Shown here: positions 1 through 47,622 of the stretch, piece after piece
Numbering within the stretch: position 1 is the stretch's first letter
Layout of the letters: every line of letters begins with the position of its first letter
Assembly: GCA_902768955.1 (NCBI GenBank)
Contig: CACXNH010000006.1
Coordinates: forward strand, 1-47,622
Reading direction: 5' to 3'
DNA from: an uncultured Bacteroidia bacterium
GTDB lineage: Bacteria; Bacteroidota; Bacteroidia; Bacteroidales; UBA932
DNA: 47,622 nt
Position numbers and translations under genes: made by a program
The notes under the pieces: model-generated
What the model saw: the letters and a program-made list of their open reading frames with translations, nothing else
Told to the model about the DNA's origin: nothing
Database searches by the model: none

Positions 1-337
1 GTAACTATAACTCCTCTATGATATTGAAAATCTATTAGCCGTCGCAGTTCACCACCCTATGTCACAACGGTGGGGCCTTATACGAAGGCTTAGATATGGG
101 AATCTATGAACGGGAACAGTTCGCACCACCGTTGGAAGCATCCTTCCAGAACGATGGTGCAAATCTAAAAGTGAACGGGAGGGGCCCAAAGCCGCGCGAA
201 GCGCTGGCGCATGGGAGGGATAGGACCGAAGGTCCGTACCGGTCCGAAGGGCATAGGGCTATCCTGCAGGGCCAGGAGGGCGCTACACCGCGGCGGCTGG
301 GCAAAGGGGCCGGGACAGGCTGGGTGGGGCAAAACGG

Positions 338-1408
338 CTACACCGCGGCGGCGAGGCGGCGGGCGAGGTCAAGGAAGGCCTCGGAGTCCGGGCGGTCCTG
401 GAGGGCTGCGGGGGTGCCGAAATCGGCATCCTCGCGGATGGACTGGACCAGCGGAATCTGGCCGAGGAAGGGGATGTCAAGGTCCCGGGCCATCTTTTCT
501 CCGCCACCCTTGCCAAAGATGAAGTACTTCTCCTCAGGGTGCTCCAGCGGGGTGAACCAGGACATATTTTCCACAAGGCCGAAGACGGGCTTCTGGACCT
601 GGGGGTTACGGAACATGTTGACGCCGCGGAGGACATCGGCCAGGGCAACAGTCTGGGGAGTTGTAACTATGACGGCACCCTCTACGGGGACGTCTCCGAT
701 GAGGGTGATATGGATGTCTCCTGTTCCCGGGGGCATGTCTATGAGGAGGAAGTCCAGGGGGCCCCAGGCGGTTTGAAGGATAATCTGTTTAAGGGCGGTT
801 GAGGCCATGGGGCCACGCCAGATAAGGGCCTGGCCTTCAGAGGTTACGTGGCCCACGGAGAGCCATTTGACGCCGTATTTCTCTACGGGGACAAAGAGGG
901 CCGATTCTTCCTCCTCCCCCTGCATCCCTATCTGAGCGCCCTCCGTTCCGGTCATGGTGGGGATGGAGGGGCCGTAGACGTCGGCATCGGCAAGTCCAAC
1001 CCTGTAGCCAAGGCGGGCGAGGGCAACGGCAAGATTTACTGCAACGGTGCTTTTACCCACACCGCCCTTTCCGGATGCTATGCCGATAATATGGCGCACC
1101 TCCCGGAGCTGCTCCAGATTGAACTCGATTCCCTTCTTGGCGGGCTTGGCCGGCTCTTTGACAACGGTGTCCACCTCTATGGAAGTGCCGCCGGGAGCGT
1201 GCCTGTAAAGGCAGGACTGGACGGCGCCTACAAGATAGTTTTTGAGAGGGTCCGGGCGCTTGGGGAAGGCCAGGGTGACATGGATGCCGTCATCTGTAAC
1301 CTTCACGTCCTCAATCATTCCAAGTGCGGCAAGGGGAGCGTCTCCTTTTGCGGGGTGAGTAACCTCCCCAAGCCAGGAAAGTATCTGATTTTTATCCATT
1401 TTCAGCAT
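338..1408 (-). CDS. mrp: Mrp/NBP35 (ApbC) Fe-S cluster carrier ATPase
   Basis: IASGKGGVGKST Walker A, DADVYGPSIP, WRGPM, DMPPGTGD and VENMS motifs. Start placed at 1408 (alternative 1399), downstream of a TACTTTTG -7 promoter element. Confidence 0.93.
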   Translation of the reverse strand: MLKMDKNQILSWLGEVTHPAKGDAPLAALGMIEDVKVTDDGIHVTLAFPKRPDPLKNYLVGAVQSCLYRHAPGGTSIEVDTVVKEPAKPAKKGIEFNLEQLREVRHIIGIASGKGGVGKSTVAVNLAVALARLGYRVGLADADVYGPSIPTMTGTEGAQIGMQGEEEESALFVPVEKYGVKWLSVGHVTSEGQALIWRGPMASTALKQIILQTAWGPLDFLLIDMPPGTGDIHITLIGDVPVEGAVIVTTPQTVALADVLRGVNMFRNPQVQKPVFGLVENMSWFTPLEHPEEKYFIFGKGGGEKMARDLDIPFLGQIPLVQSIREDADFGTPAALQDRPDSEAFLDLARRLAAAV

Positions 1409-1464
1409 TATTTCCACAAAAGTACGCAAAAAACACTAAATTTGTGAAAATAAATAGACTTTAG

Positions 1465-3546
1465 ATGAAACGTATCCTTACCTTCCTTGCAGCACTTGCA
1501 GTGTGCACCGTAGCGGTGGCCGATGAAGGCATGTGGCTGCTTCCACTCCTTAAACAACTCAACGGAAAAGACCTCCGCGCGGCAGGTTGCAACCTTACCC
1601 CGGAACAGATTTACTCTATCAACAAAACCTCCCTCAAGGACGCCATCGTGCATTTTGGCGGAGGCTGCACCGGCGAGATGATTTCTGACCAGGGCCTCCT
1701 TGTCACCAATCACCACTGCGGTTACAGCAGCATCCAGGGCCTGTCTACGGACGAGCATAACTACCTCATGGACGGCTACTGGGCCAAATCCCTGGATGAG
1801 GAGATCCCCTGCCCGGGCCTTACCGTCACCTTCCTTGTAAGCATGGAAGACGTGACAAAGGTGATTGAGGAAGGGACAATATCGGCCGATGCCCTTGAGA
1901 AGGCCGCTGAAGAAGCCAATCCCGGCTGCACCGCCAGCGTAACGGGTTTTTACAACGACAACGTCCATTACCTCATTATCTACCGCACGTACAAGGATGT
2001 CCGCTTTGTGGGTGCTCCCCCGGCATCCATGGGTAAATTCGGCGGAGAGACGGACAACTGGATGTGGCCCCGCCACACCTGCGACTTTTCCATGTTCCGC
2101 GTGTATGCCGGCAAAGACAACAATCCCGCAGAGTACTCTGAGGACAACGTCCCCATGAAGCCCGCAAAGAGCCTGAAAGTGTCCCTGAAGGGGGTCAAGG
2201 AAGGAGATTACGCAATGGTCATAGGCTATCCGGGACGCACTCAGCGCTACCAGACCGCCACCCAGCTCAACGACATGATAGCCACCAACCGCATCCGCAT
2301 TGACGCCCGCACCATCCGCCAGGACATTATGTGGGAGGAAATGATTGCCGACAAATCCGTCCAGTTAAAGTATGCCGACAAATACGCCGGCAGCGCAAAC
2401 GGCTGGAAGAAGTGGCAGGGAGAGGAGCTTGCGTTCAAGAACCTCAATATCATCGGCCGTGAAGAGGCCAAAGAGGCAGCCCTGAAAGCCTGGATTGAGG
2501 CCGATCCTTCCCGCAAGGCAAAATACGGAGACCCCGTGAAGGATATAGACAAGTACGTGAAAGACAATGCCGATGCAACGGCCGCCGTGTACAAGATTGC
2601 AGAAGGCCCCTACCAGATTGAGATTGCCCGGTTTGCAAATGCCCTGCCCGCTCTTTTCCACAATGAGCTCAAGGCCGGGAAAGACTCCACGGAGGCCTTT
2701 GAAAGCGCCAAGGAACAGCTTAAAGAACAGTACAGGGACTATGTGGTAAGCATTGACAAGAAAACCGCCGCGGCCCTTCTGGAGCACTACCGCAACTGCG
2801 CAGCCCCGGAAGATTACCTGAAGATTGGCGAGCGTGATTTTGCCACCCTGGACATTCCCGCATACGTGGAGGAACTCTTTGCCGGCAGCATTTACGCATC
2901 GGAGGAAAAAGTCCTTGCCGCATCTATGGAAGATGCCATGAAAGACCCTGCAACGGAGTTGTTGCAGGCCATCATGGGTGCCCTTATGGACAAATACACT
3001 CTCCTGTACGCCTCTGAGGACTCCACCTATGACAAAGCCCGCAAGAACTTTGCCGCCGCCCTTATGGAGTGGCAGAAAGGAAAAGCCATGTACCCGGACG
3101 CCAATTCCACAATGCGCCTCACTTATGGCCATGTGCTCCCCTACAGCCCCAAGGACGCGCTCAAGTATGAGTACTACACCACTGCCCAGGGCCTCCTGGA
3201 GAAAGAAAACCCTGAGGATCCAGAGTTCATCCTTCCTGCAGGCATCAAGTCCCTTCTCCTTGCCCGGGATTACGGCAGGTGGGCTGCCCAGGACGGCACT
3301 CTACGCACATGCTTCCTGACCAATAACGACATCACCGGCGGCAACTCCGGCTCCCCGGTACTGGATGCAAAGGGCAACCTGATAGGCCTTGCATTTGACG
3401 GAAACTGGGAGAGCATGAGCTCCGACGTAATGTTTGAACCCGCCCTCCAGAGGTGCATCTGCGTGGATATCCGCTATGTCCTGTGGCTTGTGGAAAAATA
3501 CGGCGGCGCCACCAACATCATCAATGAAATAACTTACGCAAAATAA
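1465..3546 (+). CDS. dpp7: S46 family dipeptidyl peptidase, DPP7-like
   Basis: Signal peptide followed by DEGMW, TNHHC, DNWMWPRHTCDF and catalytic TGGNSGSPV. FDGNWE has Gly where DPP11 has Arg. Confidence 0.9.
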   Translation: MKRILTFLAALAVCTVAVADEGMWLLPLLKQLNGKDLRAAGCNLTPEQIYSINKTSLKDAIVHFGGGCTGEMISDQGLLVTNHHCGYSSIQGLSTDEHNYLMDGYWAKSLDEEIPCPGLTVTFLVSMEDVTKVIEEGTISADALEKAAEEANPGCTASVTGFYNDNVHYLIIYRTYKDVRFVGAPPASMGKFGGETDNWMWPRHTCDFSMFRVYAGKDNNPAEYSEDNVPMKPAKSLKVSLKGVKEGDYAMVIGYPGRTQRYQTATQLNDMIATNRIRIDARTIRQDIMWEEMIADKSVQLKYADKYAGSANGWKKWQGEELAFKNLNIIGREEAKEAALKAWIEADPSRKAKYGDPVKDIDKYVKDNADATAAVYKIAEGPYQIEIARFANALPALFHNELKAGKDSTEAFESAKEQLKEQYRDYVVSIDKKTAAALLEHYRNCAAPEDYLKIGERDFATLDIPAYVEELFAGSIYASEEKVLAASMEDAMKDPATELLQAIMGALMDKYTLLYASEDSTYDKARKNFAAALMEWQKGKAMYPDANSTMRLTYGHVLPYSPKDALKYEYYTTAQGLLEKENPEDPEFILPAGIKSLLLARDYGRWAAQDGTLRTCFLTNNDITGGNSGSPVLDAKGNLIGLAFDGNWESMSSDVMFEPALQRCICVDIRYVLWLVEKYGGATNIINEITYAK

Positions 3547-3550
3547 CTGC

Positions 3551-4225
3551 ATGAAAAGAATTCTTACTCTTTTTGCAGCAGGAATCATCGGACTTTGCGC
3601 CTATGCTCAGGAATCCAGGATACTGGACGACTGGAACAGGCAGATGGAGGCGCGTCTGGACAACTTCTTTTCTCCGTTCGCATACACCAACTTCACCTAT
3701 AATAATTTCCTGGGGGCAGCTGAAGGAGTTAACAGAAGCGGGTGGGGAATTGAACTGTCCGGTCTCCATTTTGGCATCAGGCCATGGAGTGGCGGCAGGT
3801 TCACCCTTGGCCTTTTTGACATGGCCTTTGACTTTGGATATCTCAAGATGGGCTATAATTACGTCCCGTTAAATAAGGATGTTGCGGTTAACAGCACTCT
3901 TGTTCCGGACGGCAGCAGAAGCACCATCACAAACTTTGCATATATGTTCCCGATAGGCTATATCCAGAAGATTGGGGACACAAACTGGTCTGCGGCCATT
4001 CTTGTATCCCCCGGTTTTGGATGGGACAGGTACCGTAACAAATATACCCTTGACAATGTCCGCCACGAGGACGACCTCAGGATAGACCGCGGCGGCTCAT
4101 ACTTCCGCATGGACGTGAAGGCCATGATCTGGTACGACATCGTTGGTATTGTGGCCCGATACTCCTTTCCAAAGGATTTCAAGGGGCCCGGGGTTGTTTC
4201 TGCTGGTATTTCTTTCAGAATCTAA
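3551..4225 (+). CDS. Probable outer-membrane beta-barrel protein
   Basis: Signal peptide, alternating amphipathic strands, C-terminal SAGISFRI beta-signal-like end. Confidence 0.6.
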   Translation: MKRILTLFAAGIIGLCAYAQESRILDDWNRQMEARLDNFFSPFAYTNFTYNNFLGAAEGVNRSGWGIELSGLHFGIRPWSGGRFTLGLFDMAFDFGYLKMGYNYVPLNKDVAVNSTLVPDGSRSTITNFAYMFPIGYIQKIGDTNWSAAILVSPGFGWDRYRNKYTLDNVRHEDDLRIDRGGSYFRMDVKAMIWYDIVGIVARYSFPKDFKGPGVVSAGISFRI

Positions 4226-4298
4226 GATTCCCGGTCAAGCCGGGAATGACGTTACACCCGGCACTGACAACGTTACACCCGGCACTGACCGGGTGTCT
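4226..4298. repeat. REP-like palindromes (family B) plus a 21-bp-period duplication between convergent genes
   Basis: GATTCCCGGTCAAGCCGGGAATGAC hairpin (4226-4250). CGTTACACCCGGCACTGAC occurs twice (4250, 4271), the second ending in CGGGTGTCT. Confidence 0.8.
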
Positions 4299-4300
4299 TT

Positions 4301-4915
4301 TCAGAACAGACTGGGTTCCAGTTCTTTTACATGGAAAGATTTCCGGTGCCATGGCGTATAGCCGTGGCGCCGGATTGCTTCTATATGCTCAGGCGTGGGG
4401 TACCCCATATTACGGTCCCAGCCATACTCCGGGTATTCCAGGGCTATTTTTCGCATGAAGCTGTCACGGTAAGTTTTGGCAAGGACGGAGGCTGCGGCAA
4501 TGCTGGCGTAGGTGGCGTCTCCGTGCACTACGGTCTGGAAATCCTTGAAGCCATAGCCCTGGAAGGGACGGAATCTGTTGCCGTCTATGAGGAGGAAATC
4601 CGGTGCCGGGCATAGCCTTTGAACAGCCCTCTGCATACCTGTGACCGATGCCCAAAGGATATTGAGCTCATCTATTTCATGGGCAGATACAGCCTCAACT
4701 GCCCAGGCTATGGCCTCCTGCTCTATTATAGGCCTGAGTTCTTCCCGGGCCTTTTCCGTCATCTGTTTGGAGTCATTGAGGAGCGGATGGAAAAAGTCCG
4801 GAGGGAGGATTACCGCGGCGGCGTAAACGGGTCCGGCAAGGGGGCCGCGGCCGGCTTCGTCACAGCCCGCTTCAAGCCTTCCCGGCTCCAGATATGGCTT
4901 CAGATTGGGCTTCAT
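4301..4915 (-). CDS. rnhB: Ribonuclease HII
   Basis: GCDEAGRGPLAGPV, LNDSK, IDGN, SIAAASVLAK, GYPT..H and HRKSF motifs. Confidence 0.97.
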   Translation of the reverse strand: MKPNLKPYLEPGRLEAGCDEAGRGPLAGPVYAAAVILPPDFFHPLLNDSKQMTEKAREELRPIIEQEAIAWAVEAVSAHEIDELNILWASVTGMQRAVQRLCPAPDFLLIDGNRFRPFQGYGFKDFQTVVHGDATYASIAAASVLAKTYRDSFMRKIALEYPEYGWDRNMGYPTPEHIEAIRRHGYTPWHRKSFHVKELEPSLF

Positions 4916-4980
4916 CTACTCAAATCCGTCATTTTGGGTCAATTTTGCCGGTTTTCAGTTTGGCGGCTGAGTGAAATCCG

Positions 4981-7605
4981 TCAAAAACTGGCATTTTTGC
5001 GGGTTTTCAATAACAGGGCTAATGCAAGGAGTGCCAGTAGCAGCAGGGAGGCTATAAGAGATACCGTGGCGCCGGTCTTATAGCTCTGAGGAGCGAAACG
5101 CATCACAACCTCATGGTCTCCGGCAGGAAGGAGGGCGCCGCGGAGGGTCCAGTCGGCCCGGAAGATATCCAGAGGCTCTCCATCTACGGTGGCATTCCAG
5201 CCGCCCGGGTAGAAGACTTCGCTGAAAACGGCTACGCGGTCCTGAGGGGTGGAGTAGCGGTAGCGGACCTCGTTGGGGGTGTAAGAGGTCATTTCGATGG
5301 AGCCCCCCTGAACGGAAGGGGATTCTTCGCTACCGCTCAGAATGACAGAAAGGGTAGCTCCGGGGACAGAAGCACCCGTCACGCCCGGCACGGACCGGGC
5401 GTCTACAACGGCGGTGGTGCGAAGATCCACCTGGCCGATAAGGGCAATCTCCTCGTCCGGAGTGGAGGCGGTAACGACGCTGTCCACAAACCACGCGGGT
5501 CCAAAGGCGGCGTAGTTCTCTACGGGCGGATATTTGTCGTCTACAATGAGATAACGCGTGTTGAGGGCATTGAGGACGGGGGTTTTATCGGCCATATAGG
5601 CGGCTATGTCGTCAAGGGTTTCTGCGTCCCCGAGGGCCTTGTAGATGCCGTTGATTTCTCCGGTGAGATAATGGTCTATGAGGTCCTGGTAGCGCTGCAG
5701 TTTTGCAGGAGAATAACCGCCCACATTCTTATGCCGATAACTGGGCACGGAACTATTGAAAACGTTGACTGTGATATCCAGGACGCGGTACTGAGGGTCC
5801 CCGTCTTCAAGGATCATCTTGTCTACGGGGCGCTCGGCGAAAGGCTTGTTGAAGTCCTTGGGGGTGATGAAGTCATCGGCATTGAGGTAGCGCTTTCCTG
5901 CAGCAAAGAGATCCAGTGCTGCAAAAAGACAGATGCACACTGCGGCCACCCATTTACGGCTATATCCGGCGAAAGCCTTTGCTTGCTCCGTCTGGCCCTT
6001 GGGGTCGAATGCCCAGAAAAGAAGGCCGAACGACGCAAGGATGAGAAGAAGCGAGCGTATGGCATCGGCCTTGAACAGGGCGATGCGGTCTTTCACAAGG
6101 GCCTCTACCAGAATGTCCTGCATTCCATCGTCGGAGGCTCCGGAGAAACTGCCGAACATACCGGGCGCCAGCCAGCAAAGGAAGCAGAAACCGCCGGTGA
6201 CCGCCAGGGCTATCCAGCTGGCCTTAAACAGTTCTTTTTTACTATATTCTTCACGGACTATGCGGTCAAGCGTGAGGAAGCCAAGAACCGGCAGGGATAC
6301 CTGCAGCACAACCAGCGCCATAGATACCGTGCGGAACTTGTTGTAAAGCGGCAGATACTTGAAGCAGAACTCCGTAAACGCCATGAAATGACTGCCCACG
6401 GCCATCAGGACGGCTATTATTGTGGCCGCCAGGAGCCACCATTTTTCGCGGCCCCGGTACAGGCCCAGGCCCAGCACAAAGAGGAAGACGGCGATTGCGC
6501 CCATATACATGGGCCCTGCGGTAAATGGCTGTGGCCCCCAGTAGAGCGGCAGCGCCTTGGCTGTTTCACGGAGGTTCTTCTGACCGTATTTCTTGAGGAG
6601 TTTGATGGTCTCGGACTTATCCGGATTCACGGCCCCGGAAGATGACCCTCCGTTGAAATTGGGGATGAGCATATTGGGAAGTTCTTCCCAGCCGTAACTC
6701 CAGGCCGTGGCGTAATCAAGGTCCAGGCCATTTGAGTTGGCGCCTTCCTTTGAAAGTTCGGAACCGCCCCTCATGGTGTTGGGGGTGTATTTTGCAAGGG
6801 GCAGGAGCTTGTTCACATTGGTTGCAATGCCAGCCCCGCCAAGCACCAGCAATAGGGCCGATGCTATCCAGAATTGCTTCCATCGCTTTGTGCGGAATGT
6901 GTGGATGAATTCCGCCACGGCGTACAGCAGCACCATTATGGCAAGGTAGTAGGTAATCTGCTGGTGGTTTGCCTTTATCTGCATGCTGAGTGCAAGGCCG
7001 AAGAGAGTGGCTCCAAGGAGCATTTTGGCGGGAGATTCTTCACTTCGTTCAGAATGACAAGACGATGTGTTCCTGTCATCCTGAGCGGTAGCGAAGGATC
7101 TCCGTTTATAAGTGTACACCAGGGCCGCAAGCACCCAGGGCATAAAGGCAATGGCCTGCATCTTGGTGTTGTGGCCCACCTGGATTATCTGGAAATTGTA
7201 ACTGCAGAAGGCCACGGCAATTGCGCCGCCTATGGCCACAGGCCAGCTTACCCCCAGCGCCAGGAACAGCAAAAACGCGCCCAGAAGTGCCACAAAAAGG
7301 TATGTAGCCGGACGTTTACCCAGCATCAGGAGTTTGTAAATCCACTGGGTGCAGTCTCCCTTCGTGGGTGCGGCGATTGCAGTTGTGGGCATGCCGCCAA
7401 ACATGGAATCGGACCAGTACGCAGGATCTTCGGGGTGGGCCTTGTTCCACTCGGTCATCTCATGGGACATGCCGATGTACCCTGAGATATCGCTCTGGTT
7501 AACTATCTTTCCTTCAAGTACTTTTGGCACAAAGCCGTAACTCAGTGCAAGGAAAAGTACCACTACGCCTGCTGCTGCGGCTATTTTTTTTACAATTGGG
7601 GTCAT
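4981..7605 (-). CDS. YfhO-family polytopic membrane protein with two in-frame REP-derived inserts
   Basis: WSDSMFGGMP, HQQITYY, YWGPQPFTAGPMY, GGYSPAKLQRYQD and FSEVFYPGGW motifs; many hydrophobic segments. Confidence 0.85.
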   Translation of the reverse strand: MTPIVKKIAAAAGVVVLFLALSYGFVPKVLEGKIVNQSDISGYIGMSHEMTEWNKAHPEDPAYWSDSMFGGMPTTAIAAPTKGDCTQWIYKLLMLGKRPATYLFVALLGAFLLFLALGVSWPVAIGGAIAVAFCSYNFQIIQVGHNTKMQAIAFMPWVLAALVYTYKRRSFATAQDDRNTSSCHSERSEESPAKMLLGATLFGLALSMQIKANHQQITYYLAIMVLLYAVAEFIHTFRTKRWKQFWIASALLLVLGGAGIATNVNKLLPLAKYTPNTMRGGSELSKEGANSNGLDLDYATAWSYGWEELPNMLIPNFNGGSSSGAVNPDKSETIKLLKKYGQKNLRETAKALPLYWGPQPFTAGPMYMGAIAVFLFVLGLGLYRGREKWWLLAATIIAVLMAVGSHFMAFTEFCFKYLPLYNKFRTVSMALVVLQVSLPVLGFLTLDRIVREEYSKKELFKASWIALAVTGGFCFLCWLAPGMFGSFSGASDDGMQDILVEALVKDRIALFKADAIRSLLLILASFGLLFWAFDPKGQTEQAKAFAGYSRKWVAAVCICLFAALDLFAAGKRYLNADDFITPKDFNKPFAERPVDKMILEDGDPQYRVLDITVNVFNSSVPSYRHKNVGGYSPAKLQRYQDLIDHYLTGEINGIYKALGDAETLDDIAAYMADKTPVLNALNTRYLIVDDKYPPVENYAAFGPAWFVDSVVTASTPDEEIALIGQVDLRTTAVVDARSVPGVTGASVPGATLSVILSGSEESPSVQGGSIEMTSYTPNEVRYRYSTPQDRVAVFSEVFYPGGWNATVDGEPLDIFRADWTLRGALLPAGDHEVVMRFAPQSYKTGATVSLIASLLLLALLALALLLKTRKNASF
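5318..5404. repeat. Composite REP insert (family A plus family B) inside the yfhO-like CDS
   Basis: GATTCTTCGCTACCGCTCAGAATGACA (to 5347) and CGTCACGCCCGGCACGGACCGGGCGTCT (5377-5404); translated as ARSVPGVT...VILSGSEESP. Confidence 0.8.
7031..7103. repeat. Inverted pair of family-A REPs (REPIN-like) inside the yfhO-like CDS
   Basis: GGAGATTCTTCACTTCGTTCAGAATGACA-N14-TGTCATCCTGAGCGGTAGCGAAGGATCTCC; translated as RSFATAQDDRNTSSCHSERSEESP. Confidence 0.88.
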
Positions 7606-8978
7606 TTGGTATTGTTTTGAGATCCTTCGCTTCGCTCAGGATGACAGGTGGGGGACGCAACTTTTGTCAGGAGGACCGCAACTTTAGTCCGGGGGGACGC
7701 AACTTTTGTCAGGAGGGACGCAAGCTCATGGGTTGTAGCGCGGCGGGAATATCGGCCGATTTCACCTTTTGTCTCAGGGATGCCGCCTTCACAGTGCTGC
7801 TGCCAGGCTTTCTCAAGGAAAGCCTTCAGGGCCGCCTCATTGTCCCAATTTGCGGTAGTTCCGGCTTCTGCGGTACTGATTACGCGCGCCATAGCCCCGT
7901 CTTCCTGTCCTATTCCAAGGATGGGCCGGCGGGAAGCCAGGTACTCGAAGAGTTTTCCGGGAAGGATAGGCCTGTAGAGGGGGTCATTCCTCAGGGGAAG
8001 GATAAGGATGCTGGCTGCTCTTTGCTCCATTACCGCCGTGGCGTGATCCGTGGGTCCAAGGGCCACTACATTATCCTCCAATCCGGCTGCTTTAATGGCC
8101 TCCAGCACCTCCCTGTCCACTTTTCCCACAAGGCGGAGGCGGAGTTCTTCCCGGAATCCCGGCACGGACGCCGCCATCTTTCCCAGCACTTTCCAAAGGA
8201 CGAAAGGGTTGCCGTCGGCTGCAAAAAGACCGGTGTGGGTTATGTTGAAAAGGGTATCGGCCTTGGGAGCAGGGCCGGTGAAATCCTCTTCATCGTAGCC
8301 GTTGGTTATCATTGCGACGGGCGTTGTTGTCTGGGCCTCAAAGTCCTCCTTCACCAACGGGGTGCAGGTGAGGACGGTGGAGCATTCGTCCAGCACAGCC
8401 TGCTCCTGGGCGCGTAGTTTCCGCCAGGTGGCGGCGGTCATAGGGAGGTACCTGAGGTAATACATCCTGCTCCAGGGATCACGGAAATCCGGGATCCAGG
8501 GAATACCCGTTGCCTTATGGAGTTTCTGGCCGATAAGATGCACCGAATGCGGCGGCCCCGTGGTTACAATTGCGTCCACAGGATGCTCCTGAAGGTACTG
8601 CAGCAGCGTTTTTACACTTGGCTTCACCCAGCCTATGCGAGGGTCCGGGACAAAGAGATTTGCCCTTATCCACAGGCTCAGGCGCTGCTTGAAAGTCTTT
8701 TTGCCGCTGGAAATTTCCGTAACCTCCGTGCTTTTTGCGCCAGTGAGTTTACGGTAAGCGGCATAAGGTTCCCAGATGCGGCCGTGAAGGACTTTGATAT
8801 CGGCCGGAATTTCAGAGGCCAAAGATGGATCCAGTGCAGGGTAATCGGCATTCTCCGGAGCAAAAACCACCGGCTCCCAGCCCTCTGAGGGCAGGTACTT
8901 CACAAATTTCACCCAGCGCTGCACGCCGGAACCGCCTGACGGCGGCCAATAATACGATATTACAAGTACGCGGCGCAT
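7602..8978 (-). CDS. GT4-family glycosyltransferase
   Basis: YYWPPSGGSGVQRW, TTGPPHSVHL, DFRDPW, ITNGYD and PGKLFEYLA motifs. The C-terminal tail is derived from repeats. Confidence 0.9.
   Translation of the reverse strand: MRRVLVISYYWPPSGGSGVQRWVKFVKYLPSEGWEPVVFAPENADYPALDPSLASEIPADIKVLHGRIWEPYAAYRKLTGAKSTEVTEISSGKKTFKQRLSLWIRANLFVPDPRIGWVKPSVKTLLQYLQEHPVDAIVTTGPPHSVHLIGQKLHKATGIPWIPDFRDPWSRMYYLRYLPMTAATWRKLRAQEQAVLDECSTVLTCTPLVKEDFEAQTTTPVAMITNGYDEEDFTGPAPKADTLFNITHTGLFAADGNPFVLWKVLGKMAASVPGFREELRLRLVGKVDREVLEAIKAAGLEDNVVALGPTDHATAVMEQRAASILILPLRNDPLYRPILPGKLFEYLASRRPILGIGQEDGAMARVISTAEAGTTANWDNEAALKAFLEKAWQQHCEGGIPETKGEIGRYSRRATTHELASLLTKVASPRTKVAVLLTKVASPTCHPERSEGSQNNTK
7619..7722. repeat. 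Family-A REP plus ~21-bp tandem repeats in the 3' end of the glycosyltransferase
   Basis: GAGATCCTTCGCTTCGCTCAGGATGACA (7619-7646), then GGGGACGCAACTTTTGTCAGGAGG-type units giving LLTKVASP twice. Confidence 0.8.
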
Positions 8979-8983
8979 CTTTT

Positions 8984-9895
8984 CTAAAGGGCGCTTATTT
9001 CTTCTTTGCTGAGACCCGTCGCCTCCGCGATGATGGAGACCTCAACGCCCAGGTCCTTGAATTTTTTTGCGTCCAGCCGGGCCTGTTTCTCCATGCCTTT
9101 CTCTATGCCTTCAGCAAAGCCCTGCTTATGGCCTTCTTTGCGCGCGTAGTTGTTTTCCGCTATGCGGTCAAGTTCTGTTCTCATAATGGACGTCACCTTT
9201 AATTGCTTGTCTATACCTAATGCGGCAAACTCACTTGCGTCAAACAGCATCGTCAATAGCCTGTCGCTGAACTCCGCCGGACGCTCTGTGAGCCTATCCA
9301 TATACTTCATTGAGTAAGCAAGTTGTTCAACGAGACTCCTGCACTTTTTGTGCTCGCCGAATTTTACATACAGCCGGCCAAGTTCCAGAAAGAAGAAATG
9401 AAGTGAGTCCGTCATAAGTTCCCCCGTCTTTGGGGAACATATGCTGTACTCACTTATCAGGCCTTCCTGCAGAATCTCATTACCACCCCCGTGCTCAATG
9501 CAAAAATTAACAAAACTTACCACATAAATGGGAAGTAGTGAGTAATCCATCGGCTTGCGGATGCCAGACCGCACAATATTCATCTTCTCCGCCAACTGCA
9601 TCCTTATAGGGAAGGATGCATAACAAAGCATGCGGTCTGCGTAACTCTCCTGAGGCAAGCCTTGCATCTCCACGATGAACATCTCGCCGTCCTCTGAAGT
9701 ACATACCGCATCAAAGTTAGAAATTTTGTCGGAAAGTGCCAAACCATGCTGTTCTGTGGGGCGGAATTCCAACTTTTTGATTCGTTTGCCGGGGATTATT
9801 ACTTCCAGCATACGGGCAAGGAGCTCCTCGTTACCCGGAGTGAAGATGACAACTTTGAATGCGTCATCATTCAGGATGTTAGCATACTTGATCAT
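8984..9895 (-). CDS. Rpn/PD-(D/E)XK_2 family nuclease (putative transposase)
   Basis: D.AFK.IF, FDAVC, FIVEMQ, DRMLCYAS and FLEL motifs; C-terminal EG/KG repeats and IAEATGLS.EEI HTH-like tail. Confidence 0.88.
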   Translation of the reverse strand: MIKYANILNDDAFKVVIFTPGNEELLARMLEVIIPGKRIKKLEFRPTEQHGLALSDKISNFDAVCTSEDGEMFIVEMQGLPQESYADRMLCYASFPIRMQLAEKMNIVRSGIRKPMDYSLLPIYVVSFVNFCIEHGGGNEILQEGLISEYSICSPKTGELMTDSLHFFFLELGRLYVKFGEHKKCRSLVEQLAYSMKYMDRLTERPAEFSDRLLTMLFDASEFAALGIDKQLKVTSIMRTELDRIAENNYARKEGHKQGFAEGIEKGMEKQARLDAKKFKDLGVEVSIIAEATGLSKEEISAL

Positions 9896-9981
9896 AAATA
9901 CAAAAATTTATGACCACAATAATATGTTTATTTTCCCGGAACGGTCACGCGAAACGTAAATATTTATGAAAATGTTTTTAC

Positions 9982-9997
9982 GGATTCACGTGAAACA
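9982..9997. promoter_or_regulatory. parS-like site
   Basis: GGATTCACGTGAAACA matches 14/16 of TGTTTCACGTGAAACA and is intergenic. Confidence 0.4.
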
Positions 9998-10044
9998 ACA
10001 CATCGTCCTTTACCATTCCCCTCCTTTCCTGGGTGAGTAGGGAA

Positions 10045-12593
10045 CTAGATTCCCAGTTCCTCCTTCATTGTCCTCAGAAGGTCAAAGGCCTGAAGCGGGG
10101 TGAGGTTGTTGAGGTCTACGGAATTGAGGCGGTCCCTCAGGGATTCCAGAAGGGGATCGTCCAGTTGGAACATAGACAGTTGGATGGAGCCGTCTTTCTC
10201 CACGCGGCCTTCCTTCACGTTATGGGGCTTCACGGGTGTGAGGGCCCCTATCTTTTCAAGCGCCTGGCTGTTTTCCAGAGCCTTCAGGGTGCGTTCTGCA
10301 CTTTCCAGAACCTGCTGGGGCATACCGGCCATACGGGCAACGTGGATACCAAAACTGTGGGCGGTGCCGCCTTCCTTTAACTTACGGAGGAAGATAACTT
10401 CTTTACCCACTTCCTTTACTGCCACGTGGAAGTTCTTCACACGCGGGAAAATGCCTTCAAGGTCATTGAGTTCGTGATAATGGGTGGCGAAGAGGGTCTT
10501 TGCGCCCTTCCCGTACTCGTGGATGTACTCCACGATGCCGCGGGCGATGGACATGCCGTCGTAGGTCGATGTGCCGCGGCCGATCTCGTCCAGCAGGACC
10601 AGCGAACGGGCGCTGAGGTTGTGGAGGATCATCGCCGTTTCCAGCATTTCCACCATGAAGGTGGACTCGCCGCGGGAGATGTTGTCCGTCGCGCCCACGC
10701 GGGTGAAGATCTTGTCGAAATAGCCGATCCGGGCCGAGGCCGCCGGCACGAAAGGATGATTATCTGCTGCTCCGTGGAGTCCAGATATACGTCATTAGGA
10801 ACGTACTCTTCCGCGGCAGGCATAAGGGTTTCTATCACGGGATGGCGGCCCTGACGGATATCCAGAACCTTGGAGTCATTCATTTCAGGGCGGCAGTAAT
10901 GCATCTGGACAGCCTGATCGGCAAAACCCGCCAGAACATCAAGTTTGGCAAGGATGCGGCTGTTGGTCTGAATATCCGGGATAAACTGTTGAATCTGGCC
11001 GATGAGCCCCGCAAAAAGGTTCTGCTCTATAGAGAGAATCTTGTCTTCTGCAGTAAGGATTTTTTCCTCGTATTCCTTGAGTTCCTCCGTGATATAGCGC
11101 TCCGCGTTTACCAGAGTCTGCTTACGGATCCACTCCGGCGGAACCTGGTCTTTATAGGCGTTGCGGACCTCAATATAGTAGCCAAAAACATTGTTGTAGG
11201 CTATTTTAAGGGAACTTATACCGGTTCGTTCCGCCTCCCTTTGCTGCATTTGCAGGAGGTAGTCCTTACCTCCGGCGCTAAGGCTGCGGAGCTCATCCAG
11301 CTCAGGGTCAACCCCCGTGCCTATAACAGGCCCTTTACCTATCTGGATTGCCGGTTCCGGTGCCATCACGCGCTGGATTTCCTTCACAAGCGAGGCACAG
11401 TTTTTCATCCCCTTGAGAAGCTTTGTAAGGGCTTCGGGGGCATCGGAGAGTCTCTCTCTGATAGGGGCCGATAAAGCCAGCGCCCTTCCAAGCTGCATCA
11501 CTTCACGGGGCATTGCCTTGCCGGAAGCAATGCGGCCAAGGATTCGCTCAATGTCTCCAAGTTTTCCAAGATCCTCCTGCGTTGCCTCCAACAGCTCCGG
11601 AGCACCCACAAAGTGTTCCACAATGTCATAACGGGCGTTAAGTTCCTTCAGGTCCATGATTGGCATTGCCAGCCAGTTCCTGAGCATACGTGCGCCCATG
11701 GGCGTGGAACACTTGTCAAGAGGTTCCACGAGTGGTACGCCACTAGCTCCTGAGGCACTCTGGAACACTTCCAGGTTGCGCAGGGTGAACTTATCCATCC
11801 ACACAAACCGGGCCTCATCAATTCTGCCTATAGAGCAGATATTCTTAAGACCTGTGTGCTGGGTCTGCTCCAGGTACACAAGAAGGGCTCCGGCGCTGCA
11901 AACGCCAAGGGGGTAGGGATCGATGGCAAAGCCCTTGAGGCTCTCCACCCCTAGTTGCCTCTTGAGGCGTTCCACGGCAGCGTCATACACAAACGCCCAC
12001 TCGTCTATTGAAGTGGTGTAGTAATCTCCAAAACGGTCTTTGAGGCCTTTCTCATAGCCCCTCTGGACCACAAGTTCACGGGGTTTCATGGAACCAAGAA
12101 GGGTTCCGATGTAATCCAGCGTTCCCTGCGCTACCTGGAACTGACCGGTGGAAACATCCAGGAAAGCCGCCCCGCAAAGATGCTTTTCAATGGTAAGGCC
12201 GCACAGAAAGTTGTTTTCCTTCACGTCCAGCATATTCTCCCCGAAGGAGATACCGGGCGTAACAATCTCTGTAATGCCGCGCTTTACAAGTTTTTTTGCA
12301 AATTTAGGGTCCTCCAACTGGTCACAGACAGCTACTTTGAAGCCTGCGCGCACCAGTTTTGTAAGATAGTTTTCAAGAGCGTGATGCGGGAACCCGGCCA
12401 TTGCCACGGGCCCCTTTTCCCCATTGGATTTTTTGGTCTGAACCAGCCCCAGAACCTTTACGGCAGTGATTGCATCGTCTGAATAGCATTCAAAGAAGTC
12501 TCCCACCCTGTACAGCAGGATGGCCTCCGGGTGTTGGGATTTCACCTCGAAGTAGTGCTTCAGCATTGGGGTATCTTCTGCAATCTTTGCCAT
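10045..12593 (-). pseudogene. mutS: DNA mismatch repair protein MutS, broken by a deletion/frameshift at ~10752
   Basis: TPM..Y, RVGDFFECY, GRHPVIE in the first frame; [32 protein letters not shown] in the second frame. The Walker A GPNxxGKS segment is missing at the junction. Confidence 0.9.
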
Positions 12594-12600
12594 AGGGAAT

Positions 12601-14127
12601 CTAGTCAAACACCCAGATTATTGCTTCTTCCAGGACCTCGCCGGGCCTCAGGACGGTTGAGGGGAAGCCGGGCTGGTTGGGGGAATCTGGGCAGTGCTGG
12701 CACTCTATGGCCACGGCGTCGTAGTCATGGTATTCCCTGCCGTCACGTGACTTGGGGCAGCCGTTGAGCCAGTTTCCGGTATAAACCTGAACCGCAGGCT
12801 GCGTGGTGAGCACCTCAAGATGACGGCCGCTCTTTGCACCCCAAAGCTCTGCGGCCGTTGTGAGCTGGCCGGGCATAGCTCCGTCAATGAGGTAGCAGTT
12901 GTCATAACCCTTGCCGTACTTGAGTGCGGGGAAAGGAGCCTCAATATCCTGGCCGATTCTCTTTGCCTCAACAAAATCCATGGGGGTTCCGGCAACGTCC
13001 TCAGGCTCTCCAAGCGGAATGAGGGTGTTGTCTGTTGGAAGCCACTGGGAGGCATTCAGTTCCAGTTTATGGTCAAGGACGGAGCCTTCGCCGTCAAGGT
13101 TGAAATAGACGTGATTGGTGAGGTTTACCACCGTGGGTTTATCTGTCTCTGCGGTAATGATCAGTTTGAGGGAATTATCCTCTCCCCAGGTGTAGTGGGC
13201 CACAACTTTGAGGTTTCCGGGGAAACCGGCCTCGCCGTCTTCCGAATAATACATGAACTCTACGGCATTATCCGCTATACGGCTGTCCCAAACCTGGTTC
13301 TGAAAGCCCTTGGGGCCTCCGTGAAGGTGGTTGGGGCCGTTGTTGACGGGCAGATTGTACTCTACGCCGTCAAGGGTGAACTTACCCTTAGCAATGCGGT
13401 TTGCGTAGCGGCCGGGGATTTTGCCGGCGCAGGGGCCATCGGCCATATAATCCATTGCGTTGGCATAGCCAAGGACCACCTCCCCAAGATTGCCGGCTTT
13501 GTCCGGAACCATGATTGAAGTGATTGCCGCGCCAAGGCTGGACAGCTGTACAGATGCCCCAGAGGCGTTTTTGAGGGTGTAGCGGAAGATTTCCTTTCCC
13601 TCCGGGGTTTTGCCCCAAAGTTCTTTAGTGATATTCATCTTTTTGTGGTAAACTGCAAATTCAAACTTGAAGCCGGTTTCTGGGTCCGTGTGAGTCTCTG
13701 ACGTGCTTTCACGCTCCCAGACATCCGGGCTGATGACGGGGAAGAAGACATCGGCGTCCTTCACCTCCGTGTGAACGTGAGTAATATAAAGAAGGTCCAT
13801 CTCAGGCATAGCCATCTTGTAGACGGAAGCGCCGCCGATGATAAAGCATTTGTCCTTGCCGGCGGCCTCTGCCTCACGGTACGCTTCCTCGAAGGAATAC
13901 ACGCAAGTGACTTCCGGGATGGGGTCTCCGCCAAGGTTAAGGACAATGTTCTTACGCCCGGGAAGCGGACGGCCGATGGAAAAGTACGTGCTGCGGCCCA
14001 TGATCACGGGGTAGCCGCGGGTAGTGTTCTTGAAGTACTGAAGGTCTTCAGATATGTGCCAGGGCAGTTGGTTTTTCACCCCGATGCCATAGTTGTCTGC
14101 TATGGCAACAATAATACATTTTTTCAT
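12601..14127 (-). CDS. folA-galM: Dihydrofolate reductase - aldose 1-epimerase (GalM) fusion
   Basis: N-terminal IG..NQLPWHISEDL.YFK, IMGR.T, RPLPGRKN, IIGG. C-terminal GRYANRI, NHLHGG, NLTNHVYFNL, GYDN, AIECQ. No stop codon at the junction. Confidence 0.88.
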   Translation of the reverse strand: MKKCIIVAIADNYGIGVKNQLPWHISEDLQYFKNTTRGYPVIMGRSTYFSIGRPLPGRKNIVLNLGGDPIPEVTCVYSFEEAYREAEAAGKDKCFIIGGASVYKMAMPEMDLLYITHVHTEVKDADVFFPVISPDVWERESTSETHTDPETGFKFEFAVYHKKMNITKELWGKTPEGKEIFRYTLKNASGASVQLSSLGAAITSIMVPDKAGNLGEVVLGYANAMDYMADGPCAGKIPGRYANRIAKGKFTLDGVEYNLPVNNGPNHLHGGPKGFQNQVWDSRIADNAVEFMYYSEDGEAGFPGNLKVVAHYTWGEDNSLKLIITAETDKPTVVNLTNHVYFNLDGEGSVLDHKLELNASQWLPTDNTLIPLGEPEDVAGTPMDFVEAKRIGQDIEAPFPALKYGKGYDNCYLIDGAMPGQLTTAAELWGAKSGRHLEVLTTQPAVQVYTGNWLNGCPKSRDGREYHDYDAVAIECQHCPDSPNQPGFPSTVLRPGEVLEEAIIWVFD

Positions 14128-14128
14128 A

Positions 14129-14923
14129 CTAGACGGCTACAGGTGCTTTGATGGCGGGCCAGGGATCATAACCCTCCAGAGTGAAGTCTTCATACTTGAA
14201 ATCAAAAATGGATTTCACGGAGGGGTTAAGTTTCATTGTGGGAAGCCTGCGGGGCTCACGGGTGAGCTGCAGGGCAACCTGGTCAAAGTGATTCTTATAA
14301 ATATGGGTGTCTCCGGTTGTGTGGACAAATTCTCCGGGCTCAAGACCGCACACCTGTGCAATCATTATGGTAAGGAGAGCGTAAGAAGCAATGTTGAACG
14401 GTACCCCCAGGAAGACATCTGCGCTTCTCTGGTACAGCTGACAGGAGAGTTTTCCGCCGGCCACGTAGAACTGGAAAAGGCAGTGGCAAGGAGGAAGGGC
14501 CATCTGGTCTATCTCTGCGGGATTCCAGGCGGTTACAAGCATTCTTCTGGAGTCTGGATTATGTTGTATCAGGTTGATTACCCCTGATAATTGGTCAATG
14601 GCCTCTCCATTGGGACAAGCCCATGAGCGCCATTGGTGGCCATAAACAGGACCCAGATTTCCTTGTTCGTCGGCCCATTCGTCCCATATAGTTACGCCGT
14701 TCTCCCGTAAATAGCCAATATTGGTGTCTCCGGAGATGAACCAGAGTAATTCATGTATGATACTTTTCAGGTGAACCTTTTTGGTGGTCAGGAGAGGGAA
14801 GCCCTGGGCAAGATTGAAGCGCATCTGATACCCGAAAACGCTCTGCGTTCCGGTACCGGTGCGGTCCTGCTTCATAACGCCGTTTTCCCTTATATGGCGG
14901 AGTAAGTCCAGATACTGTTGCAT
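14129..14923 (-). CDS. thyA: Thymidylate synthase
   Basis: [44 protein letters not shown] motifs. Confidence 0.98.
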
Positions 14924-14929
14924 AGATTA

Positions 14930-14958
14930 CAAATTTACAAAATTATTCAATATCTTTG
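14930..14958. promoter_or_regulatory. Divergent Bacteroidetes -7 promoter elements for thyA and the transporter
   Basis: TAAATTTG on the minus strand (14930-14937) and TATCTTTG on the plus strand (14951-14958). Confidence 0.6.
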
Positions 14959-14967
14959 CATTCGGTT

Positions 14968-16269
14968 ATGAAGAAGCGCGAACAATTTACCAGCAGGTTA
15001 GCTGTAGTGATGGCCATGGCAGGATCCGCCATCGGCCTTGGAAACATTTGGAGATTTCCTTATCTGGTGGGCCAAAACGGAGGTGCGGCCTTTATCCTTT
15101 TGTATATCATTTCCGGGGCACTCCTTGCCATCCCCGTTTTCCTGGCAGAATGCGTGATTGGACGGCGTGGAGGAAACAGCACCTTCGGAGCTATGAGAAA
15201 ACTGGCTCCCGGCAGCCATTATCGCTGGGCCGGCTTGATAACTGTGATCACGCCGCTTCTCCTTCTGAGTTTCTACAGCGTGGTGGGCGGCTGGTCCGTG
15301 GATTACCTCCTGAAAGCGTGTATGCTACGCTTTACCCAGGACTCAACCGGCTTGTTCGAAGGCCTTCTTTCATCTACCTGGGAGCCTATTTTCATGCACA
15401 CAACCTTCATGATAGGCACCGCAATAGTCATCCTGCTTGGCGTAAAGAAAGGCATTGAGCGTTTCACAAAAGTGACTATGCCGCTGCTGTTCATACTTAT
15501 AGTTATAATAGTGGCGTACGGCCTTACTCTCCCCGGGGCCGGAAAGGGCGTAGAATACCTTATAAAGCCTGATTTCTCCAAGATTACCCCCTCGGTCATA
15601 ACGTCGGCCATGGGGCAGGCGTTCTTCTCCATGTCCCTTGGTGTAGGCACCATCCTCACATACGCCTCCTATGTTTCCAAGGATGAAAACCTGATGGTGT
15701 CGGCAGGCGGAACTGCAGTCTTCGACCTCCTGTTTGCACTCCTGGCCGGTTTTGCCGTCATGCCCGCCGTATTTGCGGCAGGTATCCAGCCCGGACAGGG
15801 GCCCGGCCTTATCTTTGACACCCTGCCATACATCTTCTCGCAGATGACTCCCTGGGTTGGAGCCGTGATATCCATTCTTTTCTTCCTGTCAGTACTTGTA
15901 GCCGCCCTCACCTCTTCTATTTCACTGCTTGAGGTGGGCGTTGCCTATTTTGTAGAGGAAAAAGGGGTAAGCAGGACAAAGGCAACCATTGGCCTTGCGG
16001 CTCTGGTCTGGGCCATTGGTGTCTTGTGCTCGCTATACGGCGGTTTCTTCGACTTCCTGGACCACCTCTGCTCAGACTGGCTCATGCCGTTCGGAGGCGT
16101 TCTCTTTGCAATGTTTGTGGGTTGGAAGATGTCAAAGCCAGATGTCCGCGACGAACTTACCAACGCCGGCACCCACAACCGCATGCTGTTTAACGTGGTG
16201 TATTTCCTTATCCGTTACGTTGCCCCCGTGGGCGTTCTGGGAATCTTCCTCACTATCCTTCTTGGCTAG
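14968..16269 (+). CDS. Sodium-dependent transporter, NSS/SNF family
   Basis: GSAIGLGNIWRFPY, NGGAAF, GQAFFSMSLG, GPGLIF and AALTSSISLLE motifs. Confidence 0.95.
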   Translation: MKKREQFTSRLAVVMAMAGSAIGLGNIWRFPYLVGQNGGAAFILLYIISGALLAIPVFLAECVIGRRGGNSTFGAMRKLAPGSHYRWAGLITVITPLLLLSFYSVVGGWSVDYLLKACMLRFTQDSTGLFEGLLSSTWEPIFMHTTFMIGTAIVILLGVKKGIERFTKVTMPLLFILIVIIVAYGLTLPGAGKGVEYLIKPDFSKITPSVITSAMGQAFFSMSLGVGTILTYASYVSKDENLMVSAGGTAVFDLLFALLAGFAVMPAVFAAGIQPGQGPGLIFDTLPYIFSQMTPWVGAVISILFFLSVLVAALTSSISLLEVGVAYFVEEKGVSRTKATIGLAALVWAIGVLCSLYGGFFDFLDHLCSDWLMPFGGVLFAMFVGWKMSKPDVRDELTNAGTHNRMLFNVVYFLIRYVAPVGVLGIFLTILLG

Positions 16270-19200
16270 AAATCATAGCTCATAATCAGTCCCACGGACC
16301 AGCGGTCATTCTGGCCCACGGTTTCGAATGCGCTGCCGCCAAGGTAGGAGACGGAAACGCCCAGTGAGCAGTCAAAGGGCGCGATGAATTTGCCCATTTC
16401 GGCGGTTATATCGGCCCCTGCGCTCCAAAGGTTTTGGCTGCCGGGAAGTAGCGTAAAGTCAAAATTGGGGATTATGAGGAAATTACGGATATAGAGAATT
16501 GGCGGCAGGGAAATGTCTCCCACGTAAACGGGAACGGCGTAGGCGGCCGATGCATTGAGCTGCCAGGGATAAAGCTGCCCCGCATTGACCCTTGCAACCG
16601 AAGAAAAGCCCTTCGGAAGGGTGTTGGCCAAAAGTTCTCCTACCTGGAAAATGTCATTACTGAAAAGTACCCTCTGCTGGAAGGTTCCGGTAAGCCTAAG
16701 CCCCTGGGTGCGCCAGATACCGGGAAGATACCCGTAAGCATAGACGTAGGCGTTGGGGATGAAGGATCCTGTCATGCCGGGGCGCATACTGAATCCCGCC
16801 TCCAGTCCGGCGCCCCACCGGGGATAAACCTGCGAGCGCGCCTTTGGCCGCATCACGTATCCGCGGGCCGACACCCCTATCCTCTGCATGGGCACATAGG
16901 CCGGAACATGGCCGGGGTCCCACTCATAGGACTTTATTTCTCCTGTCTCCTGGTCCTTTTCCGTGATGGTGAGGCCGCGTGTGGAGTTGTCAAAGAGACT
17001 GTTGGATATGACGTAGCTAAGCTGCGGAATAAAACCCCAGGATATGCCGCCCTTGGAAAAACCCCAGGGAATGTACGCCCTTATGGAGCCGCTCACCTGA
17101 AGCTTATCACGGGAGCCGTCGGCAATGGCGTAGGAGATGTCATCGCCGTCCTTGATCTTGGCCTTTGCCACTAAACCGGCCATAGTGTCTCCAAAGTCAA
17201 ATGTGCCTTCAATAACCGGATAAAAACCTGTGTATTTGAACTTTGCGTGAAGTGAAGGCCGCCATGTTTCCATCTGGCCGGGATCCGGCCTGAAAGCAAA
17301 ACCCAGCATTCCGGACATTGTTCCAAGCGTGTTCTGGAAATAACCGGTGAGGCCAGGCGCCGCGCCGGAGAAGAGGTAATCCATTGACAGGGAGGACACG
17401 TTGTCGTAGTCAAAGAAGACGGGCGCCCAGGAGTGGAAACGCATAAGGTGGGGGAACTTCCGGTACCGCTTGGGGGCCGATATCTCAACATCCTCCACAA
17501 CCTCCTTGCGGAAAGAGCTCTCCTGGCGGGAAATACGGTCCTCTATGGGGTAGAAATGTTCCTTTGAAAAATCCGCTTTCCGCTCAAGAAGGGAATCTGA
17601 GGGGGTAGAGAACAGCATCTGACCCTTAAGCGTTTGCGACACGCTGAAAAGAGTATCTCCAACAAAGCAGAAGTCCCTGGAGCCAAAGCGCGTGGACGTG
17701 AGCTGGGTGAGTTCCCGGCTCCTGGGGTCATAGCTGTAAAGGGCATTGGCTCCGTCAAGGTCTGAAGTCCATTGAAGGACAGTTCCACAGCCGGACAGGT
17801 TTACAAGTTTCTGGACGGAGGGCTCCAGCTCCGTGTGCCAGTTGCCGTCAGGGCCAACACAGTAAATACCGTATCCGCCTTCTGAAACGCCTGAAACATA
17901 GATAGTTTCTCCTATCCAGGCAACTTCCGAAGCCTGTATGCCATCCGGTGTGATAATGCGCCTTAAGACCTTACCGTCAGAGGCATCAAGTACCTCCACG
18001 GAAGACCCTCCGTTAAGCGGATACTCCACGACTGCAACCTTGGAGCCGTCAGGAGACGGTGCCGGGTTGTATAACCGGCCCTCAGATGTAAGGTCTGTAA
18101 CATTCCCTGTAACCGGGGTGAAATAGCGAATGATTGACTTTCCGTCAAGGCTCCAGCGTGGATGCCAGATGGTCTCGGACCAATAAAGCCTGCCGTTCAC
18201 GGGGTCTGGATGCAAAGAAGACGCTCCTGAAGCAAAGGGCCTTATGGGCCGGAATTCTCCCCCAAGCCACTCTCCAAGCTCTGTAGCCCTGAGATACCCC
18301 GCACGCTTGAGGTAAAGGCGCCCGTCAAGTTCTGCCAGGTCCTTGTAGTCTACCGGGAAAGCCTCCGGGGCCGATAACTGCTGCCCCGCCGTGAAAGGTG
18401 CGCGTGCCGCGGCATCCTGCTGCCATGTGCTGTTGAAGTAATCCAGTATCTGGGGGAACGCTTTCTTGAATTTTAGGCCGCTGCGGTCACGGATTACCCT
18501 CTGGAGGTTAAGTGTTCCCAGCATGAAGCGGTTTTTCCGGCTCTTGTCCAGGGCGTTGGATAGTATGAGGGGGTCCTGATACAGGGCCCTGGAACCTGCT
18601 ACCGTAATATAACCCAGCCTGTAAAAGTCTGGGGTGAATCTCTTGTAAGACCCGTAGCGCCAGCGATACCAGTTACGATAATCTCCGGCATCAAGGGCCA
18701 CCTGGTAATAGTTTAGGAAATCTGCCGTACGTGCCCTGGAACCGGCTACGAGGCCGGTTTCAACAGTTACGGCGTCTCCCTCTGAAAGACAGCGGGAAAG
18801 GTACAGCTGGAACACTGCCGGATTCCAGACCTGCCCCACAATGTATGAGAAAAACCTTATGAAACCGTGGCGGTCAAGCTCCAGCTGGGCCTGGTGGCGG
18901 GGCTCATGGGAGACAAGCTGGGGTCAGATCCATAAGGCTCAGGGACCGTGAAAAGGTCCATTCTCCTTGGTGCCCAGGCAACAGAGCCATTGGAAACGGG
19001 ATTGTGGGTATGAAGCACCACCGGCATTCTGAGCTGGCCCTCACCTGGCACAAAACCAAGGCTGAGGCCTATTGCAGGACGGAACTTCTCAAGAAGGGTT
19101 CCGTAATTCACGGCCAGGGAATCTGCTCCTTCGGGATAGATTATCTTATAATAAGGAGTATCTATGGAATACCATTTCAGATATCCGGGATCATCTCCGG

Positions 19201-19273
19201 TAAGGACAAACTGGGCCTTTGCCGGTAAAACGGCCGCCAGCAGCAGTGCAAATATGAGGAGTTTACGTCTCAT
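16266..19273 (-). pseudogene. Large exported/outer-membrane protein (HExxH peptidase-like domain, TolB-like propeller, beta-barrel), frameshifted at ~18920
   Basis: The signal-peptide ORF 18857-19273 joins the downstream frame QLVSHEPRHQAQLE...EGDAV. PSPDG propeller repeats and C-terminal SYDF. Confidence 0.72.
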
Positions 19274-19309
19274 AGTACAAAAATAGGTTTTTTTGCGTAA
19301 TTTTGCCCT

Positions 19310-20266
19310 ATGAGAAAATTAGTTTCGGGTATTTTGGCCGCCATTTTACTCATTGGCTGCGGAGAAGGAAAGAAGAGCAAGGCCCCCACGCCCCACGCCA
19401 CAAGGGATTTTCCCCTGGTGGAAGTTCCAGTTATGCTCACGGAGCCACAGGAGCGCATTGAGTGGATGGCTGCTCACATGTGGGATATATTTACGGATAC
19501 CGGGAAGCTCTACGCATCTGATTCACTTACCGTTAACGGCGTACCGCTTAAGGACCTGGAGTCACAGATGGGGATGTTTACAACTCTTCTGCAGGAACTT
19601 CCGCTTGTTACCGGGAAAAACGTTGTAGGAGCCTTCTACAACAAGCTGGAGGCCTTCCAGGAGGCGTTTCCTGAAAGCAACATGTTACCCCGGATGACGG
19701 CTCTTACAACGCAGTACCTATATGATCCCAACTCTCCTGTACGCAGCGAAGACCTCTATCTTCCTTTTGTCAAAAAACTCTCTGAGAGCCCGCTCATAGA
19801 TCCGGATTACCGCGCCCGTTATGCCTGGGATGCCAAAAACTGTTCCCTGAACCAGATTGGAACCCCGGCTACTGATTTTCCCTTTATAGACACTGCCGGA
19901 AAACGCCGTACACTTCATTCTATCAAGGCGGAAAGGCTTCTCCTTATCTTCGGAAACCCGGATTGCCAGGCCTGCAAGGAGATTATGGAAACACTTGAAA
20001 GTGTTCCTCAGCTTCAGGATCTCATTATGAGCGGAGCGCTGAAGGTGGTTGATATCTATATCGACGAGGACATTGAGCTGTGGAAGTCAAAATCGGCCTC
20101 ATACCCGACAAACTGGATTAACGGATATGATCCCAACTTTGATATCCGCGGAGACAAGCTGTATAACATACGCGCAATCCCGTCCGTATATCTTCTGGAC
20201 GCGGACAAAAAGGTTATCTTAAAGGACTGCCCTATTGAAAGAATCTTTCCAGCCATTCTCCATTAA
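19310..20266 (+). CDS. Lipoprotein with DUF5106-like and thioredoxin-like domains
   Basis: LIGC lipobox, YLYDPNSPVRSE, NPDCQAC CxxC, IPSVYLLD. Confidence 0.8.
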   Translation: MRKLVSGILAAILLIGCGEGKKSKAPTPHATRDFPLVEVPVMLTEPQERIEWMAAHMWDIFTDTGKLYASDSLTVNGVPLKDLESQMGMFTTLLQELPLVTGKNVVGAFYNKLEAFQEAFPESNMLPRMTALTTQYLYDPNSPVRSEDLYLPFVKKLSESPLIDPDYRARYAWDAKNCSLNQIGTPATDFPFIDTAGKRRTLHSIKAERLLLIFGNPDCQACKEIMETLESVPQLQDLIMSGALKVVDIYIDEDIELWKSKSASYPTNWINGYDPNFDIRGDKLYNIRAIPSVYLLDADKKVILKDCPIERIFPAILH

Positions 20267-20846
20267 CCTCTGAAAAGCCTTCAGAGGGCTTTATGGAGGG
20301 GTTTCTGGAGATAATTCCGCGGGCATCTTCATAGACATTGAACCCCACGTTCACAAGCTGCATATTGCCATCCATCGGGAAGGCAAAAACAAGGTCATGG
20401 TCTGCGCCTTCCGTGCGGAGAAACTTGAGGCGGGCATCCGCCGCCGCCGGATTTTTGGCCGATAACTCCCTTCGGGTCACCCATTTACACATCTCGATGG
20501 TGGTTTCTTCCAGGCCGGCATCGGCAATATTTATCTTTTCTATCAACTCTCCTACTTCACGCACTATGCGGAGAGTATAGCCCTCAAGCCCTTTTACGGC
20601 CTCCTGTGCAGCCACAGAAGGCCCTGCTGTGCCCGGGAGAAGCCAGAGCATCAGTTTGGAGGAAGGGTCATGATAAAGGGTTTCGGAGACCGCCACGCCG
20701 CGCCTGCCGCAGTACGGACACTCCCAGATAAAAAGGGAACCGTCCCTGACCCGGCTTTTGAGGTCCGGGTCAAGGGCGGTGTTGATGCTGCGGGGGATTG
20801 ATACCTCCGTGCTTTTGCCGCAATTACTGCAGTTTGCGAGCGCCAT
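20232..20846 (-). CDS. CpXC domain-containing protein
   Basis: CSNCG...SIN...DP.LK...DGSLF..ECPYCG...LYHDP and L.EKI pattern. Confidence 0.8.
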   Translation of the reverse strand: MALANCSNCGKSTEVSIPRSINTALDPDLKSRVRDGSLFIWECPYCGRRGVAVSETLYHDPSSKLMLWLLPGTAGPSVAAQEAVKGLEGYTLRIVREVGELIEKINIADAGLEETTIEMCKWVTRRELSAKNPAAADARLKFLRTEGADHDLVFAFPMDGNMQLVNVGFNVYEDARGIISRNPSIKPSEGFSEVNGEWLERFFQ

Positions 20847-21969
20847 CGGAGATAACTACGTCGTAAACCTTGGGAGCATGGCCGAACTTTGCTGTGAACT
20901 GCTCCTTTGCCGCGCTGATAAAAGCATCATGAAGTTCTTCCTTCACAAGGTTGATGGTGCAGCCTCCAAAGCCGCCGCCCATAACGCGGGAGCCCGTAAC
21001 ATCCATCTTGCGGGCAATCTTGTTGAGGAAGTCAAGTTCTTCGCAGGATACCTCATAGAGCCTGCTGAGGCCGAAGTGAGTCTGATACATCATCTCACCC
21101 ACGGTCTCATAATCGTCCCTTTCAAGGGCGTCGCACACATCCAGAACCCTCTGGACCTCTCCAATCACGTATTCTGCGCGGAGGAAATCCTCCTGGGTAA
21201 TCTTGTCACGTACCTCATCCAGCCAAAGGCGCTTTGCGTCTGAGAGGAAGTCCACCTCAGGATGCAGTTTCTTTATCTCCGCTGCAGCCTTTTCGCAGCT
21301 TTCGCGGCGCTTGTTGTATGCGCTGGAAGCAAGTTCATGCTTTACGCAGGAGTCAATCAGAACCAGTTTGTAACCCTTGGGGTGGAACGGGAAGTACTTG
21401 TACTCTCCGGTTTTGCAGTTGAGGCGGATAAGGGCGCCTTCCTTGCCAAAGATGGAGGCAAACTGGTCCATGATACCGCACTTCACGCCGCAGTAATTAT
21501 GCTCCGTACTCTGGCCTATCTTTGCAAGTTCAAACTTTTCAATTTTGTTGTCCCAGATATCGTTGAGAGCGTATGCAAAAGTGCTCTCAAGGGCGGCCGA
21601 TGAACTGAGGCCTGCTCCAAGGGGAACGTCACCGGCAAAAACGGCGTTGAAGCCCTCTACCTTGCCGCCCCGTTTCAGGGTTTCCCGGCATACGCCAAAC
21701 ACATAACACGCCCACGCTTCCTTGGGTTTGTCCTCTTCCTTAAGGCCAAACTCCGACATCTGGTCAAAGTCAAGGGAGTAAACCTTCACTTTGTCTGTTC
21801 CGTTGGGCTTGATTGCGGCCATAATGCCAAAGTTGATGGCGCCGGGGAACACATAACCGCCGTTGTAGTCCGTGTGCTCGCCAATAAGGTTGATTCTGCC
21901 TGCAGATGCATAGACAGCAGCCTCTTCACCGAAGAGAGCCTTGTACTTTTCCTGAATTCTGGATTTCAT
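20824..21969 (-). CDS. galK: Galactokinase
   Basis: GRINLIGEHTDYN, PLGAGLSSSAA, CGIMDQF and GGGFGGC motifs. Confidence 0.97.
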   Translation of the reverse strand: MKSRIQEKYKALFGEEAAVYASAGRINLIGEHTDYNGGYVFPGAINFGIMAAIKPNGTDKVKVYSLDFDQMSEFGLKEEDKPKEAWACYVFGVCRETLKRGGKVEGFNAVFAGDVPLGAGLSSSAALESTFAYALNDIWDNKIEKFELAKIGQSTEHNYCGVKCGIMDQFASIFGKEGALIRLNCKTGEYKYFPFHPKGYKLVLIDSCVKHELASSAYNKRRESCEKAAAEIKKLHPEVDFLSDAKRLWLDEVRDKITQEDFLRAEYVIGEVQRVLDVCDALERDDYETVGEMMYQTHFGLSRLYEVSCEELDFLNKIARKMDVTGSRVMGGGFGGCTINLVKEELHDAFISAAKEQFTAKFGHAPKVYDVVISDGARKLQ

Positions 21970-22022
21970 ATTTAAAGTTTTAGTGTTGTTCTTTGTATCA
22001 TACAAATATAGACATTTTTTTT

Positions 22023-22154
22023 GACAGAGGTAGTGGTGGCAGCTAACTTCTTATTCCTCAGTTATTTACCGGATTCTTTGGGAAAACCGGTAATCCCAAA
22101 GAACCCTGCAATAACCTCATTATCAAACACATAACTGCCACCACTACCTCTGTC
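22023..22154. repeat. 132-bp element with perfect 20-bp terminal inverted repeats (MITE-like or invertible segment)
   Basis: GACAGAGGTAGTGGTGGCAG (22023-22042) and CTGCCACCACTACCTCTGTC (22135-22154); internal TTCTTTGGGA/TCCCAAAGAA inverted repeat. Confidence 0.8.
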
Positions 22155-22172
22155 CATTTGTACCTTTACACC

Positions 22173-23126
22173 ATGAAAACACTGATTATTGCTCTTATTC
22201 TTATTTCAGGAACCCAAGTTAAGGACTCCCTTAACGTAATGTTCTGGAACCTGGAGAACTTCTTTGACTATAGAAACGACTCCACAAGCGTCTCTGACGC
22301 CGATTTCTCTCCCCGGGGCTCCCGCCGCTGGACCAAAAAGCGCTTCTACGCCAAGTGTAACGCGGTGGCTAAAGGAATACTGTGGATATCGGCCTTGAAA
22401 GGCGCGGTGCCGGATGTCATAGGCTTTGCGGAAATTGAAAATTCTTTTGTCCTGCGGCGGCTGGTCCAGGCCACGGTCCTAAGAAAACTGGATTACAGGA
22501 TCATACACTTTGACTCTCCGGACCGCCGCGGGATAGACGTTGCGCTTCTGTATCGAGGTTTAAAACCGCTGGACTCGCACCCCGCCCATCTCTTTAATGC
22601 CGATTCCACCGTAATGCCCACCAGGGACATCCTGGTTGCCACTTTTATCGGCCAAGAAGGAGATACCATAGCGCTGCTGGTGAACCACCATCCGTCAAAA
22701 TTTGGCGGGGCGGCAGCGTCTGAGACACGGAGGAACATTGCCGTGGAACGTTTGAGACAGTTGGCCGATTCCCTGCAAACGCTTGGAATCCAAAATATTA
22801 TAGCAATGGGAGATTTCAACGATACTCCCGCAAATCCGGTGTTCCACAAACTAGAACCCGTCCTGTGGAACAAGGCAGAGCGGTTCTATAAAAGGGGTGA
22901 CGGCACCATAAAATATGCAGGCAAATGGGAACTGATAGATATGTTCTTTACATCCCCTGCCATAAATAATGCAGAAATGGACATAATATATATCCCATTT
23001 CTGCAAACTCATGACAAAGCGGCTACCGGCACTAAACCCCTGCGCACATATTCCGGACCAAGATACCTTGGAGGGGTATCGGACCACTGCCCCATATGGC
23101 TGAGTGTGAACTCAGACGTTAAATAA
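22173..23126 (+). CDS. Endonuclease/exonuclease/phosphatase family protein
   Basis: FWNLENFFD, EIEN, DRRGIDVALLY, NHHPS, MGDFND and SDHCPI motifs. Confidence 0.92.
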   Translation: MKTLIIALILISGTQVKDSLNVMFWNLENFFDYRNDSTSVSDADFSPRGSRRWTKKRFYAKCNAVAKGILWISALKGAVPDVIGFAEIENSFVLRRLVQATVLRKLDYRIIHFDSPDRRGIDVALLYRGLKPLDSHPAHLFNADSTVMPTRDILVATFIGQEGDTIALLVNHHPSKFGGAAASETRRNIAVERLRQLADSLQTLGIQNIIAMGDFNDTPANPVFHKLEPVLWNKAERFYKRGDGTIKYAGKWELIDMFFTSPAINNAEMDIIYIPFLQTHDKAATGTKPLRTYSGPRYLGGVSDHCPIWLSVNSDVK

Positions 23127-23132
23127 AAAGTG
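23116..23132. repeat. att core, left copy (displaced ychF 3' end)
   Basis: Identical to 30781-30797; the minus strand reads HFLFNV-stop, as at the end of ychF. Confidence 0.92.
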
Positions 23133-23175
23133 TATATTTACCCCTTTTTGCCCTTGATTATCAATCATATAGCGC

Positions 23176-23212
23176 GTAACAAAATTAAACGAGTAACAAA
23201 CGGGTAACAAAA
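23176..23212. repeat. GTAACAAA repeats, probable integrase arm-type sites (left)
   Basis: Three GTAACAAA copies; the 26-mer 23187-23212 matches 30632-30657 at 25/26. Confidence 0.7.
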
Positions 23213-23216
23213 GCAC

Positions 23217-23292
23217 CAAAAAACCGCCTGGAAATTTTGGAGGGTGTAACAAGTTAGGCAAGGCCCAAAACTCCAATTCCTGGCGGCTTTCT
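23217..23292 (-). ncRNA. Candidate ~75-nt hairpin sRNA
   Basis: TACCTTTG -7 element (23294-23301) directly upstream; stem GCCGCC.GGAATT.GGAG pairing with CUCC..AUUUCC.GGCGGU, followed by a U-run. Confidence 0.5.
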
Positions 23293-23326
23293 GCAAAGGT
23301 AGGAAAATTTTTCAATCCGGCAAGCG

Positions 23327-23608
23327 CTATTTGTCCGTTAGTGGTGTAAATACGTGGCTGCTCACTCCGAAAATATCCCAGTAGGGTATTAGTTCGCTGT
23401 AATCCCCCCGCGTTACTATAAGCCCGGCGGCGGTTTCCTCATAGCTGGGCGCCAGCTGGCCGCCGGGGTCTGCCTGGGCTATGATAATACGGCGGTGGCC
23501 GCGGGCCTCAATCTGAATAACTCCCCCTTTTTGCGGCTGGGCCGCCAGGCGCTCTTTTAGTTTGTCCGCCAGGGTTTCAAAGGTAATACCAAAGGAAAAA
23601 CTTGTCAT
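23327..23608 (-). CDS. Hypothetical protein (93 aa)
   Basis: Abuts the upstream ORF; element-like codon usage. Confidence 0.65.
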   Translation of the reverse strand: MTSFSFGITFETLADKLKERLAAQPQKGGVIQIEARGHRRIIIAQADPGGQLAPSYEETAAGLIVTRGDYSELIPYWDIFGVSSHVFTPLTDK

Positions 23609-23609
23609 A

Positions 23610-24083
23610 CTATACGGGTGTTTCGCGGTTGCAGTAGTGGGCTATTTCCGGGTTATCCTGGCCCGGCGCATCCTGCCGGGGCGTCGGCAGGGAGTAAATA
23701 GCGGTAATTTCGGAGTATTCAATATAAACGCTCCCAGCGCCTGGCCGCGTAATTGTTACCCCGTTTTCGCCAGCTTCGTAACGGCTGCCGCTATCTGCTG
23801 CATACTGGGCATATTCGCTTACGGAGGGCTGCGTAACGTCATACCTTTTTATTTCCAGGCACTGCGTCCAGGTGTGGGAGCCGTTTATAAACTCCCCCTG
23901 GCGCGTTTTCGCAACCTCTATAAATACCTGGAAATAGTGCTGGCCCGGAAAAGGCCAGGTGCCGGGCTGCCGCTGCAAGTAGGCTATCAGGCCGGGGCCT
24001 GCATCCATTAGTACGCCTTGATCGGTAACGCGGTACCAGTCGCTGGCGTTTTTAAGATAGGCTATAAATTGTTCCCGTGTCAT
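23610..24083 (-). CDS. Hypothetical protein (157 aa)
   Basis: ATG 4 nt after the stop of the upstream ORF; operonic arrangement. Confidence 0.65.
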   Translation of the reverse strand: MTREQFIAYLKNASDWYRVTDQGVLMDAGPGLIAYLQRQPGTWPFPGQHYFQVFIEVAKTRQGEFINGSHTWTQCLEIKRYDVTQPSVSEYAQYAADSGSRYEAGENGVTITRPGAGSVYIEYSEITAIYSLPTPRQDAPGQDNPEIAHYCNRETPV

Positions 24084-24087
24084 AGCT

Positions 24088-25017
24088 TTAGCCCTCCACA
24101 ATGATAGCCGGGTAAACCTTTAAGCCGCTTTGGCGCCCGTTTACTACTTGGCCGCCGCCCTGGGCGTTACGATCCCCGGCCAGGCCGCTCGTAATTGCAA
24201 AGAGTTCCGCGGGGCTAATAGTGTGCAGCCCGGCCAGGTTGTAAAACTTGGGCGCTGCGTCCTGGGTGCGGTCAAAATAGGAAATCAGCGCGCGGGCGGT
24301 GGCATCCTGGGCGGTTAGCGAAATTGTGCCGCTGGGTGCCAGCCCAAAGCCCGCGGGATCATAAGCCGCGCTGCAATCCTCCAGGGCTGCGCGGTGCTGC
24401 TTTGCGGGCAAGCTGGCGCAAGTGGCCTTAAAGGCGGCTTGCAGTTCCAGGGCGGCGCGCTGCATCCGTTCCAGGTTAGCAATAAAGGCGGCTTGCTCTT
24501 TGGTTTCCGCGTAAAGGGTGCAAAAGTCCTCCAGGCGGGCGGCGGCATCCTGGGCGGGCGCTGCCTCCCCGTCTTTGCCTATCACGATAAGCCCGGCGCG
24601 CAAATAGTCCCTTTCTATCGCAAAGGTTAAAACGGCGTTTACCTCTTTGCGGCATTGGAGTTCTACAAACTTGCGGTTTAGCTTGGCGTCATCGGAAAGG
24701 TTCGCCAGGGGGTGCCTATTTTCCAAAGACTGGGTTTCCACGTACCCCCGCGTTTTTTCGTTCCAGCCTGGGCCGCAATCCAGCCCGGCTTTTTTGGCTG
24801 CCGCGTTTAGGATCATATCCGCCAACAGCTGGCGCAAAGGGTACCCAGGGCGCGCGCCGCAACTCATAAGCGCCCAAAGGAAAGGCACCCCAAAGGTAAT
24901 TTGCGGCGCGGCTGCTTTTACGATCTTGCCCAGGGCCGTAACACGGGCGGCGGCATCGGAAAGGCCAGCGGCCAGGGCCTGGCGCTTTGCCTCCAAAACA
25001 AATACTTTTTCTTTCAT
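24088..25017 (-). CDS. Hypothetical alanine-rich helical protein (~309 aa)
   Basis: Long ORF with element-like codon usage; alternative start at 25050. Confidence 0.7.
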   Translation of the reverse strand: MKEKVFVLEAKRQALAAGLSDAAARVTALGKIVKAAAPQITFGVPFLWALMSCGARPGYPLRQLLADMILNAAAKKAGLDCGPGWNEKTRGYVETQSLENRHPLANLSDDAKLNRKFVELQCRKEVNAVLTFAIERDYLRAGLIVIGKDGEAAPAQDAAARLEDFCTLYAETKEQAAFIANLERMQRAALELQAAFKATCASLPAKQHRAALEDCSAAYDPAGFGLAPSGTISLTAQDATARALISYFDRTQDAAPKFYNLAGLHTISPAELFAITSGLAGDRNAQGGGQVVNGRQSGLKVYPAIIVEG

Positions 25018-25168
25018 ATTTTCGCGTTTTTTAGTTGTTTTTTCGTTCATTTTGGGCCAAAAAAGGCCAAAGTTCCGCAAATCCGAAAATTTGCTTTCAG
25101 TCGTTCAAGACTGGGGGCGAGGTTTAACGAGGGGGTACCCCCTTTAAAAAAATACCCCCCCGGCATCG

Positions 25169-25306
25169 TTACTTACTTATCCCCTGGCGCCTGGCACGTT
25201 TGGCCGCTGCTTTCTGCTTTCGCTCTGCCTCCCGGTGTCTGCGCTCTGCTTTATACTTGTAATCCTGGCGGGACTGGTTGGCCGCTTTGTAGGCTGGCTT
25301 TCTCAT
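25169..25306 (-). CDS. 45-aa highly basic peptide (not in the ORF track)
   Basis: MRKPAYKAANQSRQDYKYKAERRHREAERKQKAAAKRARRQGISK; ATGA overlap with the upstream stop. Confidence 0.5.
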   Translation of the reverse strand: MRKPAYKAANQSRQDYKYKAERRHREAERKQKAAAKRARRQGISK

Positions 25307-25557
25307 TTCCCAGCGCCTCCCGCCGCCTTGCGCATTTCCCTAACCTGGGCCGCGGCCCGTTCCTGGGTGCTGCGCTGCCGCCTGGGCTTTGTCCCGGTGG
25401 CCTGGCGCATTTCCGCCAGCTGGTTAGCGCGGCGGCGTTCCCGGTACGCGCGGGCATCCTCCGGGCTGGCCGGGTTAAAGTAGTGTACTTTGGTGCCGTC
25501 CGCGCCTACAATTTCCCGCAAATAGCGGGTTTCCTTTTCGCTGCGTTTGTGTGTCAT
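25303..25557 (-). CDS. Hypothetical basic protein (84 aa)
   Basis: ATGA translational coupling at both ends. Confidence 0.6.
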   Translation of the reverse strand: MTHKRSEKETRYLREIVGADGTKVHYFNPASPEDARAYRERRRANQLAEMRQATGTKPRRQRSTQERAAAQVREMRKAAGGAGK

Positions 25558-25853
25558 AGTTCGTTACGTTTTTCGTTGGCTCTTATAGCGGCCCTTTGCT
25601 GTGCTGGGTTGGCCGCGTCCCAGTCTATTAGATCGTTAAACATTTCGGCTATTTCCGCCGCTATCGTGGTGGGCTGGCGGGCCAGCTGCTGGGCGTTCAT
25701 TTGGCGCGCTGCTGCGTACTGGGCTACTTGGGTAAGCAAGGCACGGGCAAAGGCGCAAACGTTCTTAAATCCGCCAGCCTGGGCCAGCTGTTCCGCCCTG
25801 GCGTAATCCTCCGCGGCCAGGGTTATATTTATGCGGTGGCGTTCCTTTCTCAT
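25554..25853 (-). CDS. Ribbon-helix-helix-like DNA-binding protein
   Basis: RINITL..EDY...EQLA...GFKNVCAFARALL strand-helix-helix pattern; coupled to the primase stop. Confidence 0.55.
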   Translation of the reverse strand: MRKERHRINITLAAEDYARAEQLAQAGGFKNVCAFARALLTQVAQYAAARQMNAQQLARQPTTIAAEIAEMFNDLIDWDAANPAQQRAAIRANEKRNEL

Positions 25854-26773
25854 AGGCCCAAATTGTCGAAATCGTGCTTTCCTATTTCCTGGCGGGCTAT
25901 GTAAAAGAAAGTCCCTATTTGGGCCGGGGCGTCTGCTGGGTGCCGTAATAGGCTGGTAAATTTGGCGTCCGTTTCCGCGGGCTGGTAGCCGCTATAAAGG
26001 GCGCTAATTCGGTGGGCGTAATCCCGGCCAGCCTCCCCAAACGTTGAGGCCAGGGCCGCAAGTATTCGCATCCAGTCCGCGTAATTGGCCGTAATATCCC
26101 AGCGGTTGGCCTCACAAGATTTTATAACGGCCTCCACCTTTGCTGCGGTTTCGCTGGCGTCCAGATCGCGGCCCAGGGTTTCGCGGGTTGCGTGTTCACG
26201 TTCCGGCAAGGTCAGCGCCCAGGGCTGGGCCGCTGTGTTAATATACGGGTCTGCATCCCAGGAAACAAAACGTTTGCGGGTTACGTCCTTGCAGGCCGGG
26301 TCAAGTTCCAGCCCGGCGCGCTCAAAGTGATACGCCAGGGCGCGGAAATATTCGCGGTGTTTGGCCGGGTCTGCTATCGGCACAATAACCACGTACCCGG
26401 AGCCGCCGCAAGAGTGGCCGCAATAGGCTACGTTTGGCACGGCGCTAATAGCTGCCTTTAGATCATACCCGGCCAGCGCCGTATTTATCCCCTTTTCCGG
26501 CTTGTAGTCTATATCCAGGGAAATAAAACCACTATGCCGCACAAGGCCAGCGCGGGAAACGTGCGTAAAAGTCCCGCTGGGAGTAAAGCACGGCAAGGCG
26601 GCTTTTAGGGCCTTGCGTTTGGCCGGGTCTTTCTCTGCCCTTACGGCCTCAACCTGGGCGCGCCAGGTGTCCGCAATCAGCGCCCGGCCCAGGCTTATAT
26701 TTTCTATTTCGCTATCGTCTGCGTTCACGCAAGGGAGTAACGAAATTTTGGCTTTAAATAGGCTTGCTTTCAT
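25850..26773 (-). CDS. BT4734/VirE-N-like primase domain plus PriCT-2 domain
   Basis: LK..LPCFTPSGTF, HSGFISLDID, S..G.G, D.ACKDVTR.RFVSWD; C-terminal Y.DW.RI..ALA..FGE.GR...H.IS and IGTFF. Confidence 0.85.
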   Translation of the reverse strand: MKASLFKAKISLLPCVNADDSEIENISLGRALIADTWRAQVEAVRAEKDPAKRKALKAALPCFTPSGTFTHVSRAGLVRHSGFISLDIDYKPEKGINTALAGYDLKAAISAVPNVAYCGHSCGGSGYVVIVPIADPAKHREYFRALAYHFERAGLELDPACKDVTRKRFVSWDADPYINTAAQPWALTLPEREHATRETLGRDLDASETAAKVEAVIKSCEANRWDITANYADWMRILAALASTFGEAGRDYAHRISALYSGYQPAETDAKFTSLLRHPADAPAQIGTFFYIARQEIGKHDFDNLGL

Positions 26774-26915
26774 AATATCCGTATATCCGTAAAATATCCG
26801 TAAAATATCCGTACGTACGCCCTTTTAATATATCCGTAAATCCCCGTATATATACCCCTTTAGGGGTATACGGGTTTTTACGGGTATTTATATATCATCT
26901 TCGGGCATATCCGTA
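26774..26915. repeat. Iteron-like repeats plus palindrome, probable replication origin of the element
   Basis: ATATCCGTA six times (26775, 26783, 26794, 26805, 26830, 26907) and palindrome TATACCCCT-TT-AGGGGTATA (26851-26870). Confidence 0.72.
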
Positions 26916-27919
26916 ACCGGGAAAAGGTAACTATAAAAAACCTTGCGGCCCTCTTTGGATTTAAAGAGTACGCCCGCCAGGGCGGCGGCCCTTATATCCT
27001 TTTCCGCCTTGCTTTCTTCGCATCCCTGGGCCTGGCAATATGCCTCTATAAGTTCGCCCTTTGTCTTGCGGTCTGCATCCTGGAAAAGCGGGGCAAAGCG
27101 GCTGCGCGTTTCCTCCAGGGCGCGGCCCTCTGCCTCCGCCGCTGGCGCTATCTTGAAATCATCCGCAAACGAGAAAGAGAAAGGCGGCACGGGGGCAAAG
27201 CGGCTAAAGGGCTGCGTTACTTTGGCGGTGCCCGTTCCCTCCATTTTATCCACCTGGTAAATTTCGGCGCTCTTTTGCACCATAATAGCGCCCAGGTGGC
27301 CGCGGGCCTCATTGTCTTTTTTGTTTACGTGTATTAGTCCCAGGATCGCGGCGCCGTACTTTTCCGCGTGGGCCTCCAGCTGCCGCACCACGTCCCGGCT
27401 TTTTTCCTCATCGTTAAACGCCTGGCACAAATCTACTACCCCGTCAAGAAAAACGAAATCCGCCGCGTTTTCCTCTATCGCTTGCAGGGTGGCGGCCAGG
27501 GCATCCGCCGGGCCTCCAAAGCCGCGCAAGGTTACTATTTTAAGCCGTTCCGGCTGGGTGTCAAGTCCGGCCATAGACAGCACGGCCCGCGCCTTTTTGC
27601 GCAAGGTGTTTTTATCTTGTTCCGTGTCTATCCACAAAACGGCCAAATCCTGGCGGCTGGCGGTTATGCCTATAAACTGGCCCTTTAGTGCTGCTACGAT
27701 CAGCGCCAGGCCCGCCGCGCTTTTTCCGGCTTTCTTGGTGCCTTGCAGGGTGTGGAGGTTGGCCCGCGCTATTAGGCCGTATTCGCCGCCCAGGGTAAAT
27801 AAAAAGTCTATCGGCGCATCCTCCCCGGTAACGTCAAGATACGGCACGGCGCGCCCGGTTTCCTGGGCTGCGTCTTGCCTGGGCCAGCGGCTAAAATCTA
27901 TTTTCCGTTCCTGGCTCAT
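26888..27919 (-). CDS. AAA family ATPase (RepA/AAA_25 helicase-like)
   Basis: GTKKAGKS Walker A, WIDTEQ, FLDGVVD Walker B, IHVNK, RGHLG; probable C-terminal winged helix. Confidence 0.85.
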   Translation of the reverse strand: MSQERKIDFSRWPRQDAAQETGRAVPYLDVTGEDAPIDFLFTLGGEYGLIARANLHTLQGTKKAGKSAAGLALIVAALKGQFIGITASRQDLAVLWIDTEQDKNTLRKKARAVLSMAGLDTQPERLKIVTLRGFGGPADALAATLQAIEENAADFVFLDGVVDLCQAFNDEEKSRDVVRQLEAHAEKYGAAILGLIHVNKKDNEARGHLGAIMVQKSAEIYQVDKMEGTGTAKVTQPFSRFAPVPPFSFSFADDFKIAPAAEAEGRALEETRSRFAPLFQDADRKTKGELIEAYCQAQGCEESKAEKDIRAAALAGVLFKSKEGRKVFYSYLFPVTDMPEDDI

Positions 27920-28227
27920 TATCGCAAAGGTTTAGCGGCGCAATACGCGGCGGCGCTGGCCGCTGCCTCCGCCTGGGTGGGTACGGCTTGCAGCCTGGCG
28001 GCGCGCCAGGTTTCCAGGGCTGCGCGGTCAAACATAATAAGCCGCCCGCCGTACTTGTAAAAGGGTATCTGCCTGGAGCTGGTAAGTTTGTAAAGGTAGC
28101 TTTTCTTAAAGCCCAGGAAACGGGCCGCCGCCTCCAGGTCTATAAGATCATTTGCCGCCAGCTGGCCCGGCTGGGTAATAACGGCCTGGCGCAAGGTTTC
28201 GCCGCCGTGTGGGTTTTCGTGCTGCAT
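27919..28227 (-). CDS. HTH_17 excisionase/AlpA-like DNA-binding protein
   Basis: LEAAARFLGFKKSYLYKLTS.RQIPFYK.GGR..F....LETW pattern. Confidence 0.88.
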   Translation of the reverse strand: MQHENPHGGETLRQAVITQPGQLAANDLIDLEAAARFLGFKKSYLYKLTSSRQIPFYKYGGRLIMFDRAALETWRAARLQAVPTQAEAAASAAAYCAAKPLR

Positions 28228-28264
28228 ACTGCTACTATTTTGGTTTTACATTTGTACTTTCAAT

Positions 28265-28346
28265 AAAAAGCCCGCACCCCAGGAAAAGAAGAAAAGCGCA
28301 AGCGGCGCGGGCTGCAAAGCTTTTCAGTAATGCAAGGGCAAATTTA
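28265..28346 (-). promoter_or_regulatory. Promoter with a leader terminator-like hairpin upstream of the xis-replication operon
   Basis: TAAATTTG (28339-28346), then AGCCCGCGCC...GGTGCGGGCT-TTTT on the minus strand. Confidence 0.55.
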
Positions 28347-28453
28347 AAGGCAAAAACCAAAATAAAGTAAAGAATATCAAATAGTTAGCCCCTACAAAAG
28401 TGGGCTTTCCACAAATGTAGGGGCGTAAGGGGTCAGCGGGTGGCCGCTGGCGG

Positions 28454-28612
28454 TTACTGCTGGGCTGCGAAATAGTCCTTTAGGCCGTTAAGCCCTTGCA
28501 GGGTTTCGCGCATCGTGGCCGCTGGCGTGGCATCCGTCCAGCTCTTTAAAAGTAGGTCAATAGCATTTGCGCAAACGTTCTGCGCGTCCTGGAAAAATTC
28601 TTTGTCTTGCAT
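28454..28612 (-). CDS. 52-aa small protein (not in the ORF track)
   Basis: MQDKEFFQDAQNVCANAIDLLLKSWTDATPAATMRETLQGLNGLKDYFAAQQ; starts 12 nt after the upstream stop. Confidence 0.55.
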   Translation of the reverse strand: MQDKEFFQDAQNVCANAIDLLLKSWTDATPAATMRETLQGLNGLKDYFAAQQ

Positions 28613-28624
28613 AACTTGTTACGT

Positions 28625-29398
28625 TTATAGGGTGTTAAAAATAAGGTCTATTTGGGTGTCAAATTTGGCCTCCAGGGGGTGCGTTTTTGCGGATTGTACC
28701 ACGTTTAGCCGGGTGCGATCATCTACGCCAAAGGCCAGGCAAAGCGCCCGCGTATAAGGCTGTTTGCGTTTCCTGGGTAATAGGTCTATAAGGCGGGCCA
28801 GCTGGGCGGGCGTCCCGTCCCAGGAAAGGGCCTTTTCCGGGCGTTTCGCCGCCGGGGTGGACTGCTGGGCCAGGTAATACGCGAAAGTGTCCCAGGGGCC
28901 GGAAATTAGGCCCGCACTGGTTAGCGCCGTGTAAAGCCGCCGCGCGGTTTTTTCCTCCAGGCGTTCCGCTGCTGGTAGTGCTGCAATCTTGCCCGCTTTC
29001 AGCGCGTCCAGCTCTGCCGCCAGCTGGCCCGGCATCCCCTGGCGTTTTAAGGCCGAAATTTCGCCCCCGGAAAGAGTAAGGCCCGCTGCTGCGGTTTCCT
29101 GGCAGATCGCGCAAAATAGGGCATCCAGGGCGGCAATACGGGCGGCCAGGGGGGCGCGCCGCTGCTGGGTGTTTGCCTCCAGTTCCGCCAGGGCCTCCGG
29201 GCTGGGCGCCGGGCCGATCCCTGCGAAATCCTGGGCCGGGCTGGTTATCGTTTCCAGTTCCGCGGCCAGGGCGTTACGTTCCGCCAGGATCGCGGCAAGT
29301 TTCGCCAGGATCGCGGCGCGGGTTTCGGCTTTGGTGCCGTATTCAAAGCGGGCGCCCTCAACAAAGGCGGCGGCCTGGGCTGTAATACTGCGTTTCAT
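28625..29398 (-). CDS. Hypothetical protein coupled to the integrase (257 aa)
   Basis: TAATG overlap with the integrase stop gives the start MKRSITAQ; coiled-coil-like N-terminal half. Confidence 0.7.
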   Translation of the reverse strand: MKRSITAQAAAFVEGARFEYGTKAETRAAILAKLAAILAERNALAAELETITSPAQDFAGIGPAPSPEALAELEANTQQRRAPLAARIAALDALFCAICQETAAAGLTLSGGEISALKRQGMPGQLAAELDALKAGKIAALPAAERLEEKTARRLYTALTSAGLISGPWDTFAYYLAQQSTPAAKRPEKALSWDGTPAQLARLIDLLPRKRKQPYTRALCLAFGVDDRTRLNVVQSAKTHPLEAKFDTQIDLIFNTL

Positions 29399-30582
29399 TA
29401 GTCCAAAATTCCGTTTAAGAGGTTGGCCGCTGCTTGCTTGCGTTGGTCTATGATCGTGGCGTAAATCTGCGTTGTGCTTACGTTGGTGTGTCCTAATAGC
29501 TTGGAAATGCTGTAAAGGTCTGCGCCCTGGGTAAGCGCCAGGGTGGCGAAAGTGTGGCGGGCACAATGAAAGGAAATGTTTTTAGCGATCCCGGCGCGTT
29601 TTACCCAGGTAGTAACGCCCCATTGGGTTGTTACCCGTTTCGGCAAGGTAAATACTAAATCCTCCGGCCCTTTGGTGCCGCGTTCCGGCAAAAAGCGGCG
29701 GGCGGCATCGGAAAGGGGTAAATACAAAATTTGCCGGGTTTTCTGCATCCTGGTTTCTACTTGCCAGGTGTCCCCGTTTTGGTGTATATCCCCCCAGGTT
29801 AGGCCCTCAATATCGGAAAGGCGCAAGCCGCAAAAGCAAGAGAAAAGGAAAGCGGCTTTTACTTGTTCGTTTGGTGCCGGGGCCGCCGCCAGGGTCTTTA
29901 ATTCCTCCGCGGTTAGATAGTCCCTTTCGCTGGGCTGGCCTTGCGGCTTTTCGCTAATATCCACCAGCGCGCAAGGGTTTACGGAAATAAGGCCCTTTTT
30001 GTATGCCTCATTCATAGCCGCCTCAAAGTTGGAGTAATAAAGCGCGGCTGTGTTTGGGGAAAGGGTGCCAGCTCCCCAGCGCTGCGGGGCGTCCTTTAGA
30101 TAGGCAGCAAAGCCCGTGCAAAAATCCTTATCCACCTGGGCCAGGGTAACGGCCCGGCCCTTGTAGGCTGTGTCTAAATAGTGCTGTAAGTGGGTGCGGG
30201 CGGTCTTTATCCCCTCCGCGGTGTTGCTGGCCTTGCGCCCGGCATCCTGGGCGGCCTTATCGGCCCGGTCTTGCCGCTGCTGCATCCAGTCCAAAAGTAG
30301 CAAGGCTTTCCCGGCCTGGTTTTTTATCCCGGCCTCCCCGTTTACTATTTCCTTAATCCGCTGGGCCTTTATCGCGTTGGCCGCGTCCCTGGTTACCTGG
30401 TTGGCGGTTTTATCCTCCGGGTGGTTGGGGCGCTCTGGGATTAGGTATAACTTTAGAAATTCATAGCTGCGCACCCCGTCCCGGTAAATATCCAGGTAAA
30501 TAGATTTGCTGCCTTTCGCCAGCTCTTTAAAACGGATTGTTACGGGTTCCTTTGCCCGCTGCTGCTTTTTCGGTCTTGCCAT
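29398..30582 (-). CDS. int: Tyrosine recombinase/integrase (Bacteroidales Arm-SAM-catalytic type)
   Basis: SIYLDIY..G.R.YEFLKLYL arm domain; catalytic GLRLSD, HCARHTFAT, LLGH and TTQIY. Confidence 0.96.
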   Translation of the reverse strand: MARPKKQQRAKEPVTIRFKELAKGSKSIYLDIYRDGVRSYEFLKLYLIPERPNHPEDKTANQVTRDAANAIKAQRIKEIVNGEAGIKNQAGKALLLLDWMQQRQDRADKAAQDAGRKASNTAEGIKTARTHLQHYLDTAYKGRAVTLAQVDKDFCTGFAAYLKDAPQRWGAGTLSPNTAALYYSNFEAAMNEAYKKGLISVNPCALVDISEKPQGQPSERDYLTAEELKTLAAAPAPNEQVKAAFLFSCFCGLRLSDIEGLTWGDIHQNGDTWQVETRMQKTRQILYLPLSDAARRFLPERGTKGPEDLVFTLPKRVTTQWGVTTWVKRAGIAKNISFHCARHTFATLALTQGADLYSISKLLGHTNVSTTQIYATIIDQRKQAAANLLNGILD

Positions 30583-30631
30583 AATAGAAATACTTAACTT
30601 GTTACGGGTACAAAGATAGGCAAAAAATCCG

Positions 30632-30675
30632 AAACGAGTAACAAACGAGTAACAAAATTTGCGAAAAGTAACAAA
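30632..30675. repeat. GTAACAAA repeats, probable integrase arm-type sites (right)
   Basis: Copies at 30638, 30649 and 30668. Confidence 0.7.
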
Positions 30676-30703
30676 AAGTGCGTTTAAGAAAGTCAAACAA
30701 AGG

Positions 30704-30731
30704 AAAAAGAAAAAGCGGCCTAAAAGCCGCT
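30704..30731 (-). terminator. Intrinsic terminator downstream of ychF, supplied by the element
   Basis: AGCGGC-N6-GCCGCT followed by TTTTCTTTTT on the minus strand. Confidence 0.6.
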
Positions 30732-30776
30732 AATTCAATGGATTATATTTTACTTACTTTTCCTTAATTTTACCCC

Positions 30777-31880
30777 TTAAACGTTAAATAAAAAGTGCAT
30801 TATGTCACCGTCCTGTACAACGTAGTCTTTGCCTTCGATGCCCATCTTTCCTGCAGCACGTACGGCTGCTTCAGTACGGTACTGCACAAAGTCTTCATAC
30901 TTGATAACCTCTGCACGGATGAAACCACGCTCGAAGTCCGTGTGGATGACTCCTGCGGCACGGGGAGCCTTGTCTCCGGCCCTGATGGTCCAGGCGCGGC
31001 ATTCATCGGCCCCGGCGGTAAAGAAGGTCCTGAGGCCAAGGAGTTTGTACGCTCCCTGGATAAGGCGCACTACGCCGGATTCTTCAAGGCCGAGTTCCTC
31101 AAGGAACATCTGGCGGTCCTCGTACTCTTCAATTTCCGCAATCTCGGCCTCCGTCTTGGCGGCAATCACAAGGACTTCCGCATTCTCAGAAGCCACTGCG
31201 GCACGCACTGCATCTACATAGGCATTACCGGATACGGCCGATGCCTCATCCACGTTACAAACATACATGACGGGCTTGTTGGTGATGAGAAAAAGGTCGT
31301 GGGACATCTGCTCCTCCTCTGCGTTTTCAAGCGCAACTGTGCGGCAGGAAAGGCCCTTAAGAAGAGCCTCACGGTACCTGAGGAGAAGCCCAAGAAGCTT
31401 TTTAGCCTCCTTGTCCCCTCCGGTAGTTGCCATCTTCTCCACCTTCTTGATACGGTTCTCTACGGTCTCAAGGTCCTTGATCTGGAGTTCCGTATCCACC
31501 ACTTCCTTGTCACGGACAGGGTCTACGGAACCGTCCACGTGAGCGATATTTCCGTCGTCAAAGCAGCGCAGAACATGAAGGATGGCATCCGTCTCGCGTA
31601 TATTTGCAAGGAACTGGTTGCCAAGGCCCTCTCCCCTGGAAGCGCCCTTTACAAGGCCTGCAATGTCCACTATCTCTACGGTAGCGGGCACGGTACGTTT
31701 GGGCTGGCAGATATCAGTAAGAACCTCCAGACGTTTGTCCGGCACGTTTGTAGAGCCCACATTGGGATCTATGGTGCAGAATGGATAGTTTGCGCTCTGG
31801 GCCTTTGAGGAACTCACGCAATTAAAAAGAGTAGACTTGCCCACATTGGGCAAGCCTACTATTCCACATTTCAGTGACAT
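30777..31880 (-). CDS. ychF: Redox-regulated ATPase YchF
   Basis: GIVGLPNVGKSTLFN, ANYPFCTI, DIAGLV, IHTDFERGFIRAE and YVVQDGD motifs. Confidence 0.98.
   Translation of the reverse strand: MSLKCGIVGLPNVGKSTLFNCVSSSKAQSANYPFCTIDPNVGSTNVPDKRLEVLTDICQPKRTVPATVEIVDIAGLVKGASRGEGLGNQFLANIRETDAILHVLRCFDDGNIAHVDGSVDPVRDKEVVDTELQIKDLETVENRIKKVEKMATTGGDKEAKKLLGLLLRYREALLKGLSCRTVALENAEEEQMSHDLFLITNKPVMYVCNVDEASAVSGNAYVDAVRAAVASENAEVLVIAAKTEAEIAEIEEYEDRQMFLEELGLEESGVVRLIQGAYKLLGLRTFFTAGADECRAWTIRAGDKAPRAAGVIHTDFERGFIRAEVIKYEDFVQYRTEAAVRAAGKMGIEGKDYVVQDGDIMHFLFNV
30781..30797. repeat. att core, right copy (within the ychF 3' end)
   Basis: Identical to 23116-23132. Confidence 0.92.
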
Positions 31881-31886
31881 AGACTA

Positions 31887-33968
31887 CTAATAAAATCTTG
31901 CACGATTGTCTTCCACGCCATTTTCAGTCATCAGGGGAAAGAGCATCTGGCTGTGATAGGAATCAATGCGGGACTTGGCGGCCTTTGCGTCTTCCTCTGT
32001 GAAGAAGGAAGCCTCGTCACGGCCTGTCACCTGAAGTACATAGGTTCCCATGATGCCGGCAACGGGGCCGGTGATTTCACCTTCCTTGGCGGCTGCCACT
32101 GCACCCACGAATGCAGGTTCCGTGGTAGGGGCGGAATTGGTGGAGAACGTTACGTCAGAGAGATTGGAAACGGTAACACCAAGAACCTCTGCGATTGCAT
32201 CCATGGAGGTGAGGCCGGCAATTTTTGCGCCTGCTTCCTCTGCACGCTTGGCGGAGCACTTCTCACGGTAGAGTTCATTGCGGATGGGTTCTGCAACCTC
32301 AGAAATGGGAGCATAACCTTCCTTATGGGCGTCCTTGATGCCAACCACAAAGAAGTAGTTGTTGTCTACGGTGATGATACCGGAAGCCTTTCCGGGCTTG
32401 TTGTCAAATGCCCAGCGGGTGATTTCTTTACCATGGCCGATAGAACCGTAGGTGTCTGTTCCCTCGTTGATGGTCATGCTGCGGGAATAGGTGCCGGTGG
32501 AGTCACAGGCAGCCTTGTAATTGGCATATTTGCCAGCTGCACGCACAGCAAGGATATTGGCTTTATTGTAAACTGCCGCATAGGTTTCCTTGCTGGGAAG
32601 GGTGGCCTTCTCAAAGATGGCAACCTTCTTCTTGGCAACGGGCTTTGTAGCCTTCACAGCCTCAACGATGTGTACACCGTACTGGGTGTTGAGGATCATG
32701 GGCTTGCCAACAGCAGCGCTGAGAACGGGCTCGAAGCCGGGGATAACGGCATTCTGGGTCATCCAGCCAAGGTTTCCCTGCTCTCCGTCATAGGCGTTGC
32801 CCTTATCGGCAGAATAGAGGGTGGCCATTGTGGAGAAGTTATTCTTATTCACAAGGGGAAGGAGGCTGTCTGCGAGATGACGGGCATCTGCGCCCTGGAA
32901 CATGATGTGGCGTACATACACAGAATCAGGAACGTTGCCGGTTTCCATGATGCGGGCTGCAAAGAAGTTGCTGCCACTCTGGTAAACGGGGGAAACACCG
33001 CTGTTGTTTGCGCTCACGAAAGCGTCCACGTCACGGTTTACGCTGCGGAGGTCTCCGTCCTTGTACCAGCGGTCTTCCCACTGGCGGTCAGAGTTGCGCT
33101 GAAGGAATGCGCGCATGGACTCCGTAGAAGCGAATTCATCGTAGAGTTTTACAAATTCTTCGTTCTGGGCGGCGATATCAGTTGCCGAAGGGGTAACCTC
33201 AAACACTGCGTATTCGATGTCACGGGCGGCCTTACGCTTGTAATTCTCCTTGTGGGCATTGTAGAAAGCCTTTACCTCAGAATCTGAGATAACGATGCTG
33301 GAGTCCTTGGGGAAATATGTGTTGGGCTCCATCACAAAACTCACGGAAGCAGCGGTGTTACCCTCTGCCACAGCATTTTTCACCTCCAGGCTGTTCATGT
33401 AGGAAGATGCAAGGAACAGGGCGTTGTACTTCTCCGTGTAGCGGTTGGTACGTACGGCATTCTGGATGTAGTTACGTACCAGAAGGCCGTTGTAGTCATC
33501 TGAGGTCTGTTCCATGAAATCATGGACACGCGCGGGAGAGAATTCTCCGTTCTCATCCATGAACAATCCGGAAGAAGCCACGATAGGAGAGAGGTTATCG
33601 CCTACAAACATGTCAATTTCTTCCTGCTGTCCTACGCGGATGCCTGCTTCCTGGATGGTAGGGATAACCTGATAACGCTCTACAAGCTGCTGCCAGGTCA
33701 TTTCACGAACCTGCTTCTGGGCCTGCTCGCTGGAAGCGGACTGGCCGGAGAGCATTTCCATTACCTGGCCGTTCTGTTTAACTTCCTGCTCAAAGTCAGT
33801 GTAGGAGATGCGCTTGCCGTTAATCTTGCCGACATCGTACTTTGTTGAAGCAGACTGGATGGTCTGGATAATGTCGGACGGGTTCACAAGGAAGAGTAAA
33901 AGACCGAAGGCAATGATGAGCGATGCTCCAATGCCAAACTTAGTTCTAATGGTCTCAAGTGCTGCCAT
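31887..33968 (-). CDS. SurA-N/PpiD-like peptidylprolyl isomerase
   Basis: MAALETIR plus TM anchor, VGKING..I, rotamase VRHI...G.LGW, TQYGVHI and DNR..FY end. Confidence 0.85.
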   Translation of the reverse strand: MAALETIRTKFGIGASLIIAFGLLLFLVNPSDIIQTIQSASTKYDVGKINGKRISYTDFEQEVKQNGQVMEMLSGQSASSEQAQKQVREMTWQQLVERYQVIPTIQEAGIRVGQQEEIDMFVGDNLSPIVASSGLFMDENGEFSPARVHDFMEQTSDDYNGLLVRNYIQNAVRTNRYTEKYNALFLASSYMNSLEVKNAVAEGNTAASVSFVMEPNTYFPKDSSIVISDSEVKAFYNAHKENYKRKAARDIEYAVFEVTPSATDIAAQNEEFVKLYDEFASTESMRAFLQRNSDRQWEDRWYKDGDLRSVNRDVDAFVSANNSGVSPVYQSGSNFFAARIMETGNVPDSVYVRHIMFQGADARHLADSLLPLVNKNNFSTMATLYSADKGNAYDGEQGNLGWMTQNAVIPGFEPVLSAAVGKPMILNTQYGVHIVEAVKATKPVAKKKVAIFEKATLPSKETYAAVYNKANILAVRAAGKYANYKAACDSTGTYSRSMTINEGTDTYGSIGHGKEITRWAFDNKPGKASGIITVDNNYFFVVGIKDAHKEGYAPISEVAEPIRNELYREKCSAKRAEEAGAKIAGLTSMDAIAEVLGVTVSNLSDVTFSTNSAPTTEPAFVGAVAAAKEGEITGPVAGIMGTYVLQVTGRDEASFFTEEDAKAAKSRIDSYHSQMLFPLMTENGVEDNRARFY

Positions 33969-34037
33969 TTTTATGTGTTTTTTTAATTATAATCAGTATA
34001 AGGGCTGCAAAGATAGCATTTTTCTGCGGAAATACCA

Positions 34038-34664
34038 CTATTTTTTTTGTAAGGGGCCGATAAAATTGAGCGTATCTATCACAACCTTAGTGGAATCCGA
34101 GTCTACAAAGAATGTATTGTCGAAGGGATGAAGGAGAATGGAGTTTCGAGCCATCTCGTCTGAGCGCATGCCGTACCCCTGCATCATTCCGTCCTTTGAG
34201 GACAGCCTCACATAGCAGTCTGTCCATATTTCCTTGTTCTTTGCATCCCAGTAAAGCGTGTCCGTCTCTATCATCTCACGCTTGAGGATATTTTTAACTA
34301 CAACATTTCCGTAAGCAGACCAGATGTCGTCTCCGTGCTTATACTTATTGTGACGGGCTTCATCGGCCACGATGGTGGTCTCCAGAAGTTGGCTTTCCTC
34401 ATTGTATCCAAATACATGGATTCCCTTGGGAAAGTAGTTGTAGGAGAGGGTGTCGTATTCATACACCTCCATCCTCGGGGATTCTATCCTCATCTTCAGG
34501 CGGCCGTTGTCTGAGTTTATCAGAAGCATCGTGTCCACCACCTGGATAGGGGTTACGGAAAGGTCCAGTTTCTGGGCTTCGGCCAGATTGCTTTTGCATG
34601 AATAAACGACGAAAGCAAGCACCAGGGTGCTTGCAATCGCGTTAAATATGCAGGGAACTCTCAC
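34038..34664 (-). CDS. lptC: LPS export periplasmic protein LptC
   Basis: SDNG, FPKGIHV, GNVVV.N, ETDTLYWD and G.GM.SD pattern; position in the usual Bacteroidales coaX cluster. Confidence 0.8.
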   Translation of the reverse strand: MRVPCIFNAIASTLVLAFVVYSCKSNLAEAQKLDLSVTPIQVVDTMLLINSDNGRLKMRIESPRMEVYEYDTLSYNYFPKGIHVFGYNEESQLLETTIVADEARHNKYKHGDDIWSAYGNVVVKNILKREMIETDTLYWDAKNKEIWTDCYVRLSSKDGMMQGYGMRSDEMARNSILLHPFDNTFFVDSDSTKVVIDTLNFIGPLQKK

Positions 34665-34667
34665 TGC

Positions 34668-35999
34668 TTACTGCACACGGACCGTTGTGGTTGCCACCAT
34701 ACCGCCGCAGCTGACGGTGTAGGACTGTCCCTTGGTGAGGTCATACATGAATGCCTCAGCCGCCTCAGGGTAGTAACGTGCCACCGCAGAGATAGAAGCG
34801 GAAGCGTCATCGGCAAGGGAAGCGTCTGCGCTGCGGGCCTTCTGGTAGCAGTCCGTAGCCGCCCAGTAGCGGGCGTACTTGTTCACTACGTCGTCGCAGG
34901 AGGCCGATGACCAGAGGTTGCCCATGATCATATAGGCCTTTCCGGCATATCCGTAATCAAGGTCAACTGCCTTGCGGGCGGCATCGTAAGCCTTTGCGCG
35001 CATACCGTTCTTGTAGCAGAAGGTTGCCATCTCATAGTAGTACTGGGCGTCAGTGGCGTCATCTGACTCGGGGGAGTCGATAGCCTCCTGGAGGTACTTT
35101 CCTGCATCGGCCACATTGCCGCGGGCGGAATTCAGACGGTACAGGCCGAATGCGCTGCCGTGTGAAGGATCCAGTTTGTACTTGGCGGTTGCGGCCTTGA
35201 GATAGAGGTCATTGGAGGCGCAGTCATCTGCGGTGTTCATGAGTTGGACTATCTTTGTCACAAGTGCAAGATTCTCAGGATCTGCATCGAAGCGGGGGCT
35301 GAAGATGGCGATGAGGTTCTCGCAGGAAGCAACCTTGCTGGCTGCGAAGATGGACTCTATCTTCTCCTTGTCCTCTGCGATTGCAGCGGTCTCCTTCTCG
35401 TTGCGGGGCTGAGCCTGGTCTATGATACCGCTCACATTCTCATACAGGGCGATGATATCATCGGCCGATAGTTTTTCCTCCCTGTACTGGGCTACGGCAG
35501 ACTGCATGAGGGCGCTGAGGATATTGCTCTTTGTCTCACTGCCAAGTTCATTCATGATACCGGAGAGGTTGTCGTACATATACTGTACGTCTGAGCTCTT
35601 GTAGTTGATGATGTACTGGCCCTTGTTGTTGAGGATAGTTGCCTTCTTCTTAGGGTAAGCGGCAAGACGCTGGTCCTGGAGCAAGAGGATGGTGTCTGCG
35701 ATAGCAGCACGAGCCTTGACGTTCTTGGTGTTGCGATACAGGTTTGTCATCATCTTGGTACCGTTCACGAAGATGTTCTCTGAAGCGGTGGCGGGGCAGT
35801 ATTTATATGCCTGACGCCAGTTGGAAAGGGCCATGGGGTCCTTCTCATCCTTCTTGAAACGCTCAGTGTAGAATGAAAGGTACTTAAGGCAGTTCAGGCT
35901 GTCCTCGCCGTGACCATACTTTGAGGTGGTCTGGGCGCTCATGTTCCATCCTGACAATACGGTGAGGAGGGAAGCGGTGATGATAGCTAATCTTTTCAT
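34668..35999 (-). CDS. Exported TPR-repeat protein
   Basis: Signal peptide, YG.GEDS..C, helical repeats, YWAA.D.Y.KA and TTVR end. Confidence 0.8.
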   Translation of the reverse strand: MKRLAIITASLLTVLSGWNMSAQTTSKYGHGEDSLNCLKYLSFYTERFKKDEKDPMALSNWRQAYKYCPATASENIFVNGTKMMTNLYRNTKNVKARAAIADTILLLQDQRLAAYPKKKATILNNKGQYIINYKSSDVQYMYDNLSGIMNELGSETKSNILSALMQSAVAQYREEKLSADDIIALYENVSGIIDQAQPRNEKETAAIAEDKEKIESIFAASKVASCENLIAIFSPRFDADPENLALVTKIVQLMNTADDCASNDLYLKAATAKYKLDPSHGSAFGLYRLNSARGNVADAGKYLQEAIDSPESDDATDAQYYYEMATFCYKNGMRAKAYDAARKAVDLDYGYAGKAYMIMGNLWSSASCDDVVNKYARYWAATDCYQKARSADASLADDASASISAVARYYPEAAEAFMYDLTKGQSYTVSCGGMVATTTVRVQ

Positions 36000-36026
36000 G
36001 ATATCCTGTTTTTTTGTTTTGTCAAA

Positions 36027-37325
36027 TTATTCGTAGTGCGGTTTCTTGAACCAAATGTCAAATATGTTCATTCCCACGTTGAAACCAAAGTAAGTTTCCT
36101 TCACCTGGGAGGTCTGGAGTCCTCTTCTTCCAAAATCCAGGCCAATTGATAATCCGTTATACCAGCGGAACACCGGCAGTGTCATTCCAATGGTTATTCC
36201 GACGGCGTCTACGTGCACCCCAGCAACGGTGTAATATGAACTGTCATAATATGCTCCGGCGCGGTATGTGCAGCGCTTCAGGAAATAGCGGATATCATTG
36301 CGGTTGGGGGTAATTTCCGCACCAAGACGGAAACTCTGGCCAAATGAGGAAGCAAAACCGACTTCTCCGTTGTTTGAGAATCCCACTACGCTTTCAAAGC
36401 CTGAACGGCTCCAGTCTGTCCTGGTGTAGTCGAATTCAATAAGAAGATCGTCTCCCTTCTTGTAGCTGATGCCAACCCCAATCTCATCTCCCATCATTAC
36501 GCTTTTATCCTTGAGATCTTCCTGATACCTGCCATTGCTGCTGTCAATACCCTTTACTTCATAATGTGTATGATATCCGCTGATGGGGGTGGAAAACTTG
36601 TAGGTTGCACCAAGGACTATACTTGAACCGCGGCCAAGGGGTTGTTCGTACTGAAGTCCCAGTTTTGCCGTAACGTTGTTGACCTGAAGGGAGTCTCCGG
36701 TGCTCCAGGAACGGGAAGCGCTGTCTTCGTAGGTCATTGCAGCCTTCTTGTTTATATTGCCGAAACTGTAATTGACCTGTGCTCCTACAGAGAGGCGGTT
36801 CCAGAGGGTGCCGGCCGCAGCTGCAAATACCTGGTATACACCGCCGTTGCCAATGGAAGAGAAACTCTGGCGGCCAGTGACTATGTTATCCCTGGAGAGT
36901 TCAGAGTAAGCTATCTTGTAACCAACGTCGCTGAGCGGACTTATACCCACCATAAACGCCGTGTGGTTCCACATTGGGAAGGAGATTGCGAAGTCGTCTA
37001 TGTTGAAGGTAGTGTTGAGGGATTTCCTGTCTCCTTCCGAAAATACTGATATACGGCCGTTCAGGCCGAAATCGGCCATGAAGGAGAGGGTGTCCCTTGC
37101 GGTAACGGAAGCGGGGTTCATTATATTGATGAACCTGTGGTTGCGTGCTGCAATGCCTACACCGCCCATGCCGCGGTTCCATGCCGTGCCGGGAGTATGG
37201 AGATTACCCACACCATATACTGAATAAGGCGAGAAACCACTGTATGTGCCCTCTGTCTGCGCCTTTGCAAAGACACAGGAGAGCATAAGGGCAGCAGCTG
37301 CCAATATTCTTTTAATTCTTAGCAT
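36027..37325 (-). CDS. Outer-membrane beta-barrel protein (FadL-like)
   Basis: SPYS.YG.G, GMGG.G, IN.MNPAS and WFKK.. end. Confidence 0.72.
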   Translation of the reverse strand: MLRIKRILAAAALMLSCVFAKAQTEGTYSGFSPYSVYGVGNLHTPGTAWNRGMGGVGIAARNHRFINIMNPASVTARDTLSFMADFGLNGRISVFSEGDRKSLNTTFNIDDFAISFPMWNHTAFMVGISPLSDVGYKIAYSELSRDNIVTGRQSFSSIGNGGVYQVFAAAAGTLWNRLSVGAQVNYSFGNINKKAAMTYEDSASRSWSTGDSLQVNNVTAKLGLQYEQPLGRGSSIVLGATYKFSTPISGYHTHYEVKGIDSSNGRYQEDLKDKSVMMGDEIGVGISYKKGDDLLIEFDYTRTDWSRSGFESVVGFSNNGEVGFASSFGQSFRLGAEITPNRNDIRYFLKRCTYRAGAYYDSSYYTVAGVHVDAVGITIGMTLPVFRWYNGLSIGLDFGRRGLQTSQVKETYFGFNVGMNIFDIWFKKPHYE

Positions 37326-38031
37326 ATTCGTCTGCCATTAGGGCCAAACCCATAAGGACCAGGTTGCAAATTACAAAGATGGAACTTTTCAGGCGTTTGG
37401 CAAAATAATTAGCGTCACCTCCGGTAAAAACTACAATATTGTCCGGATGGAGATTCAGGTAGCCGTCAATTTCAAAAAGAATGCCTGAAACTACTCCGCT
37501 CTCTATTGAAGATACCTCACTTTGGCCGATTGTATCCGGATTTTCAGGGATTTCAACAAGAGGAAGGGATTTTGAATACCTCTGGAGAGCCTTGAAACGG
37601 GTGCGGCACCCAAGGGAGATGTTGCCTCCGGAATACGTTCCGTCCGGAGAAATGAAGTCTATTGAAAGGGTGGTGCCAAAATCCACTATGGTGCAGCCGC
37701 GCCCTTTGAAAAGGTATCGGGAGGCGGCAATTGAAGCGGCCCTGTCATAGGAAAGGTATGAGGGAAGGCCGTATCTGAGGAGAAGGTCCTTGTTACCACG
37801 GTCAAGAACAAGCAGATTCCCGCATTCCGACTCAAGGCACCCCACCTCCTGCTCTGAAAGGGGAAATGCGCTGCACACTACCATTACGGCGGGTTTTTCA
37901 CGCGCCGTGAGGGAGAGTATGAAGTCCATATACTTCTCTCCCTGGTAGCGGAAGGTCTTGCCAAGGGTCATCCTGTCCGACCAGCAGGCCTTGAGCGCTG
38001 TGTTTCCTATTTCTATGAGCAGATTAGACAT
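37312..38031 (-). CDS. coaX: Type III pantothenate kinase
   Basis: IEIGNT..K, DRAA, VDFGT, GGNISLG, TGGDA and LVL.GL motifs. Confidence 0.9.
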   Translation of the reverse strand: MSNLLIEIGNTALKACWSDRMTLGKTFRYQGEKYMDFILSLTAREKPAVMVVCSAFPLSEQEVGCLESECGNLLVLDRGNKDLLLRYGLPSYLSYDRAASIAASRYLFKGRGCTIVDFGTTLSIDFISPDGTYSGGNISLGCRTRFKALQRYSKSLPLVEIPENPDTIGQSEVSSIESGVVSGILFEIDGYLNLHPDNIVVFTGGDANYFAKRLKSSIFVICNLVLMGLALMADEYAKN

Positions 38032-38049
38032 AGCCTGCAAAAATAACAA

Positions 38050-41000
38050 TTATTGCAGTTTTTTCAAAATCCCAAGGGCTTTATCAAGAGAATCCACCCC
38101 CCTGGATACGGTTCTGAGCTTTCCGCCGTCCTGATTGAGTTTGTAAACGGAGTCGTTTATTATCACAGCCGCCATTGCCCTTTCAAACACCTTTGACTTG
38201 TAATACGGAGATATTGGATTATTGATGAAGAACATAATCTGCATGCCGTTCTTCACAATGATCTTCTCAAAGCCAAGCTGCGCGCCAAGATTCCTTATCT
38301 TTACTACGTTCACAAGGTTTTTCACCTCTTCCGGAAGAGGACCGAACCTGTCTTCCAGCTGGCTTGCAATACGGTCTATCTCACGGTCTTCCGTAAGGGA
38401 GTCCAGAACCTTGTAGATACGGATTTTCTCTGCCGTTATATCAATATAATTGTCAGGGATGAATGCGGGACGGTCCGTTTCTATGGTGCAGTCGTCCACA
38501 AATTTTTCATCGGCCCTCTGATGGGTTACGCCCGTCTCTATTCCTATTTCATCCATGGCCTCCGAGAGAATCTTCTGATAGGTTTCATAGCCCATATCGG
38601 CAATGAAACCGCTCTGCTCTGCGCCAAGGAGGTTGCCGGCGCCGCGGATATCGAGATCCTGCATGGCTATATTGAATCCGCTTCCAAGGTCAGAGAACTC
38701 TTCAATGGCTTTGAGCCTGCGGCGGGCTTCGTCAGTTATTGTGACAAGCGGCGGCACTATGAGGTAGCAGAAGGCCTTCTTGTTGGACCTGCCAACCCTG
38801 CCCCTTAACTGATGGAGATCACTCAGGCCGATATTCTGGGCCTGGTTTATTATTATGGTATTGGCATTTGGAATATCCAGGCCGTTTTCAATTATGGTGG
38901 TGCAAAGCAGAAGGTCATAGTCTCCCCCCATGAAGGATAGCATACGGTCTTCAAGGTCATGGGATTCCATCTGGCCGTGCGCCACGCAAATCTTCATATC
39001 CGGAACCAGGCGGTGAAGGATTTCCTCAATAGAAGGAAGTTCCTCAACCTTGTTGTGAAGGAAGAAAATCTGGCCGCCGCGGTTGAGTTCATAATTGATT
39101 ATGCTCTTTATCTCGTCCTGGTTGAAAAGGATAATCTCCGTCTGGATGGGTATGCGGTTTGGCGGAGGAGTCTGGATAATTGAAAGGTCACGCGCGCCAA
39201 GGAGGGAGAACTGAAGGGTTCTGGGAATAGGAGTAGCCGTAAGCGTAAGGGTATCTACGGTGTTTTTCATCTGGCGCAGTTTCTCCTTGGCCGATACCCC
39301 GAATTTCTGCTCCTCGTCAATTATAAGAAGCCCCAAATCCTTGAATTCAAAGCCGTTTCCAAGGATCTTATGAGTGCCTATAAGGATATCTATGGCACCG
39401 GATTTAAGGCGTTTCTTTATATCAGAGATCTGCTTTGCGCTCCTTAGGCGGCTAACATACTCCACCGTGCAGGGAAGGTTCTGGAGACGTGCCTTGAAGG
39501 TTTCATAGTGCTGCAGGGAAAGGATGGTTGTGGGAACAAGGACAGCTACCTGCTTTGAGTCAGTAACGGCCTTGAAAGCAGCCCTTATGGCTATTTCCGT
39601 TTTTCCAAAGCCAACATCTCCGCAAACCAGGCGGTCCATGGGGCAGTTATCCTCCATATCCCTTTTTACCGCCTTTGTAGCCTTCTCCTGATCCGGGGTG
39701 TCCTCATACATAAAGGACGATTCAAGTTCTTCCTGGAGGTAGGTATCGGCACTGAAGGCAAAGCCCTTCTGGGAGCGGCGGGCGGCGTAAAGCTGGATAA
39801 GTTCCTTGGCAATGTCCTTCATCTTGGACTTTGCCGATATCTTGAGGTTTATCCAGGTCTTGGAACCAAGTTTGTTTATCCTTGGAGGCTCCCCCTCCTT
39901 TGAACGGAAGCGGGAAATTTTATTGAGTGAATGGACGGATACAAATACTACATCCGAGCCGCCATACATGAGCTTTACAACCTCCTTTACCCTGCCGTAG
40001 TCGTCCTTCATCTTCACAAGGCCGCCGAACACTCCCACGCCGTGGTCAATGTGAACAATGTAGTCTCCTATATTGAAGGCACTGAGGTCATTGAGGGTAA
40101 GCTGCTCACTCTTTTCAACGGTGCGGCGGATACGCACGCGGTGGAACCTGTCAAATATCTCGTGATCTGTGTACAGGCAAATCCTGTCCTGCTGGTCTAT
40201 GAATCCGGAATGGAGGTTCTTTCCCTTTATGAAATCAGGAAGGGCAATCTTTTCCTCCTGGACCATAATTGATTTGAGCCTTTCCAGCTGGGCTTCCTTC
40301 TCTCCTATAATATATACTTTATAACCTGACTCAAGTCTTGACTGAATGTCATTGATGAGAAGTTCAAAATTCTTATTGAATACAGGCTGGGGCGCAATAT
40401 TGAATTCTACGGTGCTTACGCCCTGTTTTTTTAGCGGTACATCAAGAAACACGTGCCTGAATTTCAGAAGGCTCTTCAGGAAATCCCGGTTGTTGTACAT
40501 ATCGGAAGAATCCAGCCATACGGTTGTATCTTCCTGAAGAAGGCCTATTATAGAGTCACCGCCTACCTCACCGCCGGCGGCTATGTCAGAGTAGATATCG
40601 GCCTTGTCAATATTGCCAATTGAGAGCTGAGTGTTGCAGTCGAAGGTGTTTATTTTCTCTACCTCGTTTCCAAAGTAACTTATTCTGTAGGGCTTATCCA
40701 GCGAATATGAGAATATGTCTATGACCGCGCCCCTTATTGCGTACTGCCCCGGAGCCGACACAAAATCTACCTTCTCAAATCCCTTTTCCGTAAGGATTTC
40801 CCTCAGTTTTTCATAGGGAAGCCTGTCTCCCGGTTTTATTTCAAGATGGGCCGATACAAGGGTGTTCTGCGAAGGTATCAACTCTTCAAGCGCTTCTGGG
40901 TAGGTTACTATGAAAACCTGTTCATCGGCCTTTGTATCAAGGATTTTTCCTATTGCGGCAGTTCTCTGGACGCCCAGGGAGGACTTGTAATTGCTTCTTT

Positions 41001-41241
41001 CTATGTTTTTACCTGAAATTGGCAGAAAGAAAACGCAGTCTCCTTCAGTCAGGTTATAAAGGTCTGCGCTGCAATACTCGGCCGATTCCATAGTTGGAAG
41101 GACTATGAGATTGGTATTATTTTGTGCGGCATTTTTAAGAACCGCCCATCTTGCAGACAAAAACAGCCCGGAGCAGTATATTTCCTTACTCTTCAAGAGT
41201 TTCTCCTGTAGCGCGGCCGTAGATTTTTGACTTATTAACAT
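38050..41241 (-). CDS. mfd: Transcription-repair coupling factor
   Basis: VHIDHGVG, CGDVGFGKTE, DEEQKFG, TATPIPRT and QLRGRVGR motifs; start MLISQK. Confidence 0.96.
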   Translation of the reverse strand: MLISQKSTAALQEKLLKSKEIYCSGLFLSARWAVLKNAAQNNTNLIVLPTMESAEYCSADLYNLTEGDCVFFLPISGKNIERSNYKSSLGVQRTAAIGKILDTKADEQVFIVTYPEALEELIPSQNTLVSAHLEIKPGDRLPYEKLREILTEKGFEKVDFVSAPGQYAIRGAVIDIFSYSLDKPYRISYFGNEVEKINTFDCNTQLSIGNIDKADIYSDIAAGGEVGGDSIIGLLQEDTTVWLDSSDMYNNRDFLKSLLKFRHVFLDVPLKKQGVSTVEFNIAPQPVFNKNFELLINDIQSRLESGYKVYIIGEKEAQLERLKSIMVQEEKIALPDFIKGKNLHSGFIDQQDRICLYTDHEIFDRFHRVRIRRTVEKSEQLTLNDLSAFNIGDYIVHIDHGVGVFGGLVKMKDDYGRVKEVVKLMYGGSDVVFVSVHSLNKISRFRSKEGEPPRINKLGSKTWINLKISAKSKMKDIAKELIQLYAARRSQKGFAFSADTYLQEELESSFMYEDTPDQEKATKAVKRDMEDNCPMDRLVCGDVGFGKTEIAIRAAFKAVTDSKQVAVLVPTTILSLQHYETFKARLQNLPCTVEYVSRLRSAKQISDIKKRLKSGAIDILIGTHKILGNGFEFKDLGLLIIDEEQKFGVSAKEKLRQMKNTVDTLTLTATPIPRTLQFSLLGARDLSIIQTPPPNRIPIQTEIILFNQDEIKSIINYELNRGGQIFFLHNKVEELPSIEEILHRLVPDMKICVAHGQMESHDLEDRMLSFMGGDYDLLLCTTIIENGLDIPNANTIIINQAQNIGLSDLHQLRGRVGRSNKKAFCYLIVPPLVTITDEARRRLKAIEEFSDLGSGFNIAMQDLDIRGAGNLLGAEQSGFIADMGYETYQKILSEAMDEIGIETGVTHQRADEKFVDDCTIETDRPAFIPDNYIDITAEKIRIYKVLDSLTEDREIDRIASQLEDRFGPLPEEVKNLVNVVKIRNLGAQLGFEKIIVKNGMQIMFFINNPISPYYKSKVFERAMAAVIINDSVYKLNQDGGKLRTVSRGVDSLDKALGILKKLQ

Positions 41242-41480
41242 CTGCCCCGTTTTACCTGTTGAAAAGCTGTTGATAACCCTGTTTATAACGTGTTGATAAG
41301 TGGAGTTACCGGACGGTGAACAAACTTTAAACAATCAATCAACAACTTTTCAGATAGTTTTCAACAGTTTAAAATTACTGTAAATAGTTGATTTATAAAT
41401 AGTTTTATATAGTTATCAACTTATCCACAGTTTCATTAAAAACATCAGTTATAAAAAAATAAAAACTATATTTGTATTTG
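41232..41480. other. Probable chromosomal replication origin (oriC)
   Basis: AT-rich; perfect DnaA box TTATCCACA (41421) and variants TGTTGATAA (41268, 41291), TGTTGAAAA (41257), TGTTTATAA (41280), TTTTCAACA (41358), TTATCAACT (41413). Gene orientation switches here. Confidence 0.75.
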
Positions 41481-41499
41481 AATTGAACCCTCAGGAGCA

Positions 41500-42537
41500 A
41501 TGAGTGAATTTGACCCGCACAGTACAATCGACCACAAAGATAGTGAATTTGACGGAATTATAAGGCCGCAGGGGCTGAGTGATTTTACCGGCCAGAAGGA
41601 GATAGTGTCCAATCTGGACATATATATAAAGGCTGCCAAACTGCGCGGAGAAGCCCTTGACCACGTGCTTTTTCACGGCCCTCCAGGCCTTGGAAAAACC
41701 ACCCTTGCACATATCATAGCAAACGAAATGGGGGTTAATATGAAGGTTACCTCCGGTCCGGTTCTGGATAAACCCGGAGACCTTGCCGGCCTTCTTACTT
41801 CCCTGGAGCAGGGGGACGTCCTTTTTATCGATGAAATCCACAGGCTTTCTCCGGAGGTTGAGGAGTATCTGTATTCCGCCATGGAGGACTATGTGATAGA
41901 TATAATGATAGACAAGGGTCCCGGGGCCCGTTCTGTCAGGATTTCACTAAATCCTTTCACGCTGGTTGGTGCAACTACCAGAAGCGGTCTTCTCACTGCT
42001 CCGCTCCGCGCCCGTTTTGGAATTACCTGCGCCCTGGAGTACTATGATACCGCAGATCTTAAGAATATAGTATTAAGGAGTGCCCGTATCCTTTCACTGG
42101 AAATTGATGAGGATGCGGCTTATGAGATTGCCCTCCGCAGCCGCGGTACCGCGCGTATTGCAAATGCGCTGCTGAGGCGTGTCCGTGACTTTGCCCAGGT
42201 TCTTGGAGACGGCCGCATCAATCTTGACATTACGCGTTTTGCCCTGAATAAGCTGAAGATTGACAAGAGGGGGCTTGATGCCATTGACAACAAGATTCTC
42301 CGTACCCTCATCCAGAATTTCAAGGGAGGGCCGGTTGGAATAGGAACTCTTGCTACATCGGCCAGTGAGGATCCTGGAACAATTGAGGAGGTATATGAGC
42401 CTTTCCTCATCAAAGAGGGATTCATCATCCGCACCCCCCGCGGCCGCGTTGCCACTGAGATGGCTTATGACCACATGGGTATGACGGAATACCTCAATCA
42501 GCGCAAATACACCCCCGACGACAACACTTTGTTCTGA
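41500..42537 (+). CDS. ruvB: Holliday junction branch migration helicase RuvB
   Basis: [25 protein letters not shown] and EPFL...RTPRGR motifs. Confidence 0.98.
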
Positions 42538-42569
42538 TTGTTATTTGTCATTCTGAGCGAATTTTTTTT

Positions 42570-42907
42570 TGTCATTCTGAGCGAAGCGAAGAATCTCCTT
42601 CTATGTATAATAATTATTTTGTATACATAATGTCAAACAGTCATAACACTGTTTTGTATATTGGTGTAACAAATGACATTGAAAGAAGAGTTTCTGAACA
42701 TAAGTCTGGATTAATATCTGGTTTTACTAAAAGATATAATTGCAATAAGCTAGTTTATTTTGAAACTTTTAATGATATAAATCAGGCAATTGAAAGAGAA
42801 AAGCAGTTAAAAGGTTGGAAAAGAGATAGAAAAGATGCTTTAATAGATGCTGTCAACAAGGAAAGAAGGGATTTATCAGGAGATTCTTCGCTTCGCTCAG
42901 AATGACA
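42570..42907. mobile_element. GIY-YIG gene cassette bounded by perfect 30-bp inverted REP hairpins
   Basis: TGTCATTCTGAGCGAAGCGAAGAATCTCCT (42570-42599) and its exact reverse complement (42878-42907); partial extra copy at 42546-42561; AT-rich interior. Confidence 0.8.
42603..42905 (+). CDS. Stand-alone GIY-YIG nuclease (Ssn/UPF0213-like)
   Basis: YFVYIM, LYIGVTND..RR..EH, FT.RY...KLVYFE and AI.REKQLKGW.R..K motifs. Confidence 0.93.
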   Translation: MYNNYFVYIMSNSHNTVLYIGVTNDIERRVSEHKSGLISGFTKRYNCNKLVYFETFNDINQAIEREKQLKGWKRDRKDALIDAVNKERRDLSGDSSLRSE

Positions 42908-43005
42908 GTATTATCTGAATAAACATACTTTAATCACTAAAAGTGACAATTTATTCACGAAAAATGCTTATAATTGCATTTTAGAAACACAATTAATATA
43001 ATTAT

Positions 43006-44955
43006 ATGGCAGATCCTAAATTAATTTCCAAGATTCCGGAAGGACCGCTCAAGGACAAATGGTCCAAGCGCAAGGCGGAAATCCGGATAGTTTCTCCAAA
43101 CAACAAGAGGAAACTGGAAGTGATTGTTGTAGGTACCGGTCTTGGCGGAGCTTCCGCAGCTGCATCCCTGGGTGAAATGGGATACAACGTCAAGATTTTC
43201 TGTATCAGCGACTCCCCCAGGCGTGCACACTCAATTGCTGCACAGGGCGGTATCAACGCTGCAAAGAACTACCAGAACGACAACGACTCCATCTACCGTC
43301 TGTTCTATGATACCATTAAGGGTGGCGACTACCGCAGCCGTGAAGCCAATGTGTATCGTCTGGCAGAGGTAAGTGCCTCCATCATTGACCAGTGCGTTGC
43401 ACAGGGTGTTCCTTTTGCACGTGAATACGGCGGATACCTTGCCAACCGTTCATTCGGCGGCGTTCAGGTTAGCCGTACTTTTTATGCCAGGGGACAAACC
43501 GGCCAGCAGCTCCTCCTTGGCGCCTATGCATCCCTGAATAAGGAAATTGCTGCAGGTACCGTAAAGAGCTATCCCCGCCATGAGATGCTTGACCTTGTGA
43601 TTATCAACGGTGAAGCCAAGGGTATCATTGCCCGTAACCTTGTTACCGGTGAGATCGAGCGTTTTGGTGCACATGCAGTTGTGCTTGCTACAGGTGGTTA
43701 CGGAAATACCTATTTCCTTTCCACCAACGCTATGAACTCCAATGGATCGGCCGCTATGCAGGCATACCGCAAGGGCGCTTTCTTTGCAAATCCCTGCTTT
43801 GCCCAGATCCACCCCACCTGTATTCCCGTTCACGGAGACCAGCAGTGCAAACTTACCCTCATGAGTGAGTCCCTGCGTAACGACGGCCGTATCTGGGTTC
43901 CCAAGAAGATGGAGGATGTCCTTAAACTCCGTAAACATGAGATTAAGCCTTCCCAGATTCCGGAGGAAGACCGCGACTACTATCTTGAGCGCAGGTATCC
44001 GGCCTTTGGTAACCTTGTTCCCCGTGACGTTGCATCACGTGCGGCAAAAGAGCGCTGCGACGCAGGCTTCGGCGTAAATGAGACCGGCCTTGCCGTGTTC
44101 CTTGATTTTGCCGATGCCATCAAGCGTCTTGGTCACCAGAGGGTTGAGGAGCGTTACGGAAACCTCTTCCAGATGTATGAGAAGATCACTTCATCTTCTC
44201 CCTGGGAAGAGCCCATGATGATCTATCCTGCCATTCACTACACAATGGGCGGCCTCTGGGTAGACTATGACCTCCAGACCACAATCCCCGGCCTCTATGC
44301 AATTGGTGAAGCCAACTTCTCAGACCACGGCGGAAACCGCCTTGGTGCAAGTGCCCTTATGCAGGGCCTGGCAGATGGTTACTTCATCCTGCCTTACACC
44401 ATCGGCGATTACCTTTCACATAAGTTTGCAGAACCTAAGACGGATATCAACGCCCCTGAATTTGACGCTGCAGAGAAGGCTGTCAAGGAGCGCATTGCAA
44501 AACTTTTTGCCGTCAAGGGAACTGAAACCGTTGACAGCCTCCATAAGAAACTTGGCCACATCATGTGGGAGTATGTAGGCATGGCACGTAATGAGGAAGG
44601 TCTTAAGAAGGGTATCGAGGAAATCGGCAAACTCCGTGAAGAGTTCTGGAAATCAGTCCGCGTACCTGGCTGCAATGAGGAATTCAACCAGGAACTTGAA
44701 AAGGCTCTCCGCCTTGTAGACTTCTTTGACATTGGTGAACTTATGGCCCGTGACGCCCTTAACAGGAAGGAATCCTGCGGCGGTCATTTCCGTGAGGAAA
44801 TGCAGACTGAGGACGGCGAAACCAAGCGCGACGACGAAAACTTCATGTACGTAGGCGCCTGGGAGTATAAGGGTGAAGGCAAGGAGCCTCAGCTTCATAA
44901 GGAAGAACTCAAGTATGAGAACATCAAGATAGCAACCCGTAACTATAAAGACTAA
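43006..44955 (+). CDS. frdA: Fumarate reductase/succinate dehydrogenase flavoprotein subunit
   Basis: [37 protein letters not shown] and ESCGGHFR motifs. Confidence 0.96.
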
Positions 44956-44963
44956 TCCCGAGT

Positions 44964-45706
44964 ATGGAATATAATGTAAAAGTATGGCGTCAGAAGAACG
45001 CCAAAGCAAAAGGCCATTTCGAGACCTACCCGTTACGGATGTGGAGGAAGACGCTTCTTTCCTCGAAATGCTTGATATCCTGAATGATCAGCTTATCCGC
45101 AAGGGTATTGACCCCATTGCCTTTGACCATGACTGCCGTGAAGGTATCTGCGGAGCATGCTCCCTGTACATTGACGGCCGCGCTCACGGTCCGGACGACC
45201 AAGTGACTACCTGCCAGCTCTTTATGCGTCATTTCAAACCCGGCGCAACAATTACCGTGGAGCCCTGGCGCAGCGGAGCATTCCCTGTGATCAAGGACCT
45301 TGTAGTGGACCGCGGTGCATTTGACAAGATCCTCCAGGCCGGCGGTTTCATTACGGTACGTACCGGAAGCGCCCAGGACGGCAATACTCTCCTTATTCCT
45401 CACGATGACGCAGAACTCTCAATGGACGCTGCGGCCTGCGTAGGATGCGGAGCTTGCGTTGCAACCTGTAAGAACGGTTCTGCAATGCTGTTTGTGGCAG
45501 CACGCGTAAGTTCACTGGCTCTCCTGCCCCAGGGCAAGCCGGAAGCTGCACGTCGCGCCCGCGCCATGGTTGCCAAGATGGACGAACTTGGCTTTGGTAA
45601 CTGCACCAATACCCGCGCTTGCGAAATGGAGTGCCCCAAGCACGTTACCATTGACCATATTGCCCGCCTTAACAGGGAATATCTGAAGGCAAGATTCTCA
45701 GAGTAA
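44964..45706 (+). CDS. frdB: Fumarate reductase/succinate dehydrogenase Fe-S subunit, with a 1-nt frameshift at ~45030 (probable sequence error)
   Basis: The expected N-terminus [22 protein letters not shown] from 44964 is out of frame with [19 protein letters not shown] and [12 protein letters not shown]. One extra C in TACCC restores the frame. Confidence 0.9.
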
Positions 45707-45723
45707 ACTGGTTTTATAGTGCT

Positions 45724-45773
45724 AAAAAAGAGTGTGATCAAGTCAATCTGACTTAGGTCACACTCTTTTTTTT
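45724..45773. terminator. Bidirectional intrinsic terminator after frdB
   Basis: AAAAAAGAGTGTGA..AAGTCA-ATC-TGACTT..TCACACTCTTTTTTTT. Confidence 0.85.
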
Positions 45774-46146
45774 AATATACTTGGGCAAAAGAATTAAAAG
45801 TGCATCCAAATACGCTTTCAAGGTATATTAAAGACGGTATATTGTAATTTTTATTCTAATTCATAAAAACTTTTATAAATTTTCATTCAGTTTAAGACTG
45901 ATAATTATTAGGTTATTATTTTAAAAAATTATAACTTTAAGGCGCTAAAATAATTTAAATAGTAAGGAAATTTTAATAATTAAGCCTTTAACGTATTTAA
46001 AGGCAAAGAATTAACACTTGTTTTTTTGAATTTGTTTTTTTTACTTTGCACCTAGGTTCCCTTAATTTAAAAGGGACATTTAGTAGTGTATTCGGTACGA
46101 AAAGCATTTTTGTATCAATATTTATGTTTAACTAAATCTATTCACA

Positions 46147-47622
46147 ATGAAAAGAATTAAGACTCTGATCTCAATTCTGCTCATCGCGGTTTGCTCTTCG
46201 GCATTTGCCCAGAATATAACCGTGAAGGGTAAGGTTGTGACCAATGACGGGGAACCCGTCGTTGGTGCGTATGTTCTCGTGAAGGATACCGCAACCGGCG
46301 AACTCACAGGACTGGACGGTGATTTTACTCTCACCGGAGTTCCTGCATCAAGCCGCCTTGTGGTTGCTTTTATGGGAATGAAAACTTCTGAAGTGGATGC
46401 AGCTCCCACTGTGACTGTAACCATGGAACAGGACTATGAGTACCTGAAAGAGGTTGTTGTCACCGCCATGGGTATTTCCCGTGAGAAGAAGGCCCTGGGT
46501 TATGCAACACAGGCAGTAGGTAGTGAAGACCTCCTGAAGGGTGCACCCACTGACATTGCAACTGCTATGTCAGGTAAGGTTTCCGGTGTTTCCATCACCC
46601 CTTCTTCAGGTATGCCCGGTGCATCCACAAAGATTGTTATCCGTGGTGCACGTTCCCTGTCACGCAGTGGAAACAACACTCCTCTGTACGTTGTTGATGG
46701 TATGCCGATCGCATCATCATTCGACATGTCCACAGATCAGTCAGTTACCGGTACGGACTACACCAACCGTGCACTTGACATCGATCCCAACGACATCGAG
46801 AGCATCAACATCCTTAAGGGTCAGGCAGCTTCCGCCCTTTATGGTATGCGTGCAGGCAACGGTGTTATCGTTATCACCACCAAGAGCGGTAAGAACGCCG
46901 GAGGAAAACCTTCAGTGACAATTTCTACCAACGCCGCATGGTCTACAGTATCCACTGTTCCCGAGGTTCAGACAGAATTCGCACAGGGTTCTCCTGCCGG
47001 TTTCAATCCCAACGCCTCTCTTGCATGGGGTCCCAAGATTTCCGAACTCCCTAATGATCCCACTTACGGTGGTAACACCGACAATGCATATACTGCGGAA
47101 GGAAAGCATGAGGGAATGTACTATGTTCCCCAGCGTGCAAAGGCTGGCCTGGATCCTTGGGCAAAGCCACAGGCTTACGACAATATCCGCAGCTTCTTCC
47201 AGACAGGTTTCTCATGGACCAATTCTGTGAATGTTTCCCAGAACCTTGGCCGCGGAGACTATTCCGTAACCCTTGGTAATACTCATCAGACTGGTATTGT
47301 CCCTTCAACTGGCATGGACCGTTACAATGCAAAGCTCAATGCTTCCGCAAAGCTCAGCAAATACTTCACCACCGGTGTATCGGCCAACTTCTCCCAGTCT
47401 ACCGTTAAGAAGCAGACCGGTGCCAACGAAGGCGTGACCGCCATGGTTTATGCAGCACCTGCCAACTATGACCTCAAGGGTATCCCCTCACATCCTAAGG
47501 GAGATCCCTACACCCAGCTTACTTACCGTGCAACCTCCGGTTTCCCGGCTCCTTACTGGGCTATTGAGAACAACTCCTTCACCGAGACCACCCAGCGTTT
47601 CTTCGGTAACACATACCTGGCT
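46147..47622 (+). CDS. susC: SusC/RagA TonB-dependent outer-membrane receptor (runs off the window end)
   Basis: MKRIK signal peptide, VKGKV, EVVVTAMGI.RE.KALGYA, PLYVVDG and DIDPNDIESINILKG..ASALYG.RA.NGVIVITTK. Confidence 0.95.
   Translation, partial: MKRIKTLISILLIAVCSSAFAQNITVKGKVVTNDGEPVVGAYVLVKDTATGELTGLDGDFTLTGVPASSRLVVAFMGMKTSEVDAAPTVTVTMEQDYEYLKEVVVTAMGISREKKALGYATQAVGSEDLLKGAPTDIATAMSGKVSGVSITPSSGMPGASTKIVIRGARSLSRSGNNTPLYVVDGMPIASSFDMSTDQSVTGTDYTNRALDIDPNDIESINILKGQAASALYGMRAGNGVIVITTKSGKNAGGKPSVTISTNAAWSTVSTVPEVQTEFAQGSPAGFNPNASLAWGPKISELPNDPTYGGNTDNAYTAEGKHEGMYYVPQRAKAGLDPWAKPQAYDNIRSFFQTGFSWTNSVNVSQNLGRGDYSVTLGNTHQTGIVPSTGMDRYNAKLNASAKLSKYFTTGVSANFSQSTVKKQTGANEGVTAMVYAAPANYDLKGIPSHPKGDPYTQLTYRATSGFPAPYWAIENNSFTETTQRFFGNTYLA

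What the first reader, a model, noticed from the sequence alone, without database searches (positions are those of the whole stretch)
23217..23301. Candidate trans-acting sRNA antisense to the start regions of the integrase and a 52-aa ORF
Seen: a promoter element, long hairpin and U-run on the minus strand, with loop sequence UUUUGGGCCUUGCCUAACUUGUUAC. It is complementary at 16/17 nt to GUAACAAGUUAUGCAAG spanning the AUG of the 52-aa ORF (28606-28622). It also pairs with the integrase mRNA in two blocks, 11/11 (30595-30605) and 12/14 (30567-30580), looping out 14 nt that include the AU of the start codon. Inference: one RNA represses two distant genes, acting as an RNA-based excision/immunity switch or a type I TA-like module; on the excised circle it would sit just upstream of int. 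Alternative: TAAC-N2-GTTA is a protein operator or arm-site variant present three times.
Basis: partly seen in the sequence, partly recalled or inferred. Interest (0 to 1): 0.8.

Follow-up and report, generated by a model that had tools for sequence, protein, structure and literature searches.

The report
Far-end small RNA silencing an integrase
A small mobile element in gut Bacteroidales carries, at the end opposite its integrase gene, a predicted ~72-base hairpin RNA whose exposed loop changes letter for letter with the first bases of the integrase message across distant relatives, so it likely acts as an uncatalogued RNA brake that keeps the element integrated.

Summary
Observation confirmed, and the RNA reading is well supported. 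The hairpin (minus strand, about 23289-23218) has a consensus Bacteroidetes promoter and a U-run. It lies at the far end of a 7.7-kb satellite-like element inserted in the 3' end of ychF. All 23 complete elements with integrases 60-100% identical carry it, and three more (38-45%) carry an analogous RNA. Its accessible 9-12-nt seed pairs with the first bases of the element's own integrase mRNA. The seed covaries with that leader across 7 seed classes (cognate assignment ranks 1 of 5040), includes G-U pairs, and changes independently of the arm-type repeats, which rules against the DNA-site alternative. A second block pairs at or just after the AUG and covaries less. The 52-aa ORF is a plausible but optional second target; a type I toxin-antitoxin reading is not supported. 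Rumen RNA contigs stop just short of the promoter, but they give no strand. Best reading: a trans-encoded antisense RNA that represses integrase translation, working like IS10 RNA-OUT but not cis-encoded. No Rfam match, and no description was found in 10 literature searches. Repression itself is untested.

The parts
23218..23289 (-). Predicted ~72-nt small RNA: outer terminator stem, inner hairpin, 11-nt bulge, U-run. The start is inferred from -7 element geometry.
   Evidence: promoter geometry from PMC6847099
23294..23323 (-). Bacteroidetes sigma-A type promoter: -7 element 23294-23301, TTG at 23321-23323
   Evidence: a -7 element precedes the hairpin in all 24 loci tabulated
23246..23256 (-). 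Seed (block 1), complementary to the first ~11 nt of int mRNA and to the ORF52 start; 8 of its 11 nt lie in the unpaired bulge
23257..23270 (-). Block 2, complementary (12/14) to int codons 1-6 just after the AU of AUG; folded into the weak inner hairpin
23174..23211 (.). Three direct repeats, probable integrase arm-type sites at the far end (role inferred)
23116..23132 (.). att core copy at the far end (the original last codons of ychF)
25850..26773 (-). Primase-like gene (BT4734-like_N + PriCT_2)
26888..27919 (-). AAA_25 helicase-like gene
27919..28227 (-). HTH_17 excisionase-like gene
28454..28612 (-). 52-aa ORF of unknown function; candidate second target
28606..28622 (-). Second complementary site, overlapping the ORF52 AUG (16/17)
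28625..29398 (-). 257-aa ORF between int and ORF52; no family hit
29398..30582 (-). Tyrosine integrase, 394 aa (Arm-DNA-bind_5, SAM_5, Phage_integrase)
30567..30580 (-). Block-2 target in int mRNA
30595..30605 (-). Block-1 target: predicted nucleotides +2 to +12 of int mRNA
30611..30618 (-). -7 promoter element of int
30636..30675 (.). Three direct repeats, probable arm-type sites at the int end
30703..30730 (-). Element-supplied terminator-like hairpin and U-run after ychF; on the circle it lies between the RNA and int
30781..30797 (.). att core copy at the int end, within the last codons of ychF
30777..31880 (-). Host ychF gene, the integration target

Best explanation
The hairpin is likely the gene for a ~72-nt trans-encoded antisense RNA that would pair with the first bases and the start-codon region of the element's own integrase mRNA and so is predicted to hold integrase translation down. 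Shown: promoter, hairpin, U-run, position at the far att end, conservation in every complete relative examined, and covariation of the seed with the integrase leader. Inferred steps: (1) both promoters are host sigma-A type and largely constitutive. (2) The free 5' end of int mRNA meets the 11-nt bulge first, as RNA-IN meets RNA-OUT in IS10. (3) The weak inner hairpin then opens and block 2 pairs just after the AUG (over it in distant relatives), blocking 30S loading and probably promoting decay. (4) In a new host Int is made before the RNA accumulates; afterwards Int stays low and the element stays integrated. (5) In some lineages the same seed also covers the start of a small ORF upstream of xis.
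For: All 23 complete elements with int >=60% identical carry it, and the 10 loci without a hit end before the far att. Seed and leader covary: 7 seed classes, cognate assignment rank 1 of 5040; 13 pairs, 0 of 100000 permutations as good. With opening costs counted, 10 pairs give -6 to -11 kcal/mol, with 2 of 200000 permutations as good. Analogous RNAs with matched changes in both blocks occur beside integrases 38-45% identical (L034, L272, L274); L272 and L274 were found by a promoter-plus-hairpin scan and then ranked by complementarity. G-U pairs occur in trans duplexes (L024, L034, and L027's second site). Stem covariation: 11 of 19 pairs change on both sides, 0 of 500 shuffles, and all slid controls are lower on cells paired and on covariation score. 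The promoter-side strand is the more stable one in 18 of 20 sequences. The target starts at predicted +1/+2 of int mRNA. RNA contigs from 6 of 7 RNA runs laid end at 23267-23284 and none crosses the promoter, while a probable DNA run continues.
Against: No stranded reads, no transcript ends and no functional data. The RNA contigs run past the U-run toward att and host DNA, so they show read-through or host-side transcripts rather than a discrete 72-mer. Net binding for the window's own pair is modest (-6.2 kcal/mol), and a pseudoknot-free cofold gives 0 for it. Block 2 covaries weakly (3726 of 100000 permutations) and is poorly matched in L029-L031. Kin are not independent, so the permutation counts overstate. 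Most RNAs of the close clade were first located using complementarity, then recovered by the covariance model at the syntenic place. No such RNA was found near the abundant MPRVKK-type integrases (42-46%) within the DNA held.
Confidence: 0.72

Rival explanations
1. The far-end promoter is a Pcirc-type promoter. After excision it reads through att toward int, and the hairpin acts in cis on that long transcript as an attenuator or by intramolecular pairing with the int leader.
For: It points toward int on the circle, about 375 nt upstream (L012). RNA contigs extend past the U-run. Precedent exists in ICEclc and ICEKp1 (PMC13023037, Discussion read).
Against: int has its own conserved -7 element, and the target begins at that mRNA's first bases. 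In ychF-type elements a second terminator-like hairpin lies between the att core and int. This reading does not explain the ORF52 and L027 second sites. It can coexist with the best reading.
Confidence: 0.1
2. The RNA is real but activates or stabilises int mRNA, by shielding its 5' end or by opening a weak leader hairpin that hides the AUG.
For: The best-conserved pairing is at the extreme 5' end. The window's leader can fold its first bases onto the AUG region (about -3 kcal/mol). In the close clade most of the AUG is looped out.
Against: Block 2 pairs right after the AUG in the close clade and across it in L034, L272 and L274. The second sites overlap start codons. The leader hairpin is not predicted in L027 or L029.
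Confidence: 0.08
3. The hairpin is only a terminator or insulator at the element's end, and its loop is a relic of duplication or gene conversion from the int start.
For: On the plus strand the loop reads like the int start with 14 nt deleted. In the window a host gene converges on the hairpin, and unstranded contigs would fit host transcripts ending there.
Against: A promoter is conserved immediately upstream in 24 of 24 loci tabulated. The match is kept and updated across 38-100% integrase identity, with G-U rather than identical letters in several cases. The plus strand folds poorly and lacks a U-run.
Confidence: 0.06
4. The three copies are DNA binding sites (an operator or an arm-site variant) for Int, Xis or another protein.
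For: The motif shares a 7-mer with the arm-type repeats and is a near-palindrome in the window. One copy overlaps the int start point.
Against: In L006 and L015 the arm repeats changed while seed and leader did not; in L027 and L029-L031 the arm repeats are canonical while seed and leader changed together. The palindrome is lost in L005, L007, L022, L027 and L029. G-U pairs make no sense for DNA.
Confidence: 0.04

Closest known systems
IS10 RNA-OUT / RNA-IN (PMC4513863, Introduction passages read)
   Same: A stem-loop antisense RNA of a mobile element; pairing starts at the 5' end of the recombinase mRNA and blocks 30S binding; it acts in trans on all copies.
   Different: RNA-OUT is cis-encoded on the opposite strand, forms 35 bp and targets a transposase. 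Here the RNA gene is 7.3 kb away at the other att end, pairs imperfectly in two blocks and targets a tyrosine integrase.
IS200 art200 / tnpA (PMC4513863, abstract and passages)
   Same: An element-encoded sRNA that represses recombinase translation through a few accessible loop nucleotides.
   Different: art200 is cis-encoded with 90 nt of perfect complementarity, and its target has a Shine-Dalgarno sequence.
P4 CI RNA and P1/P7 C4 RNA (recalled; search gave no paper describing them that I read)
   Same: Trans-acting satellite or phage RNAs with two exposed segments that pair with two leader sequences to give RNA-based immunity (recalled).
   Different: As recalled, they are processed from the operon they control and act on lytic or antirepressor operons, not on int. 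No Rfam family matched here.
Bacteroides RteR of CTnDOT and GibS (passages in PMC7366714, and PMC13750123; the RteR paper was not held)
   Same: Trans-encoded Bacteroidota sRNAs. RteR belongs to a mobile element; GibS pairs over start codons, in a genus lacking an obvious Hfq.
   Different: RteR acts on the tra operon and GibS on metabolic genes. Neither is described in those passages as acting on an integrase, and there is no Rfam match.
Pcirc of ICEclc / P3'end of ICEKp1 (PMC13023037, Discussion read)
   Same: A promoter at the far end that comes to lie upstream of int on the circle.
   Different: Those promoters transcribe int. This one is followed by a terminator-like hairpin that carries an anti-int seed, and int has its own promoter.
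PICI/PICMI-like phage satellites (search listing and abstract starts)
   Same: Gene order int, xis-like HTH, helicase and primase in 7-10 kb; the relative L029 has two small-terminase genes.
   Different: No repressor, capsid or terminase family hit in the window's element; the helper is unknown.

Membership tests
Cis-encoded antisense RNAs of transposases (RNA-OUT, art200) | Encoded on the strand opposite its target, with perfect complementarity | tested here: not met
   The gene lies 7.3 kb from int on the same strand; pairing is 11/11 plus 12/14 with a 14-nt loop-out
Cis-encoded antisense RNAs of transposases (RNA-OUT, art200) | An exposed loop pairs with the 5' end or leader of the recombinase mRNA | tested here: met
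   In silico only: accessible seed, target at +1/+2, covarying
Cis-encoded antisense RNAs of transposases (RNA-OUT, art200) | Blocks 30S binding and lowers mobility | not testable with these tools
   Needs toeprint, reporter and excision assays
Trans-encoded base-pairing sRNA | Own promoter and intrinsic terminator, non-coding | tested here: met
   The reading frame across it is broken in L004, L005, L017, L022 and others
Trans-encoded base-pairing sRNA | Short imperfect pairing conserved by compensatory change | tested here: met
   Block 1 strong, block 2 weak
Trans-encoded base-pairing sRNA | A discrete transcript is detected | tested here: inconclusive
   Unstranded RNA contigs stop near the predicted start but run past the U-run
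Any Rfam 15 family (including C4 and Bacteroides families) | Covariance-model score above the gathering threshold | tested here: not met
   0 hits in the window; no hit over the hairpin up to E 10
Type I toxin-antitoxin | Small, usually hydrophobic toxic peptide | tested here: not met
   ORF52 has charged residues throughout, with a longest uncharged run of about 9 aa (sequence); no Pfam hit; Atlas hits only 0.76. Toxicity itself was not tested.
Type I toxin-antitoxin | Toxin and antitoxin co-occur | tested here: not met
   12 of 23 RNA-bearing elements have no ORF52 homologue by tblastn
Integrase arm-type site or operator | The motif tracks the arm repeats or keeps its palindrome | tested here: not met
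   Double dissociation: L006 and L015 versus L027 and L029-L031
PICI-like satellite | int, excisionase/AlpA-like and primase-helicase module between att sites | tested here: met
PICI-like satellite | Induction and packaging by a helper phage; terS or capsid genes | tested here: inconclusive
   None detected in the window's element; Terminase_4 hits in the relative L029; helper dependence not testable

The most novel reading that the evidence does not exclude
These Bacteroidales satellites have replaced a protein repressor with an RNA one. A far-end sRNA reads the first ~11 bases of integrase mRNA, and the co-evolving seed/leader alleles form RNA-encoded immunity groups: a resident blocks integration of incoming elements with the same seed but not of those with another. 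In some lineages the same seed also silences a small gene upstream of xis.
Probability: 0.35. Interest if true: 0.8.

Novelty: new variant of a known kind. Interest (0 to 1): 0.62.

Why it matters
If true, it adds a trans-encoded RNA to the known ways of controlling a tyrosine integrase, and a new sRNA family to a phylum where few sRNAs have a known target and no obvious Hfq exists. The natural series of matched seed/leader alleles is a ready-made set of compensatory mutants, so the mechanism, the specificity groups and chaperone-free pairing at an mRNA's free 5' end can be tested directly. It could also supply compact, partly orthogonal riboregulators for Bacteroides genetics.

Tried and rejected
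Rfam: no family. ARAGORN: nothing. Own genome: no second copy of the RNA or the integrase.

Viral collection: the integrase alone gave no loci. The alignment gave 65 loci, almost all 25-47% identical; no full-length model hit lay among those searched. A loop pattern gave 100 stretches; the 80 listed loci held no family member by the model.

Order-wide model search: of 151 genomes only the own genome had a true hit. The other 8 were 32-34-nt terminator-like hits or, for L161, an unrelated sequence. Two pattern searches for the distant clade returned 0, but the pattern asked for one T too many and missed even the known G344 copy, so they say nothing about absence.

A reading frame through the hairpin that ends at the att site is not conserved. 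A homology between ORF52 and L027's 90-aa target ORF was not supported (probability 0.1%). The Atlas gave only sub-threshold hits for ORF52 and no answer for the 309-aa ORF, whose 30 homologues are unnamed. L115 and L121 have a similar leader but no convincing RNA in 9.6-11 kb. The pseudoknot-free cofold cannot represent binding inside a closed stem and gave 0 for the window pair, so it was replaced by an opening-energy calculation. Lack of RNA cover elsewhere in the element was not used as evidence.

Three papers I wanted were not held. My recollection that BatR is a transposon-antisense RNA was not borne out: the listing ties it to bile susceptibility.

Full report
Context. The finding lies at one end of a 7.7-kb integrated element (about 23116-30797, genes on the minus strand). 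A 17-nt direct repeat at 23116-23132 and 30781-30797 duplicates the last codons of ychF. From the int end the element encodes a tyrosine integrase with an arm-binding domain, a 257-aa ORF, the 52-aa ORF, an HTH_17 excisionase-like protein, an AAA_25 protein, a BT4734-like/PriCT_2 primase and several unnamed ORFs. No repressor, relaxase, capsid or terminase family scored among the 11-12 element ORFs scanned; a MobC-like hit was sub-threshold. Relatives are titled Bacteroidales or Bacteroidia metagenome-assembled genomes. One relative (L029) has two small-terminase genes, so the class looks like a phage satellite (inference). Three direct repeats flank each att copy and are probably arm-type sites (inference from the Arm-DNA-bind_5 domain; the general description of arm sites is from passages of PMC2817482).

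Observation. The minus strand folds at z -4.26, the plus strand at z -1.38. The 11-mer shared by loop, int leader and ORF52 start occurs 3 times in the 2.01-Mb assembly, all in this element. Both the hairpin and int are preceded by TAnnTTTG, the Bacteroidetes -7 consensus. By the numbering in PMC6847099 (passages; last G = -5), the RNA would start near 23289 and int mRNA near 30606, so block 1 is complementary to about nucleotides +2 to +12 of the message.

Conservation. Integrase searches gave 11 genome loci, the best 80 of 531 metagenome hits and 65 viral loci. A covariance model built from 18 hairpins was run on the window and 99 of the 156 loci then held from those searches. It scored 50-89 bits at the far att end of 23 elements with integrases 60-100% identical; 18 of these were in the training set. 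The 10 other loci of that clade end before the far att, so the count is 23 of 23 complete elements. In the alignment, 11 of 19 predicted pairs have two-sided changes; 0 of 500 shuffles reach the observed values, and slid controls are lower on cells paired and on covariation score. The structure was derived from these sequences, which favours it. The promoter-side strand is the more stable one in 18 of 20 distinct sequences. L012 holds the attP junction, with the RNA about 375 nt upstream of int.

Covariation with the target, the key test. Where the int leader changes, the seed changes with it: L007, L015, the L005/L016/L022 group, L027 and L029-L031 each have their own matched pair of 9-11 bp. 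For 13 pairs the cognate mean for block 1 is -14.4 kcal/mol against -8.9 for permutations (0 of 100000). Collapsed to 7 seed classes, the cognate assignment ranks 1 of 5040. With opening costs counted, cognate binding is -6 to -11 kcal/mol for 10 pairs, with 2 of 200000 permutations as good. These counts overstate significance because kin are not independent (tree) and because complementarity helped locate most RNAs. Position, promoter and structure are independent criteria that all agree.

Distant relatives. Three distant cases strengthen the point. L034 (45% identity) and two elements of genome G344 (L272, 45%; L274, 38%) have a promoter, a long hairpin and a U-run. Each has 11-12 bp to the mRNA 5' end and a second block of 13-14 bp across the AUG that differs between them in step with the leaders. 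Model R1 did not detect L034, so homology between the two groups of RNAs is inferred from architecture only. Against this: block 2 covaries weakly in the close clade (3726 of 100000) and is poorly matched in L029-L031. The window's RNA is predicted to bind the L005 leader better than its own through block 2, so specificity groups would not be clean. No such RNA was seen near the common MPRVKK-type integrases within the 10-19 kb held (part's output was cut).

DNA or RNA? In L006 and L015 the arm repeats changed while seed and leader did not. In L027 and L029-L031 the arm repeats stayed canonical while seed and leader changed together. The palindrome is lost in five seed classes. G-U pairs occur in trans duplexes of L024, L034 and L027. 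All three points favour RNA pairing.

Second target. ORF52 homologues were found in 12 loci; 11 keep a 10-11-nt seed match directly before the AUG while the flanks diverge, and L027 does not. Those 11 share essentially one seed and represent only a few lineages, so they give no covariation. L027 instead has a 13-bp match with two G-U pairs across the AUG of another small ORF upstream of xis (-21.6 kcal/mol; best of 813 host start regions -14.2). Of 17 elements tested, 6 have a second start-codon site stronger than all 813 host controls, L017 and L024 have a weaker one at the primase, and 9 have none of note. Each element offered 8-21 ORF starts. Twelve of 23 RNA-bearing elements lack ORF52. 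So the second target is plausible and optional. ORF52 has no membrane-like stretch and no family hit above noise, and its 8 homologues are unnamed. A type I toxin-antitoxin module is not supported.

Expression. Seven gut or rumen RNA runs and one probable DNA run were laid, out of 21 listed. All 7 RNA runs had a contig between the far att and the hairpin. Six end at 23267-23284 (two of them with an 8-9-nt variant tail) and one ends at 23204. None crosses the promoter, whereas the probable DNA run spans 23116-23532. X2 and X3 gave identical tables and X4 and X7 share a flank, so the independent number is about five. The runs were chosen for holding part of 23120-24120, depths are 3-10, contigs have no strand, and all extend beyond the U-run. 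This is a weak hint of transcription starting at the promoter with some read-through. It also fits host transcripts ending at the hairpin.

Mechanism. Most likely (0.72) a constitutive RNA captures the free 5' end of int mRNA in its bulge, opens its inner hairpin and pairs at the start codon, blocking initiation. Bacteroidetes initiation depends on an unstructured, A-rich start region rather than a Shine-Dalgarno sequence (PMC6847099, abstract and passages). A free 5' end would avoid the topological problem of pairing inside a closed stem (inference), as described for IS10 RNA-IN and RNA-OUT (PMC4513863, passages). The predicted consequence is a burst of Int on entry, low Int afterwards, and inhibition of related incoming elements. 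Rivals: a Pcirc-type cis role (0.10), activation or stabilisation (0.08), a terminator with a relic loop (0.06), a DNA site (0.04).

Comparison and novelty. It works like RNA-OUT and art200 but fails their defining cis-encoded feature. It resembles P4 CI and P1 C4 RNAs in being a two-segment trans RNA of a satellite (recalled, not read). Rfam has no match. Ten full-text searches (listings and abstract starts seen) gave no description of it. Term look-ups in three Bacteroides sRNA papers (PMC10994844, PMC13750123, PMC7366714; passages only) found no mention of integrase. The library lacks most subscription papers, three wanted papers were not held, and I did not read supplementary sRNA tables, where an unnamed member could be listed. 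Verdict: a real, conserved RNA gene candidate with strong comparative support for its target; new variant of a known kind; interest 0.62.

Noticed in passing
window 30703-30730: The element supplies a terminator-like hairpin right after the ychF stop. It is conserved in ychF-inserted relatives and would insulate int from host read-through, and on the circle from the far-end promoter.
   Followed up: partly
L006 and L015, both att ends: The arm-type repeats changed coordinately at both ends, together with N-terminal integrase changes: a natural pair for mapping arm-binding specificity.
   Followed up: partly
L007 (att near 15910), L017 (near 8815), L029-L031: Close relatives use attachment sites other than ychF despite 60-83% integrase identity.
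   Followed up: no
L022 17047-17119 and L023 17037-17109: A second weak model hit (28 bits) about 160 nt upstream of the RNA; possibly a diverged tandem copy.
   Followed up: no
window 26828-26889: An inverted repeat with short direct repeats between the helicase and primase genes; a candidate replication origin (it gave only chance-level miRNA hits).
   Followed up: no
window 28376-28426 and 28247-28346: Two TAnnTTTG elements and a hairpin between ORF52 and xis suggest separate control of the xis-replication operon.
   Followed up: no
window 24088-25017: A 309-aa ORF with 30 unnamed homologues and no Pfam or PHROG hit; the last genes of the element vary in order and content among relatives.
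   Followed up: partly
L029 6652-7616: Two tandem small-terminase genes and a VapE-like replication protein in a 10-kb relative, supporting a satellite lifestyle for the family.
   Followed up: partly
L017 6940-6970 and the matching place in L024: A 10/11 match to the seed directly before the primase start codon: a possible alternative second target.
   Followed up: partly
L046, L058, L061, L083 (about 270-620 nt upstream of int, minus strand): MPRVKK-type elements have a promoter-plus-long-hairpin unit on the opposite strand upstream of int, with no clear match to the int leader.
   Followed up: no
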